A stretch of 64,000 bases of DNA, from positions 459,474 through 523,473 of the forward strand of contig NW_027192202.1 of the NCBI RefSeq assembly GCF_041956535.1, read 5' to 3'. The stretch is from Calcarisporiella thermophila CBS 279.70 (lineage: Eukaryota; Fungi; Calcarisporiellomycota). Below, piece after piece: positions 1 through 64,000 of the stretch (position 1 is the stretch's first letter; every line of letters begins with the position of its first letter). A program made the position numbers and the translations under genes. The notes beneath the pieces are model-generated. The model ran no database searches. It was not told the DNA's origin and saw only the letters and a list, made by a program, of their open reading frames with translations.

Positions 1-814
1 CTCCCAAATATGGAGCTACGTTTCAGATTCGGTCTAGGCCCTCAATACCGATAGCCATAGGAAGACTTACCCGCAACGACAGCTTCTGCCACCTCTAAAA
101 CATCGCCCAGTCTACATGCACTTTCAACAATACTGTGACATAGTAATCCGTTTCCTTATGTTTATACAAAAACGAGAAAAAAATAACCACTTATCAACCC
201 TGAAAGGACTTAAAAAAAAGGGGGATGAAACTGGTGATAATCGCTGTACGTTTGCAACAACTGAAAGAGGCTCCCAAGAATATAAATTACCTAGTTCGTT
301 TTCAGATACTTCAACCACTAATGAAGCAAGTCACCGAGTCAAAAGAACCTCTGCTCCATGGTTGACAATATATCATCATCAAATTCACCGGTTCTCAAAA
401 AGCGACTACTTCAATAGGGCCAGGGGAGATGGAAAACAGCTTACCCCATATCTGGTTGAATCTTGGCCATTTTCAACATAGCTAACTTGAGAGTAGGAAC
501 AAAAAAGGTGGAAACTTATCCGAAGTATCATCAGATAGAATTAAAACATAACACACGAAGCTTTGAAGTTTTTGCAATGAGAGCAAATAGTAGTCTAGCT
601 CAAATTCCAGGTTATTATGAGGATTTGATTAGTATAACAATGGAGTGGTTAGAGGCCAATATTTACTCGGTATCGAACATATAGAAATAAGAGTGAACTG
701 ATGGTTTTAATTGTTGGCCAGTAAATTCTGGCAGTAGAATGTAATTTTTCATTAAAAAATCAAAAAAGGAAGAGACTATTTTCATCTCTATCCAACGTAT
801 TCTAGGCTGAGACG

Positions 815-3390
815 ATGCAAAGTGAAAATTGGGGTCCTGATGCATCACACTTTAGCGATGAGCCTTTGGATACCATAGATCTTGATGCAGATCCTACCAA
901 CTCGGGACCCGATCAGGTGCTTGCTGATCTCTCCATTTCATCGCCCAAATTCTTCCCTAGCACTGCTTCAAACCATTCTCCCACCATCAATATTAACACG
1001 ACAACGACAACGACAACGACAACGACCTCAGCTACTACAGCGACCTCAATTCCGCCAGTTTCCTCTACAGCTAATGCTCCGAAACAACCTCTTATGAAAA
1101 AGGAGATTGACGATATCCTTACGTTTGATGCAGATGGAGATCCTTATTTCGAGGAAGTATCTCTAGATCATAATCCTCTGCCGACTCCAACCGAAACCCC
1201 TTCCTTCTTCCTCCCAAGCCGAAAACCCACCCTCTCCTCGCCAATAGGATCTTTCCTCACTCGACGCACCTCTTCATCTATTCCAGAAAATGGTCCTTAT
1301 TCCGGTTCCAAATTCTCTGAGAGTAAAGTGGATGTGTCCGGCCCATACTGGTCCATTTCGAGTGTACTCTCAGATGAAGCTGAGGATATACGGTTCAATT
1401 CATCTACGTCACTAGGAACTCCGCATCAGCATCAGCCGCCTTCCCCAGCTACCTCTCCATCGCCCGCTCCATCCACCAACCACAAAAGTCCGGTGATAGA
1501 TAAAAATTCAGCGCATTTAAACTCAAACATAGGACAACAACTTAAAAAGAGTGCGTCCTGGAGTAATGTGAACCGGCCAGACAATCTGAAAGAGAAAGCC
1601 GCACGCTTTGGGCATAAAGCAAGACGGCCTAGGTGAGTGCACCAGTGTGAATCTACAACGAGGAATTTTATTTAATTCCATTTCGTGCGAGACAGTTTAT
1701 TCAGCTCATCAGCAACGGCCAACAACCACCATCCTATGGAAGTTTATATATCTCAGACACGCCCACGGTAAATTATGAGTATTAAGTCAACCTTAGCAGA
1801 TCGTTTTATCAATAATATTTTTTCACTACTGCTGTTTTCAGGATGCTACCACCCAAAGATCCGGCTGAAGAAAAACGTCATCGCCAGGAATATAAGAATA
1901 TGATGAAAAAGGCCAAAGCAGCAGAGGAGAAGAAAGCTCGAATGGAACTGAAACGGAAGGAGGAGAGAGATCGGTATCTTAGAGAGGCCATTCAGGCTTG
2001 GGAGAATGAAATCCTTCCTAAGTGGACTGAGAAGTACGCGCAAGTTTATACATGCTCGCCAAGTGAATTCTAGTGACCCTACTAATTCTGCTAATTCTGC
2101 TAATTCATAGACGACATTCAAAAAAGACACTTGAACTCTGGTCAAATGGTATACCACCACGGATTCGCGGTAAGGTCTGGATTTTATGCATTGGCAATGG
2201 TCTCAAATTGACAAAAGGTAAAGAATAAGGTCGGCATTCCTTTGTTATAAACTTTTATCCATAATTCTATTTTGACATTAGAGCACTTCAAAATATATTT
2301 GGAGGGGTAAGTTTAATTTCCAGATTATAGACTTTGGTAGTCAATCCTAATATTCAAAGAAACAGGGAGAAAACGAGCAGTGCTCGGACATCAGAGGAAA
2401 GTAGCGCATCCACCATTGACCAGAAACAGCAAATATATAGATTGGTTGATGAGGATATTCTACGCACCTTACCATCCTTGTGTCTCTACCAGGTTAGTTT
2501 TTTTTTTAGTTTGAGTATAAATTCTAATATTCCTTAACATATTATCTTCGTTATCTTTCACCATATATAGCCGGACGGACCTCTATACGAAACGATTAAA
2601 TCCGTGCTCAAGGCGCACGCTTCATATCGTTCAGATATTCCTTATGTAGGTGTTATTACAAGTGTACATGTTTTAGCTTTGACCTTATCGTCGTTTTCCT
2701 CTCCTCCACAGGTATCTGGAACGAGCTTCCTTGCTGGCATGCTATTGCTTAATATGAATCCAACAAATGCTTTTATATGTCTATCCAACCTCGTTACTCG
2801 CGGATGTTTGAATGCCTTTTTTGATCCAAAGAATTATGCAGAGGTAAACGTTTATAACGAATATCTCGAAGGCGGAAATGGTTTTTATAGTGCATTATTG
2901 GATTTGTTTAGATGAAGGCCTATTATAAAGTATTCAATGTATTGTTTGCGGAGCATTTGCCTTTGCTCTACCTCCATTTTAAGGGGATGGACCTTGTGCC
3001 CGAGCACTATCTTCGCGATTGGTGAGTACATTTGTTGAGCAGCATTTTATAAAATCTCTTTTCCTTACTCTTATTTTTTTTCTATTCTAACCAAGGTTGT
3101 TGACTCTTTATGCCGAGAATCTTCCCCTGGAAATTTCAGGCCGCATATGGGATAACTATTTCCTATTCGGAGATGCGTTTCTCTTTCGGGCCGCACTCGC
3201 TCTTCTACGAATACTTGAACCCCATCTATGGGGAGGCAGCTATGAAGACACAATATATCAGCTGCGACGTTATCGAGATGCAACTGAATTTAACCCGGAG
3301 CGATATTGGGAGGTTGTTTGGTCTTCGGTACAATTGAATGAGCATCGGTGGCGCGCACTGATCGCCGAACATGTTATGACTGCATGCTAA
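815..3390 (+). CDS. TBC-domain Rab GTPase-activating protein (TBC1D12/14-like), multi-exon
   Basis: Long S/T/P-rich N-terminal exon (815-1632, GTGAGT donor). Later exons encode LPPKDPAEEKRH, W..GIPPRIRGKVW, VDEDILRTLP, YRSDIPYVSGTSFLAGMLLLNM and RIWDNYFLFGDAFLFRAALALL, which are TBC-domain motifs. Stop TAA at 3388-3390. Confidence 0.9.
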
Positions 3391-3678
3391 AATACGGCAA
3401 CCAATTTTTTTTCTTCTTTCACTTATAGATACATCATTAATTGATTGACTCCTGTTGGAAAAAAAAGTCAAACACAATGTTTTGATTTACTTCGGTTCCT
3501 CTGCGACATTTATTTTGTTATTATTCCAATTTTCTCTTTTCTTTTCCGATTGTACACTATCCCGCAATCCCAGATTTTATTAACCTTAATATTCATATTA
3601 TTCAATATTTGCACTCCATGTGGCTTGAGCAAATAAATATATGAGTGGCCACATTTATCGAGAGTCCCGTTATAAAAA

Positions 3679-3968
3679 ATGAATTCTTCGTCACCCAATT
3701 CTCGACGATCCGAAAGGGAATATCAAGATTGTCTACCTTGCCGGCTCACTGGATCGGCTGCATTTACTGGGCTCGGGATCTATGCGTTCTATCAGGCCAA
3801 TTTGCCAAAGGCCAACTTAAAGCAACCTGCGCGCGTTGGATTGGGAGTCATGGGTTTAGGTTGGTTTGACTAATGCATTCAATTGCCTTTTTTTTTTACT
3901 GGGATCATAACATTCTCTCATCAATAACAGTGTTTATTTCGGCTGGTCTCTTTCGCTTGATTGTATAG
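3679..3968 (+). CDS. Small membrane protein, DUF4536/DMAC1-like
   Basis: DCLPCRLTGSAAFTGLGIY is a CxxC followed by a Gly-rich TM segment. One intron (~3860-3930), then a second hydrophobic exon VFISAGLFRLIV and stop TAG at 3966-3968. Confidence 0.75.
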
Positions 3969-4083
3969 TTCGACGGTCGAAATCGATCAATGGATGTATT
4001 TATAATAAATACTTGATAATAATTAGAATTGAGTTACTCTCTCTAAAAAATTTTTTGAGTGGGGGTAATATAAGAAAGGTTAT

Positions 4084-6028
4084 TTAAAGAATATAGTCCT
4101 TCAGCTTCCTTAGTCGTTCAATGGCGAGATCCAGAGTCGCGTCATCTTTACAAAAGGCAAATCGTGCAAAATTTTCTCCCAATTGCCTATTCTCTACCGA
4201 GTAGAATTCTGTTGGAGGGATCGCAACTACACCAATTTCCTTTGCCAGCCAGTAACAAGTGCGGAAGTCGGCCGCACGATTCAACACACTAGCGGGGTAG
4301 GGATAGCCAGAATCGGCTGAGGGAACGCGCAAGCGAGAGGTATTTGCAAGGATAAAATAAGAGCCGTCGGGCACAGTGCACGGAAGGCCCAATTCCTTGA
4401 AGACTCCAAGAAGTTTATCACGTTTGGAGGTATACGACTCGATGAGATCACGGAAGTATGGCGCTGTCTGGCAGTGTTCGAGTCCGGCTGCGATAGCCTC
4501 TTGCATTGGAGAGTTGACACAGAAGACAATCCGGGTGTGGGCACTGAGGGGGGGCTCAATGAGATTGCTTGGGCCAATAAGCCAACCAACTCGCCAGCCC
4601 GTGACACCAAACTACAGAAAAAGACGAGAGATGATGAGTACTTGGGGGCAATAAATATAGGGATCAGCCTTGACATACAGTTTTTCCTCCGCTCCCAACC
4701 GTGATTGTTCGCTCCCACATACCGGGAAGGGTAGCAATGCGGACATGTTCGCTTGGAGAGAAGAAGAGGCGATCGTACTGTATTACAAAAAGGGTTACTT
4801 GAATTGCTCCTTTAGACTGCATTCTCGAGAAAGCACTTACCACTTCGTCACTAATCACCAATAAGTTGTGCTGAATTGCCAGGTTTGACAACTGCAACAG
4901 CTCCTCGCGAGAGAACACTTTGCCAACCGGGTTATGGGGAGTATTAAGAACAATTATACGCGTTCTCGGCGAAATTTTCGAACGCAATTCGTCCATATCG
5001 ATTTTCCACTCTCCCGACGAAACAAATTCATTAGAGCTTTTGGCGGGAGGACGGATAGGCAAATAAACGGGAACACCCCCATTCATTGATATATTTGGCT
5101 ATTATATGTAAACCGTCGTTAGTTGATCGAGAAAAATTGAAATAGAACGCTGGCGATACAAACCACATATTGATCAAAGAAAGGTTCCATAATGATAACC
5201 TCGTCTCCTTGATTCAAATAAGCAGTGAAAATACTTAACATCGCTAATCGTAAAAACTTTTCATTAAAAGATCCCCCCCAAAAAAACCCTGGAAAATGCA
5301 TTTCAATATCACCTTCGTTAGCGCCTGCGCCTACCATGATTTCAGTGTCCGGATTAATTTGTCGGTCAAAAAGCGGGCTGTAAGAATTGGCTATAGCCTG
5401 ATAAACGAATTAGCTTTATGGGTTACTAAGCATGTTTGTAGATATTATCTCACCTTTCTTAGTCGCGGATTTCCTCTTGGATGACTATAAAATGATAGAA
5501 AAAAAAAGACACGTATGAGCCCAAGCTCTACAAATGAAATATTTCAATAATAAAAACCTATATTGATTGCACTCGTTTCTTATCAAAGCCTTCTGAGCAG
5601 CTTCAATAATGAAATCGGGCGGCGCGAAACTATGTGGAGAACATATAGGTTTATAGCGTTAATAACGTAGTCGCATTTTAAATGAATCATTTCAGTTTCC
5701 ATCGAAGCTCACTTCATAAATCCTTGGCCCAAGTTGATGGCCTTCGTTTCAGCAGCCAATGGGGTAAAGATAGACCACACTATAGCAGGAAAAAAAAGTC
5801 GATTTGATAAATTGACATTAATAAAGTGAACTGATGATGAACACCGAATAAGAATAAATCACCATCTTGCTCGAAATGGGCAACTTTCTCGGAGGGTGCA
5901 AACGGCGAATCTCGCTTTACTTGGGAGTTAGTAGAACTCATTCTCACAGTAGCTAGCAATGCGCCGCGATTCGCCGATAAATAAGTTCGTTGAAAGAATG
6001 GGAGAAATCGCCTCAAATGCCCTGACAT
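4084..6028 (-). CDS. BNA3: Kynurenine/glutamine aminotransferase (class I PLP, Bna3/KAT-like), multi-exon
   Basis: Exons give AINLGQGFM, GDEVIIMEPFFDQY, IVLNTPHNPVGKVFS, VISDEVYDRL, TITVGSGGKT, VPDGSYFILAN and FARFAFCKDDATL. Confidence 0.9.
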
Positions 6029-8166
6029 TCGAAAAAAAAAAGTTCTAGCTGTGGGGGAAACAGTTATATACAAAGTGAGATAACATGATTTTACTTGTGG
6101 CACAGAGCTATTGTGCGATTTCCATTTACTCTGACGGAAGCCCCTTAACTCTCACATCAGCAAAAGGGATTTGTTGGAGGCTCTGACTGTGTGAGTTCGG
6201 CTGTTATGGTTGGGGGAAAGTTTAGCTGGTAAAAAAATTGGGATAATATTGCAGTCATCCTTTAATTTTTGGTCATTAAAAAACTCTTTTTACCACTTAA
6301 AGGTGGTTAACAATGAAAATGATAATGAGAAAGAGCTTCTATCTACAAAATCAACCCACTTATTTAAAAGAAAACTCATAAAATCTAAATGCATTAACAC
6401 ATTTGCATCGAACTAATTGAAGAGAGAGCCCTCAAAAAGTCCAAGTAATAGGTAAAAGAGAAAGGGCTAAAGAGTTAAAATGCATTTCAGACTATTGCGT
6501 GCAGGAATAACTACCCCAGTTCTATCGTAGACATGAAAAGAGGCCAACAATATGCATCGCATTTTAGTCTCTGTGGCTAGAGTAGACGCTCTAACGGTTG
6601 AGAAGGAGAGCCGTCAGTGCGCTAAAGAATTACCACAGGACTCGAACTTGTAGCAACATTCGGGAAGCGAATTTCGTTTAATACATCTCCGCTAAAATGC
6701 TGTGTTTCATCTGGTAAATTTTTTCCTATAGGTCTAATTTATTATGAAAAATGCTGGAAATTCGGAAACCCTTAATTTAATTAACAAGCTAAAGAGTAAA
6801 CCAATTAAATGGCCAATTCTCCTGGGGTTTGGACTCGAGAAGATAATCAGTGCTCAAAAGCTTTGTCCTGCCGGGTTAATTATCATAATGGAAGTGCGGG
6901 CTGACTTATTTGGTTAGGACCCTCTCGGAAACTGGTCTTTGGTGTGGAAAAGAGGATAGAGGGGAATGAGCGATTAAAACAAATAATGGTGGAAAGGTAG
7001 CTTATCAGCACAAGCAGATCGTATAGATTCGAGATTCGCTCTTGGCTCATACTTGGCAGTTTGGATTCTCGTATTTACTCTACACCTCTTCTGTAGAGAA
7101 AAGGCTACATTTTTATCCACGCGAAGCTATCCTCTTAGTGTAATCAATGAAGATGTTTCACTTGGCGTTTATCTAAACCCTACCATGGCCATAATACGTA
7201 ACAAAGCTTTACAAATAACCACAAATATTTTAAATCTTACATATTTTTCGTCTTTTATCGGCTGAATGGGGAAGTAAAACGGAACATAATTTTACCTGAA
7301 AAATCATTCAGCCTATCTACCCATCGCTTTACAAAATTCAATATACTGAATATCATTACATACGAAATAGCTTTAAAATTTTGATGCTGAGAATCAGTAT
7401 TGCCGCCTAGTTGAAGCATTCTAGAACTGGGTCGTAGTGTCCTTAAGATCATAAACCTCATTGTCTTGAATTTTACCACTTATCACATTATTTTACAAAA
7501 CGGCTCTGGTGTTCCCTAAGTGTCTTTATTTTTTTTTTGCCACCATACTTGAAGATGATTTGTGTTTGCCCTCGAGATAACGGGCTGGTATCTTCTAACC
7601 ATCTATTGGAATACAATTGGGAGAGATATTCGAAGTTGCTGTATAATTTGAGAAGTATCCCAAGCCACTCGGCTCTTATTTCGTTTTATTTATAAAATTT
7701 TATATTTAAATTGGTCCTATTTTAGGGATTTTTAGCTCGGGTTTCACACAAAATTTCAAAAAGGAAGTGGGATGCAAGCTTTATGTAGAACTGAGGTCGA
7801 ACGAGCGTTAATAAATATCTTGCTAGTAGAAATAAATTAATCATGCCCAAAAGCTCCGCTTTTTCGCATAATATATTCTTCCTTGGCCAGTGCCTTTTCT
7901 TCAACGCAAAATCACAGTAGGACAAGGTGTCTGACCCACCTGCATGGAACCCAAGTTCTGGGCAGGGAGCAAAATTTCGTGAACCTCAAGATTGACTTTG
8001 AGGAGCATGATATAAAACCGAATTTTGCACTTTTTCTGTTCTTTCCCATTTTTCTCTCTTTCATTCACCCCTCCCCGCTTGCATAACTCATTCCTTTGTT
8101 ATAATAATATTGCAATCCTTCCTTTCCTTTTTTTCATTTAGCATATCTCTCTAACCATATCCTAAG

Positions 8167-10166
8167 ATGGTGAAACTCTTCACCCTCGCTGCTGCACTCA
8201 CGCTTGTAGCCTCTGCGGCAGCTATTCCCCTGGAGTCGGCCGAAGAGAATGCCCCGCATCTCGAGGAACGCACATTGGGGCTCCTCGCTGGAAGTTTGGC
8301 TCCTCCGGCAGCATCGGGCGGTTGCTGCCCCCGTGTATCTAAGCGTACCCTCGGTTTATTAGCTGGTTTGAGTGGAGCGGGCCAGTGCTGTGAATTTAGG
8401 GGCTTCAAGACGAAACGCACCCTTGGACTGCTTGCTGGCTTGCTTGGCAAGAAGTGCGTACCATGCAGAAACAACTGCGTGCCTTGCAATGCAAACGGCA
8501 ACACCAACGTCAACAACAATAGCAACACGAACATTAATAATGTGAGTTAGACTATTTGAGGATGTATAGCTTTGACGGGAGATTAACCATTTTATTTCAT
8601 TAGAACAATAACAACAATAACAACAACAATAACAATCCAAATAACAATAACCAGGGTGGAAATGGCGGTGATAACGGAGAAGAGACCGAGGAAACGGAAG
8701 AAGAAGAGACCACCGAGGAGGAGACTGAAGAGGAGCAGAAGAAGAAGGAGAAGGAGAAGCAAGCGACAGAAAAGGAGGAGACCGAAGAAGAGACCGGAAA
8801 ACCGGGTAAACCTGAGACACCTGAGAAGCCTGAGAAGCCTGAGAAGCCCGAGAAGCCCGAGAAGCCTGAGAAGCCCGAGAAGCCCGAGAAGCCCGAGAAG
8901 CCTGAGAAACCTGAAAAGCCCGAGAAGCCTGAGAAGCCCGAGACTCCAGAAAAACCAGGAAAGCCTGGTACTGAAACCGGCAAGACTGAGCAAAACGGCA
9001 AAACAGAGCAAACTGGTAAAACAGAGACCGAAAAACCTGAAAAGCCCGAGAAGCCCGAGAAGCCTGAAAAGCCTGAGAAGCCAGGACAGCCTAATACACC
9101 CCCTCCCACGACCACGAACATCACCAACAACAACTCCACCACTATTACTAACAGCGGAGGCAACACATCTACAACTACAAATACTACCGGAAGCAACAAC
9201 TCAAGCTCAAGCTCAAGCAGCAGTTCGTCCAGCAGTTCTGGTAGCAATGGGCAAAACGGACAGAACGGACAGAATGGACAGAATGGTCAGAACGGGCAGA
9301 ATGGACAGAATGGACAGAATGGTCAAAACGGGCAGAACGGCCAAAACGGTCAAAACGGGCAGAATGGTCAGAACGGACAAAATGGATCCTCTGGAACTAA
9401 TGGTACTAATGGAAATGGCAGCACCCCCGGAAGCAATGGTACTGGGCCAGGAGGCAATGGAACTGGGAACGGAGGTAATGGTACTGGAAACGGGGGTAAT
9501 GGAACTGGACAAGGCGGCAATGGAACTGGACAGGGTGGTAATGGACAGGGTGGTAACGGCCAAGGCGGTAATGGTCAAGGAGGCGCTGGAGGTAAAGGTG
9601 AAGCTACCGGAGCTGGTCAAGGAGGTGCAGGAGGCACTGCGACTGTCGGTGGCCAGGGTAACACGACCATTAATGTTACTACCAACATCCCTCCGGGTAC
9701 CGTCAACGTCGGTCCAGGTGGCAATGGAAATACTGGGATGAACACCAATACCAACGAAAATAGCAACAATAACAATAACAACAATAGCAACAACAATAAC
9801 AATAACAATAACAAGAACGATAACGATGATGATGACGACGAGGATGACGAGGATGACGATGACGATTATGAGGATGAAGGCGAAGATGATGAGTATGAAG
9901 GAGAGGACGATGATGAAGGTGATGACGAAGACGACGAAGACGACGAAGACGATGAGGGTGATGAATATGAGAAGGATGAATCGGAAGAAGGAAACAAGTC
10001 TGAATCCGATGGCTCTGAGGATGACTACGAGGACTGCGAAGAGGAAGAGGAGAGTAGCAGTGAAAAGTCAGAGGGCAGCAGCGGTAAGTCAGAGGGTAGT
10101 GGCTCAGACTATGGAAAGGGAAGTGAAGGTGGCGACGATGATTGTGGTTGCGAAGATGAGGATTAG
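8167..10166 (+). CDS. Secreted Kex2-processed repeat precursor fused to a low-complexity/collagen-like scaffold (~645 aa, 2 exons: 8167-8541 and 8604-10166)
   Basis: Signal peptide MVKLFTLAAALTLVASAAA, then three (E/K)R|TLGLLAG modules. A phase-0 GTGAGT...TTAG intron (8542-8603) joins an uninterrupted frame that runs into the 9738-10166 ORF and ends at TAG 10164-10166. Confidence 0.85.
8820..8936 (+). repeat. Coding tandem repeat (CCY GAR AAR)x13 = (Pro-Glu-Lys)13; a second block of ~5 units near 9036-9080
   Basis: 9-nt units read directly in the exon-2 frame. Confidence 0.95.
9240..9410 (+). repeat. Coding Gly-X-Y repeat: 19 consecutive triplets including (Gly-Gln-Asn)15
   Basis: Reads GSN (GQN)15 GSS GTN GTN, with mixed synonymous codons across units. 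Confidence 0.95.
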
Positions 10167-10513
10167 ATTGACTAGCTTCCTATTTATGAATTCTCCACCT
10201 AGATAACTTTTTCTGTTCTCGCAATTAATATTGCATTGTTTAATATCCATATATTATTCTTTATCTCTTTTTTTATTGTTTATACAATGGTTGAAAAGTC
10301 ATCCCTTCTTTTTCAAGCAATAATAAAAAAATTTGAGAAAATAACATTGAATTTTGCAATTGACATGATTTTTCGCAACTGAATATCGAGAATTAACTTA
10401 ATTAAAATTACCAATTAGATAACATATGTTGGCTAAGCCACAAATAGTTTTATTTTTTGGTACCTCTCGTGTCGCGTATTTTGGTGTTCTAAATGAATTA
10501 GTTCTTGCAAGAA

Positions 10514-13500
10514 ATGCCACCTAAAAGAAGAACGCGAAAAATCCGTGATGATTCTTCAGAAGAAGAAGTCGATGAGCGTGCCAAAATTAAAAAGAGGGAT
10601 ACTTCACCAGAGCCTGCTTTAAATGAATCTCATAAAGAGGAGAATCATCCTGGGGAAACGCAAGACAAGCAAGAGCAGAAAGAAGTACATCATGATGAAT
10701 CGCTTACAAAACCAGCGGATACCCCAACGCAAGATGGCCAATCTACTTCTGAAACTAATGGAAACTTGAATAGAGCATCCTCTAGTATATCTGAACCTCA
10801 AAAAGAAGAAGCTAGGAAACCTCGACTTGTAATCACCAAGATGGTGCTCATTAATTTTAAATCCTACGCCGGAAAACAGGAGATTGGTCCCTTTCATAAG
10901 GTACATAGTGTGAATTAATTTGTGTTTAATAGGCGCTAAATCACGTTTTGTACTTTATGTATTTTTTCTCTAATAGTCTTTCAGCTCAGGTATATTTTAA
11001 ATTATTGCTATGATATATAGATTATTGATTCGATTTCTATCTAATAGTGGTTGGCCCGAATGGTTCCGGAAAATCCAATGTTATTGATGCACTACTTTTT
11101 GTATTCGGATATAGAGCTAGTAAAATGCGACAGGGTAAACTTTCCGAACTTATTCACTCATCTGCTAAACACAAAAATCTTGATATGTGTGGGGTCGAGG
11201 TGCATTTCCAAGAAATATATGATCTTGTAAGTAAATGAGTGATTATTTTTTGAATTTTTTTTCTCAACGAGTGTTGATGCTAATCCTTTTATTCGCTGTT
11301 TGGTAGCCCGGCCCTGATGCATACGAAGTCGTCCCTGATTCTCAATTGATCATATGTCGCCAGGCATACAGAAACAATACCAGCAAATATTTCATTAATA
11401 ATATGAATAGTAATTTCACCACAGTGACGAATCTTCTCCGTGAGCGCGGGATTGATTTGGATCATAAACGATTTCTCATTCTACAGGTAATATACATTCA
11501 TATCATGTTTAATCCTCAGTAAAAGATTATAATACATGTTTACTCTTCATCTTAGGGAGAAGTTGAATCTATATCACAAATGAAACCTAAAGCCCGAGAT
11601 GAGCATGACGAAGGTTTGCTGGAATATCTCGAGGATATTATTGGAACTTCGAAATATAAACAGCCGATTGAAGAAGCGAGCAAGAGTTTGGAAACACTAA
11701 ATGATGAACGTTCTGAGCGCTTGAACAGAGTGATATTCGTGGAAAAGGAGAAGTTGAGTCTTGAGGTATGTTTGGCTCTATTCGACATACATTCAAGGGA
11801 TATACATTAATTTTGTCGTTTATTTTGCCTCACTTTGTAGGCAAAGAAATCTGAAGCTGAAGCATATTTACGCACTGAAAATGAACTCATACGCAAGAAA
11901 TCAATGTTATACCAGCTACATATCTATGAATGCCACAACAATATTGATATTTCAAAGAAGACAGTGGTATTTGAAACTCAATTCTGGAATTGAAAGTTTC
12001 TTTTGCCCATCTGAACTCTTTATTTCATAACTAGGACGAATTAAAGCTGAAACTAGAACAAGAAACAGGAAAACAAAGTCATGTAAAGGACGAACTAAAC
12101 GAGATGGAGGAAAAATACAACAATATTGTTAATGAATATGAGGTAAGCACGATCTCAAGCTGTGGGTTTACATAGCGATATAACTCTATTTTAATTTTTA
12201 GAATCTGGGAAAAGAAACAAACGAGATAATTAAGGAGCTTTCCAAATTTGAACGCTTGGATGTTCAGCTACAAGAAAAGAGGAAGCATTTGAAAGCAAAG
12301 CAAAAGAAGCTGGAGAAATCCCTACAAAGTGTTGGTATTTTTCTATGGCATGCTGAGCTATGACACTGTTTTACCGTTGTTGTTTTCTTAGGATAAACAC
12401 CAACGTTCAGAAAACCAATCCTGGATCAAGAATTACGAGAGTGAACTGGTGAAACAGCGTGGCCGAGTGGTCGAGTTAGAAGCTGCGCTCGAAAAAGAAG
12501 AGAGAGAGCTGGAATTAATCCGAGATAGTTTGAAAGGTATATGTTTGCCGCGGACCTTTCTGTCCATTTATGTGGTTGCTAATGTTAATCCCACAAACAG
12601 AGAAAACCGCAGAGTTTTCTGCTCAGATTGAAGAAAAGCAACGCGAATTAGCTCCATGGAAAGAGAAATTGAATTCGAAACAGTCGCAAATTGATGTCGC
12701 TCAGTCTGAGCTCGATATTCTAAAGGAGAAAGCACTATCAGGTCAGAAGGCGGTAGAGAGTGCTGAGAAAGAAATAGTGGAAATTAGGGACGAGCGGGAA
12801 GCAAAAGTATTATATATCTAAAAACTATCTTGATGTGGCAGGTATATTCATGCAACATTGTTGATCCAATAGGGATTGGAAATAGTTGAAGCGAAAAAGA
12901 ATATTGAGGCAAAACGAAAAGAAATCAAGCATCTTGAAAAAGTGCTAAAGGTAATTTTATTTTGCATCTGAGTTATTAGAAGCTCGAATTGATCTTTTGG
13001 TTCTATCTCCTAGCAAATGCAACAGCAAGACGCTGAACTACGCACTACAGTTTACACTGCTCGTCAAAAAGCAGAGGATGCTAAAGCATCGCTGCAAAAT
13101 TCCCGATCGCGAGGGGCGGTTTTGCAAAACCTATTGCGTCTGCGAGATTCCGGTAGAATCAAGGGAATATATGTACGTATAACGAGAACTATTGGATCGT
13201 TAGCAAGTCCTCCATCACATCTTTAACATAATTTTTTATTCTCAGGGCCGATTAGGCGAGCTGGGTGTTATTGACGACAAGTACGATGTTGCTATTTCCA
13301 CTGCGTGCCCTGCTTTGGACAACATAGTAGTCGAGTCGGTAGAGGCTGGTCAAGCCTGCATCGAGTATTTACGCAAGAACAATCTTGGTCGGGCCGTATT
13401 TATCCTTTTAAATCAATTACCTAAACAAGATCTTTCGAAGATTCCTACACCAGACAATGTTCCGCGTCTGTTCGACCTAGTTACTCCCAAGGAACCTAAG

Positions 13501-15609
13501 TTTGCTCCTGCGTTCTATAGTGTGCTAAAAAATACTCTCGTTGCACGGGACCTTAAGCATGCGAATCAAATTGCTTTCGGCAATAAGCAGCGCTGGCGCG
13601 TGGTCACTCTTGACGGCCAACTAATTGACAAATCTGGAACTATGTCAGGCGGTGGCACCCGAGTGATGCGTGGCTCCATGAGTTCCAAATTTGTCGAAAC
13701 AGAAGCCACAGAAGAAGTCATTTCTCAGTTGGAAAAGGAGCGAGAGGCTCGTGAGAATGAGTGGACCACTTTTCAGCGAAATCAGCGACAGTACGAGTCG
13801 CAGTTGGAGGCGCTAGCGTCGGAAATACCGCAATTAGAGACCAATCTGTCCAAACTGGAGATGGACTTTAAGGCATGTGAAGAGAAATTGGAGGATGCGC
13901 ATAAAAGGGCTAAGGATCTGAAGTAAATACATGCTAAATGACTTTTCTTTGCCCATTGAGTGCCTAATCGCTGTATTTTATTCTGCACTACATAGACAGC
14001 AGAACAAGCCAGACGAAGGAGATAAGATGAGGGTGAAGCATCTTGAAAGAGAGATCGAGAAACTCAAACAGGAGCTTGCAAAGCTTCGAGTTACTCCTCT
14101 CCAGATTGAAGAGCAGATCCGTCAGCTTCAGGACAAAATCCTCCAAATTGGTGGGGTTCGTTTGCGCAGTCAACAGGCCACCGTTGATGCTGTTCGTGAA
14201 CAAATAGAGACAGTGAGTGGGAATATCACAAAGACTCAAGTAGCCAAAAGCAAAGCAGAAAAGGATCTTGCCAAAGCCGAAGCAAATGTGCTGAAGGTCG
14301 AAAAAGAGTTGGAAGAAATGGAGGTTCAGGCAACAGAGCTCGACAAAGATATCGAGGAGAAGTCTAAGGCGGCAAACCGTGTACGAGAGCAGGTAGAGCA
14401 ATCTAAAGAGGCAAGTCTTATTTTGGTTGAGATTTTCAAGTCATATATCCGACGCCTGATCACATTTGACTATGTTCAATAGCTCATGGAGGAGAAAAAA
14501 GAGGTGCTTGAAGAGCTTAAAAAAGAACTTGACGAGCGCACTGAAATTATTAACCAAATCCGCACAGCTGAAGTGGAGATCAAGAATGAGTTGGAAGACC
14601 ATGAGCGCAATCTCGCCGAAAACCAGCGAAAAGCAGCACACTGGAAAGAGCTGTGGTCGAAGCTTTCATTACAGTCCATTGGGTAAATTGTATAATGATA
14701 GAGCCTTAAAGATGAATCGTGGCTAACCTAAATCTTCAGCGACACTGATTCTACAGAGCTTGAGCTGCACGAATTCACACCGGATGAATTGAGGGATATG
14801 GAAGGAAATAAGCAAGCCCTTAAAGGAGAAATTGCAATGTTAGAAGGTGAGTGATCCCCAGCAATCATACTAGTCTTAATATTCTCTAATGCTTCAACCC
14901 GGTCAATTTCAGCCAAAATCCAAAATGCAAAACCCAATCTCTCCGTTCTCGAGGAATATCGCCGCCGCGAAGAGGAGTATCAACAGCGCGCACAGGATCT
15001 CGAGGCGATCACAATGCAACGTGACTCTGCCAAGCGGATCTATGACGAGTATCGCAAACGGCGTTTGGATGAGTTCATGCAGGGCTTCACGATTATTTCA
15101 CAAAAGCTCAAGGAAATGTACCAGCTCATCACTCTTGGAGGCAATGCAGAGCTTGAGCTAGTCGACAGTTTGGACCCGTTCTCCGAGGGAATTATATTCA
15201 GTGTGATGCCACCAAAAAAGAGCTGGAAGCAGATCTCAAACCTCTCGGGAGGCGAAAAGGTAGGAGCTTGAAAGCCCTTTTTGTTCGTGAGGATGACTTC
15301 AGTCTAACTTGTGGTATTCCTTTGTAGACGCTGAGTTCGCTTGCATTGGTGTTTGCACTACACCACTTCAAGCCCACCCCATTGTATGTCATGGACGAGA
15401 TCGATGCCGCGTTGGATTTTCGCAATGTGTCGATTGTTGCTAATTACATAAAGGAGCGAACCCGTAACGCGCAATTCATTATTATCAGCTTGAGGAACAA
15501 CATGTTTGAGTTGGCGGACCGTCTCGTTGGAATCTACAAGACGGATGGGTGTACCAAATCGGTGGCGATTAACCCTTCACGAATTACCATCCCAACTGTG
15601 GAGTCATGA
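10514..15609 (+). CDS. SMC4: Condensin subunit SMC4 (Cut3), multi-exon
   Basis: NFKSYAG..IGPFHK, Walker [13 protein letters not shown], hinge region [20 protein letters not shown], signature LSGGEKTLSSLAL and Walker [12 protein letters not shown]. Confidence 0.97.
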
Positions 15610-16225
15610 TATTTGTTTGTCTGTATTTAGATTTACTTATAGAAAAGGAGGAGAAGAGAGGACGATCCTGGGCTCTCTCCCATGTAGTCCTTCTTTCTTT
15701 TTTTCTGAATATTTGTACCCGCTTTAGGTAAAATATTATATAGTCTCCTGTAGTTTTATATCGATGGTTTCTGTTTTGCCCTATTAAATTCGCTTTCTAT
15801 GTCCAAGCGTCTAATAGGCACTATGACTGATGCAATGATCAGCATTAATATAGAAAAGGACATTAACCCTTTATTGATATGATTACAGAACAACTTCAAA
15901 GAAAAATCATTTTTTACCATTTCAAAGAGACAATGAAGGGGAAAAAGCTTATAAATGTGCCTTAAAAAGAAAAGAGAAAAGAAATTTTTTTTCAATATTT
16001 CATATATATAATATAAATCCATTAACAAGAAAAATAGTATAAAAACCAAAACGAGGTTATAATAAAAATTAGAAAACGAATCTTTTCAAACCGACAAAAA
16101 AAAAAGAATAAAATAAACTGATTTTTCCCTCAACACTACTGCAGCCTCACCATCTTATTCTTCTTTTCCCCCTTCCTATCTCTCTTCTCCTACTTCTCGC
16201 CGACCCACGCTGGATTTCAATATCG

Positions 16226-18014
16226 TTACTGATCGGCAGTCGACCCCGCAGCCCCTAGTCTCGAAGCCGCCAATGAAATTGATGACGACCTCGAAAGGGT
16301 AATATTAGTCGTCGGCGCTACCCCTGCATTCGACGCATCCGCAGTGGAATGTCCCTCTCTTCCTCCCTCCACCTCTTCCTCTTCCATGAAGAATTGCACA
16401 TCATCCTCAGGCGGTAGTGATGAAGGATCGGGGACCCGTCCTTGCATCATTCGTGGATGATATGAATCTCCACCATTGAGTGCAGAGGCCATTCCCCCTC
16501 CTGCACCTGCGCTTTCAGTCGAAGCGCTATACGATGAGCGCCACGATTGGCCTCCAGGTGGTGGTATAGCAATTGCACCAGCAGTCGATGGTGATGCATA
16601 ACCTCTAGTAGTTAAATATCGATCCTCCATCTCCAGCGGACCCAAACTCTTTGCAATTTGGCCGAAATTATAGAAAGCATCTGTAGCATCTTGTGGCTCA
16701 GGGGGTATAACTTGCCGCGGCAACCGGCTAGGCGTAGGGTGTCGCGGGAATCCTTGCGCAATACCTAGACTCACTCCGTTCGGTAGTGATCGCCCAGTCA
16801 TCGCAGGGTGAATATGTGAGGGATCGGTGCGTGCATCGTAAAGTCCATTGAAAGTTGAATCTTGCGGGGGCGTCATTCGTACACTACCACCACTGATCGA
16901 TAACTGTCGTTCTCTCAGGCGGCGGCGCTCAAGCTCCGTCGGCGTCAACAGGTCATTGAGCGAAGAAGGGATTAGCTCCTCCTCACCATCGAAAACTCCT
17001 CCACTATCTTCATCGAGGTCCCCTCCAAATGCAAATTCACCCGGAACCCCGCGATCCTCGGGAATGCTTTGCAAACGGAAACTGTGTGGAGTTGAGCCCA
17101 TGGAAGCCACATCACTGTCGTGCTGTGACATCAACCAAGGATTACGTGTATGGAATGAGTTTGAGGGGGGATTGAGGTCAGATGCATGGGGCGAAAATCG
17201 GAAAATATCAGGGAGGGAGCGTTGTCGAACAGCCGGGGGCGCCTTTAGATGATTCAGCGTCGGGGAGGCATTTGCCCAACCACCGAGTGATGAAGATATC
17301 GGTAGACGGCGCTCCTCATTTCCACCACCTCCTCCACCACCAGAGGATATTCCAGCGTATTGCTTAAATGAATTGGTAAGACTGCTGACCGGTGAGAAGT
17401 CGCCCTGCTGCTTCGATATTGCAGAGGGGATCATTCGGGCGAAGGACGATGGGCCTTGTGGGGATCCAGAATCTGTCATCAGACGTTGCCTAGGAACCGA
17501 GGTTGGAGACGATCTGTTTTCTAATCCCTGTTGCTGTTGTTGCTGTTGTTGCAGACGGGCCACTGTCAAGGGCGGGAAGTCGGATTGAGAGCGATTGCGT
17601 CCTCCCATGAGTTTGGCATTAGGAAGAGTGGTGTGTGGGAGGGCACACTTGTTCCCGAAGCGACAGTTTCCCTTCAAGAAATATTTACATACATAGTTGT
17701 CATTAAGCGGATCCTTACTATGAGAAAAGACACAGTTTTTTCCAGCTGTGCAAGCGCCATTCTTGAAGAATTTGCAAGGAATGTGGGCAAGATTGCTGTC
17801 TGAAATAAGAACAAGACGAAGGATAAACAATTAGAATATGACACGAGAAGAGCGAATAATAATTTATCAAGATAAAAAAATGAGCATGTAGATTAGTAAA
17901 CGTACTTTTGTTCTGGGCACTTGCTGGTTTTGAAGGCGGGCTTTCTCCACCTGTTGAGTTACTGTGTTTGTGAGTACGCCGCTGTTGATTAGGAACGGCG
18001 GTGGGTTGGGTCAT
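16226..18014 (-). CDS. Tandem CCCH zinc-finger RNA-binding protein (Lee1/Cps3-like)
   Basis: HIPCKFFKNGACTAGKNCVFSH and CKYFLKGNCRFGNKCALPH, plus an EELIPSSLNDLLTPTE motif. A short first exon starts at ATG 18014, with an intron at ~17800-17905. Confidence 0.85.
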
Positions 18015-18678
18015 GACGGGTGAATGAAATATTTCTTGGGGACAGATCCGACGGAAAAGAAAAAGGAGGCTAAAGAGTTTTAGTCAATCACGCGACGTCC
18101 TGTGTTTATGAGAAATCTAAAATAATCATAAATAGGCAAAGTATAAAAAAAAAAAATAAGAGTTATTTCATGTTGAATGATACTTTCGAAAGTAAATAAG
18201 AAAAAAGATAGAAGAAAATCAAACAGTAAACTTGATAGAAGAGGAAGATTAAAGGAAGCTCTATCCCCAGTCTATCATCTCATTCGGAGAAGTTAATCCA
18301 GCAACTTACTTAACGAAAACTTTCGGTGGCGTGAAAGCAATCCAGTTGGGTAATTTGCGAGTAAAATACAAGGGGAGTACTCGGACTGAAGAGTGGAAAG
18401 CGGTGCCTTCTATGTATTCTCACACTCGAATAGCCACTTCACATACACATACAGAAAGCACAGGAGAGCAGAACAGAAAGAGAGTGAAAAAGTCAACCTT
18501 GCTGAAAAATGATGTGACGTGATTATCTAACCTAACCTAATTTGTATGCCATGTTGAGCTTTGAAACTTGGATGCTTTTTCAAATCACACACTGTCATCA
18601 TTATTGCCTCTGCCACCCTGTCTCCCAGTCACTCCACATTTATTAGAATGGAACTTTGCTGCTACTTTTTTTTTCTAT

Positions 18679-19827
18679 TTAGTCTGAGAAATTTTTTGAG
18701 TTTTAATTGCTCCATTTTCTGATTTCAGCAGACACCCAATGCACAGAATCTGGATGAGCTCATCAGATGCCCTAAACAATCAATCAAATCTGATTTCTTT
18801 CTGTCCATCCCATTCTAGTAACAGCAAAGGTGATGTTTGCAGATTGCCGTACATCTTGAAATATTCGCGCTGATAATTGTGTGCGCGTCACATTAACTCT
18901 ATAGCAGAGGGATGCTCCATTAAAAGCAAGGAGCTTAGTACGCTCGCAATTCAATCTTGACCAAGAGCACGTTGCTTCAATCGTTAATGAAAAATTGGAT
19001 TTAATTTGCCCAAGTTCCCTCTACCTAATCCAGTTACAATTAAACAGGACCTAGACTGGTCACACATGAACCCTTCCTATAGGATCGCGTCCATTGGTAA
19101 AGACTCCCATGATTTTCTATCAATAGCTCTGGTATCAAGGCATTTTCACACACCAAATATTTGGAAACCATGACCTTTGTTTCCATCCATCAAACTTGAA
19201 TCAAAAATGCTAATTCCAATAGAGCAGTCGTAATGCTCCATTGTGTCACCATTTCTGTAATTGCATTAGAGATTTGCACTTGAAAATTTAGCGAGCTCTA
19301 ATTCCCAACTTCCATTTTTAATTACCAGTTTGACATTACACAACCCATCGGATTGCTCAACTCCATGGATTGTGGAGGTAGTGATAGTTGGTGAAGGAAG
19401 AATAACAAATATATTACCAAATAGAATCACACTAGGGTGTGTCAAAAATCTACTTCATCAAGCTCAATATTTGAAATTCAAGGTTCGTTATAACCACAAT
19501 GAAAAAGTTAAATTTACCTGCTATTAGTTTATATGCTCTACCCCACTGCTCTATTAAATCTACTTTTACGTACCAAATCCCATCGGCTGAAAGGAAACAG
19601 AATTCACTTATAACAGATTTAACTCTTTCCGAGCTGGGCTCTACCTCAAAACTTATCATATTAATCGCTAAATAAGATGTAAACAAGAGCATTCGCTTTT
19701 CAACAGAATAGTTGGCCAATATCTTTCCACTCGCTGTTGTGTCGAGTAGGCTTTTATTTGATAAAATCAAAACACGTTTATATCGTTTTCTACTATAATA
19801 TTTTAACAAATACTCTCTCAATAACAA
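18679..19827 (-). pseudogene. Unresolved coding-like region (decayed gene or unannotated spliced orphan)
   Basis: A 125-codon ORF in AT-rich DNA, followed by stop-poor frames and plausible GTAAAT/GTAATT donors and a CTAAT..CAG acceptor. No recognisable family. Confidence 0.25.
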
Positions 19828-20148
19828 ATAAAAATTACTAGAAGTTATTACTAAGTATTACTAAAAGTTACTAACTATCACATATGAACCCGTGTATTAT
19901 TTTGTATCTAGCTGTGCATATTTTTGGTTTATTTCCAAATACAAGCATACCCTATTTATCAGTGGAAAAAGACAATAAATATTATTGCACTATTTAAATG
20001 TGAGATTTTAAGTTAAAATATGAAAATATTGCACCGAAAATTGAGAAAATGGAGAAATTCATAAGAGATAGGAGAAAGACAATAAGCAGAAATAAGCGAA
20101 GTAAAAAGAAAAAGTAAGGGGTAAATAGAGGATATAGAGTGTGTCCCT

Positions 20149-21611
<1,463 letters not shown>

Positions 21612-22537
21612 TTTGGTGGGAAAGTAGGATGAATTGGTATTTGTTTGTTTGATTTGTGCGAAAAAAAAAATACGATGCTAAGCAGTCCAATTTAAAACGA
21701 TCGAAACTAAGAGTCAACGTCCAGTCAGAACAGCACAAACAAAAAATTACAAATACTTCATTATTAATCGTGGGAGAATGGAGGGGTTCTAAATTCCTCA
21801 TCTCCCCAACGATGGCGTCAGAATTTTTTCTTAGAACCTTCTTTGGTATTGACATAAATAATTTTTCCTTACTACTGCCACCTATTGGTGAGCATTCACC
21901 GGAGTGGTTCAGTCAACGGTTTTATCCATGGATTGTTGGAATGCAGCTTAGGCCTCGTGTTGGGAGATCTTGCTGCCTTGGTTTTGCTCTCTTGGTTTTG
22001 CTCCCTTGGTTGCTCCCATCAGCAACGTTAGTTTAGGTTTAGGTTAGAGTAGGTTAGAGCTGTCGATGACGCGATAATGCTTTGCATCTGCTTGCCCTCT
22101 TATGTTCATGCTTACTAGGTGGATCACTTAATAGGTTCACAAGCTCACTTAATCGGCCGCCTCACTGCTAAGCTTATTCATCGGTGCATATTTATTCCAG
22201 CCCCGTCCCCCTATCGGTACACGTTGCTTGACAGAAAAGCAATGCCATAAAAACACATGGTGTGCATACCCTTAAATAGAAGCGAAGCCTGATTAATACC
22301 TCTGACTCTACATAATGACGAAATCAAGGGCAATTTGACATGTCAAATTAACCCTTAAGCTCTTGACGACCATACGTCACCAAACCTCAAACTCTTGAAG
22401 CGCCAAATTTCTTTTAAGAGAAGTGGGTGGCAAACGGACATAGGGAATAAAAGGTGTTGATCGCGTTTATTTAACTGCTATGAGATTCTCTTTAGAGATT
22501 GAAGCGAACATAGCTTATTTTAAATAAATAATTCACC

Positions 22538-23230
22538 ATGAGTAATACGACAAATTCCAGTGCCCATTCACATATGCACAAAACCTCCTTGCCTTCAGGA
22601 GCTCCAGTAGGCTCGCAGACTGATTCTACATGCTTTGACGTTGATTTTGCTATCAATGCCCCTTCATCTGTGCGAAGAAAGGATCAGGCCCATGGCGCTA
22701 CTGAGACTTCTGAGCAATCTACTCCCGGACAGGCTACCTCTTCACAAAACACTCCTAGTTCACTTCCTGAACCTAATGCTAGCCAGAATACCGACGCAAA
22801 AAACCAGAATATAGAGCAGAGACATCAATCCATAGACAACGATCAGAACCCGATCGCTCCTAAAGGGAAACCAACTCCCGAGTCTGAAAATCCACTCACC
22901 ACATCGACCGGAGATAAGTCTGAAATGGAACAACTCAATGATCCTGAACAGCTTAAGCACGTTCCATCCGAAATAGCTAGAGATCCCCATGCATTTGCCC
23001 TTGAGATGGAGAAGCATGCAATTGAGGCCGCCAAGTTGGCTGGCTTGCTCTCCCAGGATGTATCCAGCCCTAGCGATCTACATAAATCTCAAGCAACTCA
23101 AGAAGAACTCGAAAAGGCCATGCGCGCACCAGATTTATTCGAGGAGAAGGAGAACGAAGAGAAGGATGAGGTGGACAAGCTGATGGAAGCACAGGGCACG
23201 AAACCTACCGCTGCTAATAAGGAGCCTTGA
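22538..23230 (+). CDS. Hypothetical hydrophilic, largely disordered protein (230 aa, intronless)
   Basis: Clean ORF with CACCATG start context and S/T/E/Q/N-rich composition. No family recognised. Confidence 0.7.
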   Translation: MSNTTNSSAHSHMHKTSLPSGAPVGSQTDSTCFDVDFAINAPSSVRRKDQAHGATETSEQSTPGQATSSQNTPSSLPEPNASQNTDAKNQNIEQRHQSIDNDQNPIAPKGKPTPESENPLTTSTGDKSEMEQLNDPEQLKHVPSEIARDPHAFALEMEKHAIEAAKLAGLLSQDVSSPSDLHKSQATQEELEKAMRAPDLFEEKENEEKDEVDKLMEAQGTKPTAANKEP

Positions 23231-23429
23231 GCTTAGTGTTTTTCAAAAGCATTTTTGTATATAAGACAGTAAATTATTTTGTATAACCCCCATTGTCTAA
23301 GTTATATAAAGGCGCCGTGTTCTAACATCCAACATGTTCGAAAAGAAAAACTAACATTTCACAAGAAAATTTCAGATTGAAAGCAATGAAAATATGTAAA
23401 AGAGAGGAGAAGGTGTATTGAGTCGATTG

Positions 23430-24849
23430 TTATAGGGGCTTCTTATCTTTGATGGTGTAGGAGCCATACTAAACATGAAATATGAAGTGACGTTAGGAAA
23501 GAAACTCAATCAGCATTAAATAGAATGAACTCACGTCTTTCTTAGGATCATAGACTTCCCATCGGCTCGCGGGGAAAATATGCTTGTTTTTCTCATACCA
23601 TGCTCGCTCAACGACTTTGCCTGCATGTGACTGTTTAGATAGGGGGGGAAAATGAGCTATAGACATTGACTCAAATGATTGAAGATGTATAAGCAACGCA
23701 CCTCATCTTTCTCAACCGTGGCATCGTGGGTCAATCTAATGTCCTCATGCACATCGAAGTTGAAGAGAGGACCCGATTTGCCGCGTGCTTTGTTGATAAT
23801 AAAATCATAGAAAGTGTAATGCTATCGGAGGCAATAATAAAAGTGAGCTGTTAAATCGACTGAAAACCAAAAATAATATAGCCAAAACGATAATATATTT
23901 ACGTGTGGAATTATCAAATCTTCCTTCACATATAGAAGGTTATCAACATGCACGCCTCGAAGCTCACTAAATTGTTGCCGACACCTCTCCAGAAAGTGTG
24001 CAATTGTATCGCCTTTGACACACTATTTGCAAATGATTACCGGTATTTAGCAGAATGAATCATTAGAAAGTGCACTTAAGATAACTCACCTCGACTTGTT
24101 TTCGATGTCCTGATCCATCCCAGTAGCTATAAGTGATGACTATTTTTTCCTCTAATGCAAAAAATACTATTAGTAAACTGATTGGTGTACCAACTAGTTG
24201 TACCAAAAGGAATATCTCACTCTTCATCTCTTCTTGCTTTTGTATCCATTCCTGTCTCAACTTCTCTCGTTCCATCCGTTCTATTTCATCACGCTCATGA
24301 TCAGGAAGAAAGCTAGTGTCAACAGACGGGTCTTTGCCAAATTTTGATCTCTTTTTTGCTGGTTCCGGTGAATCGCCGTCTATCTCTTCATTATTTGCAA
24401 TTGACTCCTCTTCTTGCCCTTCCCCATCCATGTCGAAGGATAAAGTGGCTTTCTCACGCTTCTTTTTTTTCTTTTTTGCGATTTTATCCTCCCTGTATTA
24501 ATTGAATTGTTAGAACACTCTATGGGAAGGCGGAGAAAAAATTGCCAACAAATCGCAGAAGGACTCACTTTCTTAAAAGGGTTTTTGCTGCTTCACGTCT
24601 CCTTGCCTCCTCAATATCTCCTCGGATCTTTCGGAAATCCTCGAGATCAACAAGACCATAAGTGGATTGTTTAAGTTCATCCTCAAAGTCATTGGTTTGC
24701 GAGATGAACTTCTCCGATCCAATTTGAACTTGGTTATCTTTTGCGATTTTCTGTCGTTGCCGCTCGAATTCCTCCAACATTTTTTCGCGTGCCTTCTCAA
24801 GCGCCTGCTGGCGTGCACCCTCTTTGTTACCGCCTTTATATTCTGCCAT
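23430..24849 (-). CDS. XAP5: XAP5/FAM50 family nuclear protein, multi-exon
   Basis: [81 protein letters not shown]. Last exon [12 protein letters not shown]. Confidence 0.93.
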
Positions 24850-25210
24850 TATTGAAGCAAATGATGGTTCAAATTTGAAAGCGGAAGTATAAAAATGAGC
24901 TTTGTGACTTGGAGCTGAATTAAAGGAAATAGTCACTTGCTGCGCCGCTATTACACCGTAAACACTTACCCTTAAGCGAGGTTGGGAGACTTTTAAGACC
25001 GTTAGCGCGATTGCCTCTCTTCCATCCACATTACATTTCACTGTTTTTATTCTTTTTTCCGACTGATTCTACCTTGACTCGGCCTATTGAGGTATTGAAT
25101 CACAATCCTCTGCTAATTCACCATTAATGTTGCATTCAATAATAGCTTTGTTCCTACTTTGGCTAACATAATCCATTTATTTTCTCTACCATAGATCTGC
25201 GTATGAAGGC

Positions 25211-28200
25211 ATGGAGAGGGCCTGCATGACGACATGCCGGCGCAGAACAAGGAATGCAAGAGATATATTATCATTGCGTAGACCTCTTAACGACTGCCCG
25301 AGTCTAGTCCTCTTTAATCTTCTTTTCGCGGCAGCACCCATCCCGAAGCGGAGTGCATCCACTGCGACCTTTATCAATTATGGTCGGATTGCCGAGAGAT
25401 TGCCCTCACAATTCGGTTCCACAAGATTTAAAGTGTCAACCTCATCTCCAATCCGCACTAACCCGACAAGAGTAGCAATTCTAGGAGAGAAAGCGTATCG
25501 GCGTACAGCATCCAGAAAGAATTTCTTCCAGGATTGTATGAGAAAGTCATTGGATCTGTTTCCAATGCGATTTGGACATGATCGGCACAGATTACACGCT
25601 TTTGAGAGTTGCTCAGTTGCTCCACTGTCACCTATAAGTGTCCGTTCAATCACAACATTACGAAGTAATCACGCAAAGGCCACCGAGAGATGGGTGAATG
25701 TGGAACATATTGTGGAGAGCGGGAGTGGTAAAAATGAGAAAAATTGGCACCGGAACCGACAGCTACGCTCGTTGAGCCCTGCCGATCGAGTAGCAATAAC
25801 GCGACTCATGACATTAGCGCGTGATGAATTTGCTTTTGACGAGCGTGTGTGGAGCGCATATCTGAATATATCCAGCCGAAATCTTGTCAAGCACCTAAGT
25901 CTGAATGACTATCGCGTTTTATTTTGGAGGTTTGGTCTGCCGCGAGCACGAGACGATCCTTCCGTCAGCATCGCTCGGTTGGAACACATGATCCAAGACT
26001 TGCATACAAATAATATCCGGCTACCACTCGTCGCCACTCGCATTCTCATACGGACACATATTAACCTCGGGAATCACACCAAAGCGTTGGCTCTCCTTGA
26101 AGATGCGATGGAGCGGGACGGGATCGATGTAGGAATAGTGCTGTTCCGGAGGGTGGTCAGTGCGTTACTTGCGAACAACATGTCCCGCACTGTACTTCGG
26201 GTGTTCGAAGGCCTCTTTCGAAGAGGTGTTTCCCCAAGCGCTGAATTATATCAAAAGCTCCCGCTGGCATTACATGGATTGGAGGATTCAGCAGCCGCCT
26301 TCCACTGGTATGAGCGGCTGTTGAAGGATCCCTCCATAAAATTGGAGGTTCAACTATTCAAGGAGATGTTGGCATATCTTACGGAAGCGGGGGATGTTCC
26401 TCGCGCACTACGGGTGTTTGAGGAAATGGGTGCACGTGGACACAAGCGGGATCTGCTTGTATACTCCTGGCTAATCCATAAGGTTGGCCTTTCGGGCGAC
26501 CTGTCGCGTGCCGAGGCTCTCTTCGAACAGATGCAAAGCGAGCGCATTTGGCCCAACCGCGTCATTTACAATTCGCTCATCAACGCATTCGCAAAACATG
26601 GAGACTTAGAGAATGCCAACCGTATTTTCAACCTAATGAAGCTCCACGGAACCACGCCATCGGTTTTCACCTATGGACCCCTGGCAGATGCCTTTGCCAA
26701 ACGAGGAGACACGGAAATGGTGCAGCGACTCTTCGACCACATGATTGAAAGCAAGATTCGGCCGAATGAGTACGTATTCAGTTCGTTGATCGAGGTACTC
26801 GCAATCCACGACGACTTGGAGTCTGCCATTCGTGTTTTCAAGCAGATGCCGGGAGAGGGGGTTGATCCTAACGTCGTCACCTACAACTTGCTTGTGAGGA
26901 GCTTTATCCGCCGTGGGGATACCGATGCTGCGTGGCGTGTTTTCCAGAGCATGATAAGAGCGGAAATAACCCCGGACGAATTAACCTTTGCAACGCTGAT
27001 TTCGATGTATGCACAGCGCGCCGACATCGAGGGGGCAAACTACGTTTTTCGCCAGATGCGTACCTCGGGCGTGATGCCCGGAGTGCACATCTACTGCTCA
27101 CTGATAAATACATATGCGAGGGCCTCGGATTTGTCGGGCGTGGAGATGATCTTCCAGGAGATGCAAGCGAACGGCGTGCGGCCTAACATCAATGTATTTA
27201 ACACCATCCTGAACGCTTATGCACAACACGGGGAAATGGACCGAGTGCTGCAGCTGCATAAACAGATGCTTCGGATGGGCATTTCTCCCGACGTGTATAC
27301 CTACTGCTGTTTAATGGAGGGCTATGTGGTTAGAGCCTCCATTGACTCCGCCATGGAGCTTTACGAGTCGATGCTCTCGGCGGGAGTGTCCCCGAATGTG
27401 CATGTATATACGGTGCTGATAAATGGGCATGTTCGCGCGGGAAACTTTCGCGAGGCAAAGGTACTGTTCGATCGGATGATTTCTCAAGGAATCCAACCAA
27501 ACTACATCACGTATGCAGTGCTGATTGATGGATATGCGCAGCATGGAAATTATGCCGTGGCACGCCAATTCCTTCAGCGACTGCTCAAAGACCCGCGCGC
27601 CGTGCGTGACACCAACAATAACAGCTCCGCCCCTGCTCCAAGCAGTGTCACACCGAGAGGTGGCACGGTGAATCGTCCTCAACCCCCCGCCTTTGTGTTT
27701 GCTCCCCTGATCAACGCGTATGGAAAACGCCAAAATACTCAGGCTGCACGGCAAGTGTTTGAGGAAATGTGTGCGGCGGGAGTCGTCCCCGATATACAGA
27801 CTTATGCTTTGCTGATGGATGCATATCGCCGCGGTGGTGATTTGGAGGGTGTACGTAATCTATGGTACACTCTGGGAGGACCTCCGCCCATGACCAACGG
27901 TAAAAAACGGCCGCCTTCTTCATCGCGCCGTTCGTTGCCTTCCCCCATGGTCCTTTCAATCTACCTGGATGCACTCGCTGCACATCACTGCACAGAGGAC
28001 ATTTTGTCCACATGGAGCACGCTCGAACAGCGCAACTTCGCTTTTGATTCGCATAACATCAACCACTATGCAGTTGCTCTGATGCGGTGCCATTTGGTGG
28101 AAGAAGCATGTCGCGTAGTGGATGAGAAGCTCTTGGGTGGATATTCTCAGGTCAACTATGGGGTAGAGGTGGGAAAGAGAGGTTTAGCGAGTCCCTTCGT

Positions 28201-28540
28201 ACCGCATTCAACCACGCTGGATACCCTAGCAATCGCGTTTTCATTCCTGAAGATTGGTCGGTGGCCCCCCCCGCCTTCTGTACCACTGGTGAGGTATAAA
28301 AACCGGGACGATACCGCTTTCGAGGTTGACGAACAAACTGAAGAGGAAGTTGGCCACCGACAGGTTGCGACGGCTGAGCGGAGGAGCAAGGTGGAAGAGC
28401 CACGGCCGTTACCATACGACGAGGCCATTGCCCTCTGGAAGCGCATTCGACAACAGTTCCCTCGTTTGATTGAGGTGGTGGAACAAAGGATGATGTTGAA
28501 GAATACTCCACGAGAGGATGGATACCGTATGCGACACTAA
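25211..28540 (+). CDS. Pentatricopeptide-repeat (P-class PPR) protein, probably mitochondrial; intronless; true start uncertain
   Basis: A contiguous tract of about 11 35-aa motifs such as VVTYNLLVRSFIRRGDTDAAWRVFQSMIRAEITPD, plus flanking degenerate repeats. Arg/Ser-rich N-terminus. Confidence 0.92.
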   Translation: MERACMTTCRRRTRNARDILSLRRPLNDCPSLVLFNLLFAAAPIPKRSASTATFINYGRIAERLPSQFGSTRFKVSTSSPIRTNPTRVAILGEKAYRRTASRKNFFQDCMRKSLDLFPMRFGHDRHRLHAFESCSVAPLSPISVRSITTLRSNHAKATERWVNVEHIVESGSGKNEKNWHRNRQLRSLSPADRVAITRLMTLARDEFAFDERVWSAYLNISSRNLVKHLSLNDYRVLFWRFGLPRARDDPSVSIARLEHMIQDLHTNNIRLPLVATRILIRTHINLGNHTKALALLEDAMERDGIDVGIVLFRRVVSALLANNMSRTVLRVFEGLFRRGVSPSAELYQKLPLALHGLEDSAAAFHWYERLLKDPSIKLEVQLFKEMLAYLTEAGDVPRALRVFEEMGARGHKRDLLVYSWLIHKVGLSGDLSRAEALFEQMQSERIWPNRVIYNSLINAFAKHGDLENANRIFNLMKLHGTTPSVFTYGPLADAFAKRGDTEMVQRLFDHMIESKIRPNEYVFSSLIEVLAIHDDLESAIRVFKQMPGEGVDPNVVTYNLLVRSFIRRGDTDAAWRVFQSMIRAEITPDELTFATLISMYAQRADIEGANYVFRQMRTSGVMPGVHIYCSLINTYARASDLSGVEMIFQEMQANGVRPNINVFNTILNAYAQHGEMDRVLQLHKQMLRMGISPDVYTYCCLMEGYVVRASIDSAMELYESMLSAGVSPNVHVYTVLINGHVRAGNFREAKVLFDRMISQGIQPNYITYAVLIDGYAQHGNYAVARQFLQRLLKDPRAVRDTNNNSSAPAPSSVTPRGGTVNRPQPPAFVFAPLINAYGKRQNTQAARQVFEEMCAAGVVPDIQTYALLMDAYRRGGDLEGVRNLWYTLGGPPPMTNGKKRPPSSSRRSLPSPMVLSIYLDALAAHHCTEDILSTWSTLEQRNFAFDSHNINHYAVALMRCHLVEEACRVVDEKLLGGYSQVNYGVEVGKRGLASPFVPHSTTLDTLAIAFSFLKIGRWPPPPSVPLVRYKNRDDTAFEVDEQTEEEVGHRQVATAERRSKVEEPRPLPYDEAIALWKRIRQQFPRLIEVVEQRMMLKNTPREDGYRMRH

Positions 28541-29011
28541 TAGAGCTTTATTATAATAGCGTTTTCCCCCTTAATTTGGCGTTTAGATTTCGGTCTACCT
28601 TTATATTTTCTTTCATCCCGAAACTTGTATTATTTCTTTCTATTTTTTTTTCTCCTCCTTTTTCTCCTTCTCCTCTAGACATTCAAGCTTCTTGTAAAAT
28701 TTTGCTGACAAAATATGACTATATCTAATTTGAACGAATTTTCTCTTCCCAAGACTCGCGTCCTCAATTTCATTCGAATTAAAGGGACTTGCCAAATGCA
28801 AACGACAAACTCTTGCTGGTGGATTCCTTCTACGCTGGATTTTCTTTCCAAGCGATCGAGTTTTTTCAATGGCACAGGAAAAGCATCGCTTGTGTTTTTA
28901 AAAAGAAATTAACAAAAATTTTTGCTACATGTCCCCTTTTAACCAGATAACTTTATTAACATATAATAGATTGTAATATATGAAAAAAAAAAAGAAATTT
29001 AAGAGTTCTAC

Positions 29012-30847
29012 TCAAAAGCTTGTCCATTCGTCATCTTCCCACCCATCTTTGCGCCTGGTTCGCGTCTTCCTCAAACTCGACTGTCCAGTTGGTGTACGCG
29101 GCCGGGCCATGGTCGAGTTGACGGAAGGAGAGAGGTGTGTTGAGGATGAATCACTGCTGACAGCGGATTTCGAGAGAAGAGGGGCCGAGGAATTCTTCTG
29201 TTGATACAGATGCGTCTCAAAGAAATCCTCTTCGGTCTCTTCAGCGCTACCGTTCACCGATACATACCCCACCCCTCTATAGGTGCTACTTCCGGAGCGA
29301 GATGGCCCCCCCTCCTGGTTGAGGGCCTGTCCCACCATCTGCCCAAGTCTTGAGGTGCCATCCTGCACCGTCTTGCTAAGGGCGGATACATATCCCTGTA
29401 GTTGGTTCTGAAAATTTGGATCCCGCACGGCCTCCGTTGTCGGGCGGATCATGTGCTCATTTGCCATTTGTGAAAGCTCTTGTGCCCCAACAGCGGCCTT
29501 GCGTGCACCCTCGAGGGCGACGGAGGAGAGTGCCTGCGCGCCCACCGAGAGGAGTGACCAGCCTTTTGACAGAGCCTCCATCGGATCATTTAGGATATCC
29601 TGTACCTCGAGATTCGGTTTGTTATTTGGACGATCAACTAATGAGAGATAAAAGAGTCAACTCCATGGCTACAGCCTCTTCAGCAGAGAAGAAGAGCCTT
29701 ACAGGCTGGGTTTCCGAAGCCTCCGTATTTTCCACCCTGGCTAGGGGGCAAGTGGCTACAACGATGCCAAATGACATAGATTAGTAGGGGCATAAAGTCG
29801 AGAGGAAATGCAAGCGACGGGGATCACATACTCAGGACGATTGCTATTCTCTGATCCAAGACGGCTGAAGAATGCCTCGTTGCGCGCTTTATCCGACTCA
29901 AACCCCCCGCTTCCGCCAGCATAGCCCCCCGAGTTTTCATTTCCAAATCCACTGGAGGAAAGCGAACGCTGGGCGGGAGAAAGAGGACGACTATTGGAAG
30001 AGCCGGGACGCAGATTAGGGAGAGAAGAGGAAGAGGAGTTCCGTGTAATATTGGAGGATGTGACGGGTTTTTTCGCCGTGCCAGGCACCCACTTACGGCC
30101 CTCACACTCTGCCGAAAGCTGCCAAAGAGAGTGGTGAGGAAGGGAAAAGCCATTAATTTAAGGTTGGGATTTCACAGGTGCTTATTATGTAAGAAATACT
30201 TTTTCACGGTATTCAGCAGCAAATTGGCTGTGATATTTTTCATGCAGTGACATACCGGCGTGGAAATCAGGCTGAGACTCAAAGAAGTCAAGGGCTTTTC
30301 GGTTTCCACCCATCTAGAGGTCAAGCCAATAGAAGGATGTAGATGCTAAGGATTAAAACGCTGCCTACAGTAGGGTGAATCGAAGAACAGAAGTTACCTT
30401 CATCTTTTTTACTTGGTCCTCAAACCATTTATCCATTGTAATTGATCTGACAAAGCTAATGTACACAAAGGGCATGTAAAACCTTTAGCAAATGCTACAA
30501 AGAGCTACCGCTTAATTGTTTCGACTCTCCACGGGGAAGTCGAAAATTCCATTTATTAACAAACCTTATGTGGACACCAAACGATCGATGAACTCCAGAG
30601 CAATCTAAACAAATGAATATCCCATGATTGACCGAGGCCCATTGCGGATTGGGCGCACCGCAGTCTATGCAAGACTGTAATGGAGGGAAAAATTGCAGGA
30701 TGAGTATAATTAGAAGGGGGTCCAATGGTTGACCAGAACTTCAGCACATTTGCAAAGCAAAATACATTTGGCCTACTTATCGGCGCCTACCTTATTATCA
30801 TCTTGTCTCTGTAAATCGAGCAGAATCGATTTATATTCTGCTGCCAT
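29012..30847 (-). CDS. GCS1: ADP-ribosylation factor GAP, Gcs1/ArfGAP1 type, multi-exon
   Basis: [50 protein letters not shown]-like LSKGWSLLS segment and C-terminal [10 protein letters not shown]. Confidence 0.92.
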
Positions 30848-31827
30848 CGAACCGCGGGGTTTCTTGATTTAATCTAATAAGATGAGAAAGTAAAAATAAA
30901 AAATTGGTCCATTAATTTTAATGGCGAGGCTTCCAAAATAATTTGATCATTTGTATTCCCTCTTTATTTTTTACCTTTTAATTAACGAGTTCAGCCTATT
31001 TTTAATCCCGGACATTCATATCCCATCGTATTACTCTACGGTTTTCATGGAAACAGAGATGTCCCCTTCAGAACTAATCCGTGGAAAACAAATTATCGTG
31101 CTGGAATAAACAATACCAAAATTAAATAATTCCAAGTGTAGAGAGGAGAGCTTGAGCAAATACTCAGAAAAATGGATTGTTCACACACGTTCAAGGTAAA
31201 GGAACCTTCGATGGTCTGTGAATCATTTGCAGCTCTCCGCGCACCATAGTTGCAACTCTTTTTGAGAAAAAATAATGAGTTTAGACATAGCCAAAGTAGA
31301 TTACAAAAGATAGAAGCACCAATATTGTACTTTATTGTGGTTACTCGAAAACATTCTTTCGGATAAGTTTTACATATATTAGCGAAGTGATCGAAGGCTC
31401 CTTGAGTTAAGGAAAGCCTCCTTAAACTCTCTGCGTTTACTTTTTGAATAGAGTTTTTTTTGGATAGCAGTGTCATTTTATTCAGTTCACACATCTGTCT
31501 AATATTTTGCCCATTAAAAGAAATTTGTTTGCACTTTTGAATTCGCTTTAGCCCTTTTTTCATCTCGAGTAAACAAGGGATAAATGCACTGAACCCCAAT
31601 ACTGAATATAACGTATCTTTACATAGGCAATCTCATACTTTTTAATAAGAAAAAATAACAGTCTATTGTGGAATAAATAATGCTAGGGAATGCTGGGTTG
31701 AGATAATGCGAAGCGATGTTATAGGGAAAGGAGGGAAATAAAAAAAAAAAGAGTATCCAGGGTGAGAGAAAAAGCACAGTTGTGTATTTATACAAAATGC
31801 TATAAATGAGAGTAGAGAGAAATAAGA

Positions 31828-31851
31828 GGGGGAGGGAGGGAGGGAGGGAGG
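31828..31851 (+). repeat. (GGGA)n tract, G-quadruplex-competent
   Basis: GGGGGAGGGAGGGAGGGAGGGAGG immediately past the Sel1 gene stop codon. Confidence 0.7.
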
Positions 31852-31869
31852 ATAAGGAAGTAGCGACAA

Positions 31870-34002
31870 TTATGCTGCAGCCGGACAGTGCGGGTAATAG
31901 CTCACTGCAAATGCATCCATGCATTCCTTCTCGTCGACAATTACGTTCAGTCCATTCGAAAGACACGCCCGAGTCAAAAGACGGCGTAGTCTCTCGTGGC
32001 TTGAGCGGCAACCACCAGTCGCCGCACGCTGGAACCAGAACATGGCTTCTTCGATATTAACGGCACAGCCAACCCCGCGCTCAAGGCAGTCAGCAAGGTG
32101 GTACTGGGCAGGAAGATGGTCTTGCTCTGCAGCTTTGCGGAAGTATTGCACAGCAAGCGGCAGATCCTGCTGAACACCCAAGCCAAGTTGGTAGTGACGT
32201 GCGAGCTTGTCTAAAGCACGCGCGTGTCCTTGTGCGGCTGCCTTTTTGTACCACTTGACGGCAAGTTTATCGTCGCGAGGGACTCCAATACCTTGACTAT
32301 AGCAATAGCCAAGGTTGCATGCTGCCCACGGGTTAGCCTGGCGCGCACTCTTAGCGTACCAGTAGACGGCGCGCTTCGGGTCCTTCACTGTTCCGATGCC
32401 CTCCTCGTAGCAGTACTGTAAGCAAAGAATAAAAATCACCCAGTTAGTATCGACAATGACGGTCACACCTCCAAAACAGGGATACTCTACCCCAAGCGAA
32501 TTTTGTGCCAATGCATTGCCTTGCTCTGCTGCAAGCGTGAACCAGCGCACAGCCTCGACGTCGTCTTTTTCTATCCCGATAGCATTTCGGTAGCAATATC
32601 CGAGGGAGAGTTGAGCGGGGGAGTGGCCGTTGTTGGCCGACAGACGATACCAGCGTACTGCTTCCCGCTCATCACGCTCAACGCCAATTCCGTTCTGGTA
32701 GCAGTACCCGAGCGAATGATACGCGAAGATGTTTCCTCGTTCCGCGCTGCGGCGATACCACGCGACGGCTTCCTTCTCATCCCGAGGGACACCGATCGCA
32801 TTCTGGTAGCAAAAGCCGAGATTGTGCTGTGCGCGGGCGTGGCCCTGGAGGGCGGCCCGTCGGTACCAGTACACGGCACGCTCGTGGTCCCGCTCTACGC
32901 CAATGGCATTCTGGTAGCAATAGCCAAGATTGCACTCGCTCCATGGATATCCTTGCTCAGCACTCAACTTATACCATCTTGCCGCCTCAGAGGGGTTACG
33001 CTCCACTCCAATGCCATCCTCATACAAATAACCGAGCGAGTTTTGTGCGAACGCGTTCCCCAACTCTGCGCTCTTACGATACCAATGCACCGCCATTTTT
33101 ACATCACGCTCCACGCCAACTCCCTCCTCGTAGCAATATCCAAGATTATACATCGCAACACTCTCGCCTTGCTCTGCAGCGAGACGATACCACCGTAGGG
33201 CCTCGGCTTCATCCTTCTTCACGCCGAAGCCTTCGCCATAACAGTACCCGAGGATACCCTGCCCGCGGGGGTGGCCCTGCTCGGCCGCCTTTTTGTACCA
33301 CTTGAATGCTTCGCGCTCATCGCGCTCGACACCCACTCCGTCGTGGAAACATACCCCCAGCGCATACTGCGCCGCCGGGTGATTTTCAATCATGCCTGCC
33401 TCGCACAGCCAGGCCAAGGCGGACTTACCCTGCTGTCGCACCTTCTCCTGCCATTGGTCGGCCTCGACTCGGTCGATCCGCACCCCAGGCCGTCCATATT
33501 TGCGTAGAAACGCCATGCGTGCTTGGGATAGGCCGCAGCCGCCCCGGCAGGCGACGAGGTATTCCCGCTCGGCCGCCGCAAAATCGCACTCGACCCCCAG
33601 GCCAAACTCGAGGCAGAACCCGAGGATGCCGTGGGAGAGGACATGGCCCAGCTCGGCCGCCTTGCGGTAGTAGACCACTGCGAGCACCGGGTCCTGCGGA
33701 TAGGGCGCCCGCCCAAAAAGATAGGACTGGGCAATGGTGAAGAGGCGGAGGGCATCCTGTTGGCAAACCGCGGTGGTGAGCTGCACGTCCTGCGGATAGG
33801 GGAGGTTGAGGTGGAGCTGGCGGGATCGGGTGCGGGGCTGGAGGTGGGTTCGACGGCGACGCTCAACTATGGGGTGGCCCATGGGAGGCTCGAGAGACTG
33901 GCGGCTGATACGGTGCACGACCGAGAGGAGGGCCTTCTTGCCGGGGCGAAAAAAATGGGAAATACGAGAGGGGTTATTACTTGTTTGAACCATTTCACTC
34001 AT
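31870..34002 (-). CDS. Sel1-like repeat protein (~15 repeats), with one in-frame 75-nt intron at 32416-32490
   Basis: Repeated 36-aa AQxxLGYCYxxGxGVxxDxxEAxxWYxxAAEQG units. The 25-aa insertion in repeat 12 is bounded by GTAGAG...TTACAG. Confidence 0.92.
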   Translation of the reverse strand: MSEMVQTSNNPSRISHFFRPGKKALLSVVHRISRQSLEPPMGHPIVERRRRTHLQPRTRSRQLHLNLPYPQDVQLTTAVCQQDALRLFTIAQSYLFGRAPYPQDPVLAVVYYRKAAELGHVLSHGILGFCLEFGLGVECDFAAAEREYLVACRGGCGLSQARMAFLRKYGRPGVRIDRVEADQWQEKVRQQGKSALAWLCEAGMIENHPAAQYALGVCFHDGVGVERDEREAFKWYKKAAEQGHPRGQGILGYCYGEGFGVKKDEAEALRWYRLAAEQGESVAMYNLGYCYEEGVGVERDVKMAVHWYRKSAELGNAFAQNSLGYLYEDGIGVERNPSEAARWYKLSAEQGYPWSECNLGYCYQNAIGVERDHERAVYWYRRAALQGHARAQHNLGFCYQNAIGVPRDEKEAVAWYRRSAERGNIFAYHSLGYCYQNGIGVERDEREAVRWYRLSANNGHSPAQLSLGYCYRNAIGIEKDDVEAVRWFTLAAEQGNALAQNSLGVEYPCFGGVTVIVDTNWVIFILCLQYCYEEGIGTVKDPKRAVYWYAKSARQANPWAACNLGYCYSQGIGVPRDDKLAVKWYKKAAAQGHARALDKLARHYQLGLGVQQDLPLAVQYFRKAAEQDHLPAQYHLADCLERGVGCAVNIEEAMFWFQRAATGGCRSSHERLRRLLTRACLSNGLNVIVDEKECMDAFAVSYYPHCPAAA

Positions 34003-35261
34003 GAGATAAGCGGTGGGTTAGGAGAACGGAAGAAGAGAAAGAAGACTAGTGAAGTTGAACGGAAATAAGGAGTCGGAAGAGGGGAGGGGGGAAGGAGTGT
34101 AAGGGCCAAGGTGATCTAGTGTTAGACAGGGGAAGGGGGGGGAGTGTCTTTTTTTTTGTATAGTGCCTGCGGAAGAGGACGAGGTGTATATATTTGCAAC
34201 AAAAACACAACAGAAAAGAGAAAAAGGCAGAAAAAAATCAGGGGGAAAGGGGAAATAAAAGAGTGTAGCGAAGACTGAGTGGTTAAATAAAATATTGGGT
34301 TTACTCCTTGTTTTTCACCCTATTTCGGGGTGTATTTTATTGAATCATGAGCGGTGTACACCAATCGGGAAAGCGTTGGTCGAACCGCACAAGGTTTTGT
34401 TTGGAAATATTTCATTAGCAGCGAGTGCGAAAACACGGATTCTAAAATAAAAGGGTATGGCAAAATTTAAGAATTATAGCGGTTGTGTAAGATCGCAACT
34501 GAGTTGTGCAAACCCGGTTTCTGTAGGATGAAACAAATAAATTGAAGTCGACGTAGAATTCTAAGACGAAAGCATCGGCTGCAGGCAGCGAGGAACTGGC
34601 TGCCGGCTACGGCGGCTCCAGCTTTTCCCACATGAAAAGGAAAACAGTCCTGTTCTATTTTCAAGGTGGATGCATTTTTTTTTTCCGCTTTGTTCTTGGT
34701 GCCTAACTGCTGAATGGAGAGTGTTTGAGACCTGCGGCCGGTCCGAGCGTACACGCGAGTTTCATTCTAAAACCATGATGTGAAATAATAAAGCGATTAT
34801 CAAGTCAGCTTTTATAAAGTCAGAACGCTCGACGTAAGGACCTTTCCGCTCTTGTCGTCCTTTTTTCCCCCTTCGGTCAGTCATACCAATTGGAACTCTT
34901 TCACATCTGAGCCATAAAGTGACAAGCCCGCCACTAAAAACCATGACAATAGCAAGAATTGGAGTGGCTCCCTATCAGAAACATGTTTTCTATTTGAGCA
35001 ACGTGAACTATCGATGACGATGATGGTGTGTAAGTTAAAGTGAAATCATACTAAGCATAAAAGCGCCCCTCTCCCCCCCCCCTCCCCTCACGCAGAGCTT
35101 CTTAACCTCTCCGCTGCTTTATATATATTTTAGAGGAGCACAAGCAAACAAAGCCAAGCAAGAATAGATATATCTATATGTATGTATGTATTTGTATTTG
35201 TATTTTTAGGTTGTGTTTAGGGGTAAGCGTGTAAAAGTACAAACGAAACTATACAAGGTTA

Positions 35262-35729
35262 TCAGGGTAGACCCTTTGGGACCGAAGGAAGGGGTCCCAA
35301 CTTCTCCATTGCCTTTCGTGCCTCCATCCTCTCCTTCTTGAGCCTAATCTCCCGCTCCCGTAGGTAAAAAATGTTCCTGTTCAGAATAAATTGGTTGCTC
35401 TTGGGCAGCGGTGGGGGAGGGGAGGTTGCCTCCTTCTCATTCCCCGTCTGCTTCTCCTTCTCGCCTTTGGTCTCTGGTTTATCCTTTGTAGACGCTTCCG
35501 CACTTTCATCTGGCTTACTTGTCTCCCTTGCGTTGGCACTTGGGGATGATGGAGCGGGAGGGGGCACTGGTGTACAGAATCCTCGATCATCCAGATGTGA
35601 ACCACATACATAAAACCAATCCGTCCCTGCCTCATTGGCGAGAAATGTTTTAACCAGTTTGTTGCATATAAAACAAGGACGCTCCGCTGAGGTTGCTGTG
35701 CGACGGATATAGAGGTTTGGTAAGGACAT
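35262..35729 (-). CDS. VFA1: Vps4-associated protein Vfa1-like (DUF1742)
   Basis: NLYIRR..ERPCFICNK...DWFYVCGSHLDDRGFCTP, then FILNRNIFYLRE and C-terminal LPSVPKG. Confidence 0.8.
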   Translation of the reverse strand: MSLPNLYIRRTATSAERPCFICNKLVKTFLANEAGTDWFYVCGSHLDDRGFCTPVPPPAPSSPSANARETSKPDESAEASTKDKPETKGEKEKQTGNEKEATSPPPPLPKSNQFILNRNIFYLREREIRLKKERMEARKAMEKLGPLPSVPKGLP

Positions 35730-36363
35730 GCGGGGAAGGAGAGGGGAGGAAAGTGAGATTCGATCTTGAGAGGGCCGCTAGTACCAAGACAAGTTTTGGA
35801 TCCACAATCTTAGTTGTGACTGCGCCCCCTCATAAGGTTTGGAAAGAGGTCAACACATGATTTTGAAGTATTAATACCGTGTAACCAAGATACAAGCAAA
35901 CAGCACAGCCAATCTGGCAATAGGATACACTAGATATAAAAATTGTCTCCAAAGCAGCTGCAAGGAAGTGGACATAAATAATAAGGCAAGAAATAAAAAA
36001 AAAAGACAGATATAAAAACTACAAGAAGATATTCACAACCTTCTTTTAAATGCATTATATATCGAATGAACATGGTTGCTTCAGTTGATGTGGGGAGGGA
36101 GGTGGAGGTGGGGAGAGGATAAGGATGAGACCAAAAAAGTTCTAGAAGTAGTCTCTCACGTCGGAGTCATCGAGGTCAGTGGTGGAGAATGCTACAGCCT
36201 ACGAGTTATTCATTTAGTCGAGTTTAAGCGATAACGCAAATGAGTAGAAGTGGATAGAAGAATGTCCCGATGCGAAACCGCGTATGAAAACATTTTTTCT
36301 CTTCGGCACAGAAAGAACGCCAATGATACACGTCACAGTGCAGTCGATAGCACCCGATGGCTA

Positions 36364-37057
36364 TCATCTAAATGCGGCGGAAGCGGGGAGCTCGTTTGGA
36401 GGGATGAAGATACTGGCCGCGGGCTCTGCAGCTTTCGGAGGCTTCGTTGGCTCGTCTATACAATAGAAAAGGAAGGATCAGTCAGTGAACTGGCGTCTCT
36501 AGCGTCCACTAGAAGAGCAAATCACCAAAAAATTGCAGCTCAGCTTTGCAGGTCGGACAACAGCTCGACTGTTTCCCCACGAACCACTGGTCAATGCAGT
36601 CAACATGGAACTCGTGCTGGCAATCCAACCGCCGTACCAGCTCGCCCTCTCCTACCACCTCTAGACATATCGGGCACACGTCTTCCGGTTCATCCTTGGC
36701 CGAACTGGCCGATGAATTGGAGACGGCTTCTGCGCCCTGACTTTCAAAGGATGAATGCGGACCCGATTTGCTTCGTGAGTGAGGGTGAGCGGGAAAACGG
36801 CTCTCGATGTATTCGATGCTGACGGAAGGAACGGGGTGCAAATCACATCTAGTGAGCGGGAGATCCGAGCTGTAAGAAGACCGCGAGCAAATCCGCGCTC
36901 TGCATAGAATGCTAACCCAAGATCGCAGAGAGTATTAGATCGATCAAATAAATGCGCTCGTTGCGGCGAAACCTTACCACCCTATAAAAATGAGTTTGAC
37001 CAGCACTGCTACCGCAATCAATGTAATGTATATCGCTTTGAAATCATTCTCGCCCAT
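36364..37057 (-). CDS. Single-pass transmembrane RING-H2 E3 ubiquitin ligase (ATL-like architecture), 3 exons
   Basis: ATG at 37057 gives MGENDFKAIYITLIAVAVLVKLIFIG (TM). A GTAAGG intron splices in frame to CPICLEVVGEGELVRRLDCQHEFHVDCIDQWFVGKQSSCCPTCK. Last exon ends AAFR* (TGA 36364-36366). Confidence 0.8.
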
Positions 37058-37709
37058 GGTTTGAGCAGAACCTGTTTAGGGACTACCTAACAATCGATCG
37101 AAGGATATTAAATGAGATTTTGCTCAGGGCGTTTGATTGGAATATTTACAAAGCCATTTTGATGCCAATTCAAGCCTCCTATTGGACGATGCTGACTACC
37201 CGAAATATCCATATCTTTATATTGGCTGTGAAGCTCAGTATGCAGCCGAGGCTGCAGGCTCAGTGGTTTTTTCCGCTTCCTAGCATGAGGTGCAGCCGAC
37301 GGCCTGATCCATTTCCCGGAATTCACCAAAGCATTCCAACACCTCATCGGTATGGTCCTCAGCGAGGACATATTTGCTTACTTCCCTACCCCTATTTGTG
37401 TCCATTCATCTATCGGCCCATTTTGATGCCAAAAGCAAAGAGCACTATTACCATGTTCTGGCTTAGTTACACCATTTAAGTTGTTTTCCTACATTGGAGA
37501 GTGAAATAGATGTAGAAGAGCTTTTCAGTCCACCATGTCTCCATTTAGATTGAAAGGGCAATATATTTGTACAGGAAAAAAAAAAGGCTACAGGGCAGAA
37601 ATAGGCGGATATAATAAGGTGCCGTATAAGATAAGTTATCGAGGGGAAGTAGAAAGAATTAAATTAAGAGAAACCGAAAAAAAGAACCAGCTTTTTTTCC
37701 CCAAGACGT

Positions 37710-38693
37710 TTAGTTCTTTCCTTCATCCTTGCTCGCCACGAACTCATCTGTTTCCTGGACTTGGCCACCAGCAGGGACGGAAGTTTGAGGAGATTGTGCG
37801 GCAGGCGATTGGGTCGAGTCGGAACCATAGAGATTTTCAGCGGTCTGAGGAGCTGCAGCAGGGGGAGCTTGCTCCTGTTGTTGCTGCTTCTGGTCCTCGG
37901 ACTCTTTCTTCTTGTCGTTCTTCTTCTTACCTTCGTCCTTCTTTTCGGACTTTTGCTGCTCCTGCTGCTGCTGCTGCTCTTGAGGTTGGGCCTGGGTATT
38001 GTCCTGAATCTGTGTTTGGGTTGCGTCCTGATTCACAGCCGACGGGTTCTCGGTTGTGGTGTTGTTACCCTGGCCATTGTTTTCCACAGCTTGCCCGTCT
38101 TTCTTCTCGCCTTCGTTTTGACCCTTCTTCTCCTCGTTCATGTTCTTCTCATTCTTCTTGTCCTTGCCCTTGCCCTTGCCCTTGTTCTTACCCTTGCCGT
38201 GCTTCTTCTTTCCCTTCTTGCGATTCTTCTTCTCGCAGCCCTCCTCTTTGCTCTTGCCCTTAGACTTGCGCATTTCTTCAATCATTTCAAGCAGCTTCTT
38301 GCCCTTCTCTTCCCCAACCGTGGCCTTCACCTCCTCGGCCATAGCGTCGAAGGAATCTTTCTTGCCAGACTCGGCTTGCACCTTGTTCTCCTTCGACTCT
38401 GCCTTTTCGTTCTTCTTGGACTCCTTATTCTCGGACTCCTTCTTTCCCGACTCCTTCTTCTCGGACTCCTTCTTCTCGGGCGATTGAGCAGTGGGGTCCG
38501 TTGGGGTCTGAGTGGCATTTTGAGGGACCTGAGATAGCTGCACTTCGTTCTGCTGCTTCTGAACCTCGAATTCACCATCTCGACGCAAAAGGCCGCCAGT
38601 CAGCTGCTGGTGCTGCTGCTGCTGATAGATGGGGGCGGCAATGGCGCCGGAGGACAGGAACACAACAAAAGAGATGAGAGGAATGAAACGCAT
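37710..38693 (-). CDS. Secreted K/E/Q-rich low-complexity protein with putative Kex2 pro-peptide
   Basis: Signal peptide MRFIPLISFVVFLSSGAIA|AP, then LLRR|, KKESE repeats and a polybasic GK tract. Intronless. Confidence 0.8.
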   Translation of the reverse strand: MRFIPLISFVVFLSSGAIAAPIYQQQQHQQLTGGLLRRDGEFEVQKQQNEVQLSQVPQNATQTPTDPTAQSPEKKESEKKESGKKESENKESKKNEKAESKENKVQAESGKKDSFDAMAEEVKATVGEEKGKKLLEMIEEMRKSKGKSKEEGCEKKNRKKGKKKHGKGKNKGKGKGKDKKNEKNMNEEKKGQNEGEKKDGQAVENNGQGNNTTTENPSAVNQDATQTQIQDNTQAQPQEQQQQQEQQKSEKKDEGKKKNDKKKESEDQKQQQQEQAPPAAAPQTAENLYGSDSTQSPAAQSPQTSVPAGGQVQETDEFVASKDEGKN

Positions 38694-39609
38694 GATGAAA
38701 AATGGATAGGATGATAGAGGCAATGAAAATAACTATGCGACACTTCACAGAAGTTCACAGAAACCGTGGAGGGAAATGAAATAAAGAGTGAGTAGTGAGA
38801 TAAATAGAGAAGACCGGAGAACTAGCTCGACGGTTGATGGGAATAATCAAAGTGCAAAAAAAAAAGAGGGGATGAAAGAAATGAAAAAAGGTCGAGAGAA
38901 ATGGAAAGCGCGGAAACAAGGAGGGCAGGCCTTTATAGAGGAGCAGTGGCAAGGTTTAATTGTTGGTAGCGCAAGCTTCGAGATCGGACTTGCTACCACG
39001 TCTGAGTTAGTGGGTGACCCACCCATTCCGCAGCAAAGTAACAGCCAAACGTCGCGGCTGAGTGGTGGAGGCTTTATTGGGATTATCTAAAAATCAATGG
39101 CACCTGGCAGTTGGAATGACCACTTTTATTGACCTGACTCGGCCACAAATGATCAGCGCGCTCGTTCTCATTTGCGGGTGCCTGCATTTGGCTGATTTCT
39201 TACCAAGCCCCTGAGCGTGGCCAGTGTCCCAGCCCCGCTGCCCTCATTCGTCCGCCTTAGTCATAGTGCGACACACAATAATTACTCGAATTCTTGCTTT
39301 CTGGAAACTGCAAGCTGGGTCGAGACACATGTGGATTCGCCCTGAATCAAGGCCCCCCCTCCTCCTCCTCCTTAAAAGAGCATAGTCGTCAACAAACACA
39401 AATATAAGCGCCGCATTTTTTATTCAGAGTTTGGTTTAGTAGGTGAGTGAGGATCCAGTGGTGGCACACAGGAGTCGATCCAATGGGGATGGCAGCAATC
39501 ACGGTAAAGATAAATGGGAATAGCAGTAATAAATAATAACATAAGAGGAATAGCATTTATATACATGGAAAGTTGGTCGCGACCGACGTCACAGAGCGAG
39601 GCAAAGTGT

Positions 39610-40524
39610 CTAATATCTCGCCCTCTTTGCAAACGGCCCCTCCACTTCCTCCTTCTCCTCCTCCTCCTCCTCCTCCTCCTCCTCTCCGTCTCCAGCTGGT
39701 GAAACTCGTGCTGTTTCGAATGCACCCCACCCTTTCTCAGTTCCTGGCCCTCCCCGTGGGCTCGGACCGGGTGAGTCCGAGACCGAGGCCAGTGAAGTGG
39801 AGGAGAGCGCGGTATTGCCGCCAAAATCGAAAGTGCTCGGTGCGGAGAGCTGGCCCGCGGGGAGAATCCATTCGTCTATCAGGTAGGTCCGTCTTGCCGC
39901 GCGTAGATTCTCCTCTAGGTGCTGTAGTCGTTCGCACATGGCACTAATCTTTTGAGTGAAGGTCTCCATGAATCCTTCAAGCTCGCTGTCCTCCTCGTTT
40001 GTGCCCACCTGCGGCACTCGAACATAATGGCATTCGTGGCCGGAGCGGGCGCAGCGATGGCAGGATGGATATTCAAAATCGCATTTGACTTTGCGTGCCC
40101 GACAACGCTGGCAAGCACGAGTGGAGAACTTGCCGCCGGGGAGAAGGGCGCGTTGGGAGGGTGAAACGGACGACGCTGCCGGGGTCTCGGTGATCGAAAG
40201 ATCGGCCGGAGTTGGGGTTGAGGCTGGAGTGGACCAGGGGTTGGAGGCCGAAGCGGAAGCGGCGGGGAGCGGAGGATAGGCATATTTTATGGGCGAAAAG
40301 AAGAAGGTGCTGGTAGCGGGGAAGAGGGTTGATTCTCCAAACTCACTCAGCACATTGCTTGCGCTGTGGGTGGTGTTGGAAAGCGTGGGGGTGGACTCTT
40401 CGGACACGGGAGGCGTCACTCCACACATCTCGGGCAAGAAAATGAATGCAGTCGAGTCAGCCGTTGACAATTCCGTGTCGAGATGTCCATTCATCGATGG
40501 ATTCATGTTTAGTTGGGAGCTCAT
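39610..40524 (-). CDS. Zn(II)2Cys6 binuclear-cluster transcription factor
   Basis: RACQRCRARKVKCDFEYPSCHRCARSGHECHY, then a coiled coil (ISAMCERLQHLEENL), a poly-Glu tract and a terminal KRAR. Confidence 0.9.
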   Translation of the reverse strand: MSSQLNMNPSMNGHLDTELSTADSTAFIFLPEMCGVTPPVSEESTPTLSNTTHSASNVLSEFGESTLFPATSTFFFSPIKYAYPPLPAASASASNPWSTPASTPTPADLSITETPAASSVSPSQRALLPGGKFSTRACQRCRARKVKCDFEYPSCHRCARSGHECHYVRVPQVGTNEEDSELEGFMETFTQKISAMCERLQHLEENLRAARRTYLIDEWILPAGQLSAPSTFDFGGNTALSSTSLASVSDSPGPSPRGGPGTEKGWGAFETARVSPAGDGEEEEEEEEEEKEEVEGPFAKRARY

Positions 40525-42868
40525 CCCTCACCTCTATCGTTGGTTTCCAGAGAATGGGCAAGGGATTAGGCGGAGGATGAGAGGGTAAAAGCAAACCAGC
40601 AACAAATAAACGCGGCAGTGGCATAAATCCTATGCACCGAGCCCGCGACCGCGCGATTGAGTAGCAGTCACATTTGCCACTTGATTTCGTATGCTTGGTC
40701 ACAAGAAAATTTAAATTCAATTCCACACCTTTTTCGCTGCGAGAAGATCGGATTTCGGGTTGGGAGGCCTCGGCAACCCCCTCAAACGGAAGTTGCTCCC
40801 GCAAATCCGGGAGAGGGGGAGAAGGGTCAATCCAGATCACTAGGCTCTGGAAGCAAGCCATTTCACCAAATATGCCGGGCTAGGCTCTTTGCCATCCTTC
40901 ACGCCTACAGCCGAGAAAACTCTTCCCTTTTCTTTTTGAGGTTGCATTAAGGAGAAGATCCTATGTGACCATTCCCTCCCATTGGAGTGGGAACTCTTCA
41001 GTATTTCCAAAAAGACCATGGAATCTTCTTAAAAAACAAGTCCCGCTCTTGACACACCAAATAGAATTGTTCTACAGGATTGTTTTGGAAGATATATCGG
41101 AGGGTGGAAGGGGGCCCATCCGAAAGAAGTCCGAGCTGGTTATGGGCACTAGGTAGTAGTCCAAGACGGCGGTGGGAACAATAGCTACATTTATTAGCGA
41201 AAACTTTGCACAGCGAGTAGAGGAGATCAAAGGTTCGTATATGCTTGGTCACTCAGGAAGCACGTACGAATCGATCCTCAGTGGTAGAGTTGCCTAGTTT
41301 TCTCTGGATCCTGAGAAAAAGGCAGAGAGCAAGCAATCCCAAATTATTTGAATTTCCCAACTCATGTAGAAGCCAAACACTTGAGTATTGGGCCTTATGG
41401 CAAATGCCAACTATGAGAAACGAAAATGATCCCTCCTCACATTATATTGGTTCGTAGAGCAATTCAGGAGAAGAGTCCCGATCAATGTAGCCTTTGTTTA
41501 CGCCTACCCATTACTGTTTCCACCATGCCCATGTGGTTTCCTTCCAGAATTTTTTCTCCCTCTCTGTTGACTTCATCTCTCGGGTGTTTGTTAATCGATG
41601 TGCCGTCTGAAATTCATACATATTACGCGTTTTCCCGCAATAATAGCCGTGTATATTAGACGGAATCCCGCCAAACAGGTTGTTCTCTGGGAGCTAGGCT
41701 ATGAGTGGGAATATGTGATAAAAAGCGCGCCGTTGGTCACTATGCGACTCCCTGCTCTGTATTACACGGGGAACTTCTCCCGGCCTGACCTGCTCCCCAT
41801 CCATCCTTGGTGGTGCCATCGCTTCAGCAGATTCGAGGCCCACCTCACTAGGATGGCTAAGCTTTTCCAATATTGGCTGTTGCTCTTTCCATCTTCATGA
41901 TAAGAAAAAAAAATATGTCAATTTCTTCCCTATAAGCCACCCTATGGCAACTAATTAGGCCCACGAATTAGGGTGAAAATATACAAAAAGTCCAAGCGTT
42001 GATGAGAAAAATGGAAGCGATTCGTGTTTCGTTTAAGACAGGCTATTTTCTTGAAGTGAATCAGGCCGATGACGACACCAGCTAAAAGAAAGAAAATTGA
42101 GCCGAAAAATTAAACAAAAAGGAGAGCACGGCCCAATGGTTCTAAGAATTTCAAAGCTACAATGGAAGGAGGGGGAGCACAGGCATTCGCTCTTTGGTTA
42201 AAGTATCACCCGCTCGCTAATTGGTTTTAGACTTTGGTAGCTCCCTTCTCAAGACTTGGCGAATCTGAGGGGCCCGTCCTCCCGACTTCATATGGATACC
42301 ATCCGAGCATCCGAGTGTGTCGCCTAGAGGAAGCACGAGCCCTGTTTTCCAACCTCAGGCAATTTTCGTTGTGTGCTTAGATTCTCTCCCGGTCCCTTTA
42401 TCTTTCATCACCGTGAATCTACTTCCCCGACCGTTCGGAGTTTTTAATTCCCCCTTACTCACCAAGATCGTTCCGGATATCCTCATGCAGGACCAAATTT
42501 AATTAAACTTTCATTGGCGTTCATTTTCATTTAATAATAATATTAATAAAATCGATTTCCATTATCATCATGTCATGATAGCCATCTAATCATCTAATTT
42601 AATTGATTTTGTCAGGAGGAGGAACTCTGTCCATGATCGCCGCAAGGGAGGTCTCTCCATAGCATACGACGTGGAAACCATACTTCCAGTATCGGGCGGG
42701 AAAAAAAAAACAAGGAATTCAAAGTACAAGGATAAAAACAACATCATAGAGCCAAAGGCGGGTGGGATTAAATAGTAAGAGTATTAAATAATATGGGAAA
42801 AAGACAAAGAAAATAATTACAAGTTACAGTGAAAAATCAAAGATGAAAAGAAGAACATAACAGTCGAA

Positions 42869-44211
42869 TTATGCACTCCATTCGGTGGGGGGCTTCCATT
42901 GCCGAAGATCCACGTCCGACATCGATTCACTCAACGATCCTCCAAGACTCGGACGCCGCTCCCCAACCGAGGGGATGGCAATGGACAGAGGGGCGTCCTC
43001 AATCGTGGCCTCTCTTAACTCCAACTCCTCGATCTCATCTGTCTCATTGTTTTTTCTCATCGAGGACAACACGTCTTTGCCCTGGAAGGCCTTCATGGAC
43101 AGCGTTTCCGCCCCATGATTGGAAACAAAGCCCGTCCCACTCGTATTCGTATTCACTTCGTCCCGCTTTTTGCGCCTAAGGCACGGGAAAATACATTCGA
43201 AAAAGCGTGCCGTGGTGCCAAACACTATGAAAAGGCCGATGCCGGCGGTTGGGCCCGAGAATTCATCCAGGCCAGGTTCACTTGGCTTTTCGTTGCTGCT
43301 TGGATTCTCACTCCATACGACGATGGTAGAAACTAATGAAAAAAAAAACAAGTGGACATCTAGTCAGTGATCTCGCCCCATGCACATCGGGTGGGCAGGA
43401 AAATGGCTTACTGTTAGCAAGGATGATAACCACGCCGTAGATGATACAGAACACTATCATACGAATGCAAAGACTGGCAATGAAAATAAAAGGTCTTAAT
43501 ACGCGGATGAAGGCATTGATTAGCAAGCTCTAAAACCAAATACCTCTTCTTGATCCGCGTCTGGTTCGCATTATCCCTTCTTACTCGATTTAATGAGCTT
43601 GTTTTGCTCCGGGTTGATTTGAGAAAAGTGACTCGGTGCCGAATCACAATATAGGCACAAATCACGGCGAAGCCCACGCCCGGGACCGCGCTGATGATGG
43701 AGGGGAACATGGTGGTCGGCACTCTTACTGAATTGTCAACGGTGCAAAAGAAAATCATGGGCCCCGTACCAAAACCGGGGCGATTACGTAGGATAATCAG
43801 AGCCACCAGCTCAATCAAAAGCGGGAGCCCAAACGTTATAAAAGCGAACCAGTGCCATAATTCTCGATCACTGCGCGAGAGGCGCCTTGTGATTATCAGC
43901 CAGAGATTCAGCCCGACGCCAAAAGCTCCAAAGCTGGCCGCGTTATGGAAGTAATCCTCGAGGTACGCTTGCACTGCGCAAAGGGGAGTGCCCGCCAGCG
44001 GCTGGATGTTGTTGCCGTAGGGCAAGACGGTTAAGAGTTCCACCACAGCAAGGAGCATGGTGGAGACCATGACACAAATTAAGCTCGGGCTAGTGTGCCG
44101 CATTATGAGACTCACAAGGAGGTAGGCGCTGACCAAAAATGAGAGGCATTGGAGGGCAATATAGAGTTGGAGTATAGGTGGATATTCAGCCATTGTGTTG
44201 TATGAAGACAC
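42869..44211 (-). CDS. Seven-transmembrane GPCR-like protein (cAMP-receptor/Git3-like class), 3 exons
   Basis: Five TM helices in exon 1, with CAVQAYLEDYFHNAASF..VGLNLW at TM3 and a Cys in ECL2 (FFCTV). TM6 is LCIRMIVFCIIYG, TM7 is GIGLFIVFGTT, followed by a Ser-rich tail. Confidence 0.75.
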
Positions 44212-45100
44212 ATAGGGGGAAAAGAGGAGAGAGGAGGGGGGAATGCGTTGTCTAGATGCTTCAGGGGTGTATCCCTACAGCAGCCGGTTAAACTCACTTG
44301 CAAGCAAACAAGCAGTAAGGGAAGGGGGGAGAGGGGGAGAGAGAAAGGTAAGCAATGGGGGATTTTCTCTTGTTAGTATGAGGGGGAATGGAGAGCTTGG
44401 GCAACTAGGCAAGGGTGCGAAAACAGAATGATTGAATCCCAAGCCAAAAAATAAAGGGTTCAGGAATAAATAGGAGGACTATAGGGAAGAGCCAAACAAC
44501 TATCCGATCGGAAAAGAGGCGTTTGGATTTGTTGTCTCTGATTCGGGGATCGAGTGATGTTGCACACCATTGGCAGGTGAAACACGGTTGATTTTGCTGT
44601 AATTTCGGAAGAGGAGAGGTCTGGTACTTTTTCAATCCTTCTCTTGACTGAGTCAGCCTATGTTTAGGATGCGCTAGGCACAGGGTGCGATCCCAGGGGA
44701 AGCCTTTTGGCTGCTACGCTATGACAACCGCATCTGCTCGCCTAGTGTGCCCGAGCAGGTCATGAGCCTTGCTTGCACCGTTCCCATGATCGGTTTGACC
44801 ATAGAGCAGAGTGATTTGCGTTTGTTCTCTTTCACAGGGCAAGACTTGGACTGTGTACCAAGAGGTGTATTTGGCTCAAATGTTCTACGAAGAGATAAAC
44901 AATTTTTTCTTCGGTGCAACGGGTTGGAGGATCGGGGGGGGGGGGGATAGGCAAGAAAATTTAGTATAGGATGTGGACAAAGGTTGCGCAAACGTAATAT
45001 AATTTCCATTTGGTAAATAGCGGTTTTGCTCGTATCTAAGAGATGCGAGACATTCTAATGATATTAATAAATTTCGTAATCAATAGAGTAAGCAAGTGGA

Positions 45101-45762
45101 CTATCCCGATTCAGGCTGCCTAATAGCAGCCAAAGCCTTCGAGGGTGGCTCTACCCCCCATTCCCTCGCCCGTTCCTGGACATCCATTAAAACATTCTCC
45201 ACTCGGACTCGGTCGGTCACGCTGATCGAGGCAGTGCTTGCCATCTTTCGCAGAATATGTGTCCACGCAAGGTCCAATTCTCGTAATGCATGCTGAATCT
45301 GTGCACTCTCTTGCTCTGGGAGGGCTCTAGGGGGGTGCTGTCGTAGTGCGGGGAAGAAGCTGGGGATATAGTCGGTGAGGATGTCCGAGGTGAGATTGAG
45401 AAGCAGTTGCACGGCAACGGGAACTGAGGGGAGAGAGAGAATCGTGACGAATATTTGATGGATATCATGCCATAGAGCATCGAGATCTTTGTAGTAATTC
45501 TCTGTATCATCCCCAGGGATCCGCCATAAACTGCGATGGAAGCACGAGCAGTGCATGCAAAATATAAAAAAGTCGCAGGGATACTGGTATTAAAATCTGG
45601 AATCACATCAAGAATGTCCTAATAATCAAACCTCATGCGAACTCTTCTTGTGACAAGCAGTATTGCATCCTCCAGATGAGTTATGGCTTCTCGCTCTGTT
45701 TGACGCGAGCCTTGATCGAGAATATCCGCAATGCTTCTCTCATTCAAATTCGCACCCGTCAT
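45101..45762 (-). CDS. Tfb6-like (TFIIH-associated) protein, 2 exons
   Basis: Spliced product has HLEDAILLVTRR, YKDLDALWHDI, LLLNLTSDILTDYIPSF, LRELDLAW and ISVTDRVRV, matching the recalled order of Tfb6-family motifs. Confidence 0.55.
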
Positions 45763-45849
45763 TATATTTGTGACAAGTGGCAAAGTCAATTGAAATGAAA
45801 AATTGGGTAGCCAAAAAATTCACGTCACGTCAGGGCAGTTAACATTCCC
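45763..45849. promoter_or_regulatory. 87-bp bidirectional promoter with overlapping CRE/ATF-like TGACGT sites
   Basis: Divergent ATGs at 45762 and 45850, with CACGTCACGTCA at 45821-45832. Confidence 0.55.
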
Positions 45850-46591
45850 ATGACAACTCCATTAGAAGAGTACAAAATTAAGAATGCACCGCCGAATCTC
45901 TACTACATCCCGGACATAATCACGCCACAAGAAGAGGAATATATCCTCTCCAAAGTAAGTCCTGGTTTAATTACAAAGCATGGTTGGTGGTCCTTAACAA
46001 GCTTTCAAGCAGGTCTACACCGCCCCTAGGCCAAAATGGGTTGTGCTCAAAAATCGTCGACTCCAAAACTGGGGAGGTGTCCCCAGCGATAAAGGAATGT
46101 TCCAACAGCCGCTCCCCACATGGCTAACCTCCATTCCCTTTGCGAAATTCCGTCAGCTCGGAATATTCCTCGATCCTCCCCCTACAAACACTCCATTTGA
46201 TCCAAACCATGTATTGGTGAACGAATATCTTGCGGGACAAGGAATCATGCCTCATGAGGATGGCCCGATCTATTTTCCAACTGTCGCCACCATTTCCTTG
46301 GGATCGCATACCGTGCTCAACTTTTATCGTAGAGGAGAGACCACTCCCATTTTCTGTCTGTATCAGGAGCCGCGCTCTCTACTTGTGCTGAAGGAGGATA
46401 TGTATAAGGAGTATTTGCATGGGATCGAGGAGCTGATGGTGGACAATCTTTCAACTCCCCCCGCCACTATCCTAAATCCTGAGCGATTGCCACCTGGCGT
46501 GGATGAACGGAGAGAACTAAGACGCACCAGCCGAGTTTCGCTCACCTATCGTAAAGTGACCCGAGTGGCCAAGACTAAACTATTCCGATAG
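45850..46591 (+). CDS. ALKBH6: AlkB homolog 6-like 2OG-Fe(II) dioxygenase, 2 exons
   Basis: YYIPDIITPQEEE, LKNRRLQNWGG, NHVLVNEYLAGQGIMPHEDGP, YLHGI and RVSLTYR, giving the HxD...H...R triad. Confidence 0.9.
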
Positions 46592-46932
46592 GTTCCATAG
46601 GCTAGACTCGTTTTATTTTATATTTTCTCTATTGGTTGTTCCCCCTTACTTTTTGCTTTTCCAATGTAAGATTTGTCACGGAGAAAGAGTTCATTAAGAT
46701 AACAGGAGACAGTGAAAAAAAAAGCAGATTTTTACAGATTATACAGTAAAAAGTAAAGAAAGCAAATACAAGTGCGCTCTACCTGATATATGTATATATA
46801 CAAGCCAAACAAGTTTGTGCGGGGGATATGTCCCAATATTACGATGCTTACACTTACATCCTTAGGATTTTAAGGCTTCGGCTTGTCTGTTTCTGAGTTG
46901 AGTGATATATGAGAAGTGGGAAACCATGGTCT

Positions 46933-47433
46933 CTAATGTAATCTGGGAGGCCTACCTTTATCGCCCGAGAGCGAAGTGATGGCGTTCTTAATCTCCTCCT
47001 TCATTTTTTTGTCAAAATTCTCAGAATCGAGTAGAGAAGTGGTCAGCCTGAGCGCAGAGTCATAAATATGGCTCCTTTCGAAGTAATAAAATAAATATCG
47101 AAGTTGAACATTTCCCTTAAAGCAATACAAGACAACCAACCGGTCGACATGCTTCAGCATGGTGATATGAAATTCAGCAGGATTCATGTCAAGCAGAGCG
47201 GGATCATTCTTGATGGCATCTTGAACAAGCTCTTTCAACTCTTGTATGATTTCCTCGCCTTTTTTCTTCACGGTTCCCAAAAAAAAATAATGATTCAAAA
47301 TGGATGAGTTAGGATTGGAGAATGATGGAATTCTTACATGATGCTTGAACTCCTCAAGTAGCAGCGTCCGAAACTCGTCAAACTTTCCCTCCCGTTTGAG
47401 CTGGAGAATTAGCTGGTCCTCGGTCAATACCAT
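46933..47433 (-). CDS. COMPASS Shg1/BOD1-domain protein, 3 exons
   Basis: N-terminal LILQLKREGKFDEFRTLL matches the Shg1/BOD1 motif (xKxxGxFDxxR). Two short in-frame introns inflate the listed ORF. Confidence 0.65.
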   Translation of the reverse strand: MVLTEDQLILQLKREGKFDEFRTLLLEEFKHHVRIPSFSNPNSSILNHYFFLGTVKKKGEEIIQELKELVQDAIKNDPALLDMNPAEFHITMLKHVDRLVVLYCFKGNVQLRYLFYYFERSHIYDSALRLTTSLLDSENFDKKMKEEIKNAITSLSGDKGRPPRLH

Positions 47434-47596
47434 GATTTTTATTTTAGGACCAGAGACAAGGCCCAATCTGCCGTGACTGCCAAGGAAAAGAAAAAAGGAA
47501 TGGGTGACGTGCTAAATGGGAGCGTATAAGGCAAAACGCGAAGAAGAGGTCATCATTTCTTCTCTCTTCCCTAAAACTCTACAGTTTGATAGTGGA

Positions 47597-48849
47597 ATGT
47601 CAACCCCATCGGATCATTCAATTCCCAATATAGATACAGCATCTGCACCGCACCACGACTCCAACGATCCCCTCACCTCGCCTACGCAACTCTTCCACAG
47701 CACAATGGACCAGCTCGCCAATTTTGGGCAGAAACTCAACCCACTTGCCCAAAGACTCAATCGTGGATTCGGTCAATTCCGTCAGGTAGATAAGAGATTG
47801 GATTGATATGCTGGTTGGATTTAAGCCTCATTTATTTTATGTTCCACTTTTCCGTGCGCGTAATAGTATGCTCAAGAAAAGATGGGCACCATCGAGGACG
47901 TGACCGAGCTGCCTCAGGACTACAAGGAGCTTGAAAAGGTATGTTCTTCCATTTCTGGATGAAAAAGCTGCCACATCTCATTCCCTCGCTCGCTTTTCTC
48001 AATTCAAGCGTGTCGATGCCCTTCGCAACATCCATCAAGGTCTTCTTCGCGTCACCCGCACCTACACCACCCGAAGCTACGACTACCCGGCTCAGCTTCA
48101 AGAATCCCTCGTTGAGATGTCTCGCACGGTCGGCGATCATCTCCAGCTACTGACACTCTCTCCTGCTGAGCGCGCTGAATTCGAAGGCGCCCAGGCCCAC
48201 AAAGCCCAACTGGAGAAGCAAGCCCCGAAGACATTAGCTCATGCATTATCTAGGGCATGTACGCAAGGCGCCGAGCAAGTTGGAGCGGAGGAGCCACTAG
48301 GAGCGGCCCTCTTCAAATGTGCTGCAATTCAAGAGAAAGTTGGCGATGCGCGGTTGAGAATGGACGACGAGGTAAAAGCGATTTTACCCATTGAGCCCAG
48401 CATGAGGGCTCTAGCCGAGTTCGAATAATGATTCACGTCTTCGTTTATTTGACATGTAGATCACAGCCAAGTTTGTTCAGCCTTTCAACACTACGCTTAA
48501 CACGCTGCTTGCCCGCGCAATGAAGGCTCGCCGCAACGTTCAGAGCCAGCGGCTGAATCTTGATGCGATTCGTGCGAAGCATCGCTCTGTCCGCCCAGAG
48601 AGAGCTGAGGCCGCACAGGTCGAAATCGAACAGGCAGAGGATCAATTTGTGGCCGCTGTCGAAGAGGCAACCACACTCATGAAGGCGGCGCTTGACTCGC
48701 CCGAGCCGCTGCGCAATCTCAGCGATTTCGTCGCCGCCCAGTTGGCCTACTTCAAGGAGGCCACCGAGTTGCTCACGAACTTGGCTCCAGAGCTGGACGA
48801 GATTCAGGTCACGCAAGAGGCCATCTATCGGAACAGCCGGAATGAATAG
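47597..48849 (+). CDS. BAR-domain protein, Gvp36-like, multi-exon (an in-frame upstream ATG exists at 47516)
   Basis: QYAQEKMGTIEDVTELPQDYKELEKRVDALR, PKTLAHALSRA, RLNLDA, IEQAEDQFVAAVEEA, AQLAYFKEA. Confidence 0.85.
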
Positions 48850-49396
48850 TGCACATAGACAAAAATCGGACGAGCGTGCGATGGGGTGCGGATGTAAGGT
48901 TTATTAGTTTTTTTTTTTTTAGCGTTAGGCTTCTTATCGTTATTCGCCTTTTGAATGATTTTATTTTTTTGTTAGTGTATTCCTTTTTAATAAAAAAAAA
49001 AAAAATAAGCCTTTTCCACCATTTTCCTCTGGGGGTGAGGTATCGAGTACTGAGTTTGCATTCTAGAAATTCATAAAATATTCTCTACTGCCATTTCGAA
49101 TCATAGAAAAAAAAAATCAAATTAACTCAATCACACGCTGGCATGACACGAGTAGAGAACAAAGGCCATATATCCGCGCCGCCAACCTCACACCATGAAA
49201 CGATGATAAATAAGTACAAACACAAAAAGATGGGCTATACTCAAGAAAAGAACACTTTATGCACCTATATATATATTTAAGTATAAATAGAAGGAGGCGG
49301 GGGAGGGGGAAGGGGGGTGGGAGCAAATCATAACTTTGGTGTTTTCAATGAATACCAAAATGAAAATGCGCTGCACCGCTATTCGCCTAACTCCAG

Positions 49397-52300
49397 TCAA
49401 TTATCCGGCTCCGTTTTACCAGACGCACTCGCTGTCGCTACCGTATCACGGAACGCGCACAGCGCGGTAGCCACGGGGATCACCTTGCGCACCCGGCGGA
49501 TGAGATCATTCATTTTCTCCTGCTTCTGGGCATCGAGTCTCCTCTGTGCTAGCTTATTGCGGCGGCTCTTGGTGGGCCAAAGTAAAACGGTGCGCTCAAA
49601 GGACCACCAGCTATACACATAATCCAATATAGAACTTATCATGAGAAATGGCGAAGAAGCAGCATCGCAGAAGAAATGAATCGTACCGGAATAGCTGCAC
49701 CTTGACAAAGTCAAGCACGAACATGTAGGCCAGCGAAACTCCCATCACGGCCAGACCCCACCACCAGCCTATCGGAGCAATACCTTCTTTCTCACCAAAT
49801 ATACCATAGATGGACATGAACCTGTGGAAAGGAAAAGGAAAAGGATCAGGGGTTAAGCCAAAATGAAGACAAAGGGCCAGTGGAAAAGGACAAGTGTCCG
49901 GGAAAACTCACATCGCAAACACCTGGGTGGCCAAGATGACAATGGTGAACACCACGGAGGGAAGGTTCTGCCAGATGTATCCCGGGATGCGAGTGGAAAA
50001 GATGACAAAGTGCGGGCAGGAGGAGATATGCAAGTACATGATGGTGTGAAGCTCGTTGTCGGTCACGTGAAATGCATCCCTCGCGACGTAGAAGTGGGCG
50101 AACGACATGGCCGACAAGAGGAGTGCCAAGACCACGCTCATAAACATCAGTTGGCCGAGACGCCACTTGTCGGGGCGTGCCGAGATCTGGGTGTTGTCCC
50201 ACGCGATCACAATCGTGGCCGCATCATTGAGCACGCAGATGAGAATTAGGAGGAGAGGGGGCATCTCCCATTGCTCGATCAGCGTGATCAGAAAGAAGAA
50301 GATGAGGAAGTGGATGGTGGACGTGATACGGTAGAGGGCGTAGGATCGCATGCGTTGGAAGATGGCGCGCGAGGTCTTGATTCCGTCGACGATGGTCGAA
50401 AGCCCCGGCGCAAGCAGAACGATGTCGGCGGCTGAGCGAGCGGCATCCGTGCAGCCATGCACCGCGATGCCGACGTTGGCTTTCTTGAGCGCTGGCGCAT
50501 CGTTCACTCCGTCTCCCGTCATGCTCACCAACAGTCCCTTCTTTTGAAGCAGCTCCACCACACGGTACTTGTGCTCGGGAATCACCTGGGCAAAGCCATC
50601 GGCGCGCACGCAATGCTCTGTCACCTCCTCCTCCGACTTGTTTGGGTCTACGAGGTGGTTCGCATCGAGAATAACCCGCTGCATTCCAAGGCGATGCGCG
50701 ACCTCCTTGGCAATGATCAGCTGATCCCCGGTGATCATCTTCACGTTCACTCCCATTTTCTGGCACTCGACGATCGTGGCCGCCGAGTCGGGCCGGGGCG
50801 GGTCCAGCAGCGAGATCATCCCGACCAGCTCGTATTGCTCGATGTCGCCCGGGATCGTGCGTGCCACTCCAAGAGCACGCAACCCACGACGAGCGAGGGC
50901 ATTCACCGCGCGCACCGCGTCATCGTTTCCACCGACCAGCTTGATGATCACCTGAGGGGCGCCCTTGGCAACCTTGAAGACCTCCTTGGTCTCCAAATTC
51001 GCAACCGTCGCGTTCGTCATCTTGGTGACCGGGTTGAATGGCAAGAAGGAGGTGACCTTGTAGCCGGGAACTTGGTGCGGGTTGGGCCGATTCCGAAGTA
51101 TCTCGAGTTGCTCCTCGGCCGCCCTGCGCACCGCGCTCTCGATTGGATCGTTGGCCCCGGGCTCCGCAGCAAGGTAGGAGTAGAGGAGAATGTCGTCGGC
51201 CGAGAAGCCAGCGCACAAGTAGGGCTCATCGAATGTGAGCTCGTTGAGGGTCAGAGTGCCGGTCTTGTCCGAGCACAGCACCGACACCGATGCCATCTCC
51301 TCTACGGCGGTCAAACGCTTCACAATGACCTTTTTGCGCGCAAGCTGCTTCGAGCCGAACGCCATGGTGACGGACATGACGGTAGGCAGCCCGACGGGGA
51401 TGGCGGCGATGGTGAGGATGAGAATCTTCTTAATCGAGTTGAGGGGGTCGCTTGCATGCGAGATCCCGAGCAGATACCCGAGCAGCACCACCACCATGAT
51501 CACGGTGATCAGAATGAGGAAGTTCCCGATCTTGTTGACGATCTTCTGGAAGTGGCCTTCTTCCGTCGTGATCGCCATGAGGTTGGCCGCACGCCCGATG
51601 AAGGTCTGGCTCCCCGTCTTGGTCACCACGGCCATTTGCTGGCCCTGCTTGATGACGGACGACGAGTACACGGTGCCGCCCTTGTTCTTGGAAACGGGGA
51701 GCGATTCGCCGGTGAGGGCAGACTGGTCCACCTGCAGGTCTCCCTCGGTGGGCTCATGATTCACGCCAATGCCCAAGAGACGCGCGTCCGACGGCACGAT
51801 ATCGCCCAGTCGGAGCACAATGATGTCCCCGGGCACAAGCTCCGCAGCGTCCAGCTCAATCAGCTTCCCATCACGCCACACTTTGGATTTGAGCGCAAGG
51901 CTTTGCTTCAATGCGTCGAGAGCGCTCTCTGCCTTTGTTTCCTCGACGAACCCGATGGTCGCGTTGACAAACAGCAGGCCAAGAATAATCCCGAAATCGA
52001 TCCAGTCGCGCGCGACGGCAGCAAGGATACAGGCCACCTCGATCAAATACGCGATGGCGCCGGTGAAAAACCCAAGGAACTTAAGGAATGGGTTGGTTTT
52101 CTTCTCCGCGAGTTCATTGCGGCCAAATTTAGCGAGGCGCTCGGCTGCCTCCTCGGAGGTAAGACCCTTCGTAGGATCTGTGTGGAGCAGCTCCTCGAGT
52201 TCAGGCGAGATTTCATCCTCATGTTCATGGTGCTCGACATGTTCGAACTCTACTCCGCCCTCTTTCTTCTCGCTCTCTTGCGGCTCCTTTTCATCCTGCT

Positions 52301-52421
52301 TGCTATCCACTTTCGAGCGGGTGTCGGAGGAATTCGGGCTTGTGGGAGTCACCTCGACCGTGTCGGTGGAGGATTCCTCAATTATACTGTCATGAGTGTG
52401 CTTTTCGTTACTAGCGGGCAT
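49397..52421 (-). CDS. PMA1: Plasma-membrane H+-ATPase (P3A), 3 exons
   Basis: DQSALTGES, AAIPVGLP, CSDKTGTLT, KGAPQVI, MITGD, TGDGVNDAPALKKA. Introns at ~49824-49911 and ~49612-49685. Confidence 0.97.
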
Positions 52422-53220
52422 TTCCAGGGGATATATTCCGTTGAGAGGAGGGGATTGATACCAAAAAGAATGGCGCAAGTGTCAATGCCTGCTCGAAGAA
52501 TGAAGAAGAGATCTAGGGCACGGAAAGGTGTCTAAGGCAGGAATTAAATGAGAAAACCAGAAAACCAGAAAAACGAAGTCAGATTCCCTGAAGTAAGAAG
52601 GATGAATTTAGTTTGTTGAAAGGAGATTTCATAAACGTTTTTCAGGACACTACTACTTTTTTAGCGAGTAACTTTATCACAGAGGTACAAAAAAATTACT
52701 CAATATGGGGCTGTTCGCACAGGGGCATTTAATATTAAGCGGGGGGAGAGAAGGAGTTATATTCGAAATAGGAAAAAAAAATAAAAGGAGAAATAAAAGG
52801 AGAAATAGTAAGAAGAAAAAAAAGAAATGCGGGGTATATAGAAAGCCCTTTATATCCGTAGTAGTTGAGAGGAACAGAAATGAAGATAACCAACTACTCC
52901 ACACCAAGTGTGGCGTCGGCTGAACTTTTTTATTCATTAATCTCCTTATGCCAAAATTTTCATATATTGGGTTTGGCCAATAAGACAATATTAAGGTCTT
53001 GGCAGAATTTATGGTTGATCGATATACCACTAGGTTTAGGTGGAGTGCGCGATTTTTCATGGTGTTGTAATAAATTGTTTTTATTTTTTTTATGTTCCGT
53101 CAGCGTATTATCTGGCACTAAGCTGTTTTATTCCATCCGAATGCCAAGAGTAAACTAAAACAATGATATGTGTAGTGGGAAAAAAAATATAGACGGTTTG
53201 ACAATAATGTATGCTTAACA

Positions 53221-54333
53221 CTATTTGAAACACGCATCCTGGTCGCATTTTACAGCCTTGTCCATGGTCCCTGACGTAATGATCCCACCCGCGTGCTGGT
53301 TCTTCTCCAGCTGCTGCTGCTCGGAAACAATCTTATTAAGCGTGAGCCTGTCCTCTTCCGCTATATTTGCAATGGTGGCACATGCGGTGAACAGTTCCGA
53401 GAGTGGGACGAGGTCGCCAAAGCTTTGCTCCCTGTATTCATACACTGCAAAAGGAAGGAAGACAGAAATCAGAATGATGTATAGCCTCCCTAGCCGGGCC
53501 AAGCTTGCTTAAATGAGTATTGTTTACCCGGGCCACCGCTGCCTTGCCTCAAAACGTATAATCCGCCGTAATGGAACCCGTCACCCTGCAAGTTTCCGTT
53601 CACGCCCTATTGTTATGGTGCAGGTTCACGCTTAACAGTAGTGTCACATGCGCAAAGAGCAAACCAGTATCTACCGATTTCACAAGCGAGCGATACATCG
53701 AGGTCCACATCCCCAGCTTGAGGAAGTTGCTCATACTGGCGACGCGCGGCTTCCCTCCCCCGAGGGCCGCGTAGAATCCCTTGTCCTTGTCCCAGTACAG
53801 CTCCCCGTTCCAATATTCATTGAATTCGTGAGCACCAAGCTGCTCGTGTACTACGGCAAGCACGCGGAAGCCCTAAAAGAGAAGGTTTTTCAATGGCGTC
53901 AGAAATCGGAAGGTACTCCGGCCAAATGGGGAGAAGGGGAGGGGGACGGGAACTGACCATCCGCTGCTCAAGAAAGTCACGGTGTTGACGTAGCAAAATA
54001 GCCTATGACAATAAAAGATATATGAATCCATAGCCTCCATTGGGTGGGTTTGAAGGAGCAGCTAGGGCCAACCTGCTCGCGACAAAAGAGACAGCCAGGG
54101 CGACGGACTGAAGAAGGCAGATAATGGAGAAGGGTGGAGGGTTAATTGCATTCCATGGCATTTTGTGTAATGAAGGAAATTCCATGTCGGGCTTATTTCT
54201 ACACACCCACTAGCACCACGGTTGGCTTGTCTTGCCAGAGATTCGTGGCGTTGAAGCTTTCGTCTTTATCCAGGTCATGAAGGGTAATGGATTCGAGAAG
54301 TGAGTATGGGGTGAGTTCTTTGGAAACGGTCAT
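53221..54333 (-). CDS. Peroxiredoxin-like 2 (FAM213/AhpC-TSA-like) thioredoxin-fold protein, multi-exon
   Basis: LWQDKPTVVL..RRPGCLFCRE (CxxC), AVVHEQLG, LYWDKDKGFYAALG, GNLQGDGFHYGGLYVL, YEYREQSFGD. Confidence 0.85.
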
Positions 54334-54612
54334 TGTGAATGGTGAAGACGAGAGTTCGAATTAGGCTTCTTTTTATTCCATTGAGGCTCTGAGATACAAT
54401 TTTCATAAATCAAGCAGAGGGGGGATATAAACAAAGATTTCACATGGATCGAATAGAAGGAAATCGAACGACCGCTCTAAGGGGGCAACGACAAATAAGG
54501 GATGCCGTCACGAAAAAGAAATATTGGCTGACTGAACTGTAAAATTGGAACTCCTCGAGGGAAACGTCGGAATGGGCTCTTAATAAGCAGAAATTCGCAG
54601 TTGTTCCGCACG

Positions 54613-55669
54613 CTAGTTTGCGGTTGCCGCATGCGACGGCAGGCAGTTGAAAATCTTGTTGACCTGCTCGGGGCCGAAGATGGTCGATTCCAAGTCACGG
54701 ATCAATCCCGTCTCCACGTCGTAGCACCAGGCATGCAGATACACTCTCTGCCCGCGATGCCACGCGTCCTGGACAAAGCCAGTGTGGGCGACCTGCTCCA
54801 CGGAGCGCATGGTGTTAAGCTCGATCAGGCGACGTTCGCGGGAAGCAGGGTCAAGAGATTCGAGCTCACTCGCATGGGCTATATGGAAATGGCGGAATGA
54901 ACAAAATCAACATCACGTCGACTCAATGCACGCACGTACCTTTGTAGACATCCTTGATAGTGCGCAGCCAGTTATCAATCAGCCCGTACTGCTTGTTTTG
55001 TAGTGCAGCTATGCACCCTCCGCACTTATAGTGGCCTGCATGAGGCTCGTCAGCATGGAGCATATACTCGGTAGTGGATGAATTTCTACTCACCGCATAC
55101 GATGATGTGCTCCACCTTGAGAACTTCAACCGCATACTGAATGACCGACAATGCGCTCAAATCGGTTGAGGTCACCACGTTAGCAATATTACGATGAACA
55201 AATAGCTCGCCGGGACTGGTTTGAACAATTTGATCCGATGGTACCCGGGAATCGGAGCATCCTATCAAAGAAAATAAGATGCTGTGAGATTTGGCATGAT
55301 GACAAGTCCTGTCCCTCTTTTTTGCTTACCTATCCAGAGAATTTTTGGTTGCTGTCCTCGAGCCATCTCTTGGAAGAGCGTTGGGCGCTGCTTTTGGAGG
55401 GTGAAAGCCCAGTTCCGGTTGTTCTCCAAAAGGCCTTTAAGATCGCCATCGTTGGCCGCAATGGGGTTGGGGGAGTTGATGGGTGTATATATAGCCTCTG
55501 CTCACAGTAATATAACCTCTTGTAAGCGTGTGCCAAAGAATAGAGCGATGCATGCTTGGACTCTACCTTTGTTCTCTTCGGCCTGCCTCTGGGATTCTGT
55601 GTCTATATTGCGACTATTCTCAGCCTCGACAGCAAGAAGGGTGTTTGAGGAATTAGTAGGATCAGTCAT
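54613..55669 (-). CDS. NCE103: Beta-class carbonic anhydrase, multi-exon
   Basis: [49 protein letters not shown], giving the Cys/His/Cys zinc ligands. Confidence 0.93.
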
Positions 55670-56412
55670 ATTGTTAGAAAGGCAGAGAAGGATGATCAAT
55701 AAAATAAGTTGATTGAGAGGGAAGGAGGGATTGTCGATGTTTATCACGTTGCGCTTTTATGGGCCGCTTTCACCTTTTTTATGGGGCAAATTATCAGATA
55801 GCGATGGGTACATGGGAAAAGCTCTGGCCCAATTCCGGATTATCGGAGAGTATACAATTTGTAGCGTCATATCCGTATCCATCCCAATTTCTCCCCATCT
55901 TTTGTGAAGCCTCCAAATTAAAAAGAATATTCTAGTAGTTCTATGGTTTCAACCCACATCTTTTGTACGTATTAATAATATGCACAAGTCACTTAACTAG
56001 GGAAGATCGTATGTGGGGGGGGGGGAATATCTTGAGGGAAAATGGCCAGGAGGATTTTCTTTCACCAAGTAGGCAAAATGAATCGGATCAAACGAGATCC
56101 GCCCGCTTTCAAATGCGGTTCTGCTCTGCCCTGAATGCCCGTCTTTTGGGCTATATTTCTTGCCGCCGAATAGGGAATAGACATTTTCCCATGGAAGGAC
56201 AGTTTAGTGGGTTACCAAACGCACAATATGTTAATAACATTAAGATTGGAGTTAGATTTTATATCTAGATATTTAAGCGGCATTATTTCTTTATTATACA
56301 TGTACACTAATGCAAGCTTAAACGGGCATGAAACTGGACAGGTCGAAGCTTCGCTGAGATAAATACATTCATCCACTTTCCAAGACTTTTTTCCCCCGAA
56401 ACCATATTGTCG

Positions 56413-59400
56413 TTACAAAAGAGGTTTAGGCATTCGCGGTTCAAAGGCTAAAGTAAGCGAGAATAAAATGAAATAGATTAAATGAAAACCCAAAGTTAAA
56501 AAGCTAAGGTAAGATGAGATGACTTAAAGAGGTACGACATACCTTTCTCGTCCAATAATCGTTGCTGCTGGCAACATGCCTCCACCCATTGAGTAGTTAC
56601 TACCCGAGGGACACGCTTTCGGCTATAATTTAGATAAAATGGGTCAAACAAACAATTTTGGTTCTCTGGCTCTAGGTGGTTTACCCTCGGAAACTTTCAC
56701 GTATCCTATCCAAGCGAGTCATGTCATTCTCATCAACAACTACGTGGGTAATATCTTCTTCAATTCTGCCTCCATCGCAGACAACTTGCCCACCATTCCA
56801 CCGGATAATAATGGAGATTCGCTTTACACTGTAGGCATTTTCATAAATATTAGGCTAATCCATTATTAAATGAATAAGATCATACCAATTGTCATTCGCC
56901 AGACTTTCACTCTGTCTGGTAAAAGCATGTGGATTCCGTGGAACATCCAAATAAATAATGAGAGGACGGAAGAGATTTCCAGGGAGTATATCATCAAACG
57001 CATCCTCAGCAATAGCGTCGATGAGGGAGTTTAGGGGACCTATGCCCGTAAGAGAGGTGGACTTATCCAATGTCATTCCCCCAAAGATCTATTCAAAAAA
57101 CGGAATAAGTTGGGATTCATGGGATCTTCCCTGCGCAACACAAAGCTAGCCTTTACCTCCCGTAGCGATTCCACCGTTAAATCCTCGGTATAGCTATCGC
57201 CCCAAGGATCCAACTGCTTTCGGAATTCACTTTGTCGCTTGTCAGTAACATGAAGCATGTATCTAATAAGATAGAAATAGGTAAATAAGATGAAGCCCCT
57301 GACTATTGGCAGAGTAGTTCGAACTTTGGTTTGAGTGGAATTAGCTCGCGAGCAGTAATACAGTCTAGCAACCACTGTGTTTTGACTATATCATGTGTGT
57401 TCTTTTGGATGATGGCTTGCGCCCGAATATCTATGATGAACGTAAAAAACTTGAGTAAACCATTCGATGAAACAAGCAGCGGCTCCTTTCCCTCTCCCAT
57501 CCCACATTACATTTTGGATCGTCCACTATGGCCAGCAAATCCCTCTTCACTTTCGGGTTTTGGTAGAATTGTCCTCCATGCTTTTTAATGAGAGTCTCAA
57601 GTTCTTGTTTAGAATACGCCTCGTTCCCCTTGAGTATCACTAAGAAAAAAAAGGTGAGATGATAAAAGTTGAATAAATGAAAACTCGAACACATACAAAA
57701 AGCCATGTTGTTAAAAATATCCGATTCCACCTCCACTTCAGAAGTGTTGGCAGCTAAGAATTCCTTTGGCACAGTATATTTTGTAGCCTGATACATAATA
57801 TACATTAATAGATTCACTCAAGGGGTCCACTGGGAGTACACGAATACCTTTCGGGTGCCCGATCTTTTCGATTTTACTTGTCTAACCACAATTGAAAAAA
57901 AGAATGCAAAACATAAAAAGTTAGTTATCAAGCAAAAGCAAGAATGAATGAAATGAACTCACTCCTGTGTGTGCTTCAAAAAACTATTTGTTCTTCCTAG
58001 GTCCTCTTGGTGCAATTTGATGAGCTCTCTCAGGGTTAGCCCATCTTTAGTATTCTTATCATCGCGGAATCTGACAAAGCGAGGAAACCGTAAAGAGTAT
58101 CCTGATCCCATCATCGCTGGGCAAAGTGGGAAGGCATATAAATATCAAGAATATCAATTAAAGATAGTTCGGTGAAGGGTCTGCTTACGGTTAAGGAGAA
58201 TGCTGCCAACTTTCAACTCCACTACGATGGACTCGTTGGGATGTATATAGACATCAGGTTTGTCTCGAGAGCCGCTCCCAAAGCCTAGCCAAGTTGGCGG
58301 GTTGGTAGGGTTGAAGCGCTTCCAACTGGTAAGCCGTTGGCTACGGGAAATGAGCAAGAGTCTTCAGTCGCTGAAAGAAGCAAGAGTGTTTTCTGCACCT
58401 ACTTGAATTCATCCAACTGTTCGTTCGAATATCCGGATCCAAACCGACATAGAGTCAACCATCTGTTGGTTCACAATAGTCCAGAATTAATAAGAGAAGA
58501 CGGAGGGGATCCAACAAAATTTTAAAAACACACTTCTCAGAGTCTGAATCAGAGTCACGGACTGCGCAAAGAAAGTGGGAGAGCTTATCTCCACGTCTTC
58601 CCGCTCCATAATATCCTCCTAATGAATACAGTATCAACCCAAATCCACAATAAATCGTCCAACAGTATACTCACCCACAATGACTACATCCAAATTATCA
58701 ACAAATTCATGCAGGTAGTCAGGCTTCAGCTTGATCCAGCTCTTTGTCCGTTCATTTAATACATATTTGCTCTTGGGATTTTTGATCATCAAACCTTCAT
58801 TCCTAAGATCAGATCAAAAGTTGAACCCAGCCAAAAAAAATCATCAAAGCAAACTTAGTTTACCCCTCCAGGATTGTCTGCTCGAGTGCATCATCGATAT
58901 CTTTTTTAGTTGAGCCAAGATTATGTGGCAATATCATGATATATCCCTTTTTATCTTCGACAATACGCCTGGCAATTTCGTAGCGTTTATCAAGAGGTTG
59001 GTCGAGCAGTGGTGTGCCGTTGCAATAGAGTGCGTCAAATATAACAACTGATATATTATACACAAGTTTAGTTTATAGCAGCCGCAGGTAATTGATGTAG
59101 TTTGATACGTACAGCAAGGACGTGGCTTGTCTGGGTCCACAGACATGTCTGAGGAGTATAAATTTTAAAAAGAGAGAGGAGATTAACAAGACAAGGCTTA
59201 AAAAGAATTTATCGCGCTATTCACCTAATCCAACCGATTTTAGAGTGCCAAATTCAAGAAAAATATCTATTATTGGGTCGTATGCAACCATTTCGCCATC
59301 CAATATAACACTGAGCACAGTAGGGGTTAGAAAATAATCGACGACGGTCGACCAACTGCTATACAAACCTGTCAATATTTTGATGAAATTGATCATATAT

Positions 59401-60841
59401 GAATGGCGTCAGAGAGCCTTCATCTTTGTTTGCGCCATAAATGTAGGTATAATCTTTTGCATTCCTAAAGTTGGGATGAACATGAGGTCAAGTTAATTTG
59501 GACATTCATGAGGTCATATATATTACCGTGACCAATACTGAAACTCTGCACCCTTCACGTGGAGTTGTATTCGCTCACCGTCTAATTTCTGTTCAAGCCA
59601 AAAAGGTTCTTTGTTCATGGCCTCCGGAATTTGATCGATAGCGTCCACACGCGAAGCCAGCATTGGTTTAAAAGGCAGAAATATCGAGACAGGCTACGGC
59701 GGAAAGAGGTGCAGAATGTATAATGTGATGGTCAAACCAAATAAGCCATATAAAGATTACCCCAGTGTGGAGTCGAACTTGAGGATCAAAGAGATCCTCA
59801 CATACTTTTTTCAGGTCACTGCAAGTATTGAAAAGATCGTATGCGTCCGGATGAAAAGCCTTGAAAACGGTTCTCTCACTGATTCCAATCTTTAAATCTT
59901 AAAATAAATATGAGCATATGAGAAAATGGCTCGATAAGCAAGGATCCAAACCTTTTAATATAATTCTAATAATCCACTTTTGTTCCGTGGCAGAGCATTC
60001 GAGGAAAAACCGTCGAAGAACGGAAGCTTGGGTATCTCTGCGGAAACCAGCAAAAGCTTCAATATACTGCATATACATGGATAAGAGAGCAGTATATACT
60101 TGTCCACCGCATTACTGAGCCGATCTAGCTGCTCATTCACCTCGTAAATGGTCATAAAGCTCCTCCCTGTCAGAGTTGACCGCTTTGCAATAATACCGAA
60201 TGCGATCTCCGCGAAATCACCAGCTAGTTTCTAAAAATGAAAATGAGTAGAGTATAGAGCTTGGAGGAGCGATAAGGCCCATATGATTGCTACCAATTTT
60301 TTGGTTCCAGGCAGACGCCAATGTATCAAATTTTTTGCGTCTTCAGAATCCTTTCCTAGGCCAAGGACATGCACGTAGAGCTTTGCTAACTTGGTCTCTT
60401 CCAGCTTGTACATCTTACGCCCTCTATCTATCTAAATTCAGGCAATTTGGGAATGAAATTCTGGTTCGAAAACATGGCTGTTTGGAATAATTAAGTGGGT
60501 TTTTACATGGGAGAGGATCAGCCTCATGGCCGGATAGATATCACCGAAATATCGCCTCCAACCCTTTGATGTAGACATGAGATAAAAGAACATCGTTAGC
60601 ATAACAGTGTACATAGTTAACACATGGGGAGAGTTTTATTTACAGTAAAATATCTGTGCAATATGGCTTCTTTTCTTATTTTGCCTTGCATGCCAGACAT
60701 TAGTTCGAAGAGTCGAGCAAGATCCGAAAAGAGGGGCTTTCTTTGAGTGCCTGGCAGCTGCGTCTGGGATTGAGTTAATTGAGAGGACGAAGATGCAGAT
60801 GCGTCTGCATCTTCCGGCGAGATTGGTGACGCCTCTGACAT
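56413..60841 (-). CDS. LIG4: DNA ligase IV (NHEJ), many exons, with C-terminal BRCT domains
   Basis: Adenylation motif FWLEQKLDGERIQLH, ILDGEMVAYD, EGLMIK, WIKLKPDY, GGYYGAGRRG and SLRFPRF. BRCT motifs IVKTQWLLDC and RVVTTQWVEAC. Confidence 0.93.
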
Positions 60842-60988
60842 CCCAAAATATGGCTAATTACATCGAGTTGAGTTCAAACGCGACAAACATTTTGGCCGCC
60901 AATTATTCTGTGACTCGCCCTTGGCTTAGGAATTAAATGAAATTACGCGTAGAACTCGAAAAAAGTATAGTATCAATTGTTTAAACTA
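60842..60988. promoter_or_regulatory. 147-bp bidirectional promoter with MCB-like elements
   Basis: ACGCGA at 60878-60883 and ACGCGT at 60945-60950, in AT-rich DNA between LIG4 and the divergent gene. Confidence 0.5.
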
Positions 60989-62013
60989 ATGGCCACGTTC
61001 CAAGACCTCATTGACCAGCTGGTTGCCGCACGTACCCCAACTGAACAAAAAGTGCCCACAAATTATGCGTAAGTTGTTCATTAAATAATCGAGTACTTTG
61101 AGTTAATTTTACGATGTTCATGTAACCAAAGGCCTCTGGAATTAACGGAAGAAGATATTGCAAAAACGCACGCGCTGCTTGACGGAATAATAATAAATCC
61201 ATCTGTGCTCAATGAGGTTATGCGTGAAGATCCTGCACTATTTCCAAAGCATGTGAAGAGAGCACTCAAGCATAGAGCTCATCCAAAAAATGAAGAGTAA
61301 GCGAAATACTATAAAATTAATTCACATTATTCTCAAGAACACCATCTAATGCTCTTTGCCTTGCCACTAAAGTCGAACCCTCCAAGCAGTAAAGAGAGAT
61401 TTGGAGGCTATGAAAACAGAGGTTAGCCAGCTTAAGAGGGAAGCGGAGAAGTTTCCAATGGTAATCAACATACTAACATATATCATTTTAACTTGGGTTG
61501 ACCTAGTTTCCCGTTCACGTAATTCTAGGATAACCGATCAACAAAAGACCCATCTGAAGTCCTATCAAACTTAAGTGACGTACAGGGAAAGCTCACACGG
61601 CATATCCAAGAGTTTTGCTGTATGTATGAAAAGGAGATTGCGCAGTGGGTCAAACATACATCTTCTGAAGCGGATTCAACAGGTACTTTTATTATCTATT
61701 GTATGCTTTCCATGTCTCTCACCACCTTTGTCAACCATTTAGGTCAACAGCTTGGCCATTCTGTAGAGAAAGCTTATAAGAATTTCACAGTGCTGCAATC
61801 AGTAAGTAGAGACTACAAAAAAAAAAGTGGGTGAGATTGGTTTTAACGACTTTCTATCGTCCTCAGTTTCTCCGTGATCTAGAGAATGTTCGCGCATCGC
61901 ATAAAGGCATATTCAATAGCCCGGCCACAAATAATATTGAGGCGAGCCGAGAGACGGTAAGAAGGCTAGAGGAGATGGAGAGTATTTTGATGCGGTCAAA
62001 GGAGCTACTGTAA
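60989..62013 (+). CDS. ~230-aa coiled-coil protein, possible augmin HAUS7/AUG7-like, 6 exons
   Basis: Six exons splice in frame from ATG 60989 to TAA 62013. C-terminal half reads FCCMYEKEIAQWVKH..LGHSVEKAYKNFTVLQSFLRDLENVRASH. The gene model is well supported; the family call is tentative. Confidence 0.6.
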
Positions 62014-62168
62014 TTCTATATCCTCCTGTAAGATATATTTGAAGATATCTCATAAAAATTTCACTGTTGTGCTAGAGAATTGAAGGGAGTTGAAAATAAT
62101 CTTTGAACATTGTTTTAATAAAGTAAAAAGAAGAATATAATAGAACACGATGGATCAGGTAATTTTAT

Positions 62169-62716
62169 TTACTGCTTGCCAGTCTTTTGAGCCTTGAGGA
62201 CCTTCTTGACGATCTTCTGCTCCTCAATCAAGAAAGCACGGACAATACTAAAGTTGAAAAATGAGGGTTATTAAAAAATGCCCAGCGCAAGCGATCTCAC
62301 AAAACAGCAAACATACCGGTTGCGAACGCAGTGGGCGCAGCGGCTTCCTCCGTAAGCACGGTTGACGGTCTTTTCGCGCTTGGAAAGAGTGGCATACTTG
62401 CGGGGGCGGAGGCAGGGGAGCTAGAGGAGAAGATGCATCCATCATTAATCCAAACAAATCGGGATCATCTGGTCCACCCATTCACTTACACCAGCGAGAG
62501 TAAGGCCGCAGTCACCGCAGCGGGGACCGTTGGCAGGCTTCGTCTCGTACAAAAAGCGAAGACGACCACCTTGAAGTAAGAAAGAGGACCGATTCAGTAT
62601 TAAGTCAAAATCAGAAAAGCCAGCATGGATGCTTTACCAGGCGTCTTAATGATCCGGGTACGGTTTGACCGGGTGTTGTAGGAGAGGCGGCGACGATAGG
62701 TAAGACGCTGGGCCAT
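62169..62716 (-). CDS. RPL34: 60S ribosomal protein eL34, 4 exons
   Basis: [65 protein letters not shown]. Confidence 0.97.
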
Positions 62717-63200
62717 TTCTTATGGATTTATCTTCGTCTAATCGATCAAAGGAAGGAGCATTAGCACACTCGCAAAAGGACGTATCACTGGGGATGGATG
62801 GAAGAGCGCAATGCATCCATCACGAGTTCATACATATCAGGCATCCCGCCTCCACCAGCACCTCTTTTTTTGTTCATATCTTACCTCTTGGAAACGATGG
62901 ATTACAAAGAGGAGGAACTTCTTGTGGGAAGTAAGCTGTAACTTTTTTCACTCTCGAATTTCGAATCCAAGCCACAGTGTCTGAAGTGGGATCTTAAGTC
63001 CCAATTCATCAAATGTCTCAAAAAATTCAAAGACATTGATATAACGATTGCTCACTGATTATTTTCAACTATTTTCAATTATTTCCATTTAATTCACTGC
63101 AAAGGAGGGACTCGAGCATGATATTCCTCTCCCCTTCTTATTTCAATCTGGCATAGATATTTTTTAAGGCAACCCATTATATCTTGAAACCACTTTCGCG

Positions 63201-64000
63201 ATGGACTATTTCTCGAAATTCAAGCGAAAGATATCCGTTCCCAAAACCCAACCGACGAGCGCGATGCAGCTCGCAAAATTCCACAAATGCTGGAATTACG
63301 TTCACGTAGCTAATCTCCAGATTTTCCTACCGCCCCTATCGTTCCCTAATTATTTTCAAACTTATATTTAATGAACAGAACATCTTCTTTGTTGAGGACA
63401 AGAAGACCAATCTCCGAATTGAGCAGACAGATATCTCGAACAAGATTCGAACGTTAGTGGATCTGCTGGTTGACGAAGAGGCGCGTCTGGATGAAAGCAC
63501 AACTGAGACAGGCGCTTGCATGGAATACTTCCTTAAGAACGGGGTGCTTTCGGTCCTTGTCAACCTCTCGGAAGCCGACTACCCCATTGGGATGCGCGGG
63601 GAAACGATCCGTACCGTCGCTAGCATGATAAACCTGCTCAATGATCGGTTTCTTGTGCACAATGCCGTGCATAAGCCCACTATTAAACTGCTGCGCACAT
63701 GCATCATGGACGAGCGGCAGAGTGAATTATACCATGAGGATTTGGTTGATTTAATGTATATCATTTGCTCAAAAATCCACGGCTTCCCCGCCCTCCTCAA
63801 TGTGTTCTTCCATGATAAGCAGTGGCTTACCACCCCACATCGACGTGCTCAGGGGAGAGAAGCAGCCCTGCCCACAATAGGCGAAGAGGAGGGAGATGAT
63901 CGGCCCCTAGGGGATTCGCCCGCACGCAATAGGCCTCACAGTCTCGCCACCCCGCCACCCACTTCCCCCAATACCCCCCATCTCTCCATCAAGCGACCAG
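63201..64000 (+). CDS. FHIP/FAM160 (RAI16-like) FTS-Hook-interacting protein, 5' part, truncated by the window end
   Basis: LAKFHKCW, LVDLLVDEE, TGACMEYFLKNGVL, PIGMRGE, LVHNAVHKP, ICSKIHGFPALLNVFF. Confidence 0.85.

Follow-up and report, generated by a model that had tools for sequence, protein, structure and literature searches.

A predicted Kex2-processed protein with three identical TLGLLAG heads and a collagen-like scaffold in Calcarisporiella thermophila: a candidate fungal surface coat

An intriguing question raised by this locus of Calcarisporiella thermophila CBS 279.70 is whether a secreted fungal protein with repeated Kex2-type sites sets its small peptides free as signals or toxins, or keeps them at the cell surface as part of a coat. 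Within the window, i.e. the entire stretch of 64,000 nucleotides that was analysed, a sequence-only reading had described positions 8167..8541 as a candidate new secreted peptide system consisting of three modules with the same seven-residue head, TLGLLAG. Translation of 8167-8541 reproduces the modules as they had been quoted, but these coordinates cover no more than exon 1 of a gene with two predicted exons and a product of 645 aa (table 1).

A predicted two-exon gene with a long scaffold

The two exons are separated by a candidate intron, which has a TTAAC branch-like site at -21 and resembles the 17 introns of the neighbouring SMC4 gene (57-80 nt) in length and signals; if it were kept in the transcript, translation would stop at 8548-8550 and yield a product of 127 aa. 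By its pattern of variation, exon 2 is coding, because all 33 of the 33 differences within its PEK and GQN units fall on codon position 3 and just one of its six frames is free of stops. A gene on the opposite strand was rejected, with 9 stops and non-identical heads in the antisense frame that shares third positions. The leader (8030-8166) consists of C+T to 77%. Overall, the locus is one orphan gene surrounded by housekeeping genes.

Table 1. Features of the orphan gene and its neighbours (positions within the window).
Feature	Position	Strand	Remarks
Class I/II aminotransferase neighbour, divergent	4084..6151 (approximate)	-	outside the proposed system
Putative core promoter and leader	8011..8166	+	TATAAA at 8011; pyrimidine-rich tract; function predicted
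Exon 1	8167..8541	+	125 codons; ATG with A at -3
Predicted signal peptide, aa 1-19	8167..8223	+	rule-based judgement
Acidic pro-segment, aa 20-35	8224..8271	+	net -4; ends L-E-E-R
Module 1	8272..8346	+	23-aa predicted peptide; TLGLLAG head with GxxxG; C53-C54; net +1; then KR
Module 2	8347..8418	+	22-aa predicted peptide; TLGLLAG head; C74-C75; net +1; then KR
Module 3	8419..8490	+	TLGLLAG head and C97-x2-C100-x3-C104-x2-C107; N-terminus of 561-aa scaffold
Candidate intron	8542..8603	+	62 nt; phase 0; GT-AG; GTGAGT donor, TAG acceptor
Exon 2	8604..10166	+	520 codons plus stop; low-complexity scaffold
Glu/Thr-rich acidic segment	8679..8798	+	net -16
Zwitterionic PEK triplet repeats	8802..9080	+	19 PEK in two blocks
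Gly-X-Y tract	9240..9419	+	20 consecutive triplets, 15 GQN; without Pro; collagen-like
Gly/Asn/Thr heptad and pentad repeats	9429..9580	+	rich in N-glycosylation sequons
Asp/Glu tail	9819..10163	+	net -66; C603 and C-terminal C639-G-C641
SMC4 neighbour	10514..15609	+	17 introns; housekeeping; identical to a C. thermophila record; outside the proposed system

The third head had been proposed to stay on a large scaffold, which agrees with the 561 aa that are predicted to follow the last KR. A new element of this scaffold, missed by the sequence-only reading, is its collagen-like Gly-X-Y tract. In isolation, the tract matches Pfam PF01391 with 40.5 bits (cut-off 27.2), and there is no match when whole exon 2 or a 163-aa context is used as the query; because an antisense frame reaches 40.1 bits with a Collagen match that is an artefact, the score mirrors Gly periodicity only. 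The PEK repeats probably form extended polyproline-II rods, a shape that we infer, and the scaffold contains 20 sequons. Single-sequence AlphaFold2 predictions were uninformative, with a mean pLDDT of 47 for aa 20-112 and of 41 for aa 338-500, and a predicted three-copy complex of the Gly-X-Y tract scored 0.02 against a mark of 0.32, which is not evidence either way. The basic residues of exon 2 comprise 39 Lys and no Arg, and KR and RR are absent, whereas Arg accounts for 56% of basic residues in five control proteins of the window; this difference, a statistic inflated by the low complexity of exon 2, fits a scaffold that is kept uncut.

Three identical heads behind Kex2-type sites

The protein is likely secreted, as suggested by an N-terminus with Lys at position 3, a hydrophobic core with a GRAVY of 1.83 and small residues at -3/-1, where the -3/-1 rule would permit signal peptide cleavage after aa 17, 18 or 19. 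After aa 100, every 9-residue hydropathy window is at or below 0.53. By hydropathy and the -3/-1 rule only, it thus combines a signal peptide with the absence of transmembrane segments, as do the fungal KEPs.

Three R-TLGLLAG heads occur in this same protein, starting at T36, T61 and T85 directly behind the LEER that ends at aa 35 and the KR pairs at aa 59-60 and 83-84. A recheck of their codons confirmed the earlier statement that nearly all of them differ: six of the seven columns vary, five of them with a distinct codon in each head, and Ala is encoded identically throughout. Pairwise, the heads differ at 9, 7 and 7 of 21 nucleotides and at no amino acid. Because amino acid changes are absent despite these 7-9 nucleotide differences per pair, the head appears to be selected at the protein level, in line with the selection on the peptide that had been proposed; neutral evolution would give purely synonymous differences with a probability of 2.6e-5 to 4.6e-4 per pair, a rough figure for a stretch picked post hoc. 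The longest k-mer occurring three times has 8 aa, with a maximum of 4 in 20,000 of 20,000 shuffles, and identical heads are found in frame +1 only, i.e. in one of the six frames.

The Kex2-type site claimed to lie ahead of each head is borne out by P1, which is Arg in all three cases; P2 is Lys twice and Glu once, and P4 is Leu or Val at two of the three sites. Site 1 (LEER) departs from the canonical form, and at site 3 P4 is Lys; P1'-P4' are non-basic throughout, with Leu at P2'. Published subsite rules place Glu within the top five alternatives at P2 (PMC8528282). Non-basic P1'-P4' residues with Leu at P2' are over-represented at cleaved sites, and in vitro approximately one in three proteins predicted to have Kex2 sites escaped cleavage (PMC2515848). 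The three sites fit these rules, and cleavage is predicted for all of them. KEX1/KEX2 are reported missing in no Mucoromycota species in table S1b of the KEP survey. Only 6 Arg are present in the whole protein, 3 of them immediately before a head.

Cleavage and removal of KR would leave peptides of 23 and 22 aa, in agreement with the sizes given earlier, whereas the 'basic tail' ascribed to them is weak, with a net charge of only +1 each. Vicinal Cys pairs had been assigned to the modules in general and are indeed present in modules 1 and 2, but module 3 carries CxxC-x3-CxxC instead, which brings the N-terminal region to 8 Cys in 55 residues. Since each peptide combines this small charge with low amphipathicity (helical hydrophobic moment 0.07-0.26, hydrophobic run 7-9 aa), a lytic amphipathic toxin is unlikely and was dismissed as a candidate. 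The membrane-active branch of the original proposal is weakened by these values, and its coat or adhesive branch has fared best.

Known classes and the search for relatives

Does the protein belong to an established class? KEPs as defined by Le Marquer 2019 give at least 4 fragments at KR/RR (or KK) and contain at least 3 similar motifs, with repeats accounting for at least 15% of the protein. Here, in-silico cleavage produces 3 fragments at KR/RR (39, 22 and 561 aa) and 3 at KK, or 4 if the LEER site is included; three identical 7-aa heads provide the motifs (the survey's FIMO procedure aside), and repeats make up 10% of the protein by modules and 3% by heads. Umemura 2020 allows no separated fragment above 100 aa, a limit that the terminal fragment of 561 aa exceeds. 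The 645-aa protein is thus dropped by both published KEP survey filters. The 15% filter also removed the sole KEP candidates of Mucor circinelloides, and Calcarisporiella is absent from the strain table of the 2020 survey. Like KEPs (PMC6339444, PMC7329392, PMC9769878), the protein has a signal peptide, a pro-segment and at least three Kex2-preceded motifs and does without tailoring enzymes; unlike them, it has 2 KR sites and one LxxR site, an exact repeat limited to the first 7 aa and, behind the repeats, an Arg-free collagen-like scaffold of 561 aa. To be an orphan is nothing unusual among KEPs, 2560 of 7878 of which stand alone.

No DUF3328/UstYa domain was found by Pfam in 186 of the 201 stop-to-stop ORFs of at least 80 aa in the window (the 15 left out all lie within SMC4), and a DUF3328 neighbour accompanies 0 of 357 Mucoromycota KEPs (PMC7329392). 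The earlier statement that this is not a dikaritin cluster is thereby supported, and for the ORFs covered a dikaritin/ustiloxin-type RiPP precursor was rejected. A GPI-anchored wall protein was rejected as well, as there is no hydrophobic C-terminal signal (GRAVY of the last 30 aa, -1.58). Hydrophobins are proteins of approximately 100 aa with a strict eight-Cys pattern in the order C-CC-C-C-CC-C. This class was excluded by a Cys order of CC, CC, C, C, C, C in 645 aa and by negative regex and Pfam results.

In the collections searched, which were mostly prokaryotic or clustered and did not include fungal proteome sets, no sequence relatives were found. Word-index searches with exon 1 (E up to 10) retrieved none among 2003 candidates at 68-219 aa and none among 7993 at 220-2000 aa, and tblastn confirmed 0 of 599 candidate stretches from a metagenome scan. 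With phmmer, 1.84 billion representatives yielded 3 matches, all dismissed as long tandem-repeat proteins that have neither a signal peptide nor an R-TLGLL head and owe their scores to sums over 5-11 stretches. A degenerate KRTLGLLAG pattern occurred at 119 loci in 34 of 64 collection parts, none of them with a second in-frame head and none with a nearby CC, so that a lone head match is uninformative and the one-head pattern previously recommended for searches would return mostly noise. The ESM Atlas gave a best score of 0.78 for aa 1-108, a lead only, and no usable match for exon 2. Pfam assigns neither exon 1 nor exon 2 as a whole to a family, the one match among PDB sequences is a chance match (E 1.5), and exact look-ups of the window-derived ORFs that were tried, including the 127-aa form, found them absent from the protein collection. 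The literature searched contains no mention of 'TLGLLAG' and nothing on fungal Asn-rich collagen helices.

Among named systems, one of the closest is Rep1 of Ustilago maydis, from which 10 peptides (34-53 aa) and one fragment of 229 aa arise and which builds a surface layer. As in Rep1 and Candida Ece1, one long terminal fragment comes after hydrophobic repeats that Kex2 is predicted to separate, and a surface role is proposed here as it is known for Rep1; unlike Rep1, it comprises 2 vicinal-Cys peptides and an acidic 561-aa scaffold, and no sequence similarity to Rep1 was detected. Its peptides, at 22-23 aa and with a low hydrophobic moment, are shorter than the Rep1-type repellents (34-53 aa), which are amphipathic and form surface amyloid, and its tail is not a hydrophobin domain like that of Hum3. 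The 'new secreted peptide system' is reduced to a single orphan gene, the organization of which, i.e. repeats and a long terminal fragment, has precedents in Rep1 and Ece1. Rsp3 (PMC5923269) is N-terminally processed, attaches to hyphae via its N-terminal domain and acts as a shield against plant defence; a processed N-terminus (predicted here), a Cys-rich region, an acidic disordered repeat tail and the absence of a GPI anchor are common to both proteins, but Rsp3 has no repeated cleaved heads. In the second-hand description of PMC6350332, Metarhizium MCL1-type proteins are described as having a Cys-bearing N-domain, a glycosylated G-X-Y tract and a variable C-domain; compared with this description, the Cys-bearing N-domain, the central G-X-Y tract and the proposed role as a surface coat recur here, yet with 20 triplets rather than 22-52 and with a hydrophobic, Kex2-punctuated instead of a hydrophilic N-domain. 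Glomeromycotina AGL proteins (PMC8786786) are secreted, as is likely here, and likewise disordered, rich in Pro/Gly and zwitterionic repeats and difficult for annotation pipelines, but most characterized AGLs have a GPI signal and are without Kex2-separated Cys modules. Finally, in the K28 killer toxin a disulfide formed in the ER holds the chains together past Kex2/Kex1 cleavage (PMC5666379), a likeness in processing logic only. K28 is a viral toxin of the A/B type, folded and composed of subunits that are not repeated, whereas the 645-aa protein gives no hint of a toxin domain.

A proposed surface coat and its alternatives

We favour, with a rough probability of 0.45, the reading that the 645-aa protein is a Kex2-matured, disulfide-cross-linked surface coat akin to Rep1/Rsp3 and MCL1. 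After splicing and removal of the signal peptide, disulfides would form in the ER and hence precede Kex2 in the Golgi, an order that the sequence-only reading had missed, with the Cys of modules 1 and 2 pairing with module 3 or with neighbouring molecules. If disulfides are made before Kex2 cuts, cleavage does not have to liberate the peptides, which together carry as many Cys (2+2) as module 3 (4) and may therefore remain tethered by disulfides. Kex2 and Kex1 would expose three free hydrophobic N-terminal GxxxG heads, which could pack against one another or become adsorbed on hydrophobic surfaces, the wall or the air interface, with the glycosylated acidic scaffold forming a hydrated brush, and the Gly-X-Y tract might trimerize the scaffold and the three tail Cys might cross-link it. 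A bolder and rather improbable version has Kex2 serve as an end-generating enzyme instead of a releasing one, with modules 1 and 2 first knotted to module 3 through four disulfides, cleavage then baring three identical hydrophobic N-termini on a single acidic stalk, and Gly-X-Y trimers resulting in a nine-headed surfactant. Against the coat model speak the shortness and lack of Pro of the Gly-X-Y tract and the unrelatedness of the peptides to Rep1 in sequence. In addition, the knockout of six KEPs in Coprinopsis left no phenotype to be seen, which means that genuine KEPs can do without an obvious structural role. Rsp3 also differs in its plant-related role, as C. thermophila is not known to have a plant host.

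Alternatively, the protein could be a classical KEP, in which short peptides with a vicinal disulfide, or as dimers, are freed as diffusible signals or antagonists, with the scaffold as their carrier or as a product in its own right. Canonical KR sites on both sides of peptide 2 and at the end of peptide 1, peptide sizes of 22-23 aa within the commonest KEP class (9-24 aa) and a strict 7-aa N-terminus, as expected of a receptor-binding determinant, would all fit. A diffusible signal, however, has no need of the same head on a 561-aa scaffold, the peptide tails differ, a lytic form is at odds with their charge and hydrophobic moment, and no receptor or tailoring gene was found by Pfam among the scanned ORFs of the window. 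Moreover, the heads lack the Ste13 dipeptides (X-A/X-P) of pheromone precursors, with T-L-G-L after each site, for which reason an alpha-type pheromone precursor was rejected. Altogether this makes a classical KEP unlikely, if still worth weighing.

It is also unlikely that the protein is an intact coat of the Rsp3/MCL1 kind, which would lose the pro-segment or signal peptide only and use an 8-Cys N-terminal domain as an anchor, the KR pairs being shielded or incidental. The 8 Cys within 55 residues could indeed make 4 intramolecular bonds, good Kex2 sites can be blocked by structure (PMC2515848), and processing of Rsp3 is confined to near its N-terminus (PMC5923269). Nevertheless, Arg belongs to the conserved repeat in 3/3 cases, half of all Arg in the protein directly precede heads, and the residue behind each site is always the same, as would be expected were a free N-terminus important.

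It seems very unlikely that the locus is silent or that it works through the 127-aa product of intron retention, which would be a small KEP with three modules. Intron retention would bring a clean stop after two intron codons, and the 645-aa protein was not returned by searches expected to hold an annotated copy; but the 127-aa form is likewise absent from the protein collection, and the third-position variation in the sole stop-free frame of exon 2 and the SMC4-like intron argue for the longer product. Least probable of all is a secreted metal or mineral binder, with CC and CxxC for Cu, Zn or Cd, the Asp/Glu tail for Ca and the heads as anchors, since for all its CxxC-x3-CxxC and CC motifs and a tail of net -66, Cys in transit through the ER are normally oxidized, the protein has 1 His only and no adjacent metal-handling gene was found among the scanned window ORFs.

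Canonical hydrophobins are missing in 4 of 5 surveyed Mucoromycota. Where a short block of Kex2 repeats sits on a long scaffold, both KEP survey filters drop the protein, so that this class would be uncatalogued; as a counterweight, orphan KEP-like genes are common, with one third of catalogued KEPs standing alone, and a single gene is at issue here. Coming from a thermophile, a disulfide-tethered multi-head amphiphile could be a possible biomaterial. Should the protein indeed form an amphiphilic coat matured by Kex2, it would be a candidate means of tuning surface wetting and adhesion in early-diverging fungi, and a nine-headed surfactant, if true, would be a substitute for both hydrophobin and repellent in an early-diverging lineage.

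Three identical heads in one predicted precursor

Translation of 8167–8541 reproduces the modules quoted in the sequence-only reading, with three copies of TLGLLAG (the head) starting at T36, T61 and T85 after LEER, KR and KR. As that reading had described, the heads are identical in peptide sequence while their codons differ, i.e. 9, 7 and 7 of 21 bases between pairs, with six of seven codon columns varying. For each pair, a neutral model puts the probability of seeing synonymous differences only at 2.6e-5 to 4.6e-4, a rough figure for a stretch picked post hoc. Within aa 20–108, the longest sequence occurring three times has eight residues (R plus the head), as against at most four in 20,000 shuffles, and identical heads occur in only one of six frames. 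An antisense frame sharing third positions was rejected, with nine stops and non-identical heads. When the module DNA is aligned, positions 1 and 2 of each head codon are invariant (bar position 1 of Leu codons), as is the first Cys codon, whereas the tails have diverged. The modules are thus products of an old duplication, with selection acting on the head at the protein level, as the earlier reading had held.

The spliced product is predicted to have 645 aa. Its ATG has A at −3 and follows a pyrimidine-rich leader and a TATAAA box. The intron carries the same kinds of signals as the 17 introns of 57–80 nt in the SMC4 gene, which was mapped from its protein sequence as a control. In exon 2, all 33 departures from consensus in the PEK and GQN repeats, and eight of ten in four heptad repeats, fall at codon position 3. 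The alternative frame over exon 2 is explained by repeat composition.

Features of the gene and its surroundings
Feature	Position	Strand	Characteristics
Exon 1	8167–8541	+	Predicted signal peptide (aa 1–19), then acidic pro-segment
Peptide 1 (module 1 without KR)		+	23 aa, net charge +1, hydrophobic GLLAG (GxxxG) head, one CC pair
Peptide 2 (module 2 without KR)		+	22 aa, net charge +1, hydrophobic GLLAG (GxxxG) head, one CC pair
Module 3		+	CxxC-x3-CxxC; N-terminal part of scaffold
Scaffold (from module 3)		+	561 aa, net charge −80; Asn tracts, Glu-rich segment, 19 PEK triplets, Thr/Ser tracts, 20 consecutive Gly-X-Y triplets (15 GQN), Gly/Asn/Thr repeats, Asp/Glu tail with three further Cys
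Predicted intron	donor 8542, acceptor 8603	+	62 nt, phase 0; GTGAGT donor, TTAAC branch-like site at −21
Intron retention	8542–8550	+	In-frame stop two codons in; 127 aa, 52% repeat modules
Alternative open frame	8587–9741	+	384 aa, Arg/Thr-rich
Antisense ORF	8603–9286	−	228 aa; PEK repeats read as GFS triplets
Exon 2	8604–10166	+	Sole stop-free frame among six
aa 478–497	9660–9719	+	Alternating Thr/Asn and Ile/Val; pLDDT 65–73
C603	10035–10037	+	Acidic tail
C639-G-C641	10143–10151	+	Acidic tail
SMC4 intron	14411–14482		One of 17; mapped as GC-AG
Sel1-repeat ORF	31873–34017	−	Uninterrupted, 715 aa, 13 Sel1 repeats, 58% GC island
P-type ATPase ORF	49911–52532	−	857 aa, overlapped by 699-aa antisense ORF (+); 59% GC vs ~44% background

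The predicted protein carries 20 sequons for N-glycosylation and lacks a hydrophobic GPI tail. With 11 Cys in total, an uneven count, one or more must be free or bonded to another molecule. Each of the six Arg is encoded by exon 1, and three of them immediately precede a head. Exon 2 encodes 39 Lys without a single Arg; in five control proteins of the window Arg makes up 56% of basic residues, a contrast inflated by low complexity. Taken by itself, the Gly-X-Y tract reaches 40.5 bits with the Pfam Collagen model (cut-off 27.2), with no match in context; because the antisense GFS frame, an artefact that could mislead annotation, also exceeds the cut-off at 40.1 bits, this score shows periodicity alone. 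Within the Gly-rich region, only aa 478–497 reaches pLDDT 65–73; this segment resembles the Asn/Val/Ile stretch aa 111–124 and may be beta-aggregating.

Possible maturation and function

Kex2 prefers Arg at P1, Lys at P2 (with Glu one of the top five alternatives) and an aliphatic residue at P4 (PMC8528282); predicted sites 1 (L-E-E-R) and 2 (V-S-K-R) agree with this, whereas site 3 (K-T-K-R) is canonical at P2–P1 alone. Just after cleaved sites, acidic and small residues are over-represented and basic ones under-represented (PMC2515848), a pattern that T-L-G-L fits each time; in the same study only about two thirds of predicted substrates were cut. Absence of KEX1/KEX2 is not recorded for any Mucoromycota species in table S1b of PMC6339444.

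A Kex2-matured surface coat is our best reading, held tentatively at a probability of about 0.45. In secretory precursors disulfides form in the ER ahead of Kex2 action, as they do in the K28 precursor (PMC5666379), and because modules 1 and 2 offer two Cys each against four in module 3, cleaved peptides could remain bound to the scaffold. A single hydrated acidic stalk would then display three identical hydrophobic N-termini, each of them free; cleavage, Cys pairing, trimerisation and a role at the surface are alike inferences. Ustilago Rep1 similarly combines Kex2 repeats with a long terminal fragment in a surface layer (PMC3133707, PMC4617103). The predicted coat would also work like Rsp3, which has a processed N-terminus, no GPI, a Cys region and a repeat tail (PMC5923269), and like MCL1-type proteins, described second-hand in PMC6350332 as having a Cys N-domain followed by glycosylated G-X-Y. 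The PEK repeats call to mind the zwitterionic ones in AGL proteins of Glomeromycotina (PMC8786786).

That the peptides are free and act as signals or antagonists is unlikely. The hydrophobic head, CC and lengths predicted for released peptides stood, but the ‘basic tail’ was overstated, each peptide having a net charge of only +1. Peptides 1 and 2 have low helical hydrophobic moments (0.16 and 0.07), as does module 3 (0.26); the peptides would therefore be short uniform hydrophobic tips, not amphipathic lytic helices. Peptides from repeat proteins that KEX2 processes (KEPs) are detectable, but six KEP knockouts lacked a visible phenotype (PMC9769878).

Next in probability, and likewise doubtful, comes an intact protein of Rsp3/MCL1 type with a knotted N-domain. 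A short form or no expression is very improbable. The compact retained-intron product is a possible small isoform. Metal binding is the most improbable of all.

Genomic setting, relatives and novelty

The proposed peptide ‘system’ reduces to one gene. Of the 201 window ORFs of at least 80 aa, 186 were compared with Pfam (the other 15 lie inside SMC4), and these show housekeeping genes alone (RabGAP, aminotransferase, SMC4, CCCH finger, PPR, Sel1, P-type ATPase, DNA ligase IV and others). They also bear out the claim that DUF3328 is absent, and none of 357 Mucoromycota KEPs has a DUF3328 neighbour (PMC7329392). The 1315-aa SMC4 maps entirely onto the window, and one 240-aa exon matches C. thermophila VTP21DRAFT_1715 at 100% identity across 94% of its length (other matches, 54–67%). 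NCBI places the species in Calcarisporiellomycota; PMC11393059 counts it among the thermophiles of Mucoromycota.

Word-index searches yielded no homologue of exon 1 among 2003 and 7993 candidates, and a metagenome scan no relative among 599; none of 119 loci with a single-head pattern had a second head or CC, ESM Atlas scores reached at most 0.78, and three phmmer matches were rejected as unrelated repeat proteins. Neither the 7993-candidate nor the phmmer search returned the 645-aa protein itself, although its SMC4 neighbour is present in the collection. Orphan status, which refers to these general protein and metagenome collections, is provisional. KRTLGLLAG also recurs near the C-terminus of many ~80-aa prokaryotic ORFs, presumably prevent-host-death antitoxins, unrelated to the Calcarisporiella gene.

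The protein belongs to neither KEP catalogue: it has three fragments and 10% repeat cover where PMC6339444 requires four and 15% (the 15% threshold also dropped Mucor circinelloides), and one fragment exceeds the 100 aa allowed in PMC7329392, whose strain list does not include Calcarisporiella. It also falls outside the hydrophobin definition of bioRxiv 10.1101/2022.08.19.504535, in which four of five Mucoromycota lack hydrophobins. The head is absent from the conserved KEP motifs in section 10 of PMC6339444, and TLGLLAG had no match in the literature searched; similar heads may occur in the KEP surveys' peptide-sequence tables. Kex2, KEP and Mucoromycota papers, judged by title or the start of the abstract, yielded no such protein. 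Overall, the feature is real and each of its parts is already known in kind; unmatched in the literature searched is their combination for this lineage, with Cys-bearing predicted Kex2 heads set on a collagen-like scaffold that is free of Arg.
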